Shown here piece by piece: positions 1 through 64,000 of a stretch of DNA of 64,000 nucleotides. Both the position numbers and the translations under genes were made by a program. Origin of the DNA: a virus. Under the pieces are notes generated by a model. That model ran no database searches, was not told where the DNA came from, and worked only from the letters and a program-made list of their open reading frames with translations. The stretch is taken from IMG/VR virus record IMGVR_UViG_3300021093_003900, positions 1 through 64,000 of that record, one strand, 5' to 3'. Each line of letters begins with the position of its first letter. Within the stretch, counting starts at the first letter, position 1.

Positions 1-1
1 C

Positions 2-442
2 ACATCCACTACAAATACACAAGGACAGTATTCTTTTTCACAACCTATAGTAAGTGGAGACGAGTGGTATATTGAAGTTGTAATTCCAACAACAACCTCG
101 AACTTATCTTCTGTTGATTTTATCGGTATTGATGATGTGGTATTACAACGAACACCCATTAAGTCTATACATTATCACAAATATGAAGTGAGTGGAGATA
201 ATCTTATTACAATTAATGATATTTATACTATATCAAGAAGAATAAACGGATTAAATTATACAAAAAGAACTTTGTTATTTACTGAACCACAATGGACTAG
301 TCTAAACACTGGAACTTTAGATCTTAGGAGTTCAATACCCGGTGTTTTGAATACCTACACATTCACACCGAGTGCGGGTGGAACCACTAATCTGTATGTT
401 CTATCACCAGGATTTACAAATCAATCAACTTTAAATTATTAA
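2..442 (+). CDS. 3' part of a large secreted/virion-type protein with a dockerin/EF-hand-like motif (5'-truncated by window)
   Basis: Frame is open from nt 2 (TSTTNTQGQYSF...) to TAA at 442; contains EVSGDNLITINDI resembling a dockerin Ca-binding loop; Thr-rich beta-type sequence. Confidence 0.55.
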   Translation, partial: TSTTNTQGQYSFSQPIVSGDEWYIEVVIPTTTSNLSSVDFIGIDDVVLQRTPIKSIHYHKYEVSGDNLITINDIYTISRRINGLNYTKRTLLFTEPQWTSLNTGTLDLRSSIPGVLNTYTFTPSAGGTTNLYVLSPGFTNQSTLNY

Positions 443-444
443 AT

Positions 445-849
445 ATGGATACATTAATATGTTATTTTATATCGAGTGTAATGACCCTTGCACATATAAA
501 TGGAGTACCTGATACCAAATTAACGTATGGTGCTAAACAAATTGTTACAGAATTAGTCAACGAAAAATATACACTTTGTGACGATGGTAGACCAATTACT
601 GTTGAGATATTATCTATTGAGGCACCAACAAAAGGTATACGGGTAGGCCCATTTGAATTTAAACAGAAAAAAACAATTGTTAAAACAAAAATCACAATGA
701 ATGGTGTTGATTATTATGGAGAAGGTTCAAATAAAACATCCGTATCTTCAACTATATTACAATTACAGGATGAAAATTTACCCTTTGAAAGAACTGAGTT
801 TAGTTCAGCCTTAAGGAAAGCTTTATCAAATTCTTTTGGAAAAAATTAA
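445..849 (+). CDS. hypothetical phage protein
   Basis: 134-aa ORF starting 2 nt after the upstream stop. Confidence 0.75.
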   Translation: MDTLICYFISSVMTLAHINGVPDTKLTYGAKQIVTELVNEKYTLCDDGRPITVEILSIEAPTKGIRVGPFEFKQKKTIVKTKITMNGVDYYGEGSNKTSVSSTILQLQDENLPFERTEFSSALRKALSNSFGKN

Positions 850-890
850 TTTTTGATAAGTCACTCTCAAAAGACTTATATTTTCAAATA

Positions 891-1400
891 CTAATTTGGA
901 TTCTGGAAAATTCTATCGAGTTCGAGATTTTCAACATCACTTCTGGTAGTTTCAAAATCAATATTCCAGTCCCAATAATCTTTGTAATTATCGCCCATAA
1001 TTTCATCTTCATTATTTGCAATTTGATTTTCAGTCGCAAAAGTTCCAAATTCATACTCATAATTTCCTCTTCTTCTTTCATATACTTTAAATGAAAACTC
1101 TAACGAAAATGAATTTTTTTCAGGAATAACAAAATTATTTTCATTGCATGTTGAGTTATTTAAATCATTTAGATTTAGATAAAGTAAATTCCATAAAAAA
1201 AAGAAGTATTGCCAGTCATCGTTATGTAAATTTCTGATATCTGGTAAGTCTAAGAATTTAAACCAAATACGTCTAAGTGTTGAATTACCAATTGAAATAT
1301 CGTCTTCGTCCAAACCACCCAACTCACTTTCTTCAAAAAAATCATACAGTCTTTTTAAAATGTAAAAACACTCAGGCCTAGTTTTAAAAAATTCATTCAT
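891..1400 (-). CDS. hypothetical protein, paralog family A copy 4
   Basis: Shares FFKTRPE..ILKRLY, YFFFLWN..YLN and NFVIPEK motifs with the three upstream ORFs; acidic C-terminus. Confidence 0.8.
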   Translation of the reverse strand: MNEFFKTRPECFYILKRLYDFFEESELGGLDEDDISIGNSTLRRIWFKFLDLPDIRNLHNDDWQYFFFLWNLLYLNLNDLNNSTCNENNFVIPEKNSFSLEFSFKVYERRRGNYEYEFGTFATENQIANNEDEIMGDNYKDYWDWNIDFETTRSDVENLELDRIFQNPN

Positions 1401-1938
1401 ATAAATCCTCCTCTTTGTCTAATGTTAAATCGTCCATTGATACATCACTATTATCCACTTCTTCATCGCTGTAATCAGGATCATATACATATGGATTTGA
1501 CCAATCTGGAATTAATTCCTCATAATTTTCATAATCTTGTAATTGAGTTTTTGTAATATATCCCTCATATTCAATAACATACTCACCATATTCGTGCCTA
1601 TCTTCATCAACCTCCATATCTGCAGTATACTCTCTATATTTTGGTACAACAATATTTTCAACTGTAAGTTGTTTTTGATTCAACAAAATTATATTTTCAC
1701 TAATACAATTCATTAAAAAGAAAAATACTTCATAGTTGTAATCTTTTAAACCAACAAACTTTGCAGTATTTACCCAAAAATTCCAATATGGACCTCTATG
1801 GATATCAATATCATCTGTTTCAAAATTTTCTGCGGTAACATTAAGTCTACGAGAAAATAAACTGTAGTACGCTCTCACAAATGTTACTAAACGTTCTTTT
1901 GTTGGGAATAATTTCAATATATCTTTTTTGCGAGTCAT
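1393..1938 (-). CDS. hypothetical protein, paralog family A copy 3
   Basis: Likely start MTRKK at 1938; FPTKERLVTFV, FFFLMNCISEN, ENIVVPK motifs. Confidence 0.8.
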   Translation of the reverse strand: MTRKKDILKLFPTKERLVTFVRAYYSLFSRRLNVTAENFETDDIDIHRGPYWNFWVNTAKFVGLKDYNYEVFFFLMNCISENIILLNQKQLTVENIVVPKYREYTADMEVDEDRHEYGEYVIEYEGYITKTQLQDYENYEELIPDWSNPYVYDPDYSDEEVDNSDVSMDDLTLDKEEDLYE

Positions 1939-1942
1939 ATCT

Positions 1943-2521
1943 TTAAATATCTCTATTTTTTCTTTTAAGATTATTAACTGAAACAACCCAAATATCCGTT
2001 ACATTTTCATCTTTTACTTCAAAATCACGGTCGAATGATTCAATGTCTCTAAAAGAACCATCATTTTCAGCACCCCACAAAAAATAACTTTTTGCCTGTT
2101 CTGGATACAAAAAACCTGTTATTGGTACATCGTAATAACCACCCATTTTTGCGTCTGTTAGATATTCAACTACGACATTGAAATAATTTTTTTCAGGTTC
2201 TTTCAGATTACTCTCATTTACAAGATCAAATTTAACACCATGGTTTAGTTTAATTAATTTCATTGAATAATAGAAAAAATTGTTAAAAACAAAAGTATCT
2301 GATAAGTCAATTCCGTATTCTAATAAACTACTCTTCAGATTTTGTTCGGTTATAAATGTATCAAAGGTGCTATAATATTTACTATAAATAAACATATTAA
2401 TATCCTCTAATTGTCCATATTCATCAAAATCATTTGGAAATCTGTTTAAAAAAAATGGATACAATTTTTTTAAATAGACCAAAACATCATTTCTTGAATT
2501 AAAAAAATTATAATCATTCAT
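1943..2521 (-). CDS. hypothetical protein, paralog family A copy 2
   Basis: FFNSRNDVLVYLKKLY, FFYYSMKLIKLN, SNLKEPEKNYF motifs. Confidence 0.8.
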   Translation of the reverse strand: MNDYNFFNSRNDVLVYLKKLYPFFLNRFPNDFDEYGQLEDINMFIYSKYYSTFDTFITEQNLKSSLLEYGIDLSDTFVFNNFFYYSMKLIKLNHGVKFDLVNESNLKEPEKNYFNVVVEYLTDAKMGGYYDVPITGFLYPEQAKSYFLWGAENDGSFRDIESFDRDFEVKDENVTDIWVVSVNNLKRKNRDI

Positions 2522-3089
2522 ATATTTTTGGATCTATAGATTTTTTCTTTATAATATTTGAAATTGCCCAATCATCGTAACTTGTGTCACTGTATTCAAC
2601 GTTAGTCAATTCAGGATCCATTTGTTGATATTCAAACCAATCTTTAAGTAGATGATAGTAACCATTATCAAGGTCGCCTTTGTCAGCATAACCGCTGTAA
2701 GGAACTTTATATTCATATCTGTTTCGACTATAGATAATATCATTTACTCTAACAGTAAAGTAATTGTAATTTTTGATTTTTAAATTCTCAGTGGTTAGTT
2801 CGTTTGATAAAATTGATTCTTGATTTTCAATTATTGTATTCATAATGAAAAAAAACCAATTGAAATTATCCGACTCAAAAGAAAAGGTTGATTTGATCGT
2901 ATTCCAATAGTCAAAAATCGGTGAATCCGTTAATTTGATATCATCCTTATTGATAACTTTGATTCCAGTTTTACGAACAAAATAAGAATGGAAAGCTTTT
3001 AAAAATTTGACAAAACTTTCTTTAGTTGGAAATCTACTTCTAACTCTATCTAAAAACTTTTGATACGAACCAAAATTTTCGTTTGACAT
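2514..3089 (-). CDS. hypothetical protein, paralog family A copy 1
   Basis: FPTKESFVKFLK, FFFIMNTIIEN, ENLKIKNYNYF motifs. Confidence 0.8.
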   Translation of the reverse strand: MSNENFGSYQKFLDRVRSRFPTKESFVKFLKAFHSYFVRKTGIKVINKDDIKLTDSPIFDYWNTIKSTFSFESDNFNWFFFIMNTIIENQESILSNELTTENLKIKNYNYFTVRVNDIIYSRNRYEYKVPYSGYADKGDLDNGYYHLLKDWFEYQQMDPELTNVEYSDTSYDDWAISNIIKKKSIDPKIYE

Positions 3090-3099
3090 AAATTCATTT

Positions 3100-3939
3100 T
3101 TAACTCAACAAACTATAGTATTCTTTGAAATGTTTTAAACGATCAACGAGACCTATTGTTCCACCGTTAACTCTTTTAGTAACGGCTGTGACTGTAGCTT
3201 CATCAGCTCCTTTATCACAAATTGACCACAATTTATTTGAATCAAAAAAGAATGCGGCTGATGCTAACGGATATTTTGTAGCAACTAAATCTGGATTAGC
3301 TACGGTATCCTCACCGATAAACTTAGCAAAGTTGGTGTAGTTTTGTTTACCAGTCAATTGAATAAAACCACGACCTCTAAATTTGAAACCTTCCTTTGTT
3401 GTTTCATCACCATTACCCATTCTACCGCCATAAACTTTAGATGCGATTTTTTCAGGATTACGAGCGTATGATTCCGCAAGATTACTAGGAAAATATTTTG
3501 GAAATATTTTTTTCAAACCATCAGCAGAATAGTTCAAATTTTCTTGAATGTGTTTAAATCCTCCAGATTCGTGACCACATTGTGCCAAGAAATGTGCTAA
3601 TCTAAGAGGTGTTGTAATATTAAATTTTTTCGCGGTATCAGGAATTTGAGCGATTACTGAATCAGGAATGTGACCTTTTAATTTTTCTAATTTAAAAACA
3701 CCACCTGTTGGTATTACAACGTCTTCTTTTACAACTTGTGGTTGTGGTGATGCTGTTGTTGGGAACATTTTTGCCCAAGTACCGTCACCAACAATACCAT
3801 CGGCTGTTAATCCATTAGTGGTTTGCCATTCCTTAACTTTTTTTTCTGTACCAGCACCAAATACACCATCAGCCGTCAGACCAAGTTTAGTTTGAAGTTT
3901 TTTAACATCATCACCTTTTGAGTTTAATTTAAGTAACAT
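3100..3939 (-). CDS. endolysin: peptidoglycan-binding domain + glycoside hydrolase family 19
   Basis: N-terminal PG-binding repeats (ADGVFGAGT, ADGIVGDGTW); GH19 motifs LAHFLAQCGHESGGF, ENLNYS, FRGRGFIQLTG, VTKRVNGG. Confidence 0.92.
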   Translation of the reverse strand: MLLKLNSKGDDVKKLQTKLGLTADGVFGAGTEKKVKEWQTTNGLTADGIVGDGTWAKMFPTTASPQPQVVKEDVVIPTGGVFKLEKLKGHIPDSVIAQIPDTAKKFNITTPLRLAHFLAQCGHESGGFKHIQENLNYSADGLKKIFPKYFPSNLAESYARNPEKIASKVYGGRMGNGDETTKEGFKFRGRGFIQLTGKQNYTNFAKFIGEDTVANPDLVATKYPLASAAFFFDSNKLWSICDKGADEATVTAVTKRVNGGTIGLVDRLKHFKEYYSLLS

Positions 3940-4007
3940 AATTTTGAATTTTTGTATTTAATCCACTCAATTCTGATTTAACATTGAGCTTCATTGGTAA
4001 ATATTCG

Positions 4008-4490
4008 TTACACCCAAATTTGTCCATTAAACTTGGGTACCATTTTTCTTATTTTATGCTTTGAAAGATTAGATAGTGGTGTATTATACAAAATTATATG
4101 ACCTCCAACTTCTAAGTCTGGTGGTAGTTCAGTAATATTGGTATTTTCGAGAGTTAGATCATCCTTAACTTTAAGACCACTTGGAAGTGATACGAGATTT
4201 ACAGATCCATATAAATTTAAATCACTATGTACTGTTAAATTATTCGGAAGTGATTTCAGATTTTTACAGTTAACTAACCATAAATTACCATTAACTGTGG
4301 TAAGGTTTTTTGGTAAGAAATCTATAGATGAACTAATTAGAAGTAGATCACCCTGTGAACCATTCTTAATGTAATCACGTATTATTCTATGGGTTCTAAA
4401 AAGTAATTTCTTATCCTTTTCCTCTTTTGTTCTTCGAGGAATAAAGATGTTTTCATCACTTTCTTTTAATATGTCCAAGAATTTGATCAT
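4008..4490 (-). CDS. leucine-rich/beta-solenoid repeat protein
   Basis: Repeats of the form LPxNLxVxGxLxL (LPKNLTTVNGNLWL, LPNNLTVHSDLNL, LPSGLKVKDDLTL, LPPDLEVGGHIIL). Confidence 0.8.
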   Translation of the reverse strand: MIKFLDILKESDENIFIPRRTKEEKDKKLLFRTHRIIRDYIKNGSQGDLLLISSSIDFLPKNLTTVNGNLWLVNCKNLKSLPNNLTVHSDLNLYGSVNLVSLPSGLKVKDDLTLENTNITELPPDLEVGGHIILYNTPLSNLSKHKIRKMVPKFNGQIWV

Positions 4491-4537
4491 AAATAATAAA
4501 TATTCTTACCAATAATAATATTTATATGAAAAAAATT

Positions 4538-5143
4538 ATGAGAGATCTTATAAAACAAATTCTTAAAGAAGATTTGGTCAAACGACCAATGCTTCTTAAA
4601 GAAAACTGTGAAATTTCTGAGTCTTTGAGACATCACTTAACTAATAAATTGACTCTTTCTGAGAATGTATACAGACCATTTTCAGATAGTTATTTTGAAT
4701 TGATAAATGAAGTTCGTGAGTTGTATTCGATGGACATGATCGAATTGAATGAAGATGATGAGTGGTTTATAAATACAGACATTGGGAAGACAGCATACTA
4801 CAACGGTGATATTGTTTGGTTGGACATTCCGTTTAGAGACGGAAATTTTATATCAGAAGCCGAATATCGCGGTCGTAAAGTAAACTTGAATTCTCCATTC
4901 AGAACACCTGGTGGGCCCAAAAAATTTTCAGTTTATGTTAAGAATAAATCAGGTAATATTATTAAAGTGTCTTTTGGTGACCCAAATCTCAGAGTAAGAA
5001 ATAATAACCCAAAAGCAGCAAAATCTTTTAGAGCTAGACATAAATGTCACACTAAAAAAGACAAAACAAAAGCTGGATACTGGTCTTGTAATATTTCAAG
5101 ATACAGATCTAAACTTGGTATCAAATCATCAAGTCCTTGGTAA
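4538..5143 (+). CDS. conserved phage protein with basic Cys-containing C-terminal domain (DUF6321-like)
   Basis: AEYRGRKVNLNSPFR...SFRARHKC...AGYWSC; probable start MRDLIK at 4538 (ORF track start 4526). Confidence 0.7.
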   Translation: MRDLIKQILKEDLVKRPMLLKENCEISESLRHHLTNKLTLSENVYRPFSDSYFELINEVRELYSMDMIELNEDDEWFINTDIGKTAYYNGDIVWLDIPFRDGNFISEAEYRGRKVNLNSPFRTPGGPKKFSVYVKNKSGNIIKVSFGDPNLRVRNNNPKAAKSFRARHKCHTKKDKTKAGYWSCNISRYRSKLGIKSSSPW

Positions 5144-5412
5144 TGTCAAAACTTCCTTTCACTCAAATTTTAGACAATAATTCAATAGTTCGAAAGTTTT
5201 CTGAAAAAGTAAAAACTCATGAACTTAAGTGGCATTATGATCTAAAACATCGTAAAGTTGTTTGTGAACACGATACTGATTGGTTATTTCAAAGAGATAA
5301 TGAATTACCAATTAAACTAGAAAAAGGAAAAATGATTGAAATCCCATCTTATCAGTATCACAGAATTATTAAAGGTAAAGGTGATTTAGTTGTGAGAATA
5401 TGGGAATTTTAA
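5143..5412 (+). CDS. small cupin-like phage protein
   Basis: ELKWHYD...WLFQRDNELP...IP..YHRIIKGKGDL cupin-type His motifs. Confidence 0.6.
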   Translation: MSKLPFTQILDNNSIVRKFSEKVKTHELKWHYDLKHRKVVCEHDTDWLFQRDNELPIKLEKGKMIEIPSYQYHRIIKGKGDLVVRIWEF

Positions 5413-5427
5413 AATAATCAAAAGATA

Positions 5428-6369
5428 TCAACTTTCTCCTTCATAATTGACGTTGACATCTTGTTCAATATCAAGAGTATCGTCCTGATCCACATCTAGC
5501 ATAATTTCTTGCTCTCCGATAGCCATAAGATCATCAATCATACTTACCTTTTTCTCGTCAAGGTCGTATTTTGCATTTATTTCTAGAGTTTTTGCATCAC
5601 ATAATGATTTATTTGATGTTTTTGGTAAATTTCTGATGTGTGTCAAAATGTAAGGAGGAAGTTCAGTCATCATTGAATCAATTTGATGATCCAACACATT
5701 CCAAAATGTTGGTGAACTTTCATCATTTACATCCCAAAAAACAGCCACTTTATAACCTGTAATTTTATTAATACAATAAATTAAAATTCCACGAGAATAG
5801 TATCTAAAAAAATGATGCGGATTATTTTTAGATGTGGTACACCATTTTGTTCCAGACCCATAAGATTTCGAGGATTCAAAAGTCAAAGGTCTTATGACAA
5901 GCCATTCTTCGTCATCAATGAGTTTGATTACTTCTTTACTTGAACTTTTTACAATAAATTTTGCGTGTGCTTTATGATAAACTTCTCTCAATTGGTCTAA
6001 ATCAGAAATGGTATTAAGATCTAAATTTTCAACATAATTTTTCTGGTAAAGATCCATAAAATCCAAAATCAGTTCTTTTTCACAATATTCATTTAAGAAA
6101 TTATTAAAATAGTCAACCAAAAAATTAATTTCATTTAAATTAATTTTTGACTCTCCGAATTTATCTGATATTTTATCAATTCGTAAACTACTGTACACGT
6201 TGTTTTCAAAGAGACTAGGTTGAACTCTTTTTTTTAGTTCACTTATAATACATTTAGTCATCAGTGGAACGAATTTATTTGTATCGGAACTATCCAAAAG
6301 TGTTAAATAATCCAAAAAAGAAAAGTTCAATTGAGGATTTCTTTGTTTTATTTCTGATAATTTTGCCAT
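5428..6369 (-). CDS. conserved phage protein (PcfJ-like motif)
   Basis: WLVIRPLTFESSKSYGSGTKWCTT motif; downstream of the thioesterase in the same orientation. Confidence 0.55.
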   Translation of the reverse strand: MAKLSEIKQRNPQLNFSFLDYLTLLDSSDTNKFVPLMTKCIISELKKRVQPSLFENNVYSSLRIDKISDKFGESKINLNEINFLVDYFNNFLNEYCEKELILDFMDLYQKNYVENLDLNTISDLDQLREVYHKAHAKFIVKSSSKEVIKLIDDEEWLVIRPLTFESSKSYGSGTKWCTTSKNNPHHFFRYYSRGILIYCINKITGYKVAVFWDVNDESSPTFWNVLDHQIDSMMTELPPYILTHIRNLPKTSNKSLCDAKTLEINAKYDLDEKKVSMIDDLMAIGEQEIMLDVDQDDTLDIEQDVNVNYEGES

Positions 6370-6381
6370 TTTGAAATTTTT

Positions 6382-6798
6382 TTATTTTTGAATTATATTG
6401 TTTGTTTCTGAACCAAAACCATATTTAGCTTTTACTCTTTGTGAAATTGGAATTGGATTACCGTCCTCATCAATCCTTACAAAGGTAATGTAGGTTGATA
6501 ATATCGTTGTTTGATTTCCTGTGTATACATTATGAGTCCTTGCTTCGATGTAAAGTTTTAAAGAAGTATTTCCAATCGTATCAACTTTACCATACACTTT
6601 GAGTAAATGACCTTCTCTTGCTGGTTTTTTGAATAAACATTCATCTATTTTAATTGTAACCATACGAGGTGTATCACACACTTGCATAGCCAAAGAAGCT
6701 CCAGCAGAATCCAACCATTTTAGTAATGTTCCACCAAATAGATTTCCGTGAAAACCTAAATCTGATTTTTTTACAGGATGTGTCGATATGAGTTCCAT
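6382..6798 (-). CDS. acyl-CoA thioesterase (hotdog fold, YciA-like)
   Basis: DLGFHGNLFGGTLLKWLD, FKKP, GNTSL, TFVRIDEDGNPIPI motifs. Confidence 0.9.
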   Translation of the reverse strand: MELISTHPVKKSDLGFHGNLFGGTLLKWLDSAGASLAMQVCDTPRMVTIKIDECLFKKPAREGHLLKVYGKVDTIGNTSLKLYIEARTHNVYTGNQTTILSTYITFVRIDEDGNPIPISQRVKAKYGFGSETNNIIQK

Positions 6799-6803
6799 AT
6801 CAA

Positions 6804-6834
6804 CAAATGTAAATCAAAAAACAATCAAGTCAAA
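6804..6834 (-). promoter_or_regulatory. Bacteroidota primary-sigma-type promoter (-33 TTTG / -7 TACATTTG)
   Basis: Minus strand TTTG-N19-TACATTTG immediately upstream of the thioesterase ATG. Confidence 0.7.
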
Positions 6835-6865
6835 TAACGTGGATAATAGTTTTCTACAAAATAGT

Positions 6866-7468
6866 TCACTCTTGTTTGGATTTTTTTGCGACTTTTTGAA
6901 GAATTTTTTTGATAAAACTTTGATTTACAGATATAACACTTAACGCAACAATTCTTTTAGCCAAGTCATTTAAATCCTGACTTGAAAATGTCCCAGCATT
7001 TATTTTTAAAATGTAATCTAGTATTGGTAAAAGAAATATGAAAAAAACAATTTCATTTACCATCTTAGCTGATTTTGTTGTATTTGATATGAATGTTCGA
7101 AACAAATTCATCATTTTTTCCGTACTTTTTTTGATCGAATTAAATTCTTTTGTTAAATTTTTTTCTCTGATTAATCTAGAAATTTGACGAATTTCACTGA
7201 CGTTTTGATTATAATAAACAGAACATACTCCGATAATAAGAAGAATTTTTTCGGAGTCAGTTAGATTTGGAAATTCGGAACTTAGAGATGCATTTAGAGG
7301 TCGTACCAATGCACCTATAATGGCTGAGTACGTGAGTAAAAATTTTGTATTTTCTATACCCAAAGTTTTTGCGGTTCTATAAATGGATTTTGTCGCTTTT
7401 TCCAAACCAGAAAAAATTTTCATCAAATCTTCATCAAACCCCTCAGATAAAATTAAATTTTGTGCCAT
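6866..7468 (-). CDS. hypothetical helical membrane-associated protein
   Basis: Start MAQNLILSE at 7468; several hydrophobic segments. Confidence 0.7.
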   Translation of the reverse strand: MAQNLILSEGFDEDLMKIFSGLEKATKSIYRTAKTLGIENTKFLLTYSAIIGALVRPLNASLSSEFPNLTDSEKILLIIGVCSVYYNQNVSEIRQISRLIREKNLTKEFNSIKKSTEKMMNLFRTFISNTTKSAKMVNEIVFFIFLLPILDYILKINAGTFSSQDLNDLAKRIVALSVISVNQSFIKKILQKVAKKSKQE

Positions 7469-7491
7469 ACCCCTATAAATACACAATGAAC

Positions 7492-7574
7492 AAAAAAAAA
7501 GTCACACGGTAACCCCCAAACTTAACTAACAATCGCCGACCAAGACTATGAAATTAATTTGACCCGTGTGACAT
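7492..7574 (-). ncRNA. candidate small structured RNA (~80 nt rod-like hairpin with U-tail)
   Basis: GTCACACGG (7501-7509) and CCGTGTGAC (7564-7572) inverted repeat, extended inner pairing, 9 U after the stem on the minus strand, TTTG-N19-TATATTTT promoter at 7577-7607. Confidence 0.5.
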
Positions 7575-7623
7575 TTAAAATATAAAATACTTTTTTTGTA
7601 AATCAAATATTTATTTAAAAAAA

Positions 7624-8472
7624 ATGAGTAAAAAAATTTATTTGACTGAATCTGAACTCAGAAAGTTAATTGGTCGTGTAATTAAAGAACAAAGTATGGG
7701 TGGAATGCTAACTCCACAAGCGTTTGCACAAGCCTCCGTAGAAGCAGGACAACTAATTAAAAAAGGTGTGTCGACTGCCTTTTCCGATGTAAGTAAGAGA
7801 ATTTGGGATTATGTTGCACGTATAAAAAAATTGGCAATTATATTTCCAGATATGACAGATGAAAAGGAAAGAATAGCTGCAAGTTATATGCATAAATATT
7901 TACCAATCTTTGCAAACCAAGCGGGTTGGACTTCATACGTTTTAAATTCTTTAACAGGGTATAATAGATTAATAAGTACATTGAGTAGTAAGGGTGTAAA
8001 ATTAGACCAACTTATAATTGGCTCTCATGGTGACGGGAAACATTTACTTATGACTAATAACGATGGTGTCGCAAACGCTGATTTTTTATCAAGTATTAAA
8101 AATATAATAACAAATCAAACTATCATTTATTTTACAGCTTGTTATGGTGCAGACAGCCTTAGACTATTGTATGACGCTGCTTGCAAAACTAATACTACCG
8201 TATATGCTTCAACTGGTGTCAATTATTTTAGTTTTGGCTCTGAAAAAGGATTTTACTCATGTTCACCAAAACCATTATTACCAGAAGATAGAAAACAATA
8301 CGACGATTGGGACTATGCAAAAAAGGCAAAGGGTGGTGAACGTGCATATAATGAACTTTTATTAAGAGGTGGATACTGTAAACCTGTTTCTAGTCCACCT
8401 CCATGGTTTGTAGTACCGGGAGCTATGGGGGGAATAGTAAAACCTATTGCGAAAGCTTTAGGGTATGAGTAA
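7624..8472 (+). CDS. putative clan-CD-like cysteine peptidase domain protein (DUF4347-like) with N-terminal leader
   Basis: LIIGSHGDG ... IYFTACYGA His/Cys dyad spacing; N-terminal KKIYLTESELRKLIGRVIKEQ. Confidence 0.55.
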   Translation: MSKKIYLTESELRKLIGRVIKEQSMGGMLTPQAFAQASVEAGQLIKKGVSTAFSDVSKRIWDYVARIKKLAIIFPDMTDEKERIAASYMHKYLPIFANQAGWTSYVLNSLTGYNRLISTLSSKGVKLDQLIIGSHGDGKHLLMTNNDGVANADFLSSIKNIITNQTIIYFTACYGADSLRLLYDAACKTNTTVYASTGVNYFSFGSEKGFYSCSPKPLLPEDRKQYDDWDYAKKAKGGERAYNELLLRGGYCKPVSSPPPWFVVPGAMGGIVKPIAKALGYE

Positions 8473-8529
8473 GAATGATGGGTAATTTGAAATAAAGAAA
8501 ATTTAAAGATATTTATTAGAAAAAAAATT

Positions 8530-9330
8530 ATGAACGCATATTTCGTAGGGATCACTCAACAAGAAAAAAATAACATTCTGGATCAACATAAGAAAATTTA
8601 TGATGGGTACAGATTAGTTCAACAAAACAATACTGAACCACAACCTTTGTATGTTCAAGATTTTGCAAACGACAAGGATGGTTTTGTTGTAAATAATAAG
8701 GGTGATGTAAAAAAATATACAAATATGGGTATCAATGAATCTCAAAAAGATTTTGAAACTATTGAGATGGAGGAAGATGATTGTGTTGAATGTGGCATGA
8801 AGGAAACTTACGAAGATATGTATATGGATCAACCTTCGGAGGAAGATTTTCAAGAAATTGGATTTGAATTTGAAAAACCAATAACTATCCGTGGAAATGT
8901 ATACCACAACACAGGTGACCTCGAAAGGGGTGAAAATATAAATTTAGGAAGTATAATGAACACAGAGGATGGTCTTAGATTTATGTCTATGTCAAACAAA
9001 CCAGAAGGATTAACCCTAGATGAGTTAGTAGACCTTTTAAACCCAATGGATATGGGTGATGCTCATGCGTATCGTGATGATATGGATATGCACCCAGAAG
9101 CGGATGAAATAGATTTAGAAGATTTGTATGCGGCATCCGAGTTTTATGATAAGTTAAAATCAGGTGAGGGACAAAAACCAAGTGATCGATTAAATGAACC
9201 GTCGGACGAGAAAGACAACAATTGGATGTTTGTTGAAGATGAGTTTACGGAGAGTGAAGACTTGGATGAATCATTTTACACACAAAGAAACAAAATACTT
9301 GAAATGTTTCAAAGAACGTCTAGGTTTTGA
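8530..9330 (+). CDS. acidic hypothetical phage protein
   Basis: 266-aa ORF, Asp/Glu-rich, preceded by TATTTA. Confidence 0.75.
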   Translation: MNAYFVGITQQEKNNILDQHKKIYDGYRLVQQNNTEPQPLYVQDFANDKDGFVVNNKGDVKKYTNMGINESQKDFETIEMEEDDCVECGMKETYEDMYMDQPSEEDFQEIGFEFEKPITIRGNVYHNTGDLERGENINLGSIMNTEDGLRFMSMSNKPEGLTLDELVDLLNPMDMGDAHAYRDDMDMHPEADEIDLEDLYAASEFYDKLKSGEGQKPSDRLNEPSDEKDNNWMFVEDEFTESEDLDESFYTQRNKILEMFQRTSRF

Positions 9331-9418
9331 GAATTTTCCGTGAGTTTTTTGTAGATCAAATTTAATGGGAAATATTGATTTTTTTAAAAAAATGAGATAT
9401 TTGTAAGAAAAAAAAATT

Positions 9419-9721
9419 ATGGAAATAAGAGAAATTTTGGAAACTAACTTGGTCTCAAATAATTTGGAGGTCAAATTTAGAATAGACGAGGACACCGATG
9501 AAGTCATAAGAACTTACACATTTGATTTGGATGTCATTTTGGAATATGGTTACGACATTTTTCCAGAACCATTGGATATGACCGATATGGATGAAGAGTA
9601 TTTGGATGAGGAATATGAAATGGAAGAATTCGAAACAGAAATCGATGAAAGTGAATTGACATTGTTTATGAATGAATTTTTTTCGATAACTGAAAAACTT
9701 CCTGAAGCCGAAAGTTATTAA
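9419..9721 (+). CDS. acidic hypothetical protein
   Basis: 100-aa ORF with A-rich leader. Confidence 0.75.
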   Translation: MEIREILETNLVSNNLEVKFRIDEDTDEVIRTYTFDLDVILEYGYDIFPEPLDMTDMDEEYLDEEYEMEEFETEIDESELTLFMNEFFSITEKLPEAESY

Positions 9722-9738
9722 TTGAATATTTATAACTT

Positions 9739-9978
9739 ATGAGTGATATTGATATAAATTACTACATAAGAATGTTACGTTCTTTGATAGGTAATAAGGT
9801 TGAATTTGAAGAACAAGATACTGGTGGTACTGCAACTAGCTCAGGCCCACCACCAGCGTACCCAACGGTCACCAAATGGGAAACAGGGATCAAAAGAGGT
9901 TCCGCAAACCAGATAGGTAATACCAAATGGAAAGATTCATATACCATAACAAGAGGTAAAGCGAATACTTTATTATAA
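9739..9978 (+). CDS. small hypothetical protein with duplicated KW-x5/7-RGxAN motif
   Basis: TKWETGIKRGSANQI and TKWKDSYTITRGKANTL. Confidence 0.7.
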   Translation: MSDIDINYYIRMLRSLIGNKVEFEEQDTGGTATSSGPPPAYPTVTKWETGIKRGSANQIGNTKWKDSYTITRGKANTLL

Positions 9979-10001
9979 TCAGATATTTATCAAAAAAAAA
10001 T

Positions 10002-11132
10002 ATGAAAATCACGAAAAATAAAAAATATTTGTATTATAACGATACAATAGTTGATACTGAAACTTTTGAAAAATACGAAAATATTAGTAGCAATCCATTA
10101 ATTGTTTGTGAAGTTTTACAAAATCAATGTGAATATTTTTACAAAAATAGAATTATTAGTGAAGAAAAAATATTTGAGATAATTCAAAATTTGTCATCTT
10201 CTTTTTTGAGTTTAAATGAAATTGATTTTATGACTTATCAAGTAAGGTTTGGATTAAAATTACTTACTGAAAAAACTCAAAATAATTTAGAATCTGGATT
10301 AAAATTAATTGAGGAAAATTGGGAATACATAAGAGAAAAACTTGTAGAATATTATGAAAATAGTACAAACATCAAATTATTAAATGAAACCTCCAAAAAT
10401 ATAAAATTACTTTTTTCTGATGAGAAATTTAATTGGATTTTTGAAGGTGTATACGATACTACTAATTGGGTAATGACTAAAATTGAAGATTTTTTACTTA
10501 GTTTAAAGGGTGTTGCTCTGTCAACTTTTTTAATGTCTCTAGGTATTGGTGTAGTCACTAATGTTGTTATGTGGGGAGCAATAGCTGTTTGGAAAATCTA
10601 TAAAATAATTGCTGGGAAATTATCGAATTCTATGGAAAATTGGTTTGATGTTGCAATTTGTTTAGTAGGTGCAGTTTTTGGTGGGGCTGTAAAGTATTTA
10701 AAAACTGCAATTAAAGGTATTAGTTTTGCTGCAAAAAATTTAAGGAGAATGAAATCTTTACAACCCATCAGAGACTTATTGAATTTAGGTTCAACCAAAG
10801 TTACCACTATCTTAGAATCATCAAAAAACTTTTTAAAAAAATTACGTGTTTCTGGTGTTGATGGAATTTTTTCCAAAGTGGGTAGTTGGTTAACAAATTT
10901 TTTTGAAAAAATGATGAATTTTTTGAATGACCCAAAAACATCTAAAGCGGCATTGAATACTGTAGCAGCATCTGCTGTATATGTCGGACTTGATAAAGCG
11001 ATTGATAAAATGTTAAAATCAAAAGAAAATAAAAAAAATAAACAAAATAATTCTGAGTACGAACAACTCGGCCAAACGATGGGAAATGTAGACGATCCAG
11101 AATTAGATGATATTTATAACGATGATAACTAA
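10002..11132 (+). CDS. hypothetical protein with hydrophobic helical hairpin (possible internal virion/ejection protein)
   Basis: Central hydrophobic Gly/Ala-rich helices, no signal peptide. Confidence 0.6.
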   Translation: MKITKNKKYLYYNDTIVDTETFEKYENISSNPLIVCEVLQNQCEYFYKNRIISEEKIFEIIQNLSSSFLSLNEIDFMTYQVRFGLKLLTEKTQNNLESGLKLIEENWEYIREKLVEYYENSTNIKLLNETSKNIKLLFSDEKFNWIFEGVYDTTNWVMTKIEDFLLSLKGVALSTFLMSLGIGVVTNVVMWGAIAVWKIYKIIAGKLSNSMENWFDVAICLVGAVFGGAVKYLKTAIKGISFAAKNLRRMKSLQPIRDLLNLGSTKVTTILESSKNFLKKLRVSGVDGIFSKVGSWLTNFFEKMMNFLNDPKTSKAALNTVAASAVYVGLDKAIDKMLKSKENKKNKQNNSEYEQLGQTMGNVDDPELDDIYNDDN

Positions 11133-11133
11133 T

Positions 11134-12597
11134 ATGGATTCACAATCAGAAATACGGAAACACATTGATTTTGTTATATTGATCAATCAACAAATACTTA
11201 TTGAAACAATAAAACAAATTGACAGACCAATTATAACGGAAAGTAAAGGAAATTTGATAAAACTGTTCAAAATTTTTCTCACAGATAAAAATTTATTCAA
11301 AGCAACTTTACCAAAACTTAAAAACGTAACTTTTTTTAAGAATGTTAATTCAAGAAGGGATTTAGCAACTGTATTAAAAAATTTATCCCCCTTAGAGTAT
11401 AAAGGTGCATTCAAACAATTTATAGATCAGCTTAGTGGTAATGATAGAAGCGCATTTATAAAAGGATTATTTAATGGAAAAGAAGATTTGATCAATAGAG
11501 TTTTAAACAATGCCTCAAATGGAAAAAATTCAGCACTGAAACGATTAACTAATTACTATGAAAATTTAGGACTAACTCAAAACGAAATTGCTGAACAATT
11601 TACTATGGCTACAGGTAAATACGCGGATGATGTTGCCAATTTAATTTACAATAGTACTAAACAAAGTGGTAGTCTAGCTAAACAAACGAAGATGGGAAAG
11701 CTACTTGACACACTAAAACCAAACACAAGAACTAAAAAAATTACAATTCCATGGAAGTTAATTGGAATTGTTGCTGGTGGTGGTGGGTTAATATGGTTAT
11801 TGAATAAATGGGGTGATGATACTGAAATTGTAGATCCTAATGGAAATCCAATAGATCCAACTACACCCTCAGGCTCGCAAGAAACAACTACCCCATCAGG
11901 TTCGCAAGAAAAAACCACAAATATAGTTGCAAAAGATGATGTTTTACCGTCTAAAGACGAATTTGTATTATCATATCCAAATGACAAAAATTGGAGATAT
12001 ATTTGTAAAAACGGAAATTGGTATGCTAGATCTATAGTTAATGGACAAATACGAAATTTAAATTGGGGTGTCAAGAACGGATATCCGAGATGGCAAATTT
12101 CAATAGATAGATTAAATAAAACGTATCCAAATGCTTGTAAAACAACAACTGGAACAACTGTAACAACAACTGGAACAACAACTGGAACAACAACTGGAAC
12201 AACAACTACCACACCAAATCGTATAGGAGCTAATGTGGATAGTTTAGTAAAAGTAGATACATCAAAATACCCTGGAATCTACAACAGACCTCAAGATCAG
12301 TTTACGTTAACACCACCAAGTAGTGACGGGGTAGTTCTGGGAGGATCGGGAGAACAACAAAGAGAACCACTAGTGATTGAACCCACACAAATTAATCTTA
12401 CTAGAGAATATTGTAGAAATTTGTATTCATCTATTGAAAGAAATGACCAAAAAAGTGGTAGAAAAACAGCAACACCAAAACAGTTAGGTGAGGTCGAAAG
12501 ATGCTTACAACAATATAACATTTTCAAATTAGCTGCTTTAAATGTAAGAAATAGGTATGGTTATACTATGTCTGGTGGCGACAAAGGAATAAGATAA
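11134..12597 (+). CDS. hypothetical protein with single TM segment and Thr-rich linkers
   Basis: IPWKLIGIVAGGGGLIWLL TM segment; TTTG repeats; probable start MDSQ at 11134. Confidence 0.7.
   Translation: MDSQSEIRKHIDFVILINQQILIETIKQIDRPIITESKGNLIKLFKIFLTDKNLFKATLPKLKNVTFFKNVNSRRDLATVLKNLSPLEYKGAFKQFIDQLSGNDRSAFIKGLFNGKEDLINRVLNNASNGKNSALKRLTNYYENLGLTQNEIAEQFTMATGKYADDVANLIYNSTKQSGSLAKQTKMGKLLDTLKPNTRTKKITIPWKLIGIVAGGGGLIWLLNKWGDDTEIVDPNGNPIDPTTPSGSQETTTPSGSQEKTTNIVAKDDVLPSKDEFVLSYPNDKNWRYICKNGNWYARSIVNGQIRNLNWGVKNGYPRWQISIDRLNKTYPNACKTTTGTTVTTTGTTTGTTTGTTTTTPNRIGANVDSLVKVDTSKYPGIYNRPQDQFTLTPPSSDGVVLGGSGEQQREPLVIEPTQINLTREYCRNLYSSIERNDQKSGRKTATPKQLGEVERCLQQYNIFKLAALNVRNRYGYTMSGGDKGIR
12139..12213 (+). 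repeat. coding tandem repeat (ACAACTGGAACA-type, TTTG)
   Basis: 12-nt units encoding Thr-Thr-Gly-Thr. Confidence 0.8.
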
Positions 12598-12612
12598 ATA
12601 AATAAAAATTAT

Positions 12613-13269
12613 ATGAAAAATATATCACGAAGTCTAAAACGTAATATTTCTGAAATTAGAGAAAAAAAAAATAATCTTATCATAGAACATAGTATTGTTC
12701 AATCAAGATTAAAATTTGTTCTAGAACAAGAATATAAAAATAATGACGCTAAATTTATTGCTCTACTTGAAGAAATAATAAATTTAGAGGAACAAGGTTA
12801 TAATTTATCTCTAATAAATGAAGAAGAGTTTGATTTTTTTTCAATGTTAGGACGTATATTTGGGGGGTCATTTACATCAATATGGGAAGTTTTAGGTGAA
12901 AAAATGGCAGATTCTTTAGCCGACAAACTTCAGATCAATAAAACTAATTGGGTTTATAATGTGATTGTTTCGTTTATTACAAGTGTGAATTGGAGAAACT
13001 ATGGTAAATTATTTACAGATTGTAAATTTTTGACTAACGGAATTTCCGACGCAGTAATTGAAGGTACACTTAGACAAATGCAAAAAGAAAATGTTGATGA
13101 CGAAAATATTGGTGGTTATGTACTCAGCGCTTTAAGAAATTCAATAATGAAAGAGTTTGCTGAAAGAAAAGACTCTTTAATACAAAAATTGGAGGATATT
13201 ATCGGTGGAATAATTTGCGGTCAAGTTTCTAAGTGGAAATCTAATATAGCCAAAATTAACATCGAATAA
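12613..13269 (+). CDS. hypothetical helical phage protein
   Basis: 218-aa ORF co-oriented with upstream genes; several (I/L)-x-E motifs in the N-terminal third. Confidence 0.75.
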   Translation: MKNISRSLKRNISEIREKKNNLIIEHSIVQSRLKFVLEQEYKNNDAKFIALLEEIINLEEQGYNLSLINEEEFDFFSMLGRIFGGSFTSIWEVLGEKMADSLADKLQINKTNWVYNVIVSFITSVNWRNYGKLFTDCKFLTNGISDAVIEGTLRQMQKENVDDENIGGYVLSALRNSIMKEFAERKDSLIQKLEDIIGGIICGQVSKWKSNIAKINIE

Positions 13270-13275
13270 CAATTT

Positions 13276-13767
13276 TCAAAAAAAATCTCTTTTGAAGTTT
13301 TCCCAAGTAGATTCCAAATTTTTACCAGCAATTTCAGTAAAAAATTGAGGTTCGTACGGTTGTTTATTTAATTTCATTTTTGCTTGTTCTAAACTTTTGT
13401 CGCCCTTTTTTACATTACAACTAGAACAAGATGTCACCATATTTGACCAAGTATTTAGTCCGCCTTTAGATCGAGGAATGATGTGATCAATAGTTAAGTT
13501 TCTTTTTGACCCGCAATAAACACACTGATGATTATCTCGAGCATAAATTCTATGACGACTAATTTTGATTGCTTTTGGTCGAAATTTGACATAATTAAAT
13601 AATCTAATGATCAAAGGTCGAATAAATTCCCCTGAAACCGTTAAAATTTTTTCTAGATCCTCTTTCAAAATTTCCGCTTTACCTTTCAAAATTAACTTCA
13701 TACTTTTTTGTAAAGAAGTTATATTCAATGGTGTGAAATCAGCATTTAATACTAATACGTGGCTCAT
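13276..13767 (-). CDS. HNH endonuclease (McrA-like)
   Basis: VLVLNAD, RDNHQCVYCG, LTIDHIIPRSKGG, WSNMVTSCSSCNVKKG. Confidence 0.92.
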   Translation of the reverse strand: MSHVLVLNADFTPLNITSLQKSMKLILKGKAEILKEDLEKILTVSGEFIRPLIIRLFNYVKFRPKAIKISRHRIYARDNHQCVYCGSKRNLTIDHIIPRSKGGLNTWSNMVTSCSSCNVKKGDKSLEQAKMKLNKQPYEPQFFTEIAGKNLESTWENFKRDFF

Positions 13768-13769
13768 TA

Positions 13770-13800
13770 TTTGACTTTTTATCAAAAAATACTAAATTTT
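13770..13800 (+). promoter_or_regulatory. Bacteroidota-type promoter (TTTG-N19-TAAATTTT)
   Basis: Same spacing as the other copies; lies upstream of ATG 13822. Confidence 0.5.
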
Positions 13801-13821
13801 GTTCGTAAATCAAATATAATT

Positions 13822-14016
13822 ATGTCATACTGTATTATCAAAAATATTAAAGTCGAAAGTAAAGATACAAACATTCACAAAACACTACCTGTGATTCTTT
13901 TGGATAATCAGGATGAAGTATTAGAATTTGAAAATTTTGACGAGGCTGAAAAATTTCGAGTTTTGCTCCAGAAAAATTCTGACTCAAATCACGAATATTT
14001 AGTTAAACAGATTTAA
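13822..14016 (+). CDS. small hypothetical phage protein
   Basis: Start MSYCII; LPVILLD...EVLEF motif. Confidence 0.7.
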   Translation: MSYCIIKNIKVESKDTNIHKTLPVILLDNQDEVLEFENFDEAEKFRVLLQKNSDSNHEYLVKQI

Positions 14017-14018
14017 AA

Positions 14019-14372
14019 ATGGCACATCCAATTCTTCACGCAAAATCATCTGCAAAAAAATTTGGTGGAAAATGGGAAGATTATATTCACTTACATAATT
14101 GGCTTGATGAAACAAAAGGGTGGGTAGGACACTCTATACACCGAATGTTTCGACATCATAGTGAAGGAATTTTTGAAATGGAAAAAATTTTTGGTACATC
14201 ATTTCAAAATAGTGAAGATAAGATTGTTTATACAAGGTATGTGGGTGAACAACATGTATTGGAAGATTGTTATAATTACATTCCTTCAGCAAAAGAATGG
14301 ATAGACGCGATCAAATCTGAAAAAAAACCTATGTGGTTTTTAAGAACAGGTAAAATAGAATTAGAAGATTAG
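14019..14372 (+). CDS. DUF6915-like His-rich protein
   Basis: MAHPILHAKSSAKKFGGKWEDY..LHNWLDETK...HRMFRHHSEG...GEQHVLED. Confidence 0.8.
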   Translation: MAHPILHAKSSAKKFGGKWEDYIHLHNWLDETKGWVGHSIHRMFRHHSEGIFEMEKIFGTSFQNSEDKIVYTRYVGEQHVLEDCYNYIPSAKEWIDAIKSEKKPMWFLRTGKIELED

Positions 14373-14384
14373 ATATTTACTTGT

Positions 14385-15125
14385 ATGAACCAAACAGCAA
14401 AACAACTTGTAGCCGTAATAAAATACTGGCAAAAAAAATGTTCTAAAGTATATTTTGAAATGGATGGAGAGTTTGGTGGATTTGCATGGGATCACCAAAA
14501 GTCATGTCAATGCATTTCAATAGACAATTCAAAGACCGAATTACCATATCCAACTCCAATGCGAGTAGTCATGCAGTATTTGATTGATTTACTAGATTTG
14601 GAAGATAGAGCAGTAAATGATATAGATGTGGAAGACCCGAACATTTATGCATATGAATTTGAGTTTAATTTTTCAGAAATGAATTTCAAAGTGTATTGTA
14701 ATTATTCTTACATTATGGAAGGTAATGAAATAGTTTCAGTGAGAAACGCCAAAAATAATGCAACGTTAACTGAAGTATTGAATGATCTTAAAAAAAATGG
14801 AAAGAAAGGGAAATACCGAGTTGATTTCAATGGTAGTGGAGACTCTGGATATATTGATGATAATATGAGTAGTTTGGAAAGGTCTGAGGCAGATAACATT
14901 CCAAGTGGATTAGAGGATGAGTTATATGACTTCTTAGGTGCCAGACACCCTGGGTGGGAAAATAATGAGGGTAGTTTCGGGTTTTTTATTATTGACTTAA
15001 ATAATAACTCAATTGAACTAAATTATACCGAAAATTATGAAGAAAGTGACACCGTAATGATTCATATGGGTTCAATAGACGAATTAATTCAAACTATAAC
15101 TTCAAGTGACAACAATAACAATTAA
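14385..15125 (+). CDS. DUF6878-like protein, copy 1
   Basis: VDFNGSGDSGYID ... PGWENNEGSFGFFIID. Confidence 0.7.
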   Translation: MNQTAKQLVAVIKYWQKKCSKVYFEMDGEFGGFAWDHQKSCQCISIDNSKTELPYPTPMRVVMQYLIDLLDLEDRAVNDIDVEDPNIYAYEFEFNFSEMNFKVYCNYSYIMEGNEIVSVRNAKNNATLTEVLNDLKKNGKKGKYRVDFNGSGDSGYIDDNMSSLERSEADNIPSGLEDELYDFLGARHPGWENNEGSFGFFIIDLNNNSIELNYTENYEESDTVMIHMGSIDELIQTITSSDNNNN

Positions 15126-15134
15126 ATTAATAAA

Positions 15135-15878
15135 ATGAATTCACCAGTAAAACAACTTATGGCTTTGATTAGCTATTGGAAAAAAAAATGTCATGTAGTT
15201 TCTTTTAATGTGGACGGAGATCTTTCTAGGATTTACGAGAGACGTGACTACTGTTGGTGTCACCAAGTAGATGGTAATGAATTTAAACAACCATTCCCAA
15301 TTCCAATGTCTGGTGTAGTATCTTTCATTGCTGAAAAATTAAATTTGGAAATAATACAGTATCACAATATCGATCAGGATCCAGAACTTGTTCATACTGA
15401 ATTCTTCGAATATTCATTTGACTTCCCAAATAATAAATTTACGGTAACTGGAGATTTTTCATATCTTACTGAAGGAGACGGAAAAAATTACCTTATGAGT
15501 ACTAAAAAAAATCCAAAATTAGATGAAGTATTAAATGATTTAATGAATGACGGTAAAAAAGGAAAGTATCGTGTTGATTTCAATGGTGATGGTGATGAGG
15601 GTTATATCGATGACAAAATGAGTTCGTTGGAAATTAAAGATGAAGTTCGAATTCCAAGTGGACTAGAAGATATATTATATGATTTTTTGGAAACTACGAT
15701 CCCAGGTTGGGAAGAAGAAAATGGCGGCCAAGGGTTTTTCATTATTGATTTAGACAAAAGAACACTTAGGTTAAATTATACACCAACAATCAATGTCAAC
15801 GAAGAACTTTTAATTTACACTTCTTCTTTGGATAAATTCATTCAAACGATTAGTGTCGATACGGAGAGTGTCGAATGA
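15135..15878 (+). CDS. DUF6878-like protein, copy 2 (tandem paralog)
   Basis: VDFNGDGDEGYID ... PGWEEENGGQGFFIID; colinear with copy 1 over its full length. Confidence 0.7.
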   Translation: MNSPVKQLMALISYWKKKCHVVSFNVDGDLSRIYERRDYCWCHQVDGNEFKQPFPIPMSGVVSFIAEKLNLEIIQYHNIDQDPELVHTEFFEYSFDFPNNKFTVTGDFSYLTEGDGKNYLMSTKKNPKLDEVLNDLMNDGKKGKYRVDFNGDGDEGYIDDKMSSLEIKDEVRIPSGLEDILYDFLETTIPGWEEENGGQGFFIIDLDKRTLRLNYTPTINVNEELLIYTSSLDKFIQTISVDTESVE

Positions 15879-16205
15879 TTTAGTACTATTGTAGTGTTCA
15901 CGTGAAAGGTAAATTAAACACTCAATTTCTTTTTCTTTAAGTTTTTTTTCTTTGATCTTCATTTCTATATTCACTTTTTTCAAAGAATCAGTTGTTTGAA
16001 CATACAAAACGTTTTTTTCTTTAATTTTTGGTATTCGTGATTCAATACTATCCAAAATTTTGTTCAAGCTATCCAAATTAGTTGTAGGTTCTGAAGAAAT
16101 GGTGTCCAAAAAAATAATTGTAGAATCGATGTATGTTTCTTCTTCCTTAGTTTGAATAAAGTTACAAGAACTGAAAATCAAAAAAAACAATAGTAAATAT
16201 TTCAT
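15810..16205 (-). CDS. lipoprotein, candidate o-spanin
   Basis: Signal peptide II MKYLLLFFLIFSS-C; coiled coil; 4-nt overlap with the upstream TM/coiled-coil gene. Confidence 0.55.
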   Translation of the reverse strand: MKYLLLFFLIFSSCNFIQTKEEETYIDSTIIFLDTISSEPTTNLDSLNKILDSIESRIPKIKEKNVLYVQTTDSLKKVNIEMKIKEKKLKEKEIECLIYLSREHYNSTKSFDTLRIDTNRLNEFIQRRSVN

Positions 16206-16456
16206 CTTGTTTGTTCGTTAAGTACCGATAATATTCCTTGAGTTCTAGCCAAGGTACTATCTGTTTTACGTAATCTTTCTGTTAAATTTTTTACATCTTC
16301 TCTTAGTTCAATAACATCCGATGAACAACTTTCGATTTGTTTTTGATAGTTCATTTTGTTGTCGACCCATAAATACCCAACAACTAAAATCAAAATGAAT
16401 TGAATATACTTGAGAGGATCTTTCAAATAATCTTCAAACGATAAAGGAATCTTCAT
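16202..16456 (-). CDS. inner-membrane coiled-coil protein, candidate i-spanin
   Basis: Start MKIPL at 16456; TM YIQFILILVVGYLWV followed by a coiled coil containing a Cys. Confidence 0.55.
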   Translation of the reverse strand: MKIPLSFEDYLKDPLKYIQFILILVVGYLWVDNKMNYQKQIESCSSDVIELREDVKNLTERLRKTDSTLARTQGILSVLNEQTR

Positions 16457-16500
16457 ACTGTATAAATATTCTAAAACATAATTATATTTAAATAAAAAAA

Positions 16501-17166
16501 ATGGCATACATTGAACACAATTTTTTTCCACTCAAAGTTTTCCTTAGAAATGAGTACTTATACCAAGGAAAAAAAGGTCATGGAGAATTCACACCCGGAG
16601 TTATTATATCTGTAAGATGTATGCCGGGACAAGCCACATTATTTCAAGTTCTTTTAGAAAATGGAGTTTTAAGAGACAAATTACCAAGTCACGCTCTTTT
16701 GACCGAACCTGAATTACCAAATCCAGATTTACCTTTTCATTATTTACAGATTTGGAATTGTTTTTCTTATAATTTTACTTTAATACATTTGTCATACGTA
16801 TACGATACTCCTGTAGAAGTTTATATGAAAGATAGAAAATTTTATAAAGGAAATTATTACGCTACAATAAATTGGGGTAGTAATGATTTTAATACTGATC
16901 TAACATTATCTGAAGATCCATTGGAGCATAAATCTCATCATATTATTTTACTAGAAAATGGTCAAATAGCTCTACAACCAAACAATCGAATTAAATGGTT
17001 TGAACCTAGTTTTGTTACAAAACCTTTTCCAGAAAAACCAGATTATCTTGTTAATAAAGATTATTATAATTGTGAAGGGTATGAAAAATGGAATACTGAA
17101 GATAGTGAAAGAATGTTTTATGATAATGAATCTGATTTTTCAAAAAAAATAATACAAAATTGTTAA
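16501..17166 (+). CDS. conserved hypothetical phage protein
   Basis: 221-aa ORF; LQIWNCFS, EHKSHH, NGQIALQPNNR motifs typical of a widespread phage family. Confidence 0.75.
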   Translation: MAYIEHNFFPLKVFLRNEYLYQGKKGHGEFTPGVIISVRCMPGQATLFQVLLENGVLRDKLPSHALLTEPELPNPDLPFHYLQIWNCFSYNFTLIHLSYVYDTPVEVYMKDRKFYKGNYYATINWGSNDFNTDLTLSEDPLEHKSHHIILLENGQIALQPNNRIKWFEPSFVTKPFPEKPDYLVNKDYYNCEGYEKWNTEDSERMFYDNESDFSKKIIQNC

Positions 17167-17213
17167 TTTAATTAATAGAACGTGATATTTAATTGTTAAA
17201 TCTATTTGACAAG

Positions 17214-17840
17214 ATGAATTGGATCAATATTATTACAACTCTTATAACCTCAACAACATCAATTATTGTGGCACTTATTGCTGCTGGGTTTTTTAAGAGT
17301 TGGATGGATAAATTTAAAGAAAAAAAATCACAAGGAAAACTTATCAAACAAATTCAAAAAGATGAGGTTGTACATTTTACAATTAGAGAACTAAGAAGAA
17401 AATATAATGCGGATAGAATTTATATTATGCAGTTCCACAATGGTGGTATGTTCTACACACAAGCTCCGATGCAAAAAGTATCGATAACCTTTGAAAGGTG
17501 TTCTGATGGTCTCGAGAGAATGTTCGAAAGATTTCAACACGTATTTGTTTCGCATCACACTTGGTTTATTTCAGAAACAATCAATATGAGTATGTTTTCA
17601 ACAAACCTAGAAGAAGATGTTAGAGATTTACCAACAAGAAGTTTATTGAAAACATTTGGAAACTACGCTCTCAGTTCAGTACCTATCTATGATATAAATA
17701 AAAATTTGATTGGAATACTTTCTTTAGGCTGGGTGTTTTCTGAAATTCCAGATGAAATTCTAGAAAATAATAATTTTACAGAAAAATTCAAAACTGAATT
17801 ATTATCTGAATCAAATTCGTTAGCAACATATTTATTATAA
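17214..17840 (+). CDS. holin-like protein (N-terminal TM + GAF-like domain)
   Basis: TM IITTLITSTTSIIVALIAAGFF; YNADRIYIMQFHNGG and VPIYD..KNLIGIL GAF-like motifs; architecture as in T4 holin T. Confidence 0.5.
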   Translation: MNWINIITTLITSTTSIIVALIAAGFFKSWMDKFKEKKSQGKLIKQIQKDEVVHFTIRELRRKYNADRIYIMQFHNGGMFYTQAPMQKVSITFERCSDGLERMFERFQHVFVSHHTWFISETINMSMFSTNLEEDVRDLPTRSLLKTFGNYALSSVPIYDINKNLIGILSLGWVFSEIPDEILENNNFTEKFKTELLSESNSLATYLL

Positions 17841-18520
17841 TGTCAGCAAAATTATTTAGTACTGATAATGTAAGTCTTGGTGGTGGTCCAGCGGCCCACA
17901 GAAGTAGAGCAGGATATAAGGCGGGTGATTGGTTTAGTGGAAAGGGATACGATTTACATGTAAAACCTGGTACAGAGGTTTATTCACTTACTGATGGTAA
18001 AGTAGTAGCTAATAATTTGGATCCCGATAATTGTAAAAAAGGTGTATATGGACATAGAGTAACTATTTTAGCAGATAATGGTGATGAACTTTATTACACA
18101 CATATCGAAAGTAAATTAACGGTTGGCCAAAAAATTAAAAAAGGAGATCTGATTGGTAAAGTACGAAAAGGTTGTGGTGTTAAACCACATTTACATGTTG
18201 CAAGTAAGAAAAAAGATGTTAAGGACTACGTTGATTTCAAAACTTGGGCTATTATTGGAGGCGCAGCCGCTTTAATAAGTGTAAATAAAAAAGATAATGA
18301 AAAAGATAACGAAACAGATACAGAAGAAGAAAATGGAGGACAAGACCCCGAAAAAAAACAAAAAGATAAAAAAGAACCAGCAACAGACTTACTCCGACAA
18401 AAATATTTTGATGCTGTTAGTATTCCATTCACATTAATTGGGTTGCCGGGTTTAGCTGAAAGCATTCAAGCTAATAGTAATTTAGATAAAGAAATTAGAC
18501 GTATAAAACAATTATTGTAA
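17840..18520 (+). CDS. M23 family metallopeptidase
   Basis: GYDLHVKPGTEVYS, YYTH, VGQKIKKGDLIG, PHLH motifs. Confidence 0.85.
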   Translation: MSAKLFSTDNVSLGGGPAAHRSRAGYKAGDWFSGKGYDLHVKPGTEVYSLTDGKVVANNLDPDNCKKGVYGHRVTILADNGDELYYTHIESKLTVGQKIKKGDLIGKVRKGCGVKPHLHVASKKKDVKDYVDFKTWAIIGGAAALISVNKKDNEKDNETDTEEENGGQDPEKKQKDKKEPATDLLRQKYFDAVSIPFTLIGLPGLAESIQANSNLDKEIRRIKQLL

Positions 18521-18524
18521 AAAA

Positions 18525-18548
18525 AAAGTCCGAATTACTTCGGACTTT
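18525..18548. terminator. bidirectional intrinsic terminator
   Basis: AAAGTCCGAA-TTAC-TTCGGACTTT between convergent genes. Confidence 0.8.
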
Positions 18549-18570
18549 AGAGATTCTAAAACTACTAGGA

Positions 18571-18729
18571 TTACTTAATAGTTTGAGTTGAATCGGTTAC
18601 TACTGCTGCAGTATCTACAGTTTCAGTAGTTTCTTCAACAACAGTTTCTTCAACGGTTGTTTCTTCTGTAGCTTCTTGACAAGAAACTAGAGCGGTGGCA
18701 AAAAGAGCCAAGAAAAGGATGTTTTTCAT
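18571..18729 (-). CDS. small acidic Thr/Glu-rich lipoprotein
   Basis: MKNILFLALFATALVS-C lipobox; 52 aa. Confidence 0.8.
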   Translation of the reverse strand: MKNILFLALFATALVSCQEATEETTVEETVVEETTETVDTAAVVTDSTQTIK

Positions 18730-18762
18730 AAATTTGTTTTTTTTATGATGTAAATATACACC

Positions 18763-18793
18763 CAAAGTTATAAATGTCAAATAAATGTACAAA
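18763..18793 (-). promoter_or_regulatory. Bacteroidota-type promoter (TTTG-N19-TAACTTTG)
   Basis: Exact TAnnTTTG with 19-nt spacer upstream of the lipoprotein gene. Confidence 0.65.
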
Positions 18794-18888
18794 AAATTAT
18801 TTATTTTTTTTTTAATGTCTATTATATTGGACATTCAATAATTTTTTTGATCAAACAAAATATTTACAACTATACGATATTTATGTTT

Positions 18889-19191
18889 ATGAATGATTTA
18901 AAGAGAATTTTAAGAGAGAATCTTAAGAGACATATAAGAGAGGAATCTGCGAAAAAAAAACCAGAAGTTCATGTCCCTGAAAATTGTTTTGGTGGGCCAA
19001 AGACTTACGCTGGTGGACTTGTAGCTCTTATACAGTTATTAATGAAAGATAATGACAGAGATGCAAAATTAGCTGTTGAAGACTTTAAACAATTCCTGAA
19101 AGGAAGTTCTAAAATTGACGGTAAAGTAGTGGTTCAGATTCTCGAAAAACATGGAAAGAATCAGTACATTTCTTTTGCTGGTTGTTTTTAA
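18889..19191 (+). CDS. hypothetical protein with ILRE-type leader
   Basis: Start MNDLKRILRENLKRHIREE at 18889, 5 nt after TATTTA. Confidence 0.7.
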   Translation: MNDLKRILRENLKRHIREESAKKKPEVHVPENCFGGPKTYAGGLVALIQLLMKDNDRDAKLAVEDFKQFLKGSSKIDGKVVVQILEKHGKNQYISFAGCF

Positions 19192-19213
19192 ACCCATCGA
19201 ATTCGATGGGTTT
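19190..19213. terminator. palindromic bidirectional terminator downstream of tmRNA
   Basis: AAACCCATCGA-AT-TCGATGGGTTT. Confidence 0.75.
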
Positions 19214-19219
19214 GGTTTG

Positions 19220-19620
19220 TGGAGCTAGGTGGATTCGAACCACCGTCCTGTGAATTATTTCACGAGAGGCCTACATGATTATTCGATTATTCATAACCGA
19301 CAAATAGTTGGTTCTCATTTACCATTATTACCAACAACCGTGGGAGTTTCACTTAGATCGGTAGAACCCCTAACTTAACCTCCATTCCTTTTTGGGTAGA
19401 AACCACACCGTAAGGACTTCTGTTGCAAGGTACTTAGTCCGTAACCCCCGGTGATTGTCTCAATTAAGCTACAACCGCGACATCAGACTTCAAGAGTCCG
19501 ATTGTCTCCATACGTGCGAAAACATCGCCATTTGATTGTTTGAACCAGTTTTTACGAGGTTAATTCAGCCCCGTCATGCTCTCTCAGATCCATTGAAACC
19601 AGTCGATTCCTGTTAGCCCC
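19220..19620 (-). ncRNA. ssrA: tmRNA (transfer-messenger RNA)
   Basis: 5' GGGGCTAACAGGAATCGAC; 3' GACGGTGG-TTCGAAT-CCACC-TAGCTCC-A; acceptor stem GGGGCTA/TAGCTCC with the G3.U Ala determinant; helix 2 GAGAGCATG / CATG..CTCTC; internal tag ORF; 401 nt; CCA not fully encoded. Confidence 0.95.
19464..19529 (-). other. tmRNA tag reading frame (A)GDVFARMETIGLLKSDVAVVA*
   Basis: GGC resume codon after A-rich AAACAATCAAAT, open to TAA at 19464; the resume codon is inferred by analogy with Bacteroidota tags. Confidence 0.75.
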
Positions 19621-19646
19621 GAGTGAATATAAATATACTAAAAAAT

Positions 19647-19677
19647 TTTGAAATGTCAAGTTCTTGAACTATATTTG
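19647..19677 (+). promoter_or_regulatory. Bacteroidota-type promoter (TTTG-N19-TATATTTG) for the peptidase, overlapping the divergent tmRNA promoter
   Basis: TTTG 19647-19650, TATATTTG 19670-19677; minus strand has TTG-N19-TATATTTA at 19630-19659. Confidence 0.7.
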
Positions 19678-19684
19678 CTTCATT

Positions 19685-20515
19685 ATGGAATACAGAAATT
19701 ATGACTTGTTGAAAACTATTTTGGCAGTCCCAACTAAAACTTATCAAGAGGACTTGATGATCGAGTTTCTTGACAATTATTTGACTGAACACAATATACC
19801 ACACTACGTGGATGATTATGGGAATGTTTATGCCACCAAAACATCGGAGAGATTTCAAAATCAAGTTTTTCCTTGTGTAATAGCACATACTGATACAGTT
19901 CACAATTTGGTTGATCAAATTATAGTTGAAGAATTTATTGGTAAGGACAGACAACAAAGATCCAAGACTTGTTTAAAAGGTGTAAACTCGAAAGGTAAAC
20001 CAACTGGTATTGGTGGCGACGATAAATGTGGAATTTTTGGAGGACTTACAATATTGATGGATTTACCACATGTAAAGGTGGCATTTTTTGTAAGTGAAGA
20101 AACTGGATGTCACGGTTCAAAAAATAGTGATCCCGAATTTTTCAAGAACGTTGGATATACAATTCAACTTGATGCTCCAGAAAATTATATGATCTCTGAA
20201 GTTTGTAGTGGTGTTCGGTTATTTGATAGAGATTCAGATTTTTTCTTGAAAGTAAATCCGATTATCACCGAAATGATGATTGGCGCTCAGTATATGTACC
20301 ACCCATATACTGACGTTTCTCAAATGGTACTCAAACACGGATTGACCTCAATTAATATTTCTTGTGGTTATTACAATTACCACACCGCAAATGAATACAT
20401 TGTCTTAGATGACCTTTACAATTCAATTGAGGTTGCCAAACGAATGATTGAGTCATTGGGTTATGAAGTTCACCGAATGGAATCAAACAAACGATTACAA
20501 GATTTACGTTGGTGA
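19685..20515 (+). CDS. M28/M42-family zinc peptidase
   Basis: IAHTDTVH, GGDDKCG, SEETGC, QLD and YNYHT..E metal-ligand motifs; start MEYRNY. Confidence 0.85.
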   Translation: MEYRNYDLLKTILAVPTKTYQEDLMIEFLDNYLTEHNIPHYVDDYGNVYATKTSERFQNQVFPCVIAHTDTVHNLVDQIIVEEFIGKDRQQRSKTCLKGVNSKGKPTGIGGDDKCGIFGGLTILMDLPHVKVAFFVSEETGCHGSKNSDPEFFKNVGYTIQLDAPENYMISEVCSGVRLFDRDSDFFLKVNPIITEMMIGAQYMYHPYTDVSQMVLKHGLTSINISCGYYNYHTANEYIVLDDLYNSIEVAKRMIESLGYEVHRMESNKRLQDLRW

Positions 20516-20530
20516 TAATTGATGAAAAAG

Positions 20531-20556
20531 AAAAAGGGGACTTAAGTCCCCTTTTT
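20531..20556. terminator. bidirectional terminator between peptidase and clpC
   Basis: AAAAAGGGGAC-TTAA-GTCCCCTTTTT; the loop contains the clpC stop codon. Confidence 0.85.
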
Positions 20557-22551
20557 TGTTGATATCTTAATCTCTTCATCTTTGTAGGTGAGGTAATAAT
20601 TTTTACCCTCTACAATATCACCCGACAGATATTTTTCGGAGATTACGTCTTCAATTTTTTCTTGAATAGCTCTTTTGATTGGTCGAGCACCATAGGTCTC
20701 ATCAAATCCAACTTCAGCAATATGTTCAACAACTGAATCTTGACAAGTCACATTGATCTTCAATCCTTTGAGACGACTTGTAAGTTTTGCAACTTCAATT
20801 TTAACAATCTCCTTAACCTCTTCTTTTCCGAGGGAATTGAAGACAATAACATCATCAATACGATTGAGAAATTCTGGTTGAAAATATTTTTTCATTTCAG
20901 ATTGAAGGATTGTTTTTTTCTTTTCTTCTTCAGCGTACCTGCTTGTTCTGAAACCGATACCAGTTCCGAAATCTTGAATTTTTTTGATACCAATGTTTGA
21001 TGTCATAATAATCAAACAATTTTTGAAACTAATTTTTCTACCTAGTCCATCCGTGATATGTCCTTCGTCAAGCATTTGAAGAAGTGTATGAAAGATGTCT
21101 TTGTTGGCTTTTTCAATCTCATCGAATAAAACAAGTGAGTATGGTTTAGCTTTTACCTGTTCGGTAAGTTGACCACCCTGATCATAACCAACGTATCCAG
21201 GAGGAGCACCAATCAACCTAGAAACATTATGTTTTTCTTGGTATTCACTCATATCTACACGAATGAGAGCGTCAGGAGATCCAAAAATTTGTTCGGCTAA
21301 TTGTTTTGCCAAATGTGTTTTTCCTGTTCCAGTTCCACCTAAGAAAATGTAACTACCAATCGGTTTATTTGGGTCTTTAAATTTCAAACGGTTTCTACGA
21401 ATTGATTTCGAAATTTTGGTAATCGCTTCGTTTTGTCCAATTACTTTTTTTGACAATTCATTTTCAAGATTGGACAAAGTATTCTTATCATCCAAAGTCA
21501 AACGGTTCAAAGGTATTTTAGTCATATTGGACACAACATCCAAAACCACATCCACATCAATTGGACGTTTGTTCATCAAGAGTTCTTCTTCAAATTTTTT
21601 CTTTTCGATTTCTAGTTTATCCAGAATTTTCTTTTCAGCATCTCTTAAGTCGGCAGCTTTTTCATAGTCTTGTTTTTTGACCACATCCATTTTTTGTTTT
21701 TTAATTTCAGAAGCTTTTGTTTTAAGATTTTCAATAATTGGTGGCGCTTTGATATCAATTTGTGATTTGGAACCAACCTCATCCAGAATATCAAAAGCTT
21801 TGTCTGGGAACTCTCTATCCGTAATATACCTATCTGCCAAGTTCACACAGAGTTCTAATACTTCATCTGAATACGTGACTTTATGAAAATCCTCGTATCT
21901 TGATTTGGATTGCTTGATGATTTGGAGTGTTTCCGTTTTTGATGGTGGATCTACAACAACTTTTTGAAATCTTCTTTCAAGGGCACCATCTTTTTCAATA
22001 TGTTGTCTATATTCATCAAAAGTTGTCGCACCAATACAATGAATTTCACCACGAGATAATGCTGGTTTGAAAATATTTGAAGCATCCATAGCTCCCGACG
22101 AATTCCCAGCACCAACCATAGTGTGGATTTCGTCAATGAAAATAATAACATCAGGATTTTCAACAATCTCTTCAATAATAGCTTTCATTCGTTCCTCAAA
22201 TTGTCCACGATATTTTGTACCAGCAACAATTGAAGTAAGATCTAAATTTACAATTCGTTTATCCCTTAGATTTCTCGGACATTTACCTTCGTGAATTTGA
22301 ATTGCTAACCCTTCCACAATTGAGGTTTTACCAGCACCGGGTTCACCAATGATAATTGCGTTATTTTTTTTTCTACGAGATAAAATTTGAGCAATTCGAG
22401 TAATTTCTACTTCACGACCAACAACTGGATCCAATTTACCTTCAGCGGCTAATTTATTTAAATCCCGACTGAAATTATCCAATACAGGTGTTCCACCACT
22501 TTTTTTACGAACATCTTGTTCTTTTTCGTTCTCATCCATTGATTCTATCAT
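20542..22551 (-). CDS. clpC: ClpC-type AAA+ unfoldase lacking the N-terminal Clp-repeat domain
   Basis: Two AAA modules (GEPGAGKT/IFIDEIH; GGTGTGKT/LFDEIEK), UVR-type middle domain (QDYEKAADLRD), GYVG pore loop, IGF ClpP-docking loop; starts ~20 aa before TPVLDNFSRDL. Confidence 0.92.
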   Translation of the reverse strand: MIESMDENEKEQDVRKKSGGTPVLDNFSRDLNKLAAEGKLDPVVGREVEITRIAQILSRRKKNNAIIIGEPGAGKTSIVEGLAIQIHEGKCPRNLRDKRIVNLDLTSIVAGTKYRGQFEERMKAIIEEIVENPDVIIFIDEIHTMVGAGNSSGAMDASNIFKPALSRGEIHCIGATTFDEYRQHIEKDGALERRFQKVVVDPPSKTETLQIIKQSKSRYEDFHKVTYSDEVLELCVNLADRYITDREFPDKAFDILDEVGSKSQIDIKAPPIIENLKTKASEIKKQKMDVVKKQDYEKAADLRDAEKKILDKLEIEKKKFEEELLMNKRPIDVDVVLDVVSNMTKIPLNRLTLDDKNTLSNLENELSKKVIGQNEAITKISKSIRRNRLKFKDPNKPIGSYIFLGGTGTGKTHLAKQLAEQIFGSPDALIRVDMSEYQEKHNVSRLIGAPPGYVGYDQGGQLTEQVKAKPYSLVLFDEIEKANKDIFHTLLQMLDEGHITDGLGRKISFKNCLIIMTSNIGIKKIQDFGTGIGFRTSRYAEEEKKKTILQSEMKKYFQPEFLNRIDDVIVFNSLGKEEVKEIVKIEVAKLTSRLKGLKINVTCQDSVVEHIAEVGFDETYGARPIKRAIQEKIEDVISEKYLSGDIVEGKNYYLTYKDEEIKISTKKGT

Positions 22552-22567
22552 TTTCTTTATTTTTTTA

Positions 22568-22599
22568 CAAATATAGTGAACTATTGATTAAAAAACAAT
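22568..22599 (-). promoter_or_regulatory. Bacteroidota-type promoter for clpC (TTG-N20-TATATTTG)
   Basis: TATATTTG on the minus strand at 22568-22575. Confidence 0.6.
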
Positions 22600-22602
22600 C
22601 TT

Positions 22603-22673
22603 TGTCATATTGTCAGAAAAAATAAATTTTTTATGTCATATTGACTTATTTTTCTGATTGGTATATTGTTTGT
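22603..22673 (+). promoter_or_regulatory. repeated TGTCATATTG boxes plus sigma54-like element upstream of dnaK
   Basis: TGTCATATTG at 22603 and 22634 (31 nt apart); TGG-N10-GT at 22659-22673. Confidence 0.45.
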
Positions 22674-22710
22674 ATATTTTAGGATAAAATAAAACTAAAA
22701 AAACAAAGTT

Positions 22711-24582
22711 ATGAATAAAAATGTGATTATCGGTATCGACTTAGGTACCACAAACTCGGCGGTAGCAATTATTGAAGGTGGTCAACCTATCGTGGTTGCT
22801 AATTCAGAAGGTAAGAGAACTACACCATCGATTGTTGCTTTTACTGATAAAGATCGAAAGGTTGGTGATCCTGCAAAAAGACAGGCGGTAACCAATCCAG
22901 AAAAGACAGTCTTTTCAATAAAAAGATTTATTGGTAAAGATTTTGATAAATGTAAAGCAGAGTCAAAAAAAGTTCCTTACAAAACAACCAAAACATCAAC
23001 TGGTCTAGTTGGTGTAAAAATTGATGATAAGACATATACACCACAAGAAATTTCAGCAACTATTCTACAGAAAATGAAAAAAACAGCTGAAGATTATTTG
23101 GGTTATGAAGTAACTAGAGCGGTTATTACGGTACCTGCTTATTTCGGTGACCAAGAAAGGAGTGCTACTATTGAGGCTGGTGAAATTGCTGGATTGAAAG
23201 TTGAAAGGATTATTAATGAACCGACAGCTGCAGCATTGGCTTATGGTTTAGATAAAAAATCAAAAGATTCTAAAATATTGGTATTTGACTGTGGTGGTGG
23301 AACTCATGACGTATCGGTACTTGAAATTGGTGATGGGATTTTTGAAGTAAAATCCACTGATGGTGACACACATTTGGGTGGCGACGATTTTGACAACGCA
23401 ATTATCAATTGGATGACATCTGAGTTTCAAAATGAATATGGTATTGATCTTACAAAAGATCCAATGGCCCTCCAAAGAGTTAGAGAAGCCGCTGAAAAAG
23501 CAAAAATTGAATTGTCGTCATCTTCAAACAGTGAAATTAATTTACCTTACATTACTGCTCGTGAAGGTGTTCCTGTTCACTTTGTTAAATCATTACCAAG
23601 AAGTAAATTTGAACAACTGACAAAAGATTTGGTTGACAGAACAATTGCTTGTGCGAAAAAAGCTCTTAAAAACGCTAAATTAAAACCATCCGAAATTGAT
23701 GAGGTTGTTTTAGTTGGTGGATCTACTCGTATTCCAGCAATCCAAGAAGCGGTTGAGAACTTCATTGGTAAAAAAGCAAATAAATCAGTTAATCCTGATG
23801 AAGTTGTGGCTTTGGGAGCTGCTATACAAGGTGCGGTTCTTACTGGTGATGTAGATGATGTACTACTTTTAGATGTTATTCCATTGTCATTCGGTATCGA
23901 AACTATGGGTGGTGTGATGACAAAAATTATTGAAGCTAATACAACCATTCCAATCAAAAAACAACAAACATTCTCAACCGCTGTTGATAATCAACCAACT
24001 GTGGATATTAATGTACTACAAGGTGAAAGACCAATGGCAAATGATAACAGATCTTTGGGTAGATTTTTCTTGGAAGGTATTACACCAGCACCACGAGGTG
24101 TACCACAAATTGAAGTTACAATTGATATCGATGCAAATGGAATTCTTCATGTCACCGCAAAAGACCAAGCGTCTGGTAAGGAAAATAAAATCAGAATTGA
24201 AGGTGGTTCTTCACTAAAACCAGAAGAAATCGAAAGAATGAAACGTGAAGCTCAAGAAAATTTGGAACAAGATAAATTGGCACAACAAAGAGTTGAATTG
24301 TTCAATCAATGTGATAATCAAATTTTCAACACGAAAAAAAATATGGAAGAGTGGAAAGATAAGTTTACTGAAGAACAATCTACGAAGTTAAATGAATGTT
24401 TGGAAAATTTAGAGAAAGCTTATTCTGAACGAAATGAAGAAAATTGTAAAGAACATTCGGAAAAACTTAATAAAGTCTTTATTGAAGTTTCGAACGAAAT
24501 ATACTCAACAATGAAACCAGAAGACGACATGAATACTACAAATGATATTCAAGACGTTGAATTCACAGAAGTAGAAAAGTAA
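22711..24582 (+). CDS. dnaK: molecular chaperone DnaK (Hsp70)
   Basis: [54 protein letters not shown] linker, C-terminal DVEFTEV. Confidence 0.98.
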
Positions 24583-24599
24583 TTTTCGTATATTTATGG

Positions 24600-24631
24600 A
24601 AAGACCGACCCCTAAAAAAAGTCGGTCTTTT
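24600..24631 (+). terminator. stem-loop after dnaK (terminator or leader hairpin)
   Basis: AAAGACCGAC-N11-GTCGGTCTTT. Confidence 0.65.
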
Positions 24632-24643
24632 AATTTAAAAACT

Positions 24644-24889
24644 ATGGCAATATCAAAACAAACAATCGAGGGTACTAAAATAATAAATGAAGTACAATCA
24701 AGTAATTTAGTCAGGACTGAATATGATACTAGTGATAGTAGTTTGGTTGTAGAATTTAAAAATGGAACCAAATACTCCTATGAAAATGTTCCCCATAAAA
24801 TATATGCACAATTTAGATTAGCGGAGTCACAAGGAAATTTTTTCAATATTAACATCGCAAAAGTATTCAAATACAAAAAACTGACTTGA
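24644..24889 (+). CDS. KTSC domain protein
   Basis: VQSSNL...YD....LVVEFKNGTKYSYENVP......AESQGNFFN. Confidence 0.88.
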   Translation: MAISKQTIEGTKIINEVQSSNLVRTEYDTSDSSLVVEFKNGTKYSYENVPHKIYAQFRLAESQGNFFNINIAKVFKYKKLT

Positions 24890-24906
24890 TAATATATTTA
24901 TTATGA

Positions 24907-25641
24907 ATGGAAGGTTATCAAGAAATACTCAAATCATTTGAAACTAGAGATATTCTCAATGGTGAGATATGGAATGATGTTTTTACGGACAATCCAAGAC
25001 TTAAACCTCAGATCAGAAAAATTTTATTGAAAATTGCTTCTGAGTTTCAAGGATACTTAGGTGATGATATTTTTTTATCGGATGTAAGATTCACCGGGTC
25101 TTTAGCCAATTATAATTGGTCGAAGTTTTCGGATATTGATTTACATTGTATCATAGATTTTGAACAATTCGATCCATCAGAAAGAGAATTGTATAAAGAA
25201 CTCTTCAAACTGAAAAAAACACTTTTTAATGAAAACCATAACATCAGAGTAAAGGGTTATGAAGTTGAATTATATGCAGAGGATATTTCAGAAAAACATG
25301 TATCATCTGGTGTTTATTCAGTTCTATTTAACGATTGGATCAACCAACCGATTAAGAAAAAAGTAAATATAGATAAGAAATTTTTCTTACAGAAAGCGGA
25401 TACAATGATGGATAGAATTGATAATTTGATGATTGATGTTAAAGATCTAGATATTGATACCGCATTGAAAAAAATAAAAGATTTTAATGACAAACTTAAA
25501 AAATATAGAAAATCTGGGTTAGATAAGGGTGGTGAACTTTCATATGAAAATATGATATTCAAATTTTTACGAAGGAATGGGTATCTAGAAAAACTTCAAA
25601 CATTTAAAAATGAGTTAATGGATAGGAAACTTTCGCTTTAA
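24907..25641 (+). CDS. nucleotidyltransferase (Pol-beta superfamily)
   Basis: TGSLANYNWSKFSDIDLH (GS...DxD) and VELY motifs. Confidence 0.8.
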   Translation: MEGYQEILKSFETRDILNGEIWNDVFTDNPRLKPQIRKILLKIASEFQGYLGDDIFLSDVRFTGSLANYNWSKFSDIDLHCIIDFEQFDPSERELYKELFKLKKTLFNENHNIRVKGYEVELYAEDISEKHVSSGVYSVLFNDWINQPIKKKVNIDKKFFLQKADTMMDRIDNLMIDVKDLDIDTALKKIKDFNDKLKKYRKSGLDKGGELSYENMIFKFLRRNGYLEKLQTFKNELMDRKLSL

Positions 25642-25695
25642 CAATTTAATAATTCGATTATTTAACATTTCAGTATATTTATAACATAAAAAACT

Positions 25696-25884
25696 ATGAA
25701 CGGAGCATTTAGCGCAGGTACAGAATATTTTGAATGTAGAGTTTGTTTCAGTAGTTCAGGATGTACTTGTACCTCCTCAACTCAACAAACTTTACCACAT
25801 CCTATTTGGTCAACAAATAGAGAAGTTGCAATTATTCAGTTGGGTATGGTACAATTGGGTGGAATGCACGGACTTAATTCATAA
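25696..25884 (+). CDS. small Cys-containing hypothetical protein
   Basis: 62-aa ORF with TATTTA and A-rich leader. Confidence 0.65.
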   Translation: MNGAFSAGTEYFECRVCFSSSGCTCTSSTQQTLPHPIWSTNREVAIIQLGMVQLGGMHGLNS

Positions 25885-25904
25885 AAAAACTAAAAAAAAA
25901 TAAA

Positions 25905-27164
25905 ATGGCAGATCTAAAACCTATTGGGAGCGAAAGATTAACTGGTAAATCCAAAATACAAAGAATTTTGGAAATTTCTCGTTATAAAGAGAACATCCCT
26001 AAAAGTATCAATGAAACCACAAGAACTGAATACAGCAAGGTTTTATCGGACGGAAATGAATATGAGATTGTTAAAGAAAAAATGGGATATGTAATCAAAA
26101 AAAGAGTTGATGAATCTTATGATTATATTGAACCTATGAAAAACAGAAAACACTATGGCTCTTATTCAGCCGCTTTAAAACGTTTGAATTTAATAGCTAA
26201 AGAGGTAAATAGATTAGTTGAAAATGAAGAGGAAACACCTTTGTTTAATTTAGGTGAACAAAAAAGATTCACATTAAAAACACCAAAGCCACCAGTGCCA
26301 CCCTCAGTTCCAGCAACAGCTCAACCAGTTGCACCTGCTGAAATGCCAGCACCAATGGGAGACGTGACTTCCGCTGATGATATGCCACCTGTTGATATGA
26401 GTCAAAATATAGGGGGTGAAGAAACGCCTATGCCTGATATGGGGGGTGAAGAAACACCTATGCCTGACATGGGGGGTGAAGAAACGCCTATGCCTGATAT
26501 GGGTGGTGAAATACCTGATATGGGTGGTGGAAAAGAAGAAGTTTCTTTTCGTACAATTCAAAAATTAACAGGAAAACTAGGTCAAAAACTAAGAATGTTG
26601 GATGACACAGTTGGTATGACATCTGAAGATGTAAAGTATGTATTAAATTCTATCTTATCTGCGGTTGATTTATCGAAACTAGAAGACGAAGATCGTGAAG
26701 ATATTTTGGCTAATTTTGAAGATGATTATGATGAAGATATGATGGGATCTGATGATATGGGTGATCAAATTGATGTCGACACTGAAGTTGATGTTGAAGA
26801 ACCCAAAATGTCAGCACCAAAAGAAGAATTTAGTGAGGAAGATGATGATGGATTCCGTAAAAGAATTAGTCCAATTATGGACTCATTTTTTGCTGAATCT
26901 GAGGTTGAAAAACTTTTATCTCGATACTATCGTGTGAATGAAAAGGAAAAGAAATTGAAAGATAAAAAAATAGATGAATATAAAAAAGTGACATTGAATC
27001 AAGTAAATCAACTAGCCGAAACAAAAAAACAAAAGGATAGTGCTGAGTTTATTATAAAAGAAACCAAAGGATTTAAGTTCAAAGGTAAGACTAATCTTAA
27101 AAACCTAGTTTTTGAAAATAATGGTGAAATTTTGAAAATTGATTTAGATGGACAATTTCTATGA
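25905..27164 (+). CDS. hypothetical head-module protein with Pro/Met-rich repeats
   Basis: 419 aa; GGEETPMPDM repeats; upstream of terminase. Confidence 0.75.
   Translation: MADLKPIGSERLTGKSKIQRILEISRYKENIPKSINETTRTEYSKVLSDGNEYEIVKEKMGYVIKKRVDESYDYIEPMKNRKHYGSYSAALKRLNLIAKEVNRLVENEEETPLFNLGEQKRFTLKTPKPPVPPSVPATAQPVAPAEMPAPMGDVTSADDMPPVDMSQNIGGEETPMPDMGGEETPMPDMGGEETPMPDMGGEIPDMGGGKEEVSFRTIQKLTGKLGQKLRMLDDTVGMTSEDVKYVLNSILSAVDLSKLEDEDREDILANFEDDYDEDMMGSDDMGDQIDVDTEVDVEEPKMSAPKEEFSEEDDDGFRKRISPIMDSFFAESEVEKLLSRYYRVNEKEKKLKDKKIDEYKKVTLNQVNQLAETKKQKDSAEFIIKETKGFKFKGKTNLKNLVFENNGEILKIDLDGQFL
26412..26527 (+). repeat. 30-nt coding tandem repeat (GGEETPMPDM x3 plus partial)
   Basis: GGGGGTGAAGAAACRCCTATGCCTGAYATG units. 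Confidence 0.9.
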
Positions 27165-27556
27165 GCCACTTAATTTATATCAACGGACTAGGCCCGAATT
27201 ATAAAGGAGATAACATTTACGAATTTATCTTTAGTGACTCTTTTGATGTGTGGGGAGATAACTGGGATTCAAAACCAGCTCACGGTCATCCATTACCACC
27301 TGAAATGAAATACATAACTAAAGTCGGTATTCTACGTAATACTGAGGTGATACTGGATCTAGTTCAAAATTCTGACTATATGGGTGTTATTGATGCTATG
27401 GAAGACATAATAGCCCTTGGTTGGGAAACAGATGAAAGTTGTGGCGAAAATAAAAGATTAGTATTTAAGTTTGGTGAACCCGAACAAAGTATAAAAGATA
27501 AACTTTACGAAAGAGATGTCGTATTGGAATTTGAAAAACAAATGTCTTATGTCTAA
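27161..27556 (+). CDS. conserved hypothetical phage protein
   Basis: 131-aa ORF overlapping its neighbours. Confidence 0.75.
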   Translation: MSHLIYINGLGPNYKGDNIYEFIFSDSFDVWGDNWDSKPAHGHPLPPEMKYITKVGILRNTEVILDLVQNSDYMGVIDAMEDIIALGWETDESCGENKRLVFKFGEPEQSIKDKLYERDVVLEFEKQMSYV

Positions 27557-28367
27557 AATTAAAATTAATAAGTTAGTAAAAGCTGGACTAAGTAGAAATA
27601 TGGTTTCGCAATTGTCCGAGAGAGCAATGGATGTGTTAATTCAAAAATTTATTTTGGATGAACAAACTACGATGGTTCCAGCAAGCGACCAACGCACAAT
27701 TCAAGATTTAAAAAATCAGAAAAAAACATTTGCTGTTTACGAAAAAGAAGTAACTGAGGATGAAGAAGATCCTATGGATTTTGAAAAAGGTGAGAGAACT
27801 CAAGATCCACACCAAGTTGGCCCATCAACAGACGATGGTTTTGGTAATTACGGCGATGGTATGGATGAAGGCGAAATGACTGAAAAAAAACAAAAGAAAA
27901 ATCCTTGGGCTATTTGCACGGCAACTATGGGTAAAAAATTTGGTACAACTGAAAGAAGTGATTGGTCTAAAAGACAGATGAAAGAATATGAGAGATGTGT
28001 AATGGATGTCAAAAAACAGGTCAAAGAAAATAAGAACCCCCTACTTCCAATCCTAGAAAATATAACTAGAAAACAAATTGAAACCAATTTGTTACCTCAG
28101 ATGGATAAAGCTTCATTAATTGAGATGGTCGCTAAAAACCAATCTATTGTTAAAAGACCACTTCATAATTCATCCAAAGATAAAACCAAAAAGATGAAAA
28201 AACCTCTCGGTTCTATGTTTTCAGTTACTAAAGAAAAATTTGAGAGTGATCTCAAAGAAATGGAAAAAACAGAAGGAAAAACACGTGAATTATCACCCAA
28301 TCTCGGTAAGACCAAAATTCCTGATTACTTAACTTTTGATCAACTTAATATTAAATTTAAAAAGTAA
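27549..28367 (+). CDS. hypothetical protein with NPWAIC...ERC micro-domain
   Basis: Probable start MSKIK at 27549. Confidence 0.7.
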   Translation: MSKIKINKLVKAGLSRNMVSQLSERAMDVLIQKFILDEQTTMVPASDQRTIQDLKNQKKTFAVYEKEVTEDEEDPMDFEKGERTQDPHQVGPSTDDGFGNYGDGMDEGEMTEKKQKKNPWAICTATMGKKFGTTERSDWSKRQMKEYERCVMDVKKQVKENKNPLLPILENITRKQIETNLLPQMDKASLIEMVAKNQSIVKRPLHNSSKDKTKKMKKPLGSMFSVTKEKFESDLKEMEKTEGKTRELSPNLGKTKIPDYLTFDQLNIKFKK

Positions 28368-29617
28368 TGTTAAAGAAAAAATTTATTAAAGAAGCGCCGA
28401 TCGACTATGGTGATAGACCAGAAAGAATGGATTCGGGTACACAGAGGAAAATAGAAACTGGGCAAACTCCTATTTCCAAACAACCTTTTATGCCTAAAAT
28501 CACAGGAACACAAACATTCGAAGAAGTTATTGCCTCTGAAAGATTTAAACAAGTAATCGAAAACATTCGTAGATATACTGACATACCTGGTCCTGTTGAT
28601 ATGCGAAACATCAGTCAATTACAGATGTTATTAATGTCAGCACTCCGAGAAATAGTAAACATTGAAAAACAACACAAGGAATATTTAGAAAACTTATCAA
28701 TTGAATTGGTTAGAAAAGAATTAGAAATAAGCCTCTCTGAGATAGAGTATGAATCTTATTTGGTTAGTCCTGATGACATTTCCAACGAAGGTTTTCAAAT
28801 GGAACCTGAAGAGAAATCCGTAGAAGAAATAGCAAAATTATTTCAAACACCAGAAAAGGAAAAGGATGAAGAAGAAAACCCAGTCGAAAGTTTACTAAGA
28901 GCCTTAGAAGAGTTTAATATTGAAAGAAGTAAGAGAAGATTAATTAATATGTTCATTCAAGGTGCTGGGGCTAAAGCCCAATATATGTACCATTTGATTG
29001 AAGAAAAATTAAATGAACTAGATCCAAGGTTATTAAATTTATATGGAACATTAATGTCCGTCAATGAAATGTTATATTGGATTTTGAACGAAAACATGCT
29101 AGGAAATTTGATGGGAAGTAAAGCTGGTTCGGTTGAAGTCGATACAAATCAAGATCCCCCGAAAGTTGTTGCCAAAGGGGTTATTTTTCCAGTGTTACTA
29201 CACGAGTTGGTGAAAGGAACGTATGAAGTTATTGGAAAATTCGGATTACCATCAAACCCTGAAAAACAAAAGATGGTTACAGGATACGAGGATACGTTAC
29301 CTGCTGAGGTTTGGGATTTAAGATTTGGGCCTGTGTTCTGGGAAAGATTATTAAACGTGTATCCTGATAGGATTTTTGAATCAGGACAAAGATTTATACA
29401 AAATTATTTGTTTCAAAAATTTGTTATGATGAGTGCTGAAGAATTTATTGATCTAACAAAAATGATTCTTTTGGGTAATCCGAAAGCAAATCAAATTTTG
29501 GATAGAATGGTAAAAGAAATATCGGAAAGATTGAGAGAACTAGAAAATGAAGCTAGTAAAAAAGATGAGGATGATGAATTGGGTGATATTAACATTGACG
29601 ATATCTTCAATCGATAA
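28367..29617 (+). CDS. conserved hypothetical protein upstream of terminase
   Basis: 416 aa; FPVLLHELVKG motif. Confidence 0.75.
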   Translation: MLKKKFIKEAPIDYGDRPERMDSGTQRKIETGQTPISKQPFMPKITGTQTFEEVIASERFKQVIENIRRYTDIPGPVDMRNISQLQMLLMSALREIVNIEKQHKEYLENLSIELVRKELEISLSEIEYESYLVSPDDISNEGFQMEPEEKSVEEIAKLFQTPEKEKDEEENPVESLLRALEEFNIERSKRRLINMFIQGAGAKAQYMYHLIEEKLNELDPRLLNLYGTLMSVNEMLYWILNENMLGNLMGSKAGSVEVDTNQDPPKVVAKGVIFPVLLHELVKGTYEVIGKFGLPSNPEKQKMVTGYEDTLPAEVWDLRFGPVFWERLLNVYPDRIFESGQRFIQNYLFQKFVMMSAEEFIDLTKMILLGNPKANQILDRMVKEISERLRELENEASKKDEDDELGDINIDDIFNR

Positions 29618-29627
29618 CTGAAATGAA

Positions 29628-31397
29628 ATGGGATTTACTAAAGAACAACTTTTACTTGAATATACCAAGTGTGTTAGGAATACAGAATACGCTTTAAAAA
29701 CATATTTGCAAACTTATGACAATACACAGTTAAAATATGTTCCTCTAGAACTTTTTCCAGATCAGGCAACCCTTATTAAAGATTACGAAGAACACAACGA
29801 AAACATTGCAAAGAAATATAGACAAGCTGGTGTATCTACAGTTACCGCGGCTTGGATTAGTAAAAAATTAGCATTCGCTCTTAAAAACAAACCCGAAAAG
29901 GTTTTGTGTATTGCAAATAAGTTGGATACTGCGGTTGAATTTGCAAATAAAGTGAGGGGGTTTATTGACCAATGGCCAAGTTGGGTGGGTATTACCTACA
30001 GTAATGAAAAAAATTCCCAAAGACATTTTAAAATTTCTAACGGGTGTGAAGTCAAAGCGGTTGCTACGTCTAAGGATGCGTTAAGGGGTTATACACCAAC
30101 AATTCTTATTTTTGATGAGGCAGCGTATATTGAGGCTGATAGTGATTTCTGGGCGGCCTGTATGGCCTCGTTATCGACAGGGGGTAAAGTAATTGTTATT
30201 TCCACACCAAATGGATACGACCCGATATATTATGAGATCTATGACCAATCTTTAAGGGGGATTAATGATTTTAAAATAACCGAAATGTTTTGGTGGAGAG
30301 ATCCAAGATACACCAAAGATTTACAGTTTTTAAAAGTAGATGATCTTATTCATTTTTATCTTAACAGAGATGAATACCCAAATCTAGAAATTGTTGATTT
30401 TTCAGACACACTACCATTTGATCGAGACTATGATGAGATCCAAAAATTATTTGAAAGTGGATACAAACCAACGTCAAATTGGTTTGAAAAAATGGTCAAG
30501 AAATTAAAATATGATAAAAGAAAAGTTGCACAAGAATTAGAATGTAATTTTTTGGGGTCTGGTGATAATGTATTTGAATCCAATAGGATTCAAAGAATAT
30601 TGGAAAATGATATAAAAGAACCAGTAAACAAAATGGTGAGTGGTGGTTTGTGGTTATGGAAAGAACCAGTTTTGGGACATCGATATATTATGGGTGTTGA
30701 CGTGAGCAGAGGTGATAGCGAAGACTTTTCAACTTTTCAAATTTTTGATTTCGACGATCGTGAACAGGTCGTTGAATATTTGGGAAAATTACCCCCCGAT
30801 AGTCTAGCGGATATTGTTTATAAGTGGGCAACAATGTATAAAGCATTTGTTGTTATTGATATTACTGGTGGTATGGGAGTCTCAACCGCAAGAAAACTTC
30901 AAGAACTAGGTTACAAAGATTTATATGTTGATGGTATGGATATTGCAAATAAATGGAAATTTGATCCAAAAATACAAGATAAAATACCGGGAATAAATTT
31001 TAACAATAAACGAGTACAAATAATTTCCGCACTAGAAGAATATTTTCGTCACGGATTAAAAATACATTCAATTCGTCTTGTTAATGAAATGAATACATTC
31101 GTTTATATTAATGGTCGTCCTGATCATATGAAAGGACAACACGACGATTTAATTATGTCTCTTGCTATGGCGGTATATGTTGCCGATTATTCATTTACTC
31201 AGTTACAAAAAGTATCACAACAAGCAAAAGTTTTATTGGAATCTTGGGAAGTAAAAACATACGAACAACCTTCATCCCAACATTTTAATCCAGCATTACC
31301 AAACACAAATTATAAAGAAAATCCAGCGTTTAGAAATCAACCATCAAGAGCTGACTATGAACAATATTCTTGGTTGTTCGGTGGTGGTAAGCGTTGA
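29628..31397 (+). CDS. terL: terminase large subunit (T4 gp17-like)
   Basis: LFPDQ Q-motif, KYRQAGVST Walker A, LIFDEAA Walker B, ISTPNG, QELEC, MGVDVSRG and HDDLIMS nuclease motifs. Confidence 0.93.
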   Translation: MGFTKEQLLLEYTKCVRNTEYALKTYLQTYDNTQLKYVPLELFPDQATLIKDYEEHNENIAKKYRQAGVSTVTAAWISKKLAFALKNKPEKVLCIANKLDTAVEFANKVRGFIDQWPSWVGITYSNEKNSQRHFKISNGCEVKAVATSKDALRGYTPTILIFDEAAYIEADSDFWAACMASLSTGGKVIVISTPNGYDPIYYEIYDQSLRGINDFKITEMFWWRDPRYTKDLQFLKVDDLIHFYLNRDEYPNLEIVDFSDTLPFDRDYDEIQKLFESGYKPTSNWFEKMVKKLKYDKRKVAQELECNFLGSGDNVFESNRIQRILENDIKEPVNKMVSGGLWLWKEPVLGHRYIMGVDVSRGDSEDFSTFQIFDFDDREQVVEYLGKLPPDSLADIVYKWATMYKAFVVIDITGGMGVSTARKLQELGYKDLYVDGMDIANKWKFDPKIQDKIPGINFNNKRVQIISALEEYFRHGLKIHSIRLVNEMNTFVYINGRPDHMKGQHDDLIMSLAMAVYVADYSFTQLQKVSQQAKVLLESWEVKTYEQPSSQHFNPALPNTNYKENPAFRNQPSRADYEQYSWLFGGGKR

Positions 31398-31427
31398 TTT
31401 ATAAATCGAAGTATTTACCATTAAAAG

Positions 31428-34229
31428 ATGGAAGATAAAAATTTAACAATATGGCAAAGACTTTCCCAAAGTTTTGGGCCTAACTCACTTCTAGGTCAGG
31501 ATTTACCTACATATAAATTTGATAAGAAAGAATTACTCAGAACGCAAAGTAAGGATGAATATGAAAAACAAAAACTTCAAGCACAACAAACTTACTATCT
31601 TGTAAGTCAATGGGCTAAAGTTGAAAACAATTTATACAACCAAGCGGTATACTATGAACCAACAAGATTGGCATCATACTATGATTTCGAAAGTATGGAA
31701 TATTCGTTAAGTTCTGAAACACTCATAGCAACACCTGATGGTTTTATAACAATAAAAGACCTTGCAGATAAAGGTCGAGATTACGAATTTATTGTATATG
31801 CTTACGATCATAACACCGAAAAAGTTGTACCCGCATTAGCAAGGAACGCTCATTACACACGTGATGAAATGACGTATAAAATTACATTTGATGATGGGTC
31901 ACACATAATTGCAACATATGGTCACAGATTTTTAAAACGTGATGGCGTTTTCGAGGTTGTTGAAAACTTAAAACCCGGTGATTCTATGATGCCATTTTAT
32001 CGTAAATCATTTTTTGATAATCAAAATTATAATTGGGTATATGTGTGTAATTCTAATGAAGGACATCACGGATGGGTTTCTGAACACAAATTAATTGCTG
32101 AATGGTATTACGACAAAAAAGTTAGTGTTGACGAAGAAATTCATCACAAAGATTTTAATGGTAAAAATAATAACCCTGAAAATTTGCAAATTATGAATAT
32201 TTCAGAGCACAGGGCTTATCACAGAAAATTGAATAATGAAAAACTTTGGGCTAATCCAGAATTCAGAGAAAAAATGTCAATTGTTGCTAAAAAAAAGGGA
32301 AAACTAAGTTGGAATGGGAGGAGAGTGGGTGTCAAGAACCCGTCTTATTTTCACATACCCTACGATTTAATAGTTCAAAAAGCTACTGAGCATAAAACTT
32401 TAATGGGTACAGCTTCGGCACTTAATATTTCATACAAAAAATTACAAAGAGAAATAACATATGCTGGGTATAAAGATTGGAGTACTTTTTGTTTTGCTTA
32501 TGGTATTGGAAAATCGAAATATTCAATCGCTAAGGTTAAAGGTGATAGTTATGTTTTTAACCATAAAATTGTAAGTATTGAACCGCACGGAGTTGTGCCA
32601 GTGTATGACTTGAGTGTACCTGGATATAAAAACTTTGCAACTGACACCATATTTTCCCATAACACACCAGAAATCGCGTCAGCATTGGATACATATGCTG
32701 AAGAATCAACCACCGTTGATGAAAATGGTTTTATGTTACAGATTTATTCTGATTCGCCCAGAATAAAATCTATTCTAGCGGATTTATTTAATAACGCTCT
32801 TGACATCAACACAAACTTACCGATGTGGACACGTAATACCGCCAAATATGGTGATAATTTTGTGTTTCTGAAATTAGACCCTGAAAAAGGTGTTGTGGGT
32901 TGTTTACAACTACCTAACATTGAAATAGAAAGAATTGAGGTAGGAATGAAAGGGAGAGCAACCTCAGGATTTGGAGCTGCACAAGCATCCAACGCCGATA
33001 CAAAAAGTTTAACATTTACTTGGAAAAACAAACAACTGGATTTTAATAGTTGGGAAATTGCCCACTTCCGATTGTTAGGTGATGATCGTAAATTACCTTA
33101 CGGAACAGCGATGACCGAAAAAGCAAGAAGGATTTGGAAACAATTGGTATTAGCTGAGGATGCAATGCTTGTTTATCGAACATCTAGAGCCCCTGAAAGA
33201 AGGGTATTTAAAGTTTATGTTGGTAATATGGACGACGCGGATGTTTATCCATATGTCCAAAGATTTGCACAACAATTTAAAAAAGATCAGATTGCAGACC
33301 CAAAAACAGGTAATGTTGACATGAGATTCAATCAGATGGCGGTAGACCAAGACTTTTTTATCCCTGTTAGAGATCCTGCAGCACCTACACCAATTGACAC
33401 TTTAGCTGGTGCTCAAAATCTGTCAGAGATTGCAGATATCGAGTACATTCAGAAAAAACTCTTGACGGCACTTAGAATTCCGAAAGCATTTTTAGGATTT
33501 GAGGAACCTGTTGGTGATGGTAAAAATTTATCACTACAAGACATTCGTTTTGCAAGAACAATTAATAGAATTCAAAAGTGTATGATTTCGGAGTTAAATA
33601 AAATTGCTATTATACACTTGTTTTTACTTGGTTTTGAAGATGAACTTGGTTCATTTCAATTATCACTGACTAATCCATCTAAACAAGCCGATTTACTCGC
33701 AGTAGAAGTTTGGAAAGAAAAAATGTTATTGTATAGAGATTGTGTCACTAAAATTGAAGGTATTGCACCAGTATCTCAGGCTTGGGCCAAAAAACACGTT
33801 CTTGGATTTTCAGATGATGAAATCAAACTTGATTTACAACAACAAAGAATGGAAATGGCGGTAGCGACAGAACTCACAAATACGCCTAATGTTATTAACA
33901 GAACAGGTATATTTGACAGTATCGATAAGTTGTACGGAAAACAAGTTATGAGTGGAGAATCATCAACCACAGGTACACTACCTATGGGTGGTGTAGAACC
34001 ATTACCTCCTAGTGGTGGTGGATTTGGTGGAGATATAGGTGTGGGTGGAACACCACCACCACCTCTAGGGGTACCCACATTAGCACCAGAAAGTAGGAAA
34101 AAAACACCAAACATAATCTTAGAAAGGATGGAAATAGAAAATAGAGAAGAAATAGATTTTGACAAAGGTGAAAAAATATTATCATCAATTCAAAATGAGT
34201 TGGACAAATTATCAGATGAAACTATTTAA
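31428..34229 (+). CDS. portal protein (T4 gp20-like) containing an intein
   Basis: ESMEY|TPEIASALD, KYGDNF, HFRL, EDAMLVYRTSRAPERRVF, ALRIPKAFL, DIRFARTINRIQ. Confidence 0.93.
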   Translation: MEDKNLTIWQRLSQSFGPNSLLGQDLPTYKFDKKELLRTQSKDEYEKQKLQAQQTYYLVSQWAKVENNLYNQAVYYEPTRLASYYDFESMEYSLSSETLIATPDGFITIKDLADKGRDYEFIVYAYDHNTEKVVPALARNAHYTRDEMTYKITFDDGSHIIATYGHRFLKRDGVFEVVENLKPGDSMMPFYRKSFFDNQNYNWVYVCNSNEGHHGWVSEHKLIAEWYYDKKVSVDEEIHHKDFNGKNNNPENLQIMNISEHRAYHRKLNNEKLWANPEFREKMSIVAKKKGKLSWNGRRVGVKNPSYFHIPYDLIVQKATEHKTLMGTASALNISYKKLQREITYAGYKDWSTFCFAYGIGKSKYSIAKVKGDSYVFNHKIVSIEPHGVVPVYDLSVPGYKNFATDTIFSHNTPEIASALDTYAEESTTVDENGFMLQIYSDSPRIKSILADLFNNALDINTNLPMWTRNTAKYGDNFVFLKLDPEKGVVGCLQLPNIEIERIEVGMKGRATSGFGAAQASNADTKSLTFTWKNKQLDFNSWEIAHFRLLGDDRKLPYGTAMTEKARRIWKQLVLAEDAMLVYRTSRAPERRVFKVYVGNMDDADVYPYVQRFAQQFKKDQIADPKTGNVDMRFNQMAVDQDFFIPVRDPAAPTPIDTLAGAQNLSEIADIEYIQKKLLTALRIPKAFLGFEEPVGDGKNLSLQDIRFARTINRIQKCMISELNKIAIIHLFLLGFEDELGSFQLSLTNPSKQADLLAVEVWKEKMLLYRDCVTKIEGIAPVSQAWAKKHVLGFSDDEIKLDLQQQRMEMAVATELTNTPNVINRTGIFDSIDKLYGKQVMSGESSTTGTLPMGGVEPLPPSGGGFGGDIGVGGTPPPPLGVPTLAPESRKKTPNIILERMEIENREEIDFDKGEKILSSIQNELDKLSDETI
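31704..32663 (+). mobile_element. intein (320 aa) with HNH homing endonuclease in the portal gene
   Basis: Block A SLSSETLIATPDG, block B ATYGHRF, HNH EIHHKDFNGKNNNPENL, block F VYDLSVPGYKNF, block G FSHN followed by Thr+1. Confidence 0.92.
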
Positions 34230-34242
34230 CAAATAAAAAACT

Positions 34243-34944
34243 ATGAAATTCGGAGAACTATTTTCAGCAATCGAAAGCCATTTGTTATCCTCTTACAAGA
34301 AAGGAATTTTTGAATCACAAATAAACGGCTTCAACAATTTGGTACTTAAAAATAAAAAATTATCATCAATATTCTATCTTTATAATCAATTAGACAAAAC
34401 CAATTCTTTAGACCGAGAATCAGCTGAATTATTAATTCAGGAAACGGTCAAACAAATTGAAAATATTAAACTTGACGTAAAAAAGAAATTAGTGGAACTA
34501 TGGTTGAAAGATGTAAAAACTGAGAATGTCTACAAAGATATCGATAATTTGATTTACACAGATATTACAAATTTAGTAGAAACAGTACAGTCTAAAAAGA
34601 AATTGATTTCAACACTTACAGAAACAGTTCAACCAAAAGAAAAAGTTAATATACCAATAACAACTCTTTTCAAAATCGCAAATAGAACAACATCAGAATA
34701 TGTCCAAAGTTTGGATGAGGACACGAAAAAAGAATTGACAAATATTCTTACCGAAGATATTGAGGTGTTAGAAAACAAATATACTGAACTTAAAAAAGAC
34801 ACAATAGAAAAATTAAGACAAAAATTGTCTGAGAATTCTGGTGAAGTTTTTAATAAAATTGAAGAAGTTCTTTATCAGATCGACAGAGAATCGTTTGACA
34901 GGATTAATTACGTGAGGTTAAAGTCCTTATCGGACAATTTGTAA
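34243..34944 (+). CDS. conserved hypothetical head-module protein
   Basis: 233-aa helical ORF directly after the portal. Confidence 0.75.
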   Translation: MKFGELFSAIESHLLSSYKKGIFESQINGFNNLVLKNKKLSSIFYLYNQLDKTNSLDRESAELLIQETVKQIENIKLDVKKKLVELWLKDVKTENVYKDIDNLIYTDITNLVETVQSKKKLISTLTETVQPKEKVNIPITTLFKIANRTTSEYVQSLDEDTKKELTNILTEDIEVLENKYTELKKDTIEKLRQKLSENSGEVFNKIEEVLYQIDRESFDRINYVRLKSLSDNL

Positions 34945-34946
34945 TT

Positions 34947-35138
34947 TCAGTTCTCCGCGTCACGTTTTCTTTGAATGAATTGAGCCTTCAAAACTTCTTT
35001 TCTTCTTTTTTGAGCCTTACTCTCAAAAGAAAGTCTTGACAATAATCCTTCATTTTGTTTTGTTTTGATAATTTTTCCTTTTAATAATTTCAAGGATTTA
35101 TCAAGACTAGATGTTCCGTTTACTTTAATTTTAATCAT
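34947..35138 (-). CDS. rpsU: ribosomal protein bS21 (divergent, Bacteroidota-like)
   Basis: 63 aa, basic; IKV...SLDKSLK.LK.K..KT.....L..R..F.....KRR....KAQFIQ pattern; position between portal and prohead protease as in described bS21 phages. Confidence 0.85.
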   Translation of the reverse strand: MIKIKVNGTSSLDKSLKLLKGKIIKTKQNEGLLSRLSFESKAQKRRKEVLKAQFIQRKRDAEN

Positions 35139-35233
35139 GTGCTATAAATAATAGAAAAGTTAAAAAAAATTTGATTTGTATCAATAATTGTGTTATTTTT
35201 TTGTAAAAATAAACGAGTATAGAATATGGATAA

Positions 35234-35683
35234 ATGAAAAAAGGCAAAACCTGTAAATTGAACGGATTTACAAGATTGAAAAGTACGTATGGAACAGTAG
35301 ATTCTAAAACATTTAAATCTTTGTATTTGAACATACAAAGTTGGGTGACACCTCAAAAAAGTGTCGAAAATTGGTCAAGAGTGGTAAACATTCTAAATAG
35401 AGAAATAAAGGAGACCATAAATGAAATTTTAGATCTTACATTATTACAACCAAAATTTATTTTAGACCTAGACCTAAGAACCAGTGGATTAGTTGTTGGG
35501 AAAAAAAGTTTTATGAATTTGGAAATAACATTCTTTGTGGCGAAAAATGTAGAATTCAAATCAACATTACTAAAAACACATCTTCAAAATCTTACATCAT
35601 TTATAAATTCACACAATTTTACAAAAAACACTTACTTTAAATTTGAAAAAACAAAGAAACTGAAAACAATTGATATTATCTAA
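35234..35683 (+). CDS. conserved hypothetical phage protein
   Basis: YGTVDSK..KSLY, DLDLRTSG, KSFMNLEI motifs. Confidence 0.75.
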   Translation: MKKGKTCKLNGFTRLKSTYGTVDSKTFKSLYLNIQSWVTPQKSVENWSRVVNILNREIKETINEILDLTLLQPKFILDLDLRTSGLVVGKKSFMNLEITFFVAKNVEFKSTLLKTHLQNLTSFINSHNFTKNTYFKFEKTKKLKTIDII

Positions 35684-35704
35684 TATTTATCAATAAATTT
35701 TTTT

Positions 35705-36436
35705 ATGAAAATATTAAGGTCAAACGAAGTAGGTAGAGGAATTTTAATTGAAATGGATGCTGGATATATTTCAGCAACTGATGAAAGAAATTTGAAAGTA
35801 ATTCAAGAACAGAAAACTCAATTAGATCATTCTAAACCTTTTGAATTTTATGCTGTACTTCAAAAGTACAACACACCAAACAGAAATGGTAGAGTATATC
35901 CTGAAGAAATTCTCAAAAGAGAAGCTGAAAATTATAGAAAATTAATCAAAAAGGGAGTGGCTCTTTCAGAACTTAATCACCCAGAATCTTCACTTATTGA
36001 TTTAGATCGAGTATGTCACGTTATTACTGATTTATGGTGGGAAAACCAAATGCTTTTAGGAAAATTAAAATTATTGACATCACCGGGTTTTCACGAGAGA
36101 GGTATCGTTTCAACAAAAGGAGACCAAGCAGCTAACTTACTCAGGCAAGGAGTTACTTTGGGTATATCCTCAAGAGGTGTAGGATCCTTGAAAAAGGTAG
36201 GTGAACAAAATGAAGTTCAGAAAGATTTCGAATTAATTTGTTTTGATTTGGTATCATCACCCTCAACACCCGGAGCGTATCTATTTACAAATATTGATGA
36301 TAAATATTCGTTTGATGAAAATATTGAAGAAGAAAAAAAAATGAGACAAATATCTACTGAATCATCAAATGACGGTAATCCTATGAATCGCTCTATTGAT
36401 TTAATGAATAAATTGAATAACTTTTTAAAAAAATAA
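35705..36436 (+). CDS. prohead core protease (T4 gp21-like)
   Basis: NRNGRVYP, ELNHP, GISSRGVGS, FDLVSSPSTPGA. Confidence 0.93.
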   Translation: MKILRSNEVGRGILIEMDAGYISATDERNLKVIQEQKTQLDHSKPFEFYAVLQKYNTPNRNGRVYPEEILKREAENYRKLIKKGVALSELNHPESSLIDLDRVCHVITDLWWENQMLLGKLKLLTSPGFHERGIVSTKGDQAANLLRQGVTLGISSRGVGSLKKVGEQNEVQKDFELICFDLVSSPSTPGAYLFTNIDDKYSFDENIEEEKKMRQISTESSNDGNPMNRSIDLMNKLNNFLKK

Positions 36437-36439
36437 TTT

Positions 36440-36652
36440 ATGGAAGAATCAAAGTATTTTGTATCAAAAATACAATATGATCTACCCGATGAAAATTCAG
36501 GTAAGATCAAAAAGATCACTGAAATGAAACTTGTACGAGCAATTTCAGTTACAGATGTTGAAGCCAAAGTAACTGAAAAGTACCAAGGTTTCCAACACGA
36601 TTGGCGAATAACTTCGGTAGTCGAAAGTAAAATTGACGAAGTGATTGAGTGA
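36440..36652 (+). CDS. DUF4494-like small protein
   Basis: KLVRAISVTDVEAKV ... ITSVVESKIDEV. Confidence 0.6.
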   Translation: MEESKYFVSKIQYDLPDENSGKIKKITEMKLVRAISVTDVEAKVTEKYQGFQHDWRITSVVESKIDEVIE

Positions 36653-36657
36653 AAATT

Positions 36658-36686
36658 AACCCCACAAATTAGTGGGGTTTTTTTTT
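36658..36686 (+). terminator. intrinsic terminator
   Basis: AACCCCAC-AAATTA-GTGGGGTT followed by a T-tract. Confidence 0.85.
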
Positions 36687-36770
36687 GAAAATTTTTTTTA
36701 CAACAAAAATTCTAAAAATTAATATTTTTTACGTTATGGGTATATTTATATGGAAAAATTTAATATTTCT

Positions 36771-38459
36771 ATGGCAGACAAAAAGTCATTAGTAGAGGAA
36801 GCACTTCTTCAGATGAAAAATCTTGAAGATGTTGTTACTGAAAACGCAAAAGGAATACTTGCTTCAACTATGAAGGAAGAAATCTCTGAGTTGGTAAAAG
36901 AGTCTTTGAAAAACAAGGCTAAAAATAAATTGAAAGAACAAGACGAACCAGATACTGATCCTGATGATGTGGATATGGATCCTGATGACATGGATATGGA
37001 TTCTGATGATGAAATGGATATGGATCCTGATGATGACATGGATATGGATCCTGATGATGACATGGATATGGATCCTGATGATGACATGGATATGGATCCT
37101 GATGATGAAATGGATATGGAACCTGAGGTTAATATTGACATTGAAGACGATGTGGTGGAAATCCCAGACGACGCTTCAATGGAAGACGTTCTTAGTGTAT
37201 TCAAAAAAATGGGGCCGTCAGATAGAATAATCGTTAAAAAAGAAGGTGATAAAATTCACCTTGACGACGAAGATGAAGATGTTGAATATATCATCTCAAC
37301 TAACGAATCGATTTCAGAAAAAGAACGGATGTCAGATAGGGATTTAGATCGAATTATGAATGATATCTTCGAAGATGAAGATGTAGTCGATGATTTTGAC
37401 GAAGATGACTTGGATGATACTCTTGGTGAAGATATGGATTCTGATATAGATGTGGAAACAGACGAAGTTGTATATGAAATTTCAATGGACGAAGAAATGG
37501 ACGAAGAAATGGACGAGGAAATGTATGAGGGAATGGACGAGGAAATGTATGAGGGAATGGACGAGGAAATGTATGAGGGAATGGATGAGGAAATGTATGA
37601 GGGAATGGATGAAGAAGTAGAGGAAACTATGTATGAGTCCAAGTTTGGTATGAAACCTATTATGTTTTCTAATTGGAAATCAGGAAAAAAATTGGGTTCT
37701 AAAACTGAAACTAAAGAATCTACTACAACAAAACCCAAAGAAAAAGAAAAGGTTGAAACTGGTAAGGAAAAATCAAAAAGTCCTTTCCATAGACCAGGTG
37801 AAAAAACAGCGCCTAAAGCTAAAAAAACCGAAACTAAAGAAGGTATGGGTAAATTCAAACCAAAGGGTACTGGAATGAATCTTTCTCCGAAAAAATTTGA
37901 ATACAAAGAAGGAAAGAAACATGACATATCAGCGGTTGAAAAAAGAATTGCTGGAGCATTCTCCAAAGGTGAAACTAAAGAGGCGGCTAGAACTCTAGGT
38001 AATGGAACAAGAAACTTTGCTCCAAGAAAAGGTCTACCAAAAATGAAAGTGATTCCCAATTCTGCAATTAGAGAAGAAGTTGAATCTTTGAGACAAAAAA
38101 ATGTTGAGTATCAAAAAGCATTGAATGTTTTCAGAGAAAAACTTAACGAAGTTGCTGTCTTCAATTCAAATTTGGCTTACGCTACAAGGTTATTCACAGA
38201 ACATCCTACGTCCAAACAAGAAAAGATTAACATCTTAAGAAGATTTGATGAAGTTGAGACAATTAAAGAATCTAAAAATTTGTACAACGCAGTCAAAAAT
38301 GAATTAACAAATTCAAATAAAAATGTGGTTACTGAATCAATAGAAAAAATCGAAAAAACACATTCTTCAGGATCATCACAAAATTTAATTGAATCAAAAA
38401 CTTATGAAAATCCTCAGTTCATGCGAATGAAGGATATCATGCAAAAAATAAATAAATAA
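36771..38459 (+). CDS. prohead core/scaffolding protein
   Basis: Acidic low-complexity centre with coiled-coil termini, located between protease and MCP; start MADKK. Confidence 0.75.
   Translation: MADKKSLVEEALLQMKNLEDVVTENAKGILASTMKEEISELVKESLKNKAKNKLKEQDEPDTDPDDVDMDPDDMDMDSDDEMDMDPDDDMDMDPDDDMDMDPDDDMDMDPDDEMDMEPEVNIDIEDDVVEIPDDASMEDVLSVFKKMGPSDRIIVKKEGDKIHLDDEDEDVEYIISTNESISEKERMSDRDLDRIMNDIFEDEDVVDDFDEDDLDDTLGEDMDSDIDVETDEVVYEISMDEEMDEEMDEEMYEGMDEEMYEGMDEEMYEGMDEEMYEGMDEEVEETMYESKFGMKPIMFSNWKSGKKLGSKTETKESTTTKPKEKEKVETGKEKSKSPFHRPGEKTAPKAKKTETKEGMGKFKPKGTGMNLSPKKFEYKEGKKHDISAVEKRIAGAFSKGETKEAARTLGNGTRNFAPRKGLPKMKVIPNSAIREEVESLRQKNVEYQKALNVFREKLNEVAVFNSNLAYATRLFTEHPTSKQEKINILRRFDEVETIKESKNLYNAVKNELTNSNKNVVTESIEKIEKTHSSGSSQNLIESKTYENPQFMRMKDIMQKINK
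36957..37118 (+). repeat. 21/24-nt coding tandem repeat (DPDDDMDM)
   Basis: GATCCTGATGATGACATGGATATG units. Confidence 0.9.
37485..37616 (+). repeat. 12/24-nt coding tandem repeat (MDEEMYEG)
   Basis: ATGGAYGAGGAAATGTATGAGGGA units. Confidence 0.9.
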
Positions 38460-38460
38460 A

Positions 38461-38490
38461 CAAAACTAAATAAAACTAAATAAAACTAAA
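38461..38490 (+). repeat. three tandem YAAAACTAAA decamers forming the MCP translation-initiation region
   Basis: CAAAACTAAA TAAAACTAAA TAAAACTAAA ATG. Confidence 0.75.
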
Positions 38491-40353
38491 ATGGGTGCAT
38501 TATTAGAAAGCGGTCTAGTTGGTAATATCGGGTTGAAACACCTTAAAGTTATCAAAGAAGACACAATTAACAAGTGGGACAAACTTGGGTTCCTAGAAGG
38601 ACTTAGAGGCCACATGAAAGAAAACGTTGCTCAATTGTATGAGAACCAAGCGTCTTTCTTGATAAACGAAGCTTCATCAACTTCAGACAGCGGTTCATTT
38701 GAAACTGTTGTATTCCCTATCGTGAGAAGGGTTTTCTCCAAACTTTTGGCGAACGATATCGTATCGGTTCAAGCTATGAATTTACCTATTGGTAAATTGT
38801 TCTACTTTGTTCCAAAGATCCAAGGTTATTCTGGTGGTACTTCACCAAACGACTTAGGTTGGTTAGGACAGAGTGGTGACCACTATGCTCCGATCGGTTC
38901 ACCAGGAAACTATCCGGGTAACCAAAATGCGGGTTATACTGCTGGTGATAGTACAGGTGATTACAATCCTTATTACAAAAAAGATCTTTACGATCTATTT
39001 TATGAAGGTGATGAGGCAACTCTTAACCCTCCAGGTCTTTTTGACTATTCAAAAGGTAAATGGACAGCAACAACAGCAACTACAGTAACTGTTGCGTGGA
39101 ATGCTGGTGGAAATCTAGTTGTTTCTGGTTATGGCTCAACTGATTATCGTAAGGTAATCTTGGCTATGAGTGGTTTCTCTAACGCTGGTGCTGGTCAATT
39201 GATCGGACCAAATGGTAATACAATGGACACCGAAGAATTCCTTTCTGGATTAAATATCTTTGGTGTGTATGCCAACACAACAACAGCTAGCCAAGCACCA
39301 GGTGCTGGTAATCCATTCCTTTTCAGAGTTGTAACTCAGAAATATGGTAAAGGTATCGTTCAATACGGATCACAAACTAACACAACATGGCCAATCGGTA
39401 ATAACTCTGGTGGTGCATACAATAATGTATGTGATGCAAATGGTGTTATCTATCTCGAAGTGGATCTTCAACAACCAGTTTGTGTATCTTGTGGACAAAC
39501 AACACCTGATGGTTATACAGGTTCAACATTCTCTTCCTCAACTGCGAATAACAATGCTTTCATTGCTATTTACAGAGTGTACAAAGAACTTGAATTTGAA
39601 GATCAGATTGGTGAGGTTTCTTTTGATTTGGAATCTGTCACAGTTTCTGTTACAGAAAGAAAATTGAGAGCCCAATGGTCTCCTGAACTTGCTCAAGACG
39701 TTTCGGCATTCCACAACATTGATGCAGAAGCTGAGTTAACAGCTCTTCTTTCTGAACAAGTTGCGGCTGAAATCGACAGAGAAATTTTGAGAGATTTGAG
39801 AAAAGGTGCTGCATGGAACTTGAGATGGGATTACAACGGTTGGAAGAGATTAGCTTCTACTGGTACAACCCCTTACACTCAAAAGGACTGGAATCAAACA
39901 CTTATCACTGCTATCAATCAGTTGTCGGCACAAATTCACAAGTCGACATTAAGAGGTGGTGCTAACTGGGTTGTTTGTTCTTCAGAAATTTCTGCGATCT
40001 TCGATGATTTGGAATATTTCCACGTATCGAACGCGGCTCCTGAACAAGATCAATACAATATGGGTATTGAGAGAATTGGTACACTATCTGGTAGATATCA
40101 GGTTTATAGGGATCCTTACTTCCCACCGAACCAACTTATCATCGGACACAAAGGTACGTCATTGTTAGATACTGGTTACATTTACGCTCCGTATGTACCT
40201 CTACAATTGACACCTACAATGTACAATCCATTCAACTTTACACCTATCAAAGGAATAATGACAAGATACGCCAAGAAAATGGTTAACAACCGTTTCTACG
40301 GACGTGTCACATGTGATGGTATTCGTACTTTCGATTTGAGAGAATTGCGTTAA
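38491..40353 (+). CDS. major capsid protein (T4 gp23-like)
   Basis: VSVQAMNLP.GKLFY, RKLRAQWSPELAQD, EIDREIL, YAPYVPL, FTPIKGIMTRY. Confidence 0.96.
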   Translation: MGALLESGLVGNIGLKHLKVIKEDTINKWDKLGFLEGLRGHMKENVAQLYENQASFLINEASSTSDSGSFETVVFPIVRRVFSKLLANDIVSVQAMNLPIGKLFYFVPKIQGYSGGTSPNDLGWLGQSGDHYAPIGSPGNYPGNQNAGYTAGDSTGDYNPYYKKDLYDLFYEGDEATLNPPGLFDYSKGKWTATTATTVTVAWNAGGNLVVSGYGSTDYRKVILAMSGFSNAGAGQLIGPNGNTMDTEEFLSGLNIFGVYANTTTASQAPGAGNPFLFRVVTQKYGKGIVQYGSQTNTTWPIGNNSGGAYNNVCDANGVIYLEVDLQQPVCVSCGQTTPDGYTGSTFSSSTANNNAFIAIYRVYKELEFEDQIGEVSFDLESVTVSVTERKLRAQWSPELAQDVSAFHNIDAEAELTALLSEQVAAEIDREILRDLRKGAAWNLRWDYNGWKRLASTGTTPYTQKDWNQTLITAINQLSAQIHKSTLRGGANWVVCSSEISAIFDDLEYFHVSNAAPEQDQYNMGIERIGTLSGRYQVYRDPYFPPNQLIIGHKGTSLLDTGYIYAPYVPLQLTPTMYNPFNFTPIKGIMTRYAKKMVNNRFYGRVTCDGIRTFDLRELR

Positions 40354-40371
40354 TTTTCTCAATGGTAATTG

Positions 40372-40404
40372 AAAAAAGGGACAATTACTTGTCCCTTTTT
40401 TTTT
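40372..40404. terminator. bidirectional terminator after MCP
   Basis: AAAAAAGGGACAA-TTAC-TTGTCCCTTTTTT. Confidence 0.9.
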
Positions 40405-40409
40405 GTATA

Positions 40410-40640
40410 TTATTTTGGAGAAGATAGGATTAAAATCCTCAATGATTTTGAAATTACTTCACTTTCTTTCAGTGAAAAAACACCATTCATATGTGCATAA
40501 TTCAATGCTTGTTGAATACAATACGCCGCTTGAGCTGAATTAATATCATCAATGAACTTTGACAGATTTTCTTCAGAATCATAATTTATTACCCCAAATA
40601 AAGTTCCCAAAATTTTAAGTTTTTCCTGTTCATTTTCCAT
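40410..40640 (-). CDS. small hypothetical protein
   Basis: 76-aa ORF; GVFSLKESEVISKSLR. Confidence 0.7.
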   Translation of the reverse strand: MENEQEKLKILGTLFGVINYDSEENLSKFIDDINSAQAAYCIQQALNYAHMNGVFSLKESEVISKSLRILILSSPK

Positions 40641-40674
40641 AATGAATGTATTTACATTAAGGTAGTAAAAAAAA

Positions 40675-41253
40675 ATGAATAATCAACTCAGGGAAGATTT
40701 AGCCGTTTGGTTTGGAACCAAAAAAAAGAAGAAAGGTAGTAAAGAACCACAAGGGCCTTGGGTTAACATTTGCCGTAAAAAAGAAGGTGGTGGACATCCA
40801 CCATGTGGGAGAGGTGACACAGATAAAGGCTCATATCCGAAATGTAGGGCTAAGAGTGTTGCATCAAGGATGACAGACGCACAAAAGAAAGCGGCTTGTC
40901 AACAAAAAAGAACTGCAGAAAAAAAAGACACACAATCAGGTAAAGGTCAAAAACCTGTGTATACATCATATAAACCAAAAAAAACCAAAAAAAACGAGGC
41001 TATGAGAGCCATTATTAAAAATCTTCTGCAGGAAACAATTAATCGAAAACAAATGCTCGAACTAGGGACATTAGTAGAATTGGAGCACACTAAAAATCCA
41101 AAAAGGGCAAAAGAAATTGCCAAGGATCATTTAGAACAAAATTCCAAATACTATTGTCTAATGTTCAGAATAGGACTCATTGATAAAAAAGATGCCAAGA
41201 AAATGGCAAAAGAGATTTGCCCTACGATTCAAGAAAATGAAGAATACCTCTAA
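40675..41253 (+). CDS. two-domain protein: basic Cys-rich domain + DUF5661-like domain
   Basis: WVNIC...PCGR...YPKC; GTLVELEHT...AKEIAKDHLE...YY. Confidence 0.65.
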   Translation: MNNQLREDLAVWFGTKKKKKGSKEPQGPWVNICRKKEGGGHPPCGRGDTDKGSYPKCRAKSVASRMTDAQKKAACQQKRTAEKKDTQSGKGQKPVYTSYKPKKTKKNEAMRAIIKNLLQETINRKQMLELGTLVELEHTKNPKRAKEIAKDHLEQNSKYYCLMFRIGLIDKKDAKKMAKEICPTIQENEEYL

Positions 41254-41626
41254 GGGAATATTTAATATTCTGGGTAATCTTTTTTTCCATCAGAGATCTT
41301 TTTAATTCAATTTTTTGGTTGAATTTTTCAATTAATTTTTGGTGGAGAAATTCATTTAAGTAAACATTGTAAGCACAATGTTCATTTACAATGTTTACAT
41401 TGACTGAGTCAATTGTAATAAACAAGTTTTTATCATCATTTTTGATGTACCGTTTGTTTGTAATTGGTGCCATTAAAAGCTCACTTGTATCATCTTCAAT
41501 TAAATTTATACAAATTTTAAATGCAATCATCTCATATCTTGATTGCATTTTTGGTCTTAAGTACCTAAGAGTTTCGATGTACTTTTTTTTGAAAAATCGT
41601 TTAACTTCTAAATAGATTTTTTTCAT
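41222..41626 (-). CDS. hypothetical phage protein
   Basis: 134 aa; upstream TTTG-N19-TATATTTG promoter at 41644-41674. Confidence 0.7.
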   Translation of the reverse strand: MKKIYLEVKRFFKKKYIETLRYLRPKMQSRYEMIAFKICINLIEDDTSELLMAPITNKRYIKNDDKNLFITIDSVNVNIVNEHCAYNVYLNEFLHQKLIEKFNQKIELKRSLMEKKITQNIKYSLRGILHFLES

Positions 41627-41643
41627 TGTCTAAGTTCTTGTCA

Positions 41644-41674
41644 CAAATATAAATTAAATATTCAAAAAACCAAA
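41644..41674 (-). promoter_or_regulatory. Bacteroidota-type promoter (TTTG-N19-TATATTTG)
   Basis: Exact consensus and spacing. Confidence 0.7.
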
Positions 41675-41679
41675 TAAAA

Positions 41680-42165
41680 TTACAACTTCATAACTTTCAA
41701 AAACTCAGTCCAAGTCTCAAGGTCAGTTTCGTTTCTACCAATATTCGCAGCATACGTACACAAAACTACATTATCGATAGTATAACCCCTGTTTCGATCT
41801 AAACGATCAATAGATGGTTGTTGGGGGTGTTTGTTTTTATTTGATGGAACCATAGGAATTTTAAACCAATAACATAATCCAAGTTGATTTTCATACATTT
41901 TTTTTATATCTCCAACGGTAATATTGTGCTCAACTCCACGACGTTTTGAGGTATGGATCAATGTATTTTCCCATAATTTTATTCTTCTTTCAATTTGTTT
42001 GAGTGACTCAATTTTTTTAAAATTTAAATCTCTCCGTTTATCTCTTTTATATTGTCTAGTGGTCTCAAGTGTGCATAATTTACATCTTGTACCTCTCTGA
42101 CTTTTATAGTATTCATCGTAGGATTTCATTATTCCACAAACACTACATTTTTTTTGTATATCCAT
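41680..42165 (-). CDS. free-standing HNH-like (homing) endonuclease with N-terminal Zn finger
   Basis: KKCSVCG...RCKLC; GLCYW...PSIDRLDRNRGYTIDNVVLC...N; start MDIQ at 42165. Confidence 0.75.
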   Translation of the reverse strand: MDIQKKCSVCGIMKSYDEYYKSQRGTRCKLCTLETTRQYKRDKRRDLNFKKIESLKQIERRIKLWENTLIHTSKRRGVEHNITVGDIKKMYENQLGLCYWFKIPMVPSNKNKHPQQPSIDRLDRNRGYTIDNVVLCTYAANIGRNETDLETWTEFLKVMKL

Positions 42166-42193
42166 AAATATAAATATGGATAAACTTGTTTTT

Positions 42194-42823
42194 TTAACAA
42201 TAAGGTGGTGAACATCTTTTTTTACCATCCAATCCTTTAATTTTTCCTTTACAAACTTGAACGCCGTAACCCGAACTATAAGCGCTAGGGTAGACATCAA
42301 ATTTTGCTTTAGCGGCCGATTTACCACGCGCACATAATTTAGTTCCAGTTTTTTTACGACCCTCTTGAACTTGAAGTTGGTTTGATTTAGATTTATTTTC
42401 CAAATATTTGATATACATCTCTAAGTCATTCATTCCAAAATAATCAACATCATTTTCATTAAACCAAGCTAATACATCTTTCCAATTAGTTGTTCGATTT
42501 ATATTTTTTAAACATTCAACTTCACCCCCCATACTAGAGAAAGTCGATTGTTCTTGCATCATATTAGGTTGATTATTAAAATTATTTTTCATAAAATCAT
42601 AAACTTGATCAATTGACTCGGTTGATGATGCAATATGATCTTGAGCCCAATCATGACCATTATCCAATAATTGCTCAACTTGATTTTTATCATATTTTAA
42701 TAATTCACTAGCTTGATCTCTAATTTGTTCCAAGTTGGAAAAAAACATATATCTATCCTCTTGTTCAGATAGAATTTTTGATAGTTTTTCGTATTGTTCT
42801 TTAGTTAAAATAAGTTTTTTCAT
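42194..42823 (-). CDS. multi-module phage protein with leader and basic Cys-rich C-terminal domain
   Basis: MKKLILTKEQYEKL leader; YMFFSNL...GHDWAQDHI; KLCARGK...VYPSAY...CKG. Confidence 0.7.
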   Translation of the reverse strand: MKKLILTKEQYEKLSKILSEQEDRYMFFSNLEQIRDQASELLKYDKNQVEQLLDNGHDWAQDHIASSTESIDQVYDFMKNNFNNQPNMMQEQSTFSSMGGEVECLKNINRTTNWKDVLAWFNENDVDYFGMNDLEMYIKYLENKSKSNQLQVQEGRKKTGTKLCARGKSAAKAKFDVYPSAYSSGYGVQVCKGKIKGLDGKKRCSPPYC

Positions 42824-44301
42824 TTTTCGTTTACGATTTGAAAAGTTAATTGTCTTTTATAAGTATCTTTTTGTCCACTAGTATTCACTTTGATATCAAC
42901 ATAATATTCATTAGGAATTTTATCTCTAGTATCGAAAATAAAATAGTATTCATTTGGTGTTCTGTTAATTGGTGTCCATCCCTGAACTTCAACTTCCGTT
43001 TGTCCTTCCCTCACATATACTCTGTATTGAGCTTCGATGTTTTGTAAAACAAACGCACTTGTGTAAGCTTGTTTTATCACAACCATTACTTTACGAATGT
43101 CTGTGTTTACGATTTTTTCATTTTGTTTTATACCACTAAAATCGAAACCATATAAAATAGGGTCTTTTGAAACACTTCCGATTTGATAAAAAGCTGAATA
43201 AGATTGTAATACAAATTGATTTTCAATGTCATCAAGATTATTTCCTTGAGCGATAATATTTGTCCACTTGTCGGTAAATTGACACGGTGTATTATATCCT
43301 GATAATGGCGGTATTGTAACTTCATAAACCCCCCTACTAATAAGACAACTTGTAAGTCCTGTGTAACCCGATATTGGTTCATCATCTGGATCTAAGATAT
43401 CCACGATTGGGTTTTGATCTAAGTTTAGATAATCACCATTTGCAAAAATGTAGAGATACAATTTATTGGTTCTACCTTGTACAAAGGTAACTCTATTATC
43501 TTGAATCAAATCATCAAATGTGGTTTGTAGAAATGGTTGATAAAAAGTTTGGGTATGTCTTGTGAAAAATCCCACAGAATACGTTACGGTGAGCCCTGTG
43601 ATGTTTTCTATTTGAGGGACATACGCAATACCCCATCCTGTAGAACCTGTCGTAGAACCCGTTAAAATCGAATTTATTTCGTGGGTCATATCAAAGTTGA
43701 TATCTTCATTTCCAAATTCGAAATGTTGTGTATCAACGATCGTAAGTGCTGAGTAGTTAAGTCCAGTATTTCCACTGCTTGTGTTATTATTACTGTATAT
43801 TCCCGGATATGACCAATTTGTAATTGTTGTTGTTTGATACCAGTTTGATGGTCTTGTAGAGAAAGCTTTATTAAAACCCCAACTATCCAGTGCGGGTGTA
43901 TCAACGTAATCATATCCAACACCTTCGTCCCAAGTTTGTGAATTACCTGTGGAACCTGATGTTTTTGGAATACGGAATAATATTAAATCAAAAGATGCTG
44001 TTCGAATTGATCCGTCCGAAGCTTCGGTATTAAGAAGATCTATATCAAAACTTGAAGTGTTTGTCATCTTGAGTGTGTGTGTCATTGCTGACGTACACCC
44101 AGTTGATATGGTACCAGATGCAATATTTTCTATCAAGGGTGTTAGATCTAGATCAAAAATAAATCGTGTAAAACCGTTTGGTGCCGTTGTTTGTAGACTT
44201 GTACCATAAAATAATTGCATTACAGGATTACGACCCGTATTTACAAAACTATTTTTTTGTATGGTATTATTTTTTGAAAAGTAGGAACGAAAAATCGACA
44301 T
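42820..44301 (-). CDS. probable virion structural protein
   Basis: 493 aa, beta/Thr-rich, next to a baseplate-like gene. Confidence 0.55.
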   Translation of the reverse strand: MSIFRSYFSKNNTIQKNSFVNTGRNPVMQLFYGTSLQTTAPNGFTRFIFDLDLTPLIENIASGTISTGCTSAMTHTLKMTNTSSFDIDLLNTEASDGSIRTASFDLILFRIPKTSGSTGNSQTWDEGVGYDYVDTPALDSWGFNKAFSTRPSNWYQTTTITNWSYPGIYSNNNTSSGNTGLNYSALTIVDTQHFEFGNEDINFDMTHEINSILTGSTTGSTGWGIAYVPQIENITGLTVTYSVGFFTRHTQTFYQPFLQTTFDDLIQDNRVTFVQGRTNKLYLYIFANGDYLNLDQNPIVDILDPDDEPISGYTGLTSCLISRGVYEVTIPPLSGYNTPCQFTDKWTNIIAQGNNLDDIENQFVLQSYSAFYQIGSVSKDPILYGFDFSGIKQNEKIVNTDIRKVMVVIKQAYTSAFVLQNIEAQYRVYVREGQTEVEVQGWTPINRTPNEYYFIFDTRDKIPNEYYVDIKVNTSGQKDTYKRQLTFQIVNEK

Positions 44302-44322
44302 TCATAAATTTTATTATAAATA

Positions 44323-45813
44323 TCAATTTATTCGGATATTTTCATTTAGAGCTCTAAATCTCCAAGGAAAAGAAAATAAATCTGATTTTTGATCTCCAGC
44401 CCATGTAAGTGCGTCTGGTGGTAAACTCGGATGAGAGTGAACGTGATTCTGCAAGAACCTAGATATTTTTTCTAGATAATCAAATAATATTTCACCCCTG
44501 ATCATAGAATAGGTGTTTGGTATTACATTATCCTGAAGTTGTTGTTGTGAAATACCCATTAAAGTATTTGGGTTTGGGGATAGTGACGGATCAAATACAA
44601 TGTTACCAGTTCTGTGCGACATCATTACTATCGTGTCAGCAGCACTCATCATATAGGTTCCAGAATCAGTCGTTACTTGTTTGGGGGTTATTGTTTCAAT
44701 AACAAATTCACTAGGTTTTCCAATTAAACCTTTACTACTTACTAGACCGAAAGAAAATCCTTTTGGCCCTTGACCCGGATTAAGTGTTATTTTAGAAATG
44801 AATTGAGACGCATTAGAGAACTCAATTGGGTTATTCACACTTGAACCGGGTTTGAGTAAATTTCTGATTTGAATATTGGGTCTGTAAACAAATGGAAATC
44901 TATTGTTACCCAAACTAGGGCCGTTTGTTATATTGCCATCGTTGATTTGATTGATAAATGAATTGATTGCTATAACCGTGTTTTCTAATGTTGAACCAAG
45001 AAATTGTTGGGTATAAACAACATAAGAAACATCACTTAAATCAGAATCATAGTTGATGTTATCTGTAAGTGTTTTTTCGACAGATTTGAGTTTATACAAC
45101 GTAATATCACCAGTAAAAGCATTTTGTTGATTATCTAAGTTATAAACATTCCATTCAATAAGATATTGGGTTTCTTGATTTAATTGATTTATTTTGATTA
45201 AATCTTGTGATTTTAAATCTTGGGATTTTACATCAAATGATGAAACTTGGATATATGCACGTTTTTCGTTTGCAATTGGAAACTTATTTGTCTTCAAATC
45301 CAAAGTTTTTCCAGCTCTGATTAGGACACCATTAGGTTTAACAATGATATCAGAAGTGCCACGACCTAGAACTGAGACATCGTTCAGTTCTGGGAATACT
45401 CCAAAACTTTGGACATTTTTTAATGAACCATCTTTATTTTTAAGTGCCAAGTTTTGTTTAATTCTATAACCCAATGAAGTGTTTTTACCAGCCCCTTGAG
45501 CATTTTCATACTTCATTGTCATAGGGCTACTATAAGCTCCTTGAACATAGTACGCGTCTTGGTATCTTCTCTCACTATTTTGAAAAATTACACTAATTCT
45601 TTCTCCAACTGCGGGTACTTGGGATAAAAACATTGGAAGAAGAGGTGAAACAATAAATGGATCTTTCAACGTGAACTCATCTTTTCCTACCTGAAAGTTA
45701 TATGCTTGAAGAGCCGATTCGATGTTTTGATCAAAAGGATACGCTCTTACACGGCCTAACATCATAGGATCTTCGTTGTCTACAACAGTTGCTGGATATA
45801 AAATTTTATTCAT
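44323..45813 (-). CDS. baseplate hub/spike protein (gp5/gpV-type OB fold)
   Basis: VVDNEDPMMLGRVR and PLLP...VPAVGERI OB-fold motifs; C-terminal HVH metal-binding tip motif. Confidence 0.7.
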   Translation of the reverse strand: MNKILYPATVVDNEDPMMLGRVRAYPFDQNIESALQAYNFQVGKDEFTLKDPFIVSPLLPMFLSQVPAVGERISVIFQNSERRYQDAYYVQGAYSSPMTMKYENAQGAGKNTSLGYRIKQNLALKNKDGSLKNVQSFGVFPELNDVSVLGRGTSDIIVKPNGVLIRAGKTLDLKTNKFPIANEKRAYIQVSSFDVKSQDLKSQDLIKINQLNQETQYLIEWNVYNLDNQQNAFTGDITLYKLKSVEKTLTDNINYDSDLSDVSYVVYTQQFLGSTLENTVIAINSFINQINDGNITNGPSLGNNRFPFVYRPNIQIRNLLKPGSSVNNPIEFSNASQFISKITLNPGQGPKGFSFGLVSSKGLIGKPSEFVIETITPKQVTTDSGTYMMSAADTIVMMSHRTGNIVFDPSLSPNPNTLMGISQQQLQDNVIPNTYSMIRGEILFDYLEKISRFLQNHVHSHPSLPPDALTWAGDQKSDLFSFPWRFRALNENIRIN

Positions 45814-46027
45814 AGTTATTCCTCAAATTATATTCGTGTAATACTTTGTTGTATAGATTTTCAACGTTGTCTAAATGTGTCGACAGATTGATAATCATTT
45901 GTTTGGTTTCCTCGAAATCCTCAGCTAAAAAATCCATAGCCTGAACCAATTCATTATTACCACTGGATTTAATCTCTGTAATAATACTGTTTAATTTATC
46001 AATATCAATTTTTGGCGTCTGTATCAT
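45806..46027 (-). CDS. small coiled-coil hypothetical protein
   Basis: 73 aa, translationally coupled with neighbours. Confidence 0.7.
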   Translation of the reverse strand: MIQTPKIDIDKLNSIITEIKSSGNNELVQAMDFLAEDFEETKQMIINLSTHLDNVENLYNKVLHEYNLRNNYE

Positions 46028-46028
46028 A

Positions 46029-48104
46029 TTACAAATTTAATCCAAATGCTTCAACTGGAGGTTGTGGTACCCCAAATCCTACAGCTGGTGGTAATGGTAC
46101 TAAAACACTTGTTTTTGAATTCAAGTATCGTTCCCTTTCTATCCCTTGTTGTGAACCGAAAAATGATTGTGTCATAAAGTTTGGTGCACCACTAGGCATC
46201 GCTCCAGTTGGAATTCCAACACTTTGAAACTCTTTGACTATTTCTAGATTTGCTCTGACTTCTGAGAAACCAGATCTGAATTTTGACAAAGGTAAAAATA
46301 TCGCTGGTATTTGTATTCTTGTACCCGCAAGTGCCACTTGAAATATTTGTTGGATCTCATCAATAATACTCTGACATCTTCGGTAATCTCCAAATAATTT
46401 GACCAATATTCCACCTACAGTTAGAAGTTGAAGAATTATAGCTTCTTTTTTGGAGCCATTTTCTTTCAGTTTTCTGATCAAAATTCTTAATAATAAAACA
46501 ATTTCTTTTTTTATTTCTTGAACCAATATCTTTAAAAATTTAGAAATCACTTTTGATGAAAGGTTGATAAATAATTTACTGAATATTACAGAAAATTGTA
46601 AAATGTTTGTAACTTTACTTAGTATTTGACGATATGTGGGTAAAATAGTCGCAAGCATTAAGTAAAAACCTAACAAAATTTTTGGTGATAGAATTGAAGA
46701 AAAAAATGCTTGTGGAATTTTCTTCAGTAATTCGGTATCCACAACCAATCTAAAATTCAAACCGGGTATAGAAACATTGTTTTGTAGATTATCAACAAAT
46801 GTACTTTCTACCGATTCAAATGCTTGTAGAATTTCTCCTGCGGTATTGGCACTCAAAACTAACAATATTTGGTTTGTGATTTCTTCATTATTTACTGGTA
46901 ATTTGATATTATCACAGTCTTGAAACTCAACAACCCCCTTTCTCAAATTTTCGATTGTGTAATCAATTTCCCTAAGATCGATTTCGTTAAATTGAAAAAA
47001 ACTAGCATCAACGTCTTGAGTTGGGGAAACCTTCGCAATACCAGACACATCGATTTCGTTTCTGTCATCGAAACATAAACCCAACACTCTTTGCAATAAT
47101 AATTGATATTTTCCTTTCAATTCAAGTTGTTGTGAGGATAAATTCATTTGTATACTTAAAGATCCACAAACTGAATCAAAAATTTGTCCAAATACATTTT
47201 GTAAATCAACAATCTCAAGTTTACCATAATAGTCCGTCAAAAATTGTGAAACGACATTATTTTGTGGTCTGTTAATTAAATCAATTTTGTAAAATGCGCC
47301 AGTGTTTCCTAAGTTATCAGTTGTTGTAAATTGTATATTGAATAGTGGTTGAGTTGAAACACCGTTAAAAAATTGTCCTGTCGTTGCAAAATATGATTGT
47401 CCGGGTGTTTGGGTTAATTCGTAGAGATCTTTATTAAAAGGGTATTTACCGTTTGTTTGTGTGGTGTATGGGACTCCAGTTTCGTAAAAAATTTTACCTA
47501 CTTTTGAGTTTGGATTAGTTTGTAACATACCAAACAAGTCAATTGATTGAACTGGTATGTACAATGAATCGGTATTCACCCCAACTTGATTTATTAAATT
47601 TGAGGTATCATTACCCAAAAAGGTTTGTTCTTGAGAACATCCTAGTTGATTAATAATTTCAGAAGTAAGTAGTTCTGGTAATTCTGATCGAACTTTATTA
47701 ATAACTTTTACAAAAATTTTCTTTACTGAATCAACTTTAGACTTTGCTTGATCCACTTTATTTTTTGCTTTATCTAACGAACTAGAGATTTGAGTCCCAA
47801 CCGAATTCACGCCACCTTCCACTGATCCGATAGCGGAAGTTACTTGCGAAGTTAGGGTTTGAACAGGAATTGTTTTTAAGATCTCAACAAGTTGTTCCAA
47901 TTTATTTTTTACTTGTCTTTGATATTCTTTCTTTTGATCCTGAATTTTTTTTAATTGTTCAACAAGTTTTTTTTCTCCGATTTCAAGATTGGATTGTCTT
48001 TTTTTGACAATTTCTTGTTTTTGGGTTTCAACTTCGTTATAAGCGGCAACAGCTTCTATTTCATCTCTGATACCTTGCCATTGTTGATCATATACACCAC
48101 CCAT
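46029..48104 (-). CDS. large hypothetical, probably structural, protein
   Basis: 691-aa ORF in the operon with the baseplate-like gene. Confidence 0.65.
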   Translation of the reverse strand: MGGVYDQQWQGIRDEIEAVAAYNEVETQKQEIVKKRQSNLEIGEKKLVEQLKKIQDQKKEYQRQVKNKLEQLVEILKTIPVQTLTSQVTSAIGSVEGGVNSVGTQISSSLDKAKNKVDQAKSKVDSVKKIFVKVINKVRSELPELLTSEIINQLGCSQEQTFLGNDTSNLINQVGVNTDSLYIPVQSIDLFGMLQTNPNSKVGKIFYETGVPYTTQTNGKYPFNKDLYELTQTPGQSYFATTGQFFNGVSTQPLFNIQFTTTDNLGNTGAFYKIDLINRPQNNVVSQFLTDYYGKLEIVDLQNVFGQIFDSVCGSLSIQMNLSSQQLELKGKYQLLLQRVLGLCFDDRNEIDVSGIAKVSPTQDVDASFFQFNEIDLREIDYTIENLRKGVVEFQDCDNIKLPVNNEEITNQILLVLSANTAGEILQAFESVESTFVDNLQNNVSIPGLNFRLVVDTELLKKIPQAFFSSILSPKILLGFYLMLATILPTYRQILSKVTNILQFSVIFSKLFINLSSKVISKFLKILVQEIKKEIVLLLRILIRKLKENGSKKEAIILQLLTVGGILVKLFGDYRRCQSIIDEIQQIFQVALAGTRIQIPAIFLPLSKFRSGFSEVRANLEIVKEFQSVGIPTGAMPSGAPNFMTQSFFGSQQGIERERYLNSKTSVLVPLPPAVGFGVPQPPVEAFGLNL

Positions 48105-48105
48105 T

Positions 48106-48477
48106 TCATTTGTTCATTTTGTATTTATCATCCTCAAATGATTCAACATCCTTCATAATTAATGATTGTAACATATCCTCATCAATATCGGTCAATGACA
48201 TATCTGATTGATGACTCAAAGATTTTTCCCAAATTGTAGACTGGAGCTTGGCCAACGTAAGTTTTTTTTCAACAACGTCATTTATGATTTTTTGTTGTTT
48301 TTCCAACACAGGACCTATATTCTGCATATCATCAGGTTCTTTTAAAAAAGACAACATTTTATTTTGAACTCTGATCGCTGTAGTTCTTTGTTCTACCAAT
48401 TCGTTGTAAATTTCCTGCATTAAAGCAAGAATTGAGTCCTTGGATAAATTGATTTCTTTTCTTCTAGGTGTTGCCAT
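48106..48477 (-). CDS. coiled-coil hypothetical protein
   Basis: 123 aa, TATTTA 5 nt upstream. Confidence 0.7.
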   Translation of the reverse strand: MATPRRKEINLSKDSILALMQEIYNELVEQRTTAIRVQNKMLSFLKEPDDMQNIGPVLEKQQKIINDVVEKKLTLAKLQSTIWEKSLSHQSDMSLTDIDEDMLQSLIMKDVESFEDDKYKMNK

Positions 48478-48503
48478 ACAAATAAATAGTTAAAACGCGA
48501 TAA

Positions 48504-49229
48504 TTAATCGATAAGTTTATTTAAAACACTTACATACAATTTTTTGAATTTTTTCATAGATGATCTTATTTCTTTGGTATTCAAATTTGTCATCTCTCGT
48601 ATTGAAAGTAATATAATATTTTTATTGTACTTATTATTTTCTGTACCTTCGAAATTAGTTTTATAATTTTCAAATAATTCCAAAAGTGAAATACCTAGTT
48701 TTATTTCGTTATCAGATAAATTTCGTTCATCCAAATAGATCTTAAGTTCAGAAATAAAAACTTGAATTATATCATCGGCTTCGTTTTTTTCATTTTCCAA
48801 GTAATAGACCATATCAGGTCGATTTTCTAAAGTAGACGATATATCTTCATATGAAATGTTTCGATTTGTATCTTTTTGGTCTTTTATAATTTGACCCATA
48901 AGATAATTTTTACAAATTGTACCGAAATAAGAGTAGGCTTTTTTGTTTTTGGCTGGTTTGAATTTTTCTACTTTTGTCATCAAAAACCCATGAGTGTCAT
49001 GATGAATTTCGTGGAAATCCATATCTTTACGATACAACTTATATCTCCTAATAATAGAAGATATCATTTTGTCTAAAGGAGCTTTTAAGTAGGTATTGTA
49101 GATTTCATTTTTTTCTTCAGCTGAGTCGGTCGCAAGAAATCTTAAGACCGCATCTTCTTCTCTTTGATCAAAATAGTTTTCTTTAGATACCTTTTTCTTT
49201 TCCTTTTTTTCTTCGTTTTCGATGGACAT
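48504..49229 (-). CDS. phage RNA polymerase sigma factor (T4 gp55-like, late transcription)
   Basis: NYF...E, KFKPAKNKKAYSYFGTICKNYL resembles sigma region 2 (FDP.K...AFSYFT.I..N). Confidence 0.7.
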   Translation of the reverse strand: MSIENEEKKEKKKVSKENYFDQREEDAVLRFLATDSAEEKNEIYNTYLKAPLDKMISSIIRRYKLYRKDMDFHEIHHDTHGFLMTKVEKFKPAKNKKAYSYFGTICKNYLMGQIIKDQKDTNRNISYEDISSTLENRPDMVYYLENEKNEADDIIQVFISELKIYLDERNLSDNEIKLGISLLELFENYKTNFEGTENNKYNKNIILLSIREMTNLNTKEIRSSMKKFKKLYVSVLNKLID

Positions 49230-50032
49230 TAACCCATTTGTAGTTCAAATTTTATGTTCCTGTCATCTTTAAAGTAAAACTCTTTCTTTGCACAAGCGAT
49301 CCAAAATTTAATTTCATCTTCTGTCATTAGAGAGGATCCATTTTTGTAGTTCCAGAAAATAGAACCTTCTCTCATCGTTGTGTGTTTGTAGCCAATTCTG
49401 GGAATTGTCATTATTTTGGCTGTGTTATATGTCATCCTCAACAATAACTCATAAACAAATGTCAATTTCATAGATGCTTTGAACCCTCCGTACTCTAGAA
49501 TACTTGATTTTTTAACCACACAACCAGACGTTTGAAAATTTTGGTATTGTAATAAAGTTTCATTTGATAAATACCCAATTTCTTGGGAGAAGTTTGCGGC
49601 AAAAGTTGCTTCATTTGTGAAACCAAGAAATACACCCTTATCATCAACATCAACTACGATTGGTAAAAACACATCTACCTCAGGGTAAAAATTAATATAT
49701 TTCTGAACGTTTCTGAACCATACATTAGAATATTCATCATCGAATTCAAAAAAACTTACATAAGTTGATTGTGCATTTTCAACGCCATGATTGAGTTGAG
49801 ATTGAAAATTTGGTTCCTTAGTGTACGGTAACAATTTAACATTCAAATTTTCAAAATTGTAGTTTTTTAATTTTTCGACTAAAGTTTCTTCTTCAGTATG
49901 AACAATAATTACTTCATTGAGGGATATGTCTTGAATTTGGAGGGATTTGATCGCCTTATCAAAGTATTCATCAAAATCTCTAACTAATCCTGATTTTATC
50001 GGTAATATTATAGTTATGTCTAAACTTTCCAT
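49229..50032 (-). CDS. glycosyltransferase family 2-like
   Basis: ITIILPI, LNHGVE, FFEFDDEY (DxD-like). Confidence 0.75.
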   Translation of the reverse strand: MESLDITIILPIKSGLVRDFDEYFDKAIKSLQIQDISLNEVIIVHTEEETLVEKLKNYNFENLNVKLLPYTKEPNFQSQLNHGVENAQSTYVSFFEFDDEYSNVWFRNVQKYINFYPEVDVFLPIVVDVDDKGVFLGFTNEATFAANFSQEIGYLSNETLLQYQNFQTSGCVVKKSSILEYGGFKASMKLTFVYELLLRMTYNTAKIMTIPRIGYKHTTMREGSIFWNYKNGSSLMTEDEIKFWIACAKKEFYFKDDRNIKFELQMG

Positions 50033-50033
50033 T

Positions 50034-51089
50034 TTAGTTTTCATTTAATTGGTTTAATTGTTGAAAGAAAAATTCCTTTCTTTTAAGTTGAAATTCGTTG
50101 AAAATTTTACTTACTTCAGTATCAAAACTTTCAGTCATTCTATAATTGTTAGCGGTAACTTCACCTTCACTGTATAATGTAGTAAGTACGCTATCTTCTA
50201 ACCATGTTTGAGCAAAGTCTGCAATCACATCAACAATTTGTAATGTATTTTCTACCCAGACACCATTTTTTTCATTCATCCACTCAGGTTTTAAATTTGG
50301 AATTTTACCAATTACAGGTATACCAGACGCCATACACTCAATAGGAAAAGTACCAAATGATGATGTTGGATCCAACCAAACACCTAAGAAAGCATCTTTC
50401 ATTGCATTTGAAAATTCTTCTTCACTCAATCCTCTGAGATCTCTGAAAGTAAAAAACCTAAATTGTGGATATTTGAGGTAAAAACTTTTGATTAAATTGA
50501 GACCATCACGTTGTTCTCTAGAGTGAACTAATATGATCGGTTTTGGTGGATGTGTTTGTTTAACAAAACAGTCTGAAATTGTTGGTTTTAGAATATCAAA
50601 AGATATATTTCTCATAATTTTGGAAATCTCATCTTTTTGTGTTTCTGAAGTCGCAATACATTTATAAAAACCGTATTGTTGCCAAGCAGCTCCAGGTGTC
50701 AATGTTTCTAGAACATGGTCATATGCTTGACAGAGTACAATTTTACCACAAGGTAAATTTTTTACTTGTTCCATAACAAATCCAAAAATTTCAGGTATAA
50801 CTAAAATATCTTCAGGAGCAATTTGTAAATTTGTACCTTCAATAACTTGAAACTCAAGACCTTCATATTTTTTGAATGACCAACTATCGATCGGTGTGTA
50901 ATCAGATTTTTCATACAACATAACTACCTTATAACCCTCTTTGGTTAGAGAATTGGCAATGTCGTAAATGAATCTGATGGATGCCTTAGCATTTCCTTTT
51001 GTGTCTTGGACAAAAAAATATATTTTGTTCGACTTGGTGTCTATATTGTAAAGAGACCTTTGTAGATTTTGTTTTAAATCTTCACTCAT
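50034..51089 (-). CDS. GT-B fold glycosyltransferase (GT4-like)
   Basis: ILVIPE; SSFGTFPIECMASGIPVIG signature. Confidence 0.75.
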   Translation of the reverse strand: MSEDLKQNLQRSLYNIDTKSNKIYFFVQDTKGNAKASIRFIYDIANSLTKEGYKVVMLYEKSDYTPIDSWSFKKYEGLEFQVIEGTNLQIAPEDILVIPEIFGFVMEQVKNLPCGKIVLCQAYDHVLETLTPGAAWQQYGFYKCIATSETQKDEISKIMRNISFDILKPTISDCFVKQTHPPKPIILVHSREQRDGLNLIKSFYLKYPQFRFFTFRDLRGLSEEEFSNAMKDAFLGVWLDPTSSFGTFPIECMASGIPVIGKIPNLKPEWMNEKNGVWVENTLQIVDVIADFAQTWLEDSVLTTLYSEGEVTANNYRMTESFDTEVSKIFNEFQLKRKEFFFQQLNQLNEN

Positions 51090-51091
51090 TT

Positions 51092-51358
51092 TTAAAGTTT
51101 TTGTATAAATTTATTGAATAACATTGTATTCCAAGCTAATCGAAATGAAACACTCAAATCTTGTGATTTACTGACCATTTTTTCATCGATTGGTTGCATT
51201 TCAGAAAAAACAACTTCAGTTAATGTTTTTATAACTTCGTATTTTATGACAGAAATATGTTGACTTTCACCAGTTCCTGAAAACTCAGGGCGATCGACGA
51301 AAGAATCAATCGCATTGATGTTCAAATAGTATTTTTCACCTAAAACGTCTAACATCAT
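51092..51358 (-). CDS. hypothetical phage protein
   Basis: 88 aa; FRLAWNTM motif. Confidence 0.7.
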   Translation of the reverse strand: MMLDVLGEKYYLNINAIDSFVDRPEFSGTGESQHISVIKYEVIKTLTEVVFSEMQPIDEKMVSKSQDLSVSFRLAWNTMLFNKFIQKL

Positions 51359-51951
51359 ATTAAATTTTTAATGTAATCATTTAATTCACCGATAGAATTT
51401 ATAGTAATATTGGTTTTTATTTCCGAATTATATGGTTTTTCGAATTTAATTAAAGTTTTATTTTTATTAATTTGTAATAATTCAGGTTCTGCCGTAACTA
51501 AAATATCAAATTCTTTCCAGATTTTTCTTTTATTCTTATGGTTGTAAAAAATTATTTTTTCAATTTCACATCCGAACTTGGATATAAAAAACAGAGTTGC
51601 TGGTTTACTTTTACCAACCTGTTTGGAAATTAATAAAAACTCAACTTTACCAAAATACTCCCTGTAAATTTCGTTTAAAATATGGAACGTACTCATCTCT
51701 GTCGATGGCGCATGTCCAAAAATTTGCATAGCGAATTCGTTATACATAAAGTTGTAATACTCTTCATCATTCTTAAAATTGAAATGATTTTTATAGTTAG
51801 ATGTATTGTATGGTTTATAGATTTCAAATTTAAAATCTTTGTCAACCAATTCTAATTCATCGATAAAGAATTTTTGATAGATCTGTTCTATTTTTTCGAA
51901 AGTGTCCCTCAGAACACCTTCAATATCAATTGCTATTCGAAATTTTGGCAT
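51355..51951 (-). CDS. HAD-superfamily 5'(3')-deoxyribonucleotidase-like protein
   Basis: RIAIDIEGVLRD motif I (variant), KPYN near the C-terminus; start MPKF. Confidence 0.6.
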   Translation of the reverse strand: MPKFRIAIDIEGVLRDTFEKIEQIYQKFFIDELELVDKDFKFEIYKPYNTSNYKNHFNFKNDEEYYNFMYNEFAMQIFGHAPSTEMSTFHILNEIYREYFGKVEFLLISKQVGKSKPATLFFISKFGCEIEKIIFYNHKNKRKIWKEFDILVTAEPELLQINKNKTLIKFEKPYNSEIKTNITINSIGELNDYIKNLI

Positions 51952-53062
51952 ATGTTTTTTTTTGTTGAACCATTTTGTTAATCCATTCGTATGTTTTTTC
52001 AATACCTTCTTTGAGTGGCATTGTACTTTCCCACCCAACTTTTTCTTTGTATAATTTATTATCGGAGTTTCTACCTCTGACCCCAGTTGGGCATTTAAAT
52101 CCGTATTTTTTTATAAACTCATCGCCATCAATATTAGTAATTTTGATATTCTTACCTGATATATTGATTGCAAGTTGTGCCAATTCATTAATTGAAACCA
52201 TTTCTTCTGACCCAATGTTCACTGGCCCTGTGAAATCGCTTTCCATTAATCTTAAAACCGCCTCAACACATTCCTCAACATACATAAATGATCGTGTTTG
52301 CTTACCATCACCCCAAACTTCAATTTCATAATCAGGTCTTGATTGTTCTTCGATTTTGATTGCATCATCGATTTCTGCGACTTTTCTACACATTGCTGCT
52401 GGTGATTTTTCTTTACCACCAATCCAAGTACCTTGTGGGCCAAAAATATTATGAAATCTTGCAATTCTAACATTAAGACCATAGTTTCGAGAAAATGCTA
52501 GATATAAACGTTCAGAAAAAAGTTTTTCCCAACCATACTCCGAATCTGGATTCGCTGGATATGCCGATGATTCTTCACAGTTTGGATTATCTGGATCTAG
52601 TTGATTATGTTCAGGATACATACAAGCCGAAGAAGAGTAAAATACTTTACCTACTTTTGTTTTGACAGCTTCATGAGCAACATTAAGATTTATTGTTGCT
52701 GAGTTATGCATTACATCCGCATCGTGATTACCTGTAAAAATGTATCCAGCACCACCCATATCTGCAGCAAGTTGGTAGACCTCATCAAAACCTTGGGTTT
52801 TCAGGAAAGGTTGTTTGAGATATTTGAATGGTTGTGGGTACCCACTATTGTTGACTTCTAATCTCATTATCGCTTCCACGTTATGAGAATCTCTTAAATC
52901 ATAGGTGAGAAATTCATCACATATTTCATTTTCAGGGAAGTATTCGTGTCGTTTTAAATCAACTACTCGTACATAATGTCCTTCGGACTTTAATCTTTTT
53001 GCTAGATGTCCTCCAATGAAACCTCCTCCACCGAGAACTAAAATATTTTTAAATTGTTTCAT
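51926..53062 (-). CDS. NAD-dependent epimerase, GDP-mannose 3',5'-epimerase-like
   Basis: GGGGFIG, LAADMGGAGYI, YSSSACMYP, YGWEKL, RFHNIFGP, EKSPAAMCRK, GVRGRNSDN. Confidence 0.88.
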   Translation of the reverse strand: MKQFKNILVLGGGGFIGGHLAKRLKSEGHYVRVVDLKRHEYFPENEICDEFLTYDLRDSHNVEAIMRLEVNNSGYPQPFKYLKQPFLKTQGFDEVYQLAADMGGAGYIFTGNHDADVMHNSATINLNVAHEAVKTKVGKVFYSSSACMYPEHNQLDPDNPNCEESSAYPANPDSEYGWEKLFSERLYLAFSRNYGLNVRIARFHNIFGPQGTWIGGKEKSPAAMCRKVAEIDDAIKIEEQSRPDYEIEVWGDGKQTRSFMYVEECVEAVLRLMESDFTGPVNIGSEEMVSINELAQLAINISGKNIKITNIDGDEFIKKYGFKCPTGVRGRNSDNKLYKEKVGWESTMPLKEGIEKTYEWINKMVQQKKTYAKISNSN

Positions 53063-53066
53063 AATA

Positions 53067-53639
53067 TTATTTAATATAAATAACTAATCTATCGGTTGGA
53101 TCTAGAACACTAGGCATTAACCAATAATCAATAATTTTTTTATTTTCAAATGTTCCTAATATTTTATCAATTGTCAGGGTTATTAGTGAATCATCTATTT
53201 GAACACTATGTCCCACACCAAATAATCGTACATCATCAATCAAAACCAACCCCAAATCACCAGTAAAATGTTTGTCAATAATACTACACTCTTGTAAAAC
53301 TGGAAAATCTATCTTACCTACCGAGGTACCAGGGCCAGAGTTGTGACCATCCAACCAAAATAAACTATTTCTAGGTTCTAATCTAAGTATGGTGCTAAGT
53401 ATGTCTATGGTATCTCCGTACATAACAGAAGTGTTAGATACCTCTTTGAATAACGCTTCGGCTCTATTATAAAGAGGCACATCAATTTCGATTGTGTATA
53501 CTTTCTCAAAAAGACTAGAAGCTAATTTTGTGGTTTCACCCATATATGTACCAGATTCAATGAATACTGGAAAATCCTGATATGTTTTGTCTATTTTATG
53601 TAGACATGTGTCTAGTAAATTTTTTTCTAAAGCTGGCAT
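53067..53639 (-). CDS. class I SAM-dependent methyltransferase-like protein
   Basis: FIESGTYMG, YTIEID, FWLDGH, LIDDVRLF. Confidence 0.7.
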   Translation of the reverse strand: MPALEKNLLDTCLHKIDKTYQDFPVFIESGTYMGETTKLASSLFEKVYTIEIDVPLYNRAEALFKEVSNTSVMYGDTIDILSTILRLEPRNSLFWLDGHNSGPGTSVGKIDFPVLQECSIIDKHFTGDLGLVLIDDVRLFGVGHSVQIDDSLITLTIDKILGTFENKKIIDYWLMPSVLDPTDRLVIYIK

Positions 53640-53726
53640 AAATTCGCGGTTTAATTAATTTTTATATTTTTAAAAAAAAATAAAAATATTCGAAACAAAG
53701 TAAATATGTTATTGAATCTTATCGAT

Positions 53727-54662
53727 TCAATTGAAGTATGTTCGGTACTCTTTGAAATACAAATTTGTATTTTCAGGTAAATGATCAGTAAAATTGTGTA
53801 TATTATCAATAAACTTTAAAGTATTTCGATAACCAATTATTTCGTTCTCTAAGTTACGAATAAGATCTTGAGGATTTCTTTCTTGATAGACTGAAGCTGA
53901 AGTAAAAATAACAGAGTTGGGATGATAAAATTGTTGAATGTATGCACCCCAAATGTCATCCATTCTTCCGACAAATGGTAAAACTGAATAATTTTTCAAT
54001 ACACTTCTGTGCAGAAAAGTATTTTGTGAATTATATGGTGTCATTTGGTGTGTTGTGAATGGGTCAAATTTTTCAAATTTTACAATTGGTTTTTTACTCA
54101 ATCTACAGATCGCATCAATATCTGGATCACCATCCCAAAATTCAGCTTGTACTAAGGGTACAATTTCAATCTTTCCTTTATATTCAATATCGTTTTTGAC
54201 TTTCAAGTATTCAATAGGAAATCCTCTGTGCCACAAATCATTGTGACTAGTGATAGACAATGGATCAAAGTACGAACAATTAATGTTTTCATAGAGATCG
54301 ACAATAACCTTTTGTCCAACATAAATTTGATCACCCCAAAAATCGTAAGGGATATTATCATCATCTACTGTTGCAACTATCTCAGCTTGATTGAGGTAAG
54401 CGTAAATAAAACCGATATTTCTTCTTTGTATAGTATTCCAACCAATTACGTTAGATATTTTTGGAAATAATGTGTCTTGTTGTTCGGGGGAAAGATAAAC
54501 TACATTTTTGTAGTTTTTTTCTAGTTTTCTATATTCATTATGTGGTGTTTTTTTATCACCAACTATTATAAACTGAAAACCTTTTTTGTCAGCAATCTCA
54601 CAAAATTTTAGTGTTGCTTTAGTCGGACTATTAATCGTTGTGGTAACTATAAACTTTATCAT
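53727..54662 (-). CDS. STELLO/DUF288-like (GT75-related) glycosyltransferase
   Basis: IVTTTINSPT, VGDKKTP, RRNIGF, VDDDN, DPDIDAI, NSQNT, RMDDIW. Confidence 0.8.
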   Translation of the reverse strand: MIKFIVTTTINSPTKATLKFCEIADKKGFQFIIVGDKKTPHNEYRKLEKNYKNVVYLSPEQQDTLFPKISNVIGWNTIQRRNIGFIYAYLNQAEIVATVDDDNIPYDFWGDQIYVGQKVIVDLYENINCSYFDPLSITSHNDLWHRGFPIEYLKVKNDIEYKGKIEIVPLVQAEFWDGDPDIDAICRLSKKPIVKFEKFDPFTTHQMTPYNSQNTFLHRSVLKNYSVLPFVGRMDDIWGAYIQQFYHPNSVIFTSASVYQERNPQDLIRNLENEIIGYRNTLKFIDNIHNFTDHLPENTNLYFKEYRTYFN

Positions 54663-55381
54663 ACAAATTCTGGTGAGGGTAAACACATACCGTCAGTCCT
54701 GCGATTATGACGTTGTGTTCTTTCATTTGTTCTATGATTATGATATGTTGGATATCTTATTGCGGCTGATTTTGGTTTAAATCCTGCTTCGTAAATTTTA
54801 TTCAGAAAGCAATTTTCCCCACCTTGATTACCTAGAAAACAACCAGATTCTGCTATAAACTTTTTTGTTTTCCAAGCCCACCCACAATGGGCACATGGAA
54901 CAAACGATCGTACAGTTTCGTCATTCATAAACCAATTTTTATCTATAATTTTTTGAGTATTAAACATATTAAGACCATCATTATCTGATTGTTTATAAGC
55001 TTCTGGAGACTGACCAATACTCGGATCTCTCATAGATCGATTTGTAAAAAGTAAAAAAACATTATCGTCACATTCAAAATTCATAATTTCTTCTCCGAAT
55101 GTCGTGTCGGAATTTGTAAAAAACTTAAAATCCGTATCACTCGATACTTCATTTGTAAAATCATATAACTGTTTCATGGATATCATTCCCGTTTTATTCA
55201 AGTTATGGACACATATTTTATCAGAATCATAATCTTTAAACTTGAGATAGTCTTCGTTTTCTTGACACCAAACGTGTATAACATCAAAAAATTTCGAATT
55301 CCACTCCAAAGTATTCTTTATTTCTCTTAATCTTTCGTCACTATTATAACGAAATCCATCAATACTTAAAATTTTACGCAT
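54659..55381 (-). CDS. hypothetical protein, possible GT-A glycosyltransferase
   Basis: FTNSDT and YHNH motifs; lies inside the glycan cluster. Confidence 0.5.
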   Translation of the reverse strand: MRKILSIDGFRYNSDERLREIKNTLEWNSKFFDVIHVWCQENEDYLKFKDYDSDKICVHNLNKTGMISMKQLYDFTNEVSSDTDFKFFTNSDTTFGEEIMNFECDDNVFLLFTNRSMRDPSIGQSPEAYKQSDNDGLNMFNTQKIIDKNWFMNDETVRSFVPCAHCGWAWKTKKFIAESGCFLGNQGGENCFLNKIYEAGFKPKSAAIRYPTYHNHRTNERTQRHNRRTDGMCLPSPEFV

Positions 55382-55384
55382 ACA

Positions 55385-56218
55385 CTAAATTTGTTCAATA
55401 TTAAATAAATATTCTCCTTTACCCCAATTTTCCGAGTTTTCAGTTTGTTGAAAATTCTGAATATATTTATGTTTATCATTACTAATTGTAACACCACCAG
55501 AACCATCACCGTGCCCATAATGGTTCATATGGAACACTGGTAAGTCCAATTTAGAAATGACCCCACACATAGCACCTTTCTTCATTAGGTTACTATCTGC
55601 AAAATTTCTGTAAATCATAGATTCTTCAAACCCCTTCATTTTGTACCATAAATTTCTGTGTGCAAGTTGATAGTCTCCACAACAAACAACAGTAGACCAC
55701 GGATCACCCACATCTTCAGGGATCCTATTTGCGTCAGGTTTTGCAAGATAATTTTGGAAATTAGTGATTAAATAATCACCAAAATCTTTATGATTTTGTA
55801 CACTTAAAAACTCATGTGGTTCCACATCTCTTCTAGGTGCGGCATACAAGGTGTTATGATCCAAAGAAGTTAAGTTTGGTCGATCAGCAATAATATCGAT
55901 GTTTGTTGATACAATAAAATCAGAAGTTGCAAGTCTTATACCAATATTTCGGGCTAAAACCTCGACAATTTGTATATTGGATAACCCTAAACCAAAATCC
56001 TCGATCATTTGTTTAGTTACTTCTATGTGTTTAAGTCTTCCTTTTTTTGGTACTAGTGATCTTATTTCTTCAATTAGAGACCTGTTCTCTGAATTCCAAT
56101 CTACATAAATAACTTCATCGTACCTTTCAATAAAATTTATTAAACATAGAGCACTACGATGATTTAAGTGTCCACCATAGTCATCATTTCTAGAAATTAT
56201 TACAGCAGTAATCGTCAT
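55385..56218 (-). CDS. GT-A fold glycosyltransferase-like protein
   Basis: SRNDDYGG, VDWNS, ARNIGIR, TNIDI, GDYQL, GFEE. Confidence 0.7.
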   Translation of the reverse strand: MTITAVIISRNDDYGGHLNHRSALCLINFIERYDEVIYVDWNSENRSLIEEIRSLVPKKGRLKHIEVTKQMIEDFGLGLSNIQIVEVLARNIGIRLATSDFIVSTNIDIIADRPNLTSLDHNTLYAAPRRDVEPHEFLSVQNHKDFGDYLITNFQNYLAKPDANRIPEDVGDPWSTVVCCGDYQLAHRNLWYKMKGFEESMIYRNFADSNLMKKGAMCGVISKLDLPVFHMNHYGHGDGSGGVTISNDKHKYIQNFQQTENSENWGKGEYLFNIEQI

Positions 56219-56221
56219 TTT

Positions 56222-57208
56222 TTAATTTTTTAATTTTTTTAACCAATAGTTTAATAGATCTTTCATAGTTTGTTCCAGTGTATACTCGGGTTTCCAACCT
56301 GTAATTTCAAATAACTCTGTAGAATCACCTACTTGTACCTGTATGTCTATCGGTCTGTATAATTTATCATCTATTCTTTGTTCTATCTCGTTATAAGGAA
56401 TTCCAGACGCTTCAATTAATTTATCTGTAAAATATTGCATTTTATGTACGTCAGAACCACAAACGTTAAATACCTTTCCATCCGAATCTGGTGTCATCAT
56501 AAGAAGATAATATGCATTTACACAATCTCTTACATCTATAACAACTCGTTCAGTTTTGAGATTACCGACTCTGAGTACTTTTTCTTGTAAACCTAGAACC
56601 ATTTTAGCTATTTGGAATGCGTCAGATGAAATCGAAAAATTAAAACCTCGACGAGGGCCAGTATGTGAGAACGCTCTTGTAATAAAACCTTTTATAAAAC
56701 CATTTTTGAACCTTTCCTGAAGATATAAATCTATCGCGGCCTTAGATGCTGCGTATGGATTTGAAGGAGTTAACGGATCAGTAACTTTCAATATCCCTTT
56801 ATCTTTACAAGTGTCACCATATACCTCAGATGTTGAACAAAACATTAATTTAGTTTCTGTTTTTTCTAAGACAGTGATAATATTCATACTAGCCGTAACA
56901 TTTTCTTCAAACGTTAAAATTGGATCCGCAAAACTTGTTGGTGGATGTGATTGAGCGGCCAAATGAAAGACACCATCAAAAACTTGATTAAAAAATAATT
57001 TATGAACGGAGTGGTAAACTCTAAGATCCAAATTGTGAAAAGTAATAGAGTTGTATTCTTCTAAAGTTAGTATATCAAGTAGATCTGTTTGTCTACCATT
57101 TGGACATCGTATCACTCCGTGTACTTCATGTCCTTTTGATAACAAAAGTTTTGCTAAATTTGGTCCAGCAAATCCTGTTATTCCTGTGATTAAAAATTTC
57201 TTTTTCAT
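56222..57208 (-). CDS. gmd: GDP-mannose 4,6-dehydratase-like SDR
   Basis: ITGITGFAG, HLAAQSH, STSEVYG, PYAASK, GPRRG, GNL, RPIDI. Confidence 0.75.
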   Translation of the reverse strand: MKKKFLITGITGFAGPNLAKLLLSKGHEVHGVIRCPNGRQTDLLDILTLEEYNSITFHNLDLRVYHSVHKLFFNQVFDGVFHLAAQSHPPTSFADPILTFEENVTASMNIITVLEKTETKLMFCSTSEVYGDTCKDKGILKVTDPLTPSNPYAASKAAIDLYLQERFKNGFIKGFITRAFSHTGPRRGFNFSISSDAFQIAKMVLGLQEKVLRVGNLKTERVVIDVRDCVNAYYLLMMTPDSDGKVFNVCGSDVHKMQYFTDKLIEASGIPYNEIEQRIDDKLYRPIDIQVQVGDSTELFEITGWKPEYTLEQTMKDLLNYWLKKLKN

Positions 57209-57915
57209 TTCAGATAAATCCAATTTTGTTTGAATAAGTTAATTATATGATAAAAGTTTGGAGTTGTAAATCTTGAAGTTAAAAACATTTTATCAGCTTT
57301 CAATTTCAATTTCTCCAATATGTAATTGAATGATGTATCTACTATCGAAATTTCTTTTGCGTTTTCAAAAACTTTGGCCCAGTCAAAGGGGGTAAATTCG
57401 TCTGTAATCTCAACTTTTATAACTTTGTAAAGTTTATTGTAAGGAACTGGTTTCGATGCTGTATGAGGAGGGGTACCCCATGTGTTTGAAACAACTACAT
57501 AGTCCTCATCATCTTTCAATCCCAAAAAATTGTAGTATAGATTATTTTCTTTCTCTTTGTTTCTTTTCCAAGTGAAATGACCTTGCCAACCATTGAAATC
57601 ATGTCCAACGAAAGAATATTTCACTTCCATACATGAACCAGGTAAGTGTTGATCGGCAAAACGAATTGGATAATATTCAAACTCAGGTTCTCTTACAATC
57701 TGACTACTACTCATAAATTGCTTGTATGGAAAACTTTCACTTAGCGTGTAAAACTCTAAGTTTGGTTTGGAAATATAATCTTTAACGAATATAAGATTGT
57801 CAGCAACAGGAAATATTACTTTAAACCCCTCTTGTATTTTCAAATCAACAAACTTTTGGAGAAAAAAAATATCTCCAAGACCAGCAGGTTGGTTTATTAA
57901 ACATGTTTTAAACAC
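57205..57915 (-). CDS. putative glycosyltransferase (GT-B-like)
   Basis: QPAGLGDIFF N-terminus; ENAKEISIVDTSF. Confidence 0.55.
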   Translation of the reverse strand: MFKTCLINQPAGLGDIFFLQKFVDLKIQEGFKVIFPVADNLIFVKDYISKPNLEFYTLSESFPYKQFMSSSQIVREPEFEYYPIRFADQHLPGSCMEVKYSFVGHDFNGWQGHFTWKRNKEKENNLYYNFLGLKDDEDYVVVSNTWGTPPHTASKPVPYNKLYKVIKVEITDEFTPFDWAKVFENAKEISIVDTSFNYILEKLKLKADKMFLTSRFTTPNFYHIINLFKQNWIYLK

Positions 57916-58717
57916 AATTTTTTATGTAATTTTCAAACAACCAATCATCTAAAATTTCATATTGGAGTGCCCTCTCAAAGTTTTCTTTTATTGAATTGAT
58001 TTTTGAATGATAAAGTTCTGGTGTTAGTAATGATAGATCTTCTAAATCATCCAAAAATATTATACCGTCGGAATTGAAATGTTGAACAATTTTTTTAGTA
58101 CCTTTAAATACTGGGATTGTTCCAGTCAAAAAACAATCTAATATTTTTTCAGTAAAATAGGTATCATACGTATTATTTTCAATTGCTATCGAAAACATGT
58201 AGTCAACTAACCCTGTTTCTTTTTTTTCAATTTCTCCGAAACCTCTACCAAACAAGTCTAATTTGTCTCTATTTTGAAGAGCAAAATTATATCTAAACCT
58301 ATGTTGTTCAGTAGCTTGTTTATCTGAAGTTATCATTGAAATCAACTTAGATTTAGTGTAAATTTTAGGTTCCTCGATATAAGACCCATAAGCTGGAGAC
58401 CATTTAAAAATAGGATCAAGTTGAACTAGTTCGTCATTGTGTGTCCAAACTTGTTCGTAGGTATTCTTAATTTTTTCGACTTCAGACTTTGCTTGTTCCG
58501 ATGTACCACCATCGTAGGATTTACTTTCGAGGATCCATAGAAACTTTTTTTTACCATCGTTAGCATCTCCGAATCCAGCCCACATACCGCCATCAATATA
58601 AACAGATATTGGATTTTCACGTGAAAAAAAATCCCATTTAATGTGTTTAGAAACTTTCCACCAAGTTGAGCAATATGCATGAGCAAAATTACCCGATAAC
58701 ATATTCAAATGTACCAT
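57908..58717 (-). CDS. glycosyltransferase family 10 (alpha-1,3-fucosyltransferase-like)
   Basis: YMFSIAIENN....YFTEKILDCFLTGTIPVFKG. Confidence 0.85.
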   Translation of the reverse strand: MVHLNMLSGNFAHAYCSTWWKVSKHIKWDFFSRENPISVYIDGGMWAGFGDANDGKKKFLWILESKSYDGGTSEQAKSEVEKIKNTYEQVWTHNDELVQLDPIFKWSPAYGSYIEEPKIYTKSKLISMITSDKQATEQHRFRYNFALQNRDKLDLFGRGFGEIEKKETGLVDYMFSIAIENNTYDTYFTEKILDCFLTGTIPVFKGTKKIVQHFNSDGIIFLDDLEDLSLLTPELYHSKINSIKENFERALQYEILDDWLFENYIKNCV

Positions 58718-58721
58718 ATTA

Positions 58722-59333
58722 TTATTTTTTTATGAAGAAACCATCACCCCAAGTACCACCATCCCAAGTTTGCTCAACTAATTCGAAACCGTACGGGGAT
58801 AAGAAATCGATTAATTGTTCAATACGCGTACAGTCTTGGTAGAGCTCGTCTCGATTTATTTCGGACATAATATAGTCAATATTGTGTAAAGTTTTCTCGG
58901 CACCTTTAAATACCTCCAATTCATAACCTTGGACATCAATATTTATAAAGTTGAAACCTAAAAGATCAATACCCAAATCGTCTAATCGTTTCATTTCAAC
59001 TTCTTCAGTTGACTCAAATTTGATATGTGGATATTGTGTAAGATGTAATACTGGATTCAAAATCGAACTAGATTGACCGTTATTAGCTGTTTCAACATTC
59101 ATTGAAATTTTTTTATTATCATTTCCTAAGGCAATATTCATCAACGTATAGTTTTCACCAATATTGTTTTTTAATACTTTAAAGTTTGATGATAAAGGTT
59201 CAAAAAAAATTCTTCTTTGTATACCAAGATCGTTATATGCATTGTTTTCCTCACCGAAGTGGGCACCAATATGAAGAACGCCATTGATCTTCATATTGTA
59301 TTTATTGACGATTGCGTTTAAGTTAAGCAACAT
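58722..59333 (-). CDS. FkbM-family methyltransferase
   Basis: LHIGAHFGEE, FEP, ALG, SSSIL, RLDD, NIDVQGYELEVFKG. Confidence 0.9.
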   Translation of the reverse strand: MLLNLNAIVNKYNMKINGVLHIGAHFGEENNAYNDLGIQRRIFFEPLSSNFKVLKNNIGENYTLMNIALGNDNKKISMNVETANNGQSSSILNPVLHLTQYPHIKFESTEEVEMKRLDDLGIDLLGFNFINIDVQGYELEVFKGAEKTLHNIDYIMSEINRDELYQDCTRIEQLIDFLSPYGFELVEQTWDGGTWGDGFFIKK

Positions 59334-60147
59334 ATTCTAATATTCCATTTTTTGATTCTACGTTTATGATAATCCAATTTGATTCGTAAATGTCTTTAAA
59401 GTTTGATGGACCACCAGTACCAAACCAAATCGACGGTGCAATTACTTTTTTATTTTCATTTCTATTGAGAAAACTTCCCCACCACGAGAAAGTTGAATTA
59501 CAAATGATATTATTTTTACACAGCGACATTAACCAAATTTCTTTATAATCTTCATCCTCTTCTACTATAATCATATTGGGAAAGTTCAGATTTTCTTTTA
59601 CCCAGTTTTTGTCTTCCGAAAAAACAAAAATTGTAGAATAATCTTGTACCAAATGCAAAGCTCTTTGGATGTAACTTAAACCAACACTAGGATGGATGTG
59701 AGGGTTCATCAAATAGTCACCTCTTCTGATATGAATTGAGACGGTATTTGAGTCATTCAATTGGGGATATTTATAGAAAAAATCTGTAACTACATCATTA
59801 GTAGGTGAAAAAAGTTCACGCACCTCATTATCGTATCCTAAAAAATTTTTACTACTTTGAAAGTATCCAGTAAAAACAGTTTTTTCATCAAATGGTTTTA
59901 CTGAACTATATTCCCATTCCCAAGGGTTTATAACCACTTCCTTGAATCCATTGTGAGATGTACCAAACTGAAAATTTTTAAAAATATTTTTAGTGTAGTT
60001 TTCAATACCTTTACCTTGCATAGGTGTCCATGAATGAGGTAAAATAAAAACTGGTCGATTATGTTTTAATCCTTGACAATAGGCATGTGCTGCCTGAAAC
60101 ATTTGGTTCCCTAGACCACCCATCAACTTACATGAAATATAATTCAT
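59323..60147 (-). CDS. glycosyltransferase family 11 (alpha-1,2-fucosyltransferase-like)
   Basis: GGLGNQMFQ, GYFQS, SIHIRRGDY, MSLCKNNIICNSTFSWWG. Confidence 0.92.
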   Translation of the reverse strand: MNYISCKLMGGLGNQMFQAAHAYCQGLKHNRPVFILPHSWTPMQGKGIENYTKNIFKNFQFGTSHNGFKEVVINPWEWEYSSVKPFDEKTVFTGYFQSSKNFLGYDNEVRELFSPTNDVVTDFFYKYPQLNDSNTVSIHIRRGDYLMNPHIHPSVGLSYIQRALHLVQDYSTIFVFSEDKNWVKENLNFPNMIIVEEDEDYKEIWLMSLCKNNIICNSTFSWWGSFLNRNENKKVIAPSIWFGTGGPSNFKDIYESNWIIINVESKNGILEYVA

Positions 60148-60869
60148 CGATTGAGTGTTTTTAATTTGGGTTTATTACGAATTTGGTCAGCGTTTTTATT
60201 TTGAATACTTACACCACCACCAGCACTTAAATCTTTATGGTCATTATATGGGGATTCAGCGTTATAAACATATGAAATTTTATCAATGAATTTATAGTGT
60301 TTTTTTCCCGCTAATTCGATTAGAGGAAATGAGTATGCAACGTCAGCCCCAGATTTATAATACTCATTATTTTCATCTAAAAAGTTTTCTTTTGGTATAT
60401 TTTTCCATAAGAATGACTTCCAAGTTCTTAAATGTGAAAATCTGAAAGGATCCGACCTGATCGTATCAGGGTTACATTCTTGAGAAAATCCACTATTTCC
60501 ATTACTATACATAAAAGACCCGTTGGTTAACCAAATATTTTTGTCGGAATAAGTCTTATTTATCAATGATAATACATCATTACCCAGAAGAAAATCATCA
60601 GCATCCACTTCAACTACAATATCTTCATCATCAAATTGAGAAATTAATTCGTCCATATTTTTCAATTTAAACTTTTTTTCATCGTTCTTGATTAAAATGA
60701 ACCGATCATCCCCGCCTATAAGTTCTTGTGCAAATTCATATCCACCGTCGGTAGATAAATCATCAATCATATAAACGTAGAAGTGATTCAAAGTTTGTAT
60801 TTTCAAACTTTTTACGTATGTCGAAAGATAATTTTTTGCGTTCCAAAAACACGATACTACTTTGATCAT
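60144..60869 (-). CDS. glycosyltransferase family 2
   Basis: IDDLSTDG, VDADDFL, SHLRT. Confidence 0.85.
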   Translation of the reverse strand: MIKVVSCFWNAKNYLSTYVKSLKIQTLNHFYVYMIDDLSTDGGYEFAQELIGGDDRFILIKNDEKKFKLKNMDELISQFDDEDIVVEVDADDFLLGNDVLSLINKTYSDKNIWLTNGSFMYSNGNSGFSQECNPDTIRSDPFRFSHLRTWKSFLWKNIPKENFLDENNEYYKSGADVAYSFPLIELAGKKHYKFIDKISYVYNAESPYNDHKDLSAGGGVSIQNKNADQIRNKPKLKTLNR

Positions 60870-60870
60870 A

Positions 60871-62514
60871 TTATATCTGTTGATTTACTACTCGATAGTA
60901 TTTGTCCTCAATTAATTGACCAACAACATCACTATTAAATTTATTTAACTCTTCACTAGATGGTGGTGTGGTCAAAGTTTTTTCTATAATATTTCCAGAT
61001 GAATCAACTTTATAAATCCACGCTGGTTTTCCGCAAAACCAACTTTCGATTGTCGTGCGACCAAGTAATATACCTGCAGTTTCACTAACTCTCTTAATGT
61101 AATCTTCAGTTCTCCATGTTGAGTTAAAGTATTTGACATGGGAATTTTGTAGTAAAGTTTCTAGATAATTTGATTTATTATCACCGACAAGCCACAATTC
61201 TTTTCCATTTTCTTTTGTGTAAGAAACTAAATCCTTGATTGTGTTTTCTCTTAAGTAATCAATACTACCAACAAATAAGACCGCATTCTCGACTTGAGTA
61301 TTTTTTTGAGAAAATCGTTCATTATCAACAGGGTTATAAATTACAGAAGTTCTTTCTCTAGGTATTTCATAAACGTCAATAATATGTTCTTGAATTTCTG
61401 GACGAATACAAATATATTCACGAATTGTTTCATTAATTACTGGTTTTTCCAAACGTATTACTTCTGAATGAATAGTTGAAATTTTTGGAATATTCGGATA
61501 AAGTTGACAAATATAATTTGTTGTAGGTTCGTGCTGAACATGTATAATATCAAAATTCACTTCAGATACTTTATACATTGTATTAGGTATAGATAAGACC
61601 ATTCCTTCTTGTGTTCTTAAACTCCATTTACCATCACCCAATTTGAACCCAGGTGGTTCTTTTAATGAGTACACCTTGATTCCTAGTTTTTTTGCCATGT
61701 CTTCTAAAGGTCGCCCAATATCAGAAAGCACCGAGACATCATGACCTAATTTTACAAGTGTCTTTGCTAATTCGTAAACATAAACTTCAGAACCTGTAAA
61801 TGTTTTAAAAAAGAGACAAGACAACAAAATTTTTAGTTTTTCTTCTTTTTTCTTCGGTAGAATTTTCGGAAGTTCATTTGAATATCTTTCAATAAATTTA
61901 ACTCTATTTTCTTCCCACTTTTCGTTTGTCATACCGATAGACTTATGTGTGACACGTATATCAAACATAACTCCAATTTGTACTCCTTCCAAAAAGTTTT
62001 GAAATGAAAAGTTAACATCGTAAAAATGAAAACCTTTGACAGTTTCATCAAATCTAGTTTTAATTCTGGATTTACTTAAACAAATAAATAATCCATCAAC
62101 CATAACAACGTCTTTTAGTTTATCGCCTAAACTAGAACTATATTTTGATTCCCATTTTTTACCATCACTTTCATGATTTACAATACCAAACATTTTACTC
62201 CTATCTTCCCACCACATTCCACTTTTTGGTACATACGTTGTTCCAGCCAAACCAATTATTCCGTGTGGATTTTTTTCAAAGTGTCTTGTCAGTTTTTTTG
62301 CCCAATTTTTAGTATCAAAGTAAATGTCATCATGACATAAAACAACTATATCATTTGAGGCTTCATTCAAAATTTCATTATAAACTTCTGTTAATGAACG
62401 ACCGTTTGAATTTACTTTTTCGATAATTTCGACTTTTGGTAAACCACTTGATTTACGAAGTAACTCTTTGAATTCTTCTGAAGAATTTCTTGTACTATAT
62501 CCTATCGTAATCAT
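60871..62514 (-). CDS. bifunctional glycosyltransferase (GT-A domain + GT4-like domain)
   Basis: YN...LCHDDI, FHFYD (GT2-like); TGSEVYVYELAK, IYNPVD, GRTTIE (GT4-like). Confidence 0.8.
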   Translation of the reverse strand: MITIGYSTRNSSEEFKELLRKSSGLPKVEIIEKVNSNGRSLTEVYNEILNEASNDIVVLCHDDIYFDTKNWAKKLTRHFEKNPHGIIGLAGTTYVPKSGMWWEDRSKMFGIVNHESDGKKWESKYSSSLGDKLKDVVMVDGLFICLSKSRIKTRFDETVKGFHFYDVNFSFQNFLEGVQIGVMFDIRVTHKSIGMTNEKWEENRVKFIERYSNELPKILPKKKEEKLKILLSCLFFKTFTGSEVYVYELAKTLVKLGHDVSVLSDIGRPLEDMAKKLGIKVYSLKEPPGFKLGDGKWSLRTQEGMVLSIPNTMYKVSEVNFDIIHVQHEPTTNYICQLYPNIPKISTIHSEVIRLEKPVINETIREYICIRPEIQEHIIDVYEIPRERTSVIYNPVDNERFSQKNTQVENAVLFVGSIDYLRENTIKDLVSYTKENGKELWLVGDNKSNYLETLLQNSHVKYFNSTWRTEDYIKRVSETAGILLGRTTIESWFCGKPAWIYKVDSSGNIIEKTLTTPPSSEELNKFNSDVVGQLIEDKYYRVVNQQI

Positions 62515-62516
62515 AA

Positions 62517-63200
62517 TTAAATTCCTGTTGAACCAAACCCATTTTCACCTCGTTCCTTATCTTGTAAATTTTCTTGAAGTTGTAAATTAACTACAGATCC
62601 TACATAGACAGGATATAGTCCACATTGAGCGATTTTTTGTTGTTTTTTTATAACAATTGGGTCTGGTGTTGAGTTGTAAACAATCACTTTTATTTCACCA
62701 TTATAACCCGAGTCAATTGTTCCCGGACTGTTTAAAACGATCAATCCTTGATTGATAGCAAGACCACTTTTAGTTCTGACTTGTAATTCATTATGTGAAG
62801 GAATATCAAACTTCAACCCTGTCGGAATTAAAGCTCTCTGAAACCCATCTAATTTGTACTCAATTACCGAATGCAAATCGAAACAGGAGTCTGTTCCATA
62901 ATTATATTTGGGATCTACAGCATCAGGATGAATCTTGACGTAATTTAGTTTCATTCTTTGATCCATATTTGATTGATCAGATAATTCAGTCATAAAGTTT
63001 GAATTTTCTTCTGAAGAAAGAATTGCTATAAGGTTTTCTAGATCGAACCCGAGTTTTTGTGATAAATTTGACAACTCGTTTTCATCATCTTCTTTTGTAA
63101 ATTCTTGAGATAGATTTTTTAATTCTTCTTGAAGTTCAGACAATGTTTGATTTATCTCATAATCAGGATCGTCAAGTTTGTTTGTATTACTATTGTCCAT
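62517..63200 (-). CDS. dut: dUTPase with acidic N-terminal extension
   Basis: FDL, IPTGL, RTKSGLA, NSPGTIDSGYNGEI, IAQ, RGENGFGSTG. Confidence 0.93.
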   Translation of the reverse strand: MDNSNTNKLDDPDYEINQTLSELQEELKNLSQEFTKEDDENELSNLSQKLGFDLENLIAILSSEENSNFMTELSDQSNMDQRMKLNYVKIHPDAVDPKYNYGTDSCFDLHSVIEYKLDGFQRALIPTGLKFDIPSHNELQVRTKSGLAINQGLIVLNSPGTIDSGYNGEIKVIVYNSTPDPIVIKKQQKIAQCGLYPVYVGSVVNLQLQENLQDKERGENGFGSTGI

Positions 63201-63901
63201 TATTTTAATTCTTTTAGTTTTTTTATTAAGTCAACTAATACTAAAACGTCCCTCTCACAATACTCAACAATCAAATTAAGTTGATTGTGTTCCCAGTATG
63301 CTTCGTGAACTCTATTACCCGTAATTTCACCTTCTTTAGATGATGGTACACCCATAGCTGAGCACATTAACTCCAAGGACGATAAACCAAAAGGATTACC
63401 AAATTTCCAGACATCCATAGTATCTATTGCTCTAATTTCCCAAGGTTTTGTTTCATAACTTGGTAGTAATGTTGAAGGTTTAATTCCGTTTATTACCATC
63501 CTTTTAAGTAAGTGAGGAATATCAAAATTTTTGACATTGTGACCACACAACCAAAAATCCGATTTTTGAACTTTATTGAATAAATGATTAATTTCAAATA
63601 GAGTTTGTTTTTCATCATGTCCTGAGATGGTTTGTTTGTGAACTTTTCCATCAGGTGTTACAAAAGCAAAACTAGCACAGACTATTTTTGAAAACTCGGG
63701 AACAAGTGCTGCTCGGTTTATAAACACTTGTTCTTTTGGTAATTCTTTATCTTCAGGAAATCTTTTCAAAAACCAGTCAAAATAGTTGTGAAATTGCTTA
63801 AACAACATTTCATTGTTCTTTTCAAGCTCTTCATAGTTTTTGAATAAACCTACAGTTTCAATGTCAAAAAAAAGGATTTTATTTATTGGTTGTGTAATCA
63901 T
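63200..63901 (-). CDS. 3'-5' exonuclease (PolB exonuclease-like, DnaQ fold)
   Basis: FFDIET, GHNVKNFDIP, YCERDV (Exo I-III). Confidence 0.88.
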   Translation of the reverse strand: MITQPINKILFFDIETVGLFKNYEELEKNNEMLFKQFHNYFDWFLKRFPEDKELPKEQVFINRAALVPEFSKIVCASFAFVTPDGKVHKQTISGHDEKQTLFEINHLFNKVQKSDFWLCGHNVKNFDIPHLLKRMVINGIKPSTLLPSYETKPWEIRAIDTMDVWKFGNPFGLSSLELMCSAMGVPSSKEGEITGNRVHEAYWEHNQLNLIVEYCERDVLVLVDLIKKLKELK

Positions 63902-63999
63902 AATATGGATCTGTAAAATTCTGCTCTATCTTTTGTAACTTTTTCTAAACTATATTTTTCGTGGACAGTTTCATATAATCGTTCACCCAAGTCTTTGGC
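63898..63999 (-). CDS. C-terminal end of a probable GT-B glycosyltransferase (truncated by window)
   Basis: AKDLGERLYETVHEKYSLEKVTKDRAEFYRSIL*; ATGA overlap with the exonuclease. Confidence 0.5.
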   Translation of the reverse strand, partial: AKDLGERLYETVHEKYSLEKVTKDRAEFYRSIL

Positions 64000-64000
64000 G

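Follow-up and report, generated by a model that had tools for sequence, protein, structure and literature searches.

The window analysed here is a 64,000-nt stretch (positions 1 to 64,000) of IMG/VR virus record IMGVR_UViG_3300021093_003900, a 115-kb record from a lake phage of Bacteroidota with a genome of roughly 300 kb, of which the record covers only about 38%. The preliminary description had read the stretch as phage DNA; besides its origin in an IMG/VR virus record, the window contains terminase, portal, and major head protein genes. The four genes described at the locus are all real and were correctly placed: a one-piece tmRNA gene (ssrA; 19217..19620, minus strand), a zinc peptidase gene (19685..20515, plus strand), a gene for a ClpC-type unfoldase lacking the N-domain (20542..22551, minus strand), and dnaK (22711..24582, plus strand). 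As described, the tmRNA and peptidase genes point away from each other, as do clpC and dnaK; peptidase and clpC face each other. There is also an ORF at 34947-35138(-) that is called bS21-like on context only, since Pfam S21 gave no match to it or to the record even at E values up to 1.

The same genes had been described as bounded by terminators. This holds on the left, where a terminator-like hairpin (19190..19213, minus strand; 10-bp stem, -14.8 kcal/mol, z -6.0) follows the 3′ end of the tmRNA, but not on the right: the next gene begins 14 nt past dnaK with no terminator between them, so the right boundary is of some other kind. A two-way hairpin (20531..20556; 11-bp stem, flanking T runs) lies where the peptidase and clpC genes converge. 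The 64-bp spacer between tmRNA and peptidase (19621..19684) is a putative divergent promoter region, by consensus matches only. On the minus strand, TTGACA-16-TATATT (19659-19632) ends 12 nt ahead of the tmRNA 5′ end; on the plus strand, TTTG-N19-TAnnTTTG (19647-19677) is directly ahead of the peptidase ATG. That ATG, at 19685, is the likely start; an alternative TTG at 19664 would fall within the promoter region.

The tmRNA is 404 nt long and matches RF00023 over the full length of the model (positions 1-374; 85.5 bits, where the gathering score is 47; E 1e-33). In the acceptor stem, 5′ GGGGCUA pairs with UAGCUCC, giving a G3:U70 wobble (the alanine identity pair), and a T-arm is present (GGUGGUUCGAAUCCACC). 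The 3′ end is ACAA, so CCA is not encoded by the gene. All 129 informative relatives have a homologue; a blastn search of 50,697 GenBank phage records with the tmRNA gave no match. The claim of a phage tmRNA is thus borne out by a full-length RNA with its own tag frame, and the promoter-like and hairpin signals on either side suggest that it is the phage's own transcribed gene. ARAGORN at default settings found no tmRNA in the window or in the whole record, and the call that it made at a relaxed threshold was spurious.

The tag frame (19464..19529, minus strand) translates as 21 codons, GDVFARMETIGLLKSDVAVVA, and then a stop. Tags are 21-22 residues long across the clade, while those in five Bacteroidota genomes are of the type GENNYALAA, DNTSYALAA, and GEENSYAMAA. 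The frame is kept in 106 relatives, with a diversity of 0.37/0.27/0.53 at the three codon positions; the control region upstream of it has no such periodicity. Residues G1, G11, L12, and A21 are invariant, with variation at third positions and, for L12, also synonymous variation at the first. By this pattern, selection in the clade acts on the peptide that the frame encodes. The tag had been called altered, and so it is: about twice the length of the host type, and selected as a peptide. It combines helical hydrophobic spacing and the invariant internal G-L with a small, hydrophobic C-terminus (V/T-V-A or V-A-A) ending in the invariant alanine.

E. coli ClpXP still degrades tags ending in -VA (GFP-LVA, for example), and host proteases might therefore read the phage tag too. 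Conservation of the tag across a phage family whose predicted hosts span several classes of Bacteroidota (PMC9723584) would fit reading by a phage-encoded factor or by a universally conserved one.

Sequence families place the peptidase at the edge of recognition: its Pfam scores are at the cut-offs (24.8 vs. 24.6 for M20, 23.0 vs. 23.2 for M42). It also matches phrog_4191, "peptidase". Structure prediction is more definite. The AF2 model (pLDDT 93.9) matches PepT and TET by Foldseek with E values of 5e-13 to 1e-10, probability 1.00, and query TM-scores of 0.6-0.75. All 51 sequences compared share seven invariant residues (H68, D70, D112, E138, E139, D163, and H233), and the motifs GGDDKCG, SEETG, and NYHT line up with those of PepT; by this alignment the ligand set H, D, E, D/E, H and the catalytic Glu are all present. 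The protein is therefore predicted to be an intact two-zinc exopeptidase of clan MH (PepT/M20, TET/M42-like), and its description as a zinc peptidase stands despite the borderline Pfam scores. In fold and in its H/D/EE/D/H metal ligands it corresponds to the catalytic domain of the PepT (M20B) and TET (M42) aminopeptidases; unlike them, it is a catalytic domain only, 276 aa long and with neither lid nor dimerisation domain.

The 669-aa ClpC is a double-ring AAA+ unfoldase (Pfam AAA, AAA_lid_9, AAA_2, and ClpB_D2-small). Its PDB ClpC match has an E value of 1e-212, and its alignment to the ClpC of S. aureus and B. subtilis begins at their residue 154; no Pfam match to Clp_N was found in it. Bacteroidota ClpC proteins, to which it is 55-58% identical, are 838-849 aa long as ORFs (840-857 aa in a second reading of open frames), with some 160 more residues at the N-terminus. 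The domain is missing from every clade member's ClpC. What remains is well preserved. The UVR-type middle motif QDYEKAADLRD aligns to QEFENAANLRD of S. aureus ClpC, with Q, E, AA, R, and D invariant; a ClpP-docking loop, GIGF, is at residues 531-534 in D2, matching GVGF of Bacteroidota ClpC; and FGxG(V/I)GF does not vary among 132 ClpC sequences, in which the Walker A/B motifs and pore loops are conserved too. Both the absence of the N-domain and the presence of a loop for feeding ClpP, as previously described, are thus upheld. The phage protein is a Bacteroidota ClpC that has lost its N-domain, with ATPase rings, pore loops, and ClpP-docking loop intact. Like the ClpC of the ClpC-ClpP systems of Firmicutes, Actinobacteria, and Bacteroidota (S. 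aureus 6em8, B. subtilis 3j3s), it has two AAA+ rings, a UVR-type middle domain, and the ClpP loop; unlike it, it has no N-domain at all, in this or any other phage of the clade. In cellular ClpC, the N-domain is the site of control by MecA, phospho-arginine, and ClpS-type factors.

DnaK is a complete Hsp70 (HSP70, 820.8 bits, profile positions 1-598 of 599), whose nearest cellular relatives are those of Bacteroidota, at 61-69% identity. A quick tree fits one or two acquisitions alike. The 115-kb record (about 38% of the genome) yielded neither DnaJ nor GrpE, whose roles co-chaperones of the host could fill. The gene had been counted as a member of the module, but it is present in only 13 of 150 relatives, and others have Hsp20 or a UVR protein in the same position. 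Across loci, the slot between clpC and the KTSC gene holds a double-UVR protein in 67, Hsp20 in 25, and DnaK in 11-13; DnaK is a lineage-specific, optional chaperone occupant of this variable slot. All three kinds of occupant (UVR protein, Hsp20, DnaK) are proteostasis genes, and as such were counted on the side of a rescue and proteolysis reading of the locus.

The genes to the right of the slot are more constant. The KTSC-domain protein (24596..24889, plus strand; PF13619, E 3e-16) is present in 140 of 141 relatives, and the protein after it, d244 (24907..25641, plus strand), in 139 of 140. For d244, the predicted model (pLDDT 91.8) has a minimal nucleotidyltransferase (NTase) fold followed by a helical bundle, and G64, S65, D76, and D78 are invariant. 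Every Foldseek match is to the NTase superfamily, but these are weak; in a wide fold search with d244, the N-terminal half was matched by minimal NTases only (2rff and 1ylq, Z about 7), and most of the matches, to the C-terminal half, were generic helical bundles.

All 129 loci of related IMG/VR phages that have sufficient sequence keep the order tmRNA-peptidase-clpC, and in each of them tmRNA and clpC share a strand. Variable genes intervene between members of this trio, and in 27 loci the peptidase is inverted, but the order is never broken. The trio is, however, where a long collinear block of core genes begins on the left, extending into the head genes, and all genes from clpC rightward to the terminase are equally collinear in relatives. 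For this reason, linkage alone does not amount to a shared pathway. The expectation of conserved synteny holds for tmRNA, peptidase, and clpC; it does not for dnaK, and the linkage is not particular to the trio. Outside the clade, a search for the module found its components unlinked in two groups of phage. The "matched oddities" of the preliminary description, an altered tag and a missing N-domain, prove separable: unrelated 634- and 642-kb phages have an N-domain-less ClpC but neither a tmRNA nor, in the 15 kb around clpC, a peptidase, and the peptidase family also occurs in Cellulophaga phages with neither ClpC nor tmRNA within 6 kb of it.

Two partners that such a pathway would need, SmpB and ClpP, had been placed outside the window, and they are absent even from the whole 115-kb record, as well as from five close relatives. 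With about 38% of the genome covered, this is uninformative. Among 18 larger, near-complete relatives, ClpP is phage-encoded in eight and SmpB in three; one 309-kb relative genome has both, and in one relative SmpB is 0.5 kb from the tmRNA.

Bacterial trans-translation depends on tmRNA and SmpB, and the ssrA tag is read by ClpXP or ClpAP, with SspB helping in E. coli. The phage locus has in common with this system a one-piece tmRNA, the alanine identity pair, a small-hydrophobic tag end with terminal Ala, and a AAA+ unfoldase with the ClpP-docking loop. It differs in that the tag is 21-22 aa rather than 9-10 and has a conserved internal motif; that the neighbouring unfoldase is of N-domain-less ClpC type rather than ClpX or ClpA, its link to the tag being putative; and that SmpB and ClpP are not in the phage's 115-kb record.

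Phage tmRNAs and phage Clp genes have both been published already. The former are known from the mycobacteriophage Bxz1 group, Bacillus phage G, OM43 phage Melnitz (a two-piece ssrA), and huge phages (PMC4131195, PMC9004378, PMC7162821), and tagging of proteins by phage for amino-acid recycling has been proposed (PMC9004378). The present case is likewise a complete ssrA in a lytic phage, but with a Bacteroidota-type one-piece RNA, an extended tag throughout the clade, and a fixed order with peptidase and N-domain-less ClpC. The bS21-encoding freshwater Bacteroidetes phages of Chen et al. 2022 (PMC9723584) agree with it in genome size class and host phylum, and their head module likewise contains a bS21-like gene on the reverse strand; their reported gene content includes chaperones, ClpC, and ClpP. 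In that paper and its supplement there are no occurrences of tmRNA, and neither the extended tag nor the fixed tmRNA-peptidase-clpC order is described. On balance the locus is probably, by a modest margin over even chances, a conserved ribosome-rescue and proteolysis corner in the core genome of this large, approximately 300-kb, bS21-type Bacteroidota phage family.

If the three conserved genes act in one pathway, its steps might be as follows. The tmRNA would receive alanine from host AlaRS and depend on SmpB (the host's here, phage-encoded in some relatives) for delivery; it would release stalled ribosomes and add the phage tag to their chains. The N-domain-less ClpC would dock on ClpP (the host's here, phage-encoded in about half of near-complete relatives) and unfold substrates while escaping host controls that act through the N-domain, and the exopeptidase would cut the released peptides down to amino acids. 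The crux is what reads the tag: phage ClpC, host ClpXP, or another phage protein. That phage ClpC does so, directly or by an adaptor, is possible but less likely than not. The full proposal goes further, to a private tag-and-destroy system: the internal motif of the 21-residue degron would be read by the N-domain-less ClpC, directly or with the help of a phage adaptor, for which the double-UVR protein found in relatives is one candidate, and rescued chains would pass to ClpP under phage control and to amino acids by way of the peptidase, independently of host ClpX and its adaptors. This we regard as rather doubtful. The dedicated pathway of the preliminary description retains a real tmRNA, a selected tag, and trio linkage, but loses DnaK, the specificity of the linkage, and the expected covariation: in Mantel and partial Mantel tests of the clade, no ClpC-specific covariation with the tag was found, the correlation of tag with ClpC (r = 0.59) being bracketed by those with d244 (0.61) and the peptidase (0.56).

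The same result is what would be expected if these are independent auxiliary genes, together by descent only. The tmRNA would then add rescue capacity, with its tag going to host ClpXP or Lon; ClpC would handle other substrates (host proteins, phage assembly factors); and the peptidase would serve general amino-acid supply. Collinearity of the whole clpC-to-terminase stretch, the occurrence of the components apart in other phages, and published phage tmRNAs without an adjacent Clp ATPase (PMC4131195, PMC9004378) all agree with this, and it is a serious contender, if short of an even chance. It does not readily account for conservation of G11, L12, and the hydrophobic pattern of the tag, far beyond the needs of a C-terminal degron and across phages of diverse hosts; for a trio order unbroken despite inserted variable genes and peptidase inversion; or for cargo beside clpC that is consistently made up of proteostasis genes. 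The extra tag length could instead mean that the tag is mainly not a degron but an amphipathic peptide, sending rescued chains to sequestration, a chaperone, or a phage protein such as the KTSC protein or the NTase-like d244, both of which are co-inherited as tightly as ClpC. The 21-22 residues, invariant internal G-L, and helical hydrophobic spacing would suit such a role, but the small hydrophobic C-terminus with its invariant terminal Ala resembles known ssrA degrons, and a ClpP-docking unfoldase adjoins the tmRNA and peptidase, which makes this improbable.

Temperate elements often carry ssrA fragments. A non-working tmRNA, either a remnant of integration into host ssrA or an SmpB-titrating decoy, might on that ground be considered, and the mycobacteriophage DS6A copy is indeed a tRNA-like domain only (PMC4131195). 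Here, though, the 404-nt RNA matches the entire model, has its own promoter-like site and hairpin, and occupies the same position in related lytic-type jumbo phages, near-complete genomes included, while its tag frame shows the marks of peptide-level selection in more than 100 relatives. Both the attP-remnant and the decoy reading were rejected on the full-length RNA, its fixed position, and the selected frame, and we give them almost no weight.

If the tag and the N-domain-less ClpC are a matched pair, they would be a natural orthogonal degron-unfoldase system borne by a virus, and a compact tag/protease pair for Bacteroidota genetics. In that case phages would be shown to reprogram ribosome rescue, and what becomes of incomplete proteins, in addition to translation initiation (through bS21). 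Even without such coupling, ARAGORN, the tool used in published phage tmRNA surveys, mostly misses the tmRNA of a very large and abundant family of lake phages: it recovers only 29 of 131 clade tmRNAs, often with the wrong tag, so surveys of this kind undercount the family.

The 115-kb IMG/VR virus record of which the window forms the first 64 kb has an estimated completeness of 38% (CheckV), implying a genome size near 300 kb. The window has a G+C content of ~31%; genes for a large terminase, portal, and major head protein lie within it. The four-gene arrangement of the preliminary description is as stated: a tmRNA identified by Rfam (19217–19620, minus strand), an ORF for a 276-aa peptidase (19685–20515, plus), an ORF for a 669-aa Clp ATPase (20542–22551, minus), and a DnaK ORF with a profile match (22711–24582, plus). 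In the 64-bp spacer between the tmRNA and peptidase genes, the minus strand carries TTGACA-16-TATATT, 12 nt short of the tmRNA, and the plus strand a Bacteroidota-type TTTG-N19-TAnnTTTG immediately upstream of the peptidase ATG. A 10-bp hairpin (z -6) lies 3′ of the tmRNA, and an 11-bp two-way hairpin parts the convergent peptidase and clpC genes. The proposed right-hand boundary is not found: dnaK has no terminator on its 3′ side, and is directly followed by two genes (together 24596–25641), one for a KTSC-domain protein and the other for d244, a protein of 244 aa.

The tmRNA, the sole Rfam RNA in the window, is full-length (85.5 bits, gathering score 47; E 1e-33). It has an acceptor stem, GGGGCUA/UAGCUCC, with the G3:U70 alanine identity pair, and a canonical T-arm; since it ends in ACAA, CCA must be added post-transcriptionally. 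ARAGORN missed it at default settings and gave only a spurious call when relaxed; by default it found 29 of 131 phage tmRNA copies, often with the wrong tag. The tag frame (GGC…GCU UAA) translates as GDVFARMETIGLLKSDVAVVA. In 106 related tmRNAs this frame has 21–22 residues, with the consensus G-N-V-L-x-K-M-x-x-L-G-L-I-R-x-x-E-V-x-V-A, compared to GENNYALAA, DNTSYALAA, or GEENSYAMAA in five Bacteroidota genomes. Residues G1, G11, L12, and A21 are invariant, with variable third codon positions. Across the three codon positions, diversity is 0.37, 0.27, and 0.53; no such periodicity is present in the 63 nt 5′ of the frame, used as a control. This codon-position pattern is characteristic of a translated peptide under selection.

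The Clp ATPase matches Staphylococcus aureus and Bacillus subtilis ClpC (E 1e-212), but the alignment begins only at ClpC residue 154; the N-domain is therefore missing, as had been proposed. ClpC proteins from Bacteroidota genomes (838–849 aa, 55–58% identity) have ~160 more N-terminal residues, but share the DFGxGVGF loop. Across 132 distinct clade sequences, there is no or almost no variation in the F-G-x-G-(V/I)-G-F loop, the two Walker A/B pairs, the two pore loops, and a UVR-type motif. The protein is an active-looking unfoldase built for ClpP docking. Pfam scores of the peptidase lie right at the cut-offs. Its structural model (pLDDT 93.9) has the clan-MH catalytic domain fold, without a lid or dimerization domain, and matches PepT and TET by Foldseek (E 5e-13 to 1e-10); an H/D/D/EE/D/H set, aligned with the PepT motifs, is invariant in 51 sequences.

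IMG/VR was searched with the peptidase and with ClpC, yielding 160 loci (peptidase identities 41% to 98%, ClpC 56% to 99%). Of the loci that extend 3 kb or more past the peptidase, 129 of 129 have a tmRNA, always on the clpC strand and past the peptidase, at 55–5435 bp; the peptidase gene is inverted in 27 loci and displaced in none. In most relatives, at 115 loci (e.g., L021:7794–9950, plus), tmRNA and peptidase are separated by an unknown gene whose product has about 378 aa and at most 718 aa; the window's lineage lacks it there, with only a weak paralogue at 5428–6369 (minus). SmpB and ClpP genes, reported missing from the window, were found neither in the whole record nor in five close relatives. 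Among 18 larger relatives, three have SmpB and eight ClpP, with both in one 309-kb genome; in one relative (G014) SmpB is convergent with the tmRNA and 0.5 kb from it (L094:15348–15764, minus).

The claimed linkage thus stands for tmRNA, peptidase, and clpC, but not for DnaK, present at only 13 of 150 related loci. The window's DnaK is canonical (821 bits), with its closest cellular relatives in Bacteroidota (61–69% identity); neither DnaJ nor GrpE was found in the 115-kb record, and a quick tree is compatible with either one or two gains by phages. The slot between clpC and KTSC holds a small double-UVR protein at 67 loci, Hsp20 at 25 (e.g., L132:9328–9729, minus), and DnaK at 11–13; given that Hsp20 and DnaK share it, it gathers chaperone genes. 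The double-UVR protein (about 127–166 aa; e.g., L073:4847–5347, minus), absent from the window's record, has two C-terminal UVR motifs resembling that of the ClpC middle domain, and could be a ClpC partner.

The likeliest general account, which we rate as slightly more probable than not, is that the phage supplements ribosome rescue and proteolysis with a system of its own. The tmRNA would free stalled ribosomes and tag unfinished chains, the N-domain-less ClpC would partner ClpP beyond the host's N-domain-based control, and the exopeptidase would complete the breakdown of peptides. Conservation of the tag interior supports this: the clade's phages have predicted hosts in several Bacteroidota classes (PMC9723584), and its retention across them argues for a conserved reader, for which ClpC and several other co-inherited proteins are candidates. 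The preliminary description had matched tag and ClpC in a dedicated pathway, but in the covariation test proposed there, tag divergence gave no ClpC-specific signal (r 0.59 with ClpC, 0.61 with d244, and 0.56 with the peptidase). Specific coupling of the two seems rather doubtful.

Linkage by itself does not prove much about a shared pathway. From clpC rightwards, KTSC, d244, two further ORFs, and terminase are equally collinear in nearly all relatives, and everything left of the tmRNA is variable; the tmRNA, peptidase, and clpC genes therefore form the left end of a core block conserved in the clade. Outside the clade they come apart. Two phages of 634 and 642 kb, LR745206 and LR756502, encode an N-domain-less ClpC (a 701-aa ORF in LR745206) but lack a tmRNA throughout, and the 15 kb around their clpC hold no peptidase; Cellulophaga phages have the peptidase, with neither clpC nor tmRNA within 6 kb of it. 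In LR745206 and LR756502, a tRNA-flanked GOLLD RNA (RF02032, 275–287 bits) lies 2–6 kb upstream of clpC (L001:12535–12940 and L002:9007–9413). Co-inheritance with clpC is as tight for the KTSC protein and d244 as for the tmRNA; d244 has a minimal nucleotidyltransferase fold, with an invariant GS…DxD, plus a helical bundle.

Phage tmRNAs are already in print (PMC4131195, PMC9004378, PMC7162821), as is the idea of protein tagging for amino-acid recycling (PMC9004378). The phage family itself was described by Chen et al. (2022; PMC9723584), who list chaperones, ClpC, and ClpP but mention no tmRNA in text or supplement. What the present analysis adds to this literature is the extended tag shared across the clade, the fixed order of tmRNA with N-domain-less ClpC and peptidase, and the ARAGORN detection gap.

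Several other window features were noted. The portal ORF (933 aa; 31428–34229, plus) has HNH-endonuclease matches at residues about 120–280, before the portal domain (412–813), pointing to insertion of an intein or homing element. A 63-aa basic ORF (34947–35138, minus) lies between the portal and prohead-protease genes, on the opposite strand, in the position given for phage bS21 (PMC9723584); it has no Pfam S21 match, even with E values of up to 1 allowed. A 569-aa protein (36750–38459, plus) encoded between the genes for prohead protease and major head protein may be a scaffolding protein; it contains long acidic repeats rich in D/M/E (DPDDMDMD, MDEEMYEG) and has no PHROG match.

What the first reader, a model, noticed from the sequence alone, without database searches (positions are those of the whole stretch)
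19464..19529. tmRNA tag is long and lacks the canonical (Y/F)ALAA end: (A)GDVFARMETIGLLKSDVAVVA
Seen: a 21-codon frame ending VAVVA-stop. Established: most bacterial tags are about 10 residues ending in ALAA, which ClpX reads; Bacteroidota tags resume at Gly (GE..YALAA type). The phage keeps the Gly resume context but doubles the length and swaps the degron. Inference: rescued proteins may escape host ClpXP, or go to a different protease, which would uncouple ribosome rescue from host degradation. The 3' end reads ...CCA-CAA (the last two stem C's plus discriminator A, then CAA), so the CCA tail must be completed enzymatically.
Basis: partly seen in the sequence, partly recalled or inferred. 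Interest (0 to 1): 0.75.

Follow-up and report, generated by a model that had tools for sequence, protein, structure and literature searches.

The report
Phage tmRNA with private 21-residue tag
A giant phage carries its own ribosome-rescue RNA that adds a 21-residue tail, twice as long as bacterial tags of its likely host phylum and with a different end. Dozens of related phages keep this tail next to a phage Clp unfolding motor, so it may be a virus-owned "destroy me" label, which is untested.

Summary
Rfam finds a complete one-piece tmRNA on the minus strand (19217-19620, 85.5 bits). Its only plausible tag frame (19529-19464) reads GDVFARMETIGLLKSDVAVVA-stop. The frame rests on comparison instead: A at -4 in 37/37 relatives, no internal stop in frame 0, and stops in the other two frames.

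The tag is a family trait. At least 581 IMG/VR stretches encode relatives of the neighbouring N-domain-less ClpC. In 47 of 51 loci with enough flank, a tmRNA lies downstream on the same strand, with an M20-like peptidase between them. I read 34 distinct tags of 21-22 residues. They end mostly in [VT]-V-A and never in LAA. All 50 sampled bacterial tmRNAs of GTDB Bacteroidota encode 8-10 residues ending in LAA or MAA.

A complete 309-kb relative also encodes ClpP and SmpB. A phage-owned tag-and-degrade route is therefore plausible but unproven. The missing CCA is ordinary: 39 of 50 bacterial genes lack it too.

Long non-ALAA phage tags have a precedent in mycobacteriophage Bxz1 (25 residues). 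This scan has already met this family on other DNA. Verdict: a real new variant of a known kind, of moderate to high interest.

The parts
19217..19620 (-). Complete one-piece tmRNA (ssrA) gene, 404 nt
   Evidence: Rfam RF00023, 85.5 bits, E 9.4e-32, model 1-374. The same gene scores 90-100 bits in 7 closely related viral contigs.
19602..19620 (-). 5' acceptor strand (GGGGCTA) and D-loop analogue (GGAATCGAC) of the tRNA-like domain
   Evidence: Read directly. Invariant in the window clade. The same motif occurs in Saprospiraceae and Lewinellaceae tmRNAs.
19541..19577 (-). Pseudoknot 1 region upstream of the tag (approximate limits)
   Evidence: Aligned to the Rfam PK1 columns with high posterior probability. 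The stems TGAATTA/TGGTTCA and CGGGG/CCTCG were read by eye.
19530..19535 (-). Resume context TCAAAT, with A at -4 and a pyrimidine at -5
   Evidence: -4 is A in 37/37 and -5 is C or T in 37/37 related phage tmRNAs. This matches the A86 'ruler' four nucleotides before the E. coli resume codon (PMC2481249).
19464..19529 (-). Tag reading frame: 21 codons (GGC...GCT) plus TAA
   Evidence: Translation. In-frame conservation in relatives. Frame 0 has no internal stop in 26/26 distinct ORFs; frames 1 and 2 have stops in 25/26.
19453..19476 (-). Helix 5 hairpin (GGTTGT/ACAATC) with the last tag codon and TAA in its loop
   Evidence: Read. Aligned to the Rfam helix that holds the stop codon.
19217..19248 (-). 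3' part of the tRNA-like domain: GGAC, T-arm GGTGG-TTCGAAT-CCACC, acceptor strand TAGCTCC, discriminator A, then CAA
   Evidence: In each of the 17 related phage tmRNAs whose T-arm and acceptor the script could locate (a search that itself required at least 6 of 7 pairs), all 7 acceptor pairs form and G3:U70 is present. These 17 have 6 distinct acceptor stems and 10 distinct T stems, all complementary.
19632..19659 (-). Promoter-like site TTGACA-16 nt-TATATT, ending 12 nt before the mature 5' end
   Evidence: 11 of 12 consensus matches. This is a consensus match only.
19190..19213 (.). Perfect 10-bp hairpin 4 nt after the tmRNA 3' end, shared with the convergent ORF 18847-19191
   Evidence: -16.3 kcal/mol, z = -7.3 against shuffles. 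There is no U-run on the tmRNA strand, so it may act as a processing or stability element or as a bidirectional terminator.
19664..20515 (+). M20/M42-like metallopeptidase (283 aa), between the tmRNA and ClpC
   Evidence: Pfam PF01546 and PF05343, near their cut-offs. A homologue lies next to ClpC in 78 of 80 related loci.
20542..22551 (-). ClpC-type double-ring AAA+ unfoldase without the N-terminal domain, with a GIGF (ClpP-docking type) loop
   Evidence: Best solved relatives are S. aureus and B. subtilis ClpC, aligned from their residue ~154 to ~803, E 1e-212. Pfam finds AAA, AAA_lid_9, AAA_2 and ClpB_D2-small. The IGF loop is kept in a 39%-identical sister-clade copy.
22711..24582 (+). DnaK (Hsp70), divergent from clpC
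   Evidence: PF00012, 821 bits; NCBIfam DnaK above cut-off. It lies next to ClpC only in the window clade and 3 of 80 other loci, so it is not a core part of the block.

Best explanation
SHOWN. This is an intact, phage-borne, one-piece tmRNA with its own promoter-like site. It has an alanine-identity acceptor stem (G3:U70), pseudoknot 1, a canonical resume context and a stop codon in the helix-5 loop. Translation should resume at GGC (19529) and add Ala plus 21 residues ending Val-Val-Ala. The tag belongs to a phage-only family of 21-22 residues: G-[NDE]-[VT]-[LFI]-x-[KN]-[ML]-x-x-[LIV]-G-L-...-[VT]-V-A. The family is conserved as a peptide, because invariant positions use several codons. It is genetically linked to an N-domain-less ClpC and an M20-like peptidase.

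INFERRED. The RNA works like bacterial SsrA: it is charged by host AlaRS, delivered by SmpB (host or phage) and frees stalled ribosomes. Its tail is a C-terminal degron tuned away from the host Ala-Ala-COOH signal read by ClpX. It would be read mainly by the phage's own ClpC, which feeds ClpP (phage-encoded in relatives) through its IGF loop. The peptidase would then trim the products. The result would be a virus-controlled tag-and-recycle route during infection.
For: Gene and frame: and PMC2481249. Tag conservation: the window clade has 4 variable codons, with the mainly conservative exchanges R/N, T/A, S/T and D/E, and the frame is kept. Across the family I read 47 tmRNAs with 34 distinct peptides; the last residue is Ala in 32/34, the penultimate is Val in 26/34, and LAA occurs in 0/34. 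Invariant G11 and L12 use 2 and 4 codons. Phage-only: 50/50 sampled bacterial tags of GTDB Bacteroidota have 8-10 residues ending LAA or MAA. Nine further bacterial tmRNAs sharing the 5' motif (Saprospiraceae, Lewinellaceae and other MAGs) include eight readable tags, all of 9-10 residues. Linkage: at least 581 viral stretches encode relatives of the N-less ClpC, and 47/51 loci with at least 5 kb of flank have a tmRNA downstream on the same strand. The ClpC has both AAA+ rings and an IGF loop. Relatives' records: ClpP in 4/5. The complete 309-kb genome has ClpC, tmRNA, ClpP and SmpB, and the catalytic Ser/His/Asp motifs are visible in the G171 ClpP. Independent linkage in the sister clade: ClpP lies 454 nt from the tmRNA in G001 and 5-9 kb away in three others, and an N-less Clp ATPase is adjacent in L029/L048/L080. 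Among 78 other viral loci carrying a tmRNA-type 3'-end motif, including those with short canonical tags, ClpC matched only those three. For E. coli ClpX, the terminal Ala-Ala-COOH is the main determinant, and changing either Ala raises KM (PMC7652416).
Against: No experiment exists, and which protease reads the tag is pure inference from gene neighbourhood. The window's own record (115 kb, CheckV 38%) has neither ClpP nor SmpB. A sister phage (G001, 88% complete) keeps a long tag without any ClpC. A huge phage with a 57%-identical ClpC has no tmRNA. ClpC, DnaK and the peptidase could simply form a general proteostasis cluster. A hydrophobic Ala-terminated end may still be read by host ClpXP, Lon, FtsH or Tsp; LVA-type variants of the E. 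coli tag are in common use as degradation tags (PMC9382460). Each tag ORF can also fold into a local hairpin, so part of the conservation may act at RNA level.
Confidence: 0.5

Rival explanations
1. Ordinary rescue with a generic degron. The phage tmRNA only boosts ribosome-rescue capacity. Its tail is a hydrophobic, Ala-terminated C-terminus that host proteases (ClpXP, Lon, FtsH, Tsp) degrade much like the host tag. ClpC, the peptidase and DnaK are neighbours because they are co-expressed proteostasis genes, not because ClpC reads the tag.
For: The tag keeps the general character of ssrA tags: acidic or polar in the middle, a nonpolar end, and a terminal Ala in 32/34. The sister clade keeps ALAA with equal length. 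G001 has a long tag and no ClpC. LVA-type ends are in use as variants of the E. coli tag.
Against: The family never uses LAA (0/34) and prefers Val at the penultimate position, where E. coli ClpX prefers Ala. A 21-residue peptide with invariant Gly-Leu and a conserved N-terminal half is more constraint than a generic degron needs. Linkage between tmRNA and Clp genes recurs in three different gene arrangements.
Confidence: 0.3
2. The extra length serves the RNA, or the tag is not a degron. The inserted codons form an extra hairpin in the mRNA-like domain, for stability, nuclease resistance or protein binding. Alternatively, the tail spares rescued proteins from degradation or marks them for another fate. 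On either reading the peptide sequence is partly a by-product.
For: Each tag ORF folds into a local hairpin around the Gly11-Leu12 codons (and sequences). In the sister clade, third-position changes on both arms keep one pair (CAGGA/TTCTG against CTGGA/TTCAG).
Against: RNAalifold finds no common structure across 28 family ORFs, and the register of the hairpins differs between members. Unpaired positions are also conserved as amino acids through several codons. Tags ending in small nonpolar residues are the hallmark of degradation tags.
Confidence: 0.12
3. The gene is a decaying or captured host gene, or the tag frame is wrong.
For: ARAGORN does not call the gene. Rfam posterior probabilities are low in the pseudoknot 2-4 region.
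Against: There is a full-length Rfam match. The tRNA-like domain is intact, with compensatory changes across relatives. The resume context is invariant and only one frame is open. The gene is conserved in dozens of contigs and lies internally in large viral contigs.
Confidence: 0.03

Closest known systems
Bacterial one-piece tmRNA (SsrA, Rfam RF00023) of Bacteroidota, for example the Saprospiraceae MAG tmRNA in L178 with tag GESNYALAA
   Same: The overall architecture matches: a tRNA-like domain with G3:U70, the GGAATCGAC 5' motif, a pseudoknot 1 of similar layout, the same TCAAAT|GGCGA resume context, a Gly resume codon, a stop codon in the helix-5 loop, and often no encoded CCA.
   Different: The tag has 21 residues instead of 8-10 and ends V-V-A instead of L-A-A or M-A-A. 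The gene sits in a phage next to a phage ClpC. No close bacterial relative was found by sequence.
Known phage tmRNAs: mycobacteriophage Bxz1 group and Bacillus phage G (tmRNA Website, PMC4131195); tmRNA and SmpB in huge phages (PMC7162821); two-piece tmRNA of marine myophages (PMC9004378)
   Same: These are phage-borne ssrA genes. Bxz1 encodes a 25-residue tag ending A-L-V, and phage G a 13-residue tag ending Q-V-A, so long, non-ALAA phage tags are already on record. SmpB is reported in huge phages.
   Different: The hosts, RNA lineage and tag sequences are unrelated, and blastn finds no match in 50,697 GenBank phage records. Those surveys relied on ARAGORN, which misses most of this family (it called tmRNAs in at most 10 of the 80 ClpC loci, against 44 by nhmmer). 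None of the papers read describes a conserved tmRNA-ClpC-peptidase block.
Mollicutes ssrA tags read by Lon (the Mesoplasma florum tag and mf-Lon)
   Same: This is a natural case where a longer tag with a non-LAA end goes with a change of protease (PMC9382460). It is the best precedent for how this system may work.
   Different: Here the candidate reader is a virus-encoded ClpC-ClpP inside a host that presumably keeps ClpXP. The sequences are unrelated.
Bipartite E. coli and Caulobacter ssrA tags (an SspB site plus the ClpX site)
   Same: Different parts of one tag are read by different partners, and longer spacing can aid delivery (PMC9382460, DAS+4 tag). The conserved N-terminal half of the phage tag could be such a second site.
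   Different: No SspB-like adaptor was identified here, and the phage ClpC lacks the N-domain that docks adaptors.

Membership tests
tmRNA / SsrA (Rfam RF00023) | Covariance-model score above the curated gathering score over the full model | tested here: met
   85.5 bits against a cut-off of 47, model 1-374, E 9.4e-32.
tmRNA / SsrA (Rfam RF00023) | tRNA-like domain: 7-bp acceptor stem with the G3:U70 alanine identity pair, a T-arm and discriminator A | tested here: met
   GGGGCTA/TAGCTCC with G3:U70, T-arm GGTGG-TTCGAAT-CCACC, discriminator A. Compensatory changes occur across the relatives whose domain the script could locate.
tmRNA / SsrA (Rfam RF00023) | Pseudoknot 1 followed by a single-stranded resume context with A four nucleotides before the resume codon | tested here: met
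   PK1 columns align with high posterior probability. A at -4 in 37/37 relatives. The rule comes from PMC2481249.
tmRNA / SsrA (Rfam RF00023) | A short open frame ending at a stop codon in the helix-5 loop and encoding a tag with a nonpolar C-terminus | tested here: met
   The 21 codons end in V-A-V-V-A, and TAA lies in the loop of GGTTGT/ACAATC. The frame is conserved.
tmRNA / SsrA (Rfam RF00023) | A partner SmpB is available | tested here: inconclusive
   There is no SmpB in the 115-kb record, which is 38% complete. SmpB is present in the complete 309-kb relative G167. Host SmpB could also serve.
tmRNA / SsrA (Rfam RF00023) | Aminoacylation with Ala and tagging of stalled chains in vivo | not testable with these tools
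   This needs biochemistry or proteomics.
Canonical ClpX-type ssrA degron (...[YF]-A-L-A-A-COOH) | Terminal Ala-Ala-COOH preceded by Leu | tested here: not met
   The window tag ends V-V-A. In the family LAA occurs in 0/34 and the penultimate residue is Ala in only 4/34. The ClpX determinant is described in PMC7652416.
ClpC (class I Clp/Hsp100 unfoldase that docks on ClpP), for the neighbouring gene 20542-22551 | Two AAA+ modules, a short UVR-type middle domain and an IGF-type ClpP-docking loop | tested here: met
   One continuous alignment to S. aureus and B. subtilis ClpC residues ~154-803. The GIGF loop lies at the position of the ClpC loop. Pfam domains are listed.
ClpC (class I Clp/Hsp100 unfoldase that docks on ClpP), for the neighbouring gene 20542-22551 | N-terminal Clp repeat domain (the dock for adaptors and phospho-arginine) | tested here: not met
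   The alignment starts at ClpC residue ~154, and only ~20 residues precede the first AAA+ module. The 80 best viral relatives match from query residue 1-29 onward, which fits the same short N-terminus.
Mollicutes-type Lon-directed long ssrA tag | A long tag ending in a (N)YAFA-type motif, in a cell without ClpXP | tested here: not met
   The tag end is V-V-A and shows no sequence resemblance. The protease content of the host is unknown (for the definition).

The most novel reading that the evidence does not exclude
A large family of uncultured jumbo phages runs a private trans-translation and proteolysis pathway. It comprises their own tmRNA, their own SmpB in at least one complete genome, an adaptor-independent N-less ClpC, ClpP and an aminopeptidase. 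These are tied together by an orthogonal 21-residue degron ending [VT]-V-A. The phage ClpC would read this degron directly, while host ClpX reads it poorly. This would let the virus decide what happens to every chain released from a stalled ribosome, for example recycling host nascent chains into amino acids.
Probability: 0.4. Interest if true: 0.8.

Novelty: new variant of a known kind. Interest (0 to 1): 0.62.

Why it matters
tmRNA tags are usually treated as short, near-universal ClpX degrons. Here a virus lineage has fixed a different, longer tag and keeps it beside its own unfoldase, with ClpP and SmpB elsewhere in related genomes. If the tag is read by the phage ClpC, this would be a natural orthogonal degron-protease pair. 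It would also be a second natural case, after Mollicutes and Lon, of a tag co-evolving with a new protease, this time inside a virus. It would show that phages take over protein quality control as well as translation. A practical point follows: ARAGORN-based surveys of phage tmRNAs miss or mis-tag this family, so phage tmRNA counts and tag catalogues are biased.

Tried and rejected
- ARAGORN on the window, the whole record and the excised region finds nothing at default, -ps95 or -ps90, and gives spurious short "tmRNAs" at -ps80 to -ps50. For the L009 group it finds the gene but picks a non-conserved frame at nt 233-319, which indels in relatives rule out.
- blastn of the tmRNA against GenBank phages finds no match.
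- The genome-contig scan with the 5' motif was too loose: 120 rows, mostly chance hits in GC-rich genomes. Only nine are real tmRNAs, eight of them from Bacteroidota MAGs.
- A DNA search of five Bacteroidota genomes with the tmRNA found nothing. blastn against all collected tmRNAs shows no close bacterial donor.
- My strict regular expression for tmRNA ends missed the ClpC-linked tmRNAs. An nhmmer profile and then Rfam recovered them.
- RNAalifold on 28 tag ORFs gives no consensus hairpin.
- The huge phage LR745206.1 (ClpC 57% identical) has no tmRNA above cut-off.
- ORF 16501-17166 occupies the place that ClpP holds upstream of the orf215 homologue in G171, but it shows no similarity to ClpP.
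- I considered a downstream resume codon that would give a short tag. I rejected it because the spacing from PK1, the A at -4 and the conserved N-terminal half of the peptide all point to GGC at 19529.

Full report
**Observation**

Rfam's tmRNA model (RF00023) matches the minus strand at 19217-19620 over its whole length (85.5 bits, E 9.4e-32). This is the only hit above gathering score in the 64-kb window. The window is the first 64 kb of a 115-kb IMG/VR virus record. The record is linear, with a CheckV completeness of 38%, which implies a genome of about 300 kb. GC content is about 0.31.

Read on the minus strand, positions 19529-19464 are GGC GAT ... GCT TAA. The confirmation therefore rests on Infernal and on comparison with relatives.

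**Is this the real tag frame?**

- Infernal aligns the consensus resume codon to the GGC.
- The GGC lies 11 nt after pseudoknot 1 and is preceded by TCAAAT.
- In 37 related phage tmRNAs, the base at -4 is always A and the base at -5 is always a pyrimidine. This is the U85-A86 determinant that sets the frame four nucleotides downstream in E. coli (PMC2481249).
- Across 26 distinct 21-codon ORFs of the family, frame 0 never has an internal stop. Frames 1 and 2 have one in 25 of 26.
- In the window's own tmRNA, no other frame gives a nonpolar, Ala-terminated peptide.
- The stop codon lies in the loop of a GGTTGT/ACAATC hairpin, the usual helix 5.

**Is the RNA intact?**

The acceptor stem GGGGCTA/TAGCTCC has G3:U70, followed by discriminator A. 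The T-arm is GGTGG-TTCGAAT-CCACC. A script located this domain in 17 of 43 related phage tmRNAs (the search itself required at least 6 of 7 acceptor pairs). In all 17, all seven acceptor pairs form and G3:U70 is present. They show 6 different acceptor stems and 10 different T stems, all complementary, which points to selection on the structure.

A TTGACA-16-TATATT site ends 12 nt before the 5' end. A perfect 10-bp hairpin follows the 3' end (z = -7.3). The 3' end reads A-CAA, so CCA is not encoded. This is ordinary: only 11 of 50 bacterial tmRNA genes of GTDB Bacteroidota, and 7 of 17 phage ones, encode CCA.

**The tag is a family trait**

Eight viral contigs share the gene at high identity. 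Their tags differ only by R/N, T/A, S/T and D/E at four codons. They also share the gene order orf114, tmRNA, M20-like peptidase, ClpC, DnaK.

I then searched IMG/VR with an alignment of the neighbouring ClpC. At least 581 viral stretches encode a relative, and the best 80 (64-73% identity) are matched from their first residues, which fits the same short N-terminus.

- In those 80 loci, an nhmmer profile and then Rfam find a tmRNA on the ClpC strand, 2-6 kb downstream, in 47 of the 51 loci with at least 5 kb of flank.
- The M20-like peptidase lies next to ClpC in 78 of 80.
- ARAGORN called tmRNAs in at most 10 of the 80 loci.
- From 47 tmRNAs I read 34 distinct tags, 29 of 21 residues and 5 of 22.
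- In the subset analysed column by column (26 distinct 21-codon ORFs), Gly1, Gly11 and Leu12 are invariant, and the last two use 2 and 4 codons.
- Across all 34 distinct tags, the last residue is Ala in 32, the penultimate is Val in 26 (Ala in 4), and the antepenultimate is never Leu. LAA does not occur.

**Controls**

All 151 sampled genomes of GTDB Bacteroidota have a tmRNA. The 50 tags I read have 8-10 residues and end in LAA or MAA. Nine more bacterial tmRNAs share the phage's GGAATCGAC 5' motif. They come from Saprospiraceae, Lewinellaceae and other MAGs, one of them not from Bacteroidota, and the eight tags I could read have 9-10 residues. One of them has almost the same PK1 layout and resume context as the window. 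The extended tag was therefore seen only in phages.

**Sister clades**

A second group of large viral contigs (91-230 kb; the tmRNA is internal in most of them) has 23-residue tags. These begin GENPF and end EVALAA, with one ending EVALVA. About half of their differing codons are synonymous. A third group has 36-40-residue tags ending YAYAA or similar, again with many synonymous changes and in-frame indels. Greater length and the changed end are thus separate traits. The window's family has both.

**Context**

The ClpC (20542-22551) aligns in one piece to S. aureus and B. subtilis ClpC from residue ~154 to ~803. It lacks the N-domain and has a GIGF loop where ClpP-docking loops sit.

- The window's record has neither ClpP nor SmpB, but 62% of the genome is unseen.
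- Among five larger records of the family, four encode a full-length ClpP (E 1e-51 to 1e-59). The catalytic motifs are visible in the G171 copy.
- The one complete genome (309 kb) has ClpC, tmRNA, ClpP and SmpB.
- In the sister clade the linkage recurs in other arrangements. ClpP lies 454 nt from the tmRNA in G001 and 5-9 kb away in three records. A 39%-identical N-less Clp ATPase with an IGF loop lies divergent and adjacent in L029/L048/L080.
- Among 78 other viral loci carrying a tmRNA-type 3'-end motif, including those with short canonical tags, ClpC matched only those three.
- Against the linkage: G001 has no ClpC, and a huge phage with a related ClpC has no tmRNA.

**Mechanism**

Shown: the gene, the frame, conservation of the peptide, its restriction to phages in my samples, and the linkage to Clp genes.

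Inferred: the RNA rescues ribosomes as SsrA does. The tail is a degron whose end departs from the Ala-Ala-COOH that E. coli ClpX needs most (PMC7652416). Its preferred reader is the phage ClpC, which feeds ClpP, with the peptidase finishing the products. I put this at about 0.5.

The main rival, at 0.3, is a generic nonpolar degron still handled by host proteases. A role for the extra codons at RNA level has weak support (0.12). Local hairpins exist in each ORF, and one pair covaries in the sister clade, but there is no common register across the family.

**Novelty**

Phage tmRNAs are known (PMC4131195, PMC7162821, PMC9004378). Long, non-ALAA phage tags have a precedent: I re-derived the 25-residue tag of Bxz1 and the 13-residue tag of Bacillus phage G. 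The switch of Mollicutes tags to Lon is the closest functional precedent.

I found no paper describing this tag family or a tmRNA-ClpC-peptidase block. The tmRNA has no blastn match among the GenBank phage records, and their best ClpC matches reach only 57% identity.

This scan has already reported the same family on other DNA (e1-5341987, e1-5407623, e1-5742794, e1-5678341 and others). My results were obtained independently and agree with those notes. I add ClpP and SmpB in the complete relative, the ClpP linkage in the ALAA clade, and the statistics on tag ends.

**Caveats**

- The host is not established.
- Most records are fragments.
- The bacterial tag sample (50 of 151 genomes) was not random.
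- Neighbourhood evidence cannot show which protease reads the tag.

Noticed in passing
window 19217-19620; loci L009, L012, L014, L015, L273-L352: ARAGORN 1.2.41 is blind to this tmRNA family. It makes no call in the window, picks a wrong tag frame (nt 233-319) in the L009 group, and called tmRNAs in at most 10 of the 80 ClpC loci, against 44 by nhmmer. Phage tmRNA surveys that rely on ARAGORN will undercount the family and mis-tag it.
   Followed up: yes
L008, L029, L039, L042, L050, L092 (records G001-G006): A sister clade of jumbo-phage tmRNAs has 23-residue tags that begin GENPF and end EVALAA (one ends EVALVA). It shares the AAAT|GGCGA resume context with the window. About half of the differing codons are synonymous.
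   Followed up: partly
L027, L060, L065, L066, L070, L074, L075: A third viral tmRNA clade has very long tags (36-40 residues) with a conserved Trp-His-containing core and ends such as YAYAA. Many changes are synonymous and the indels are in frame. No ClpC lies within 5 kb in these loci.
   Followed up: partly
L265 (G001:170908-181347), ORFs 5476-5868, 5882-6556, 7064-7348, 8402-9907: In G001 the tmRNA lies beside a small AAA_33 kinase-like ORF and a true ClpP. A thioredoxin and a RimK-like ATP-grasp ligase follow; the latter belongs to a family that adds residues to a protein C-terminus.
   Followed up: partly
L362 6535-6940 (LR745206.1) and L308 12944-13351: GOLLD RNAs (RF02032, 287 and 306 bits) lie a few kb from the ClpC homologue, in a 635-kb uncultured phage and in one IMG/VR relative.
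   Followed up: no
L339 10753-10969; L340 13419-13645: Group I introns (RF00028, 72 and 101 bits) lie downstream of ClpC in two of the four loci where no tmRNA was found. The tmRNA may lie beyond the fetched flank.
   Followed up: no
L353 1303-2747 against window 16501-17840: In relative G171 the phage ClpP lies directly upstream of a homologue of window ORF 17193-17840. In the window that slot holds ORF 16501-17166, which has no Pfam match and no similarity to ClpP.
   Followed up: partly
window 19476-19505 (tag codons 9-17) and the same region in relatives: Each tag ORF can form a local hairpin whose loop covers the invariant Gly-Leu codons. One pair covaries through third-position changes in the sister clade, but the register differs across the window's family and RNAalifold finds no consensus.
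   Followed up: partly
L062, L082, L020, L022, L036, L058, L085: Other viral contigs carry one-piece or permuted tmRNAs for which ARAGORN calls tags of 15-25 residues with varied ends (ELAA, ATV, VAC, KAA and others). Long tags seem common among phage tmRNAs in general.
   Followed up: no
window 17840-18520: An M23 peptidase-domain protein (PF01551, E 1e-14) is encoded 0.7 kb beyond the tmRNA's 3' end. It is only 42-46% identical in two otherwise close relatives.
   Followed up: no
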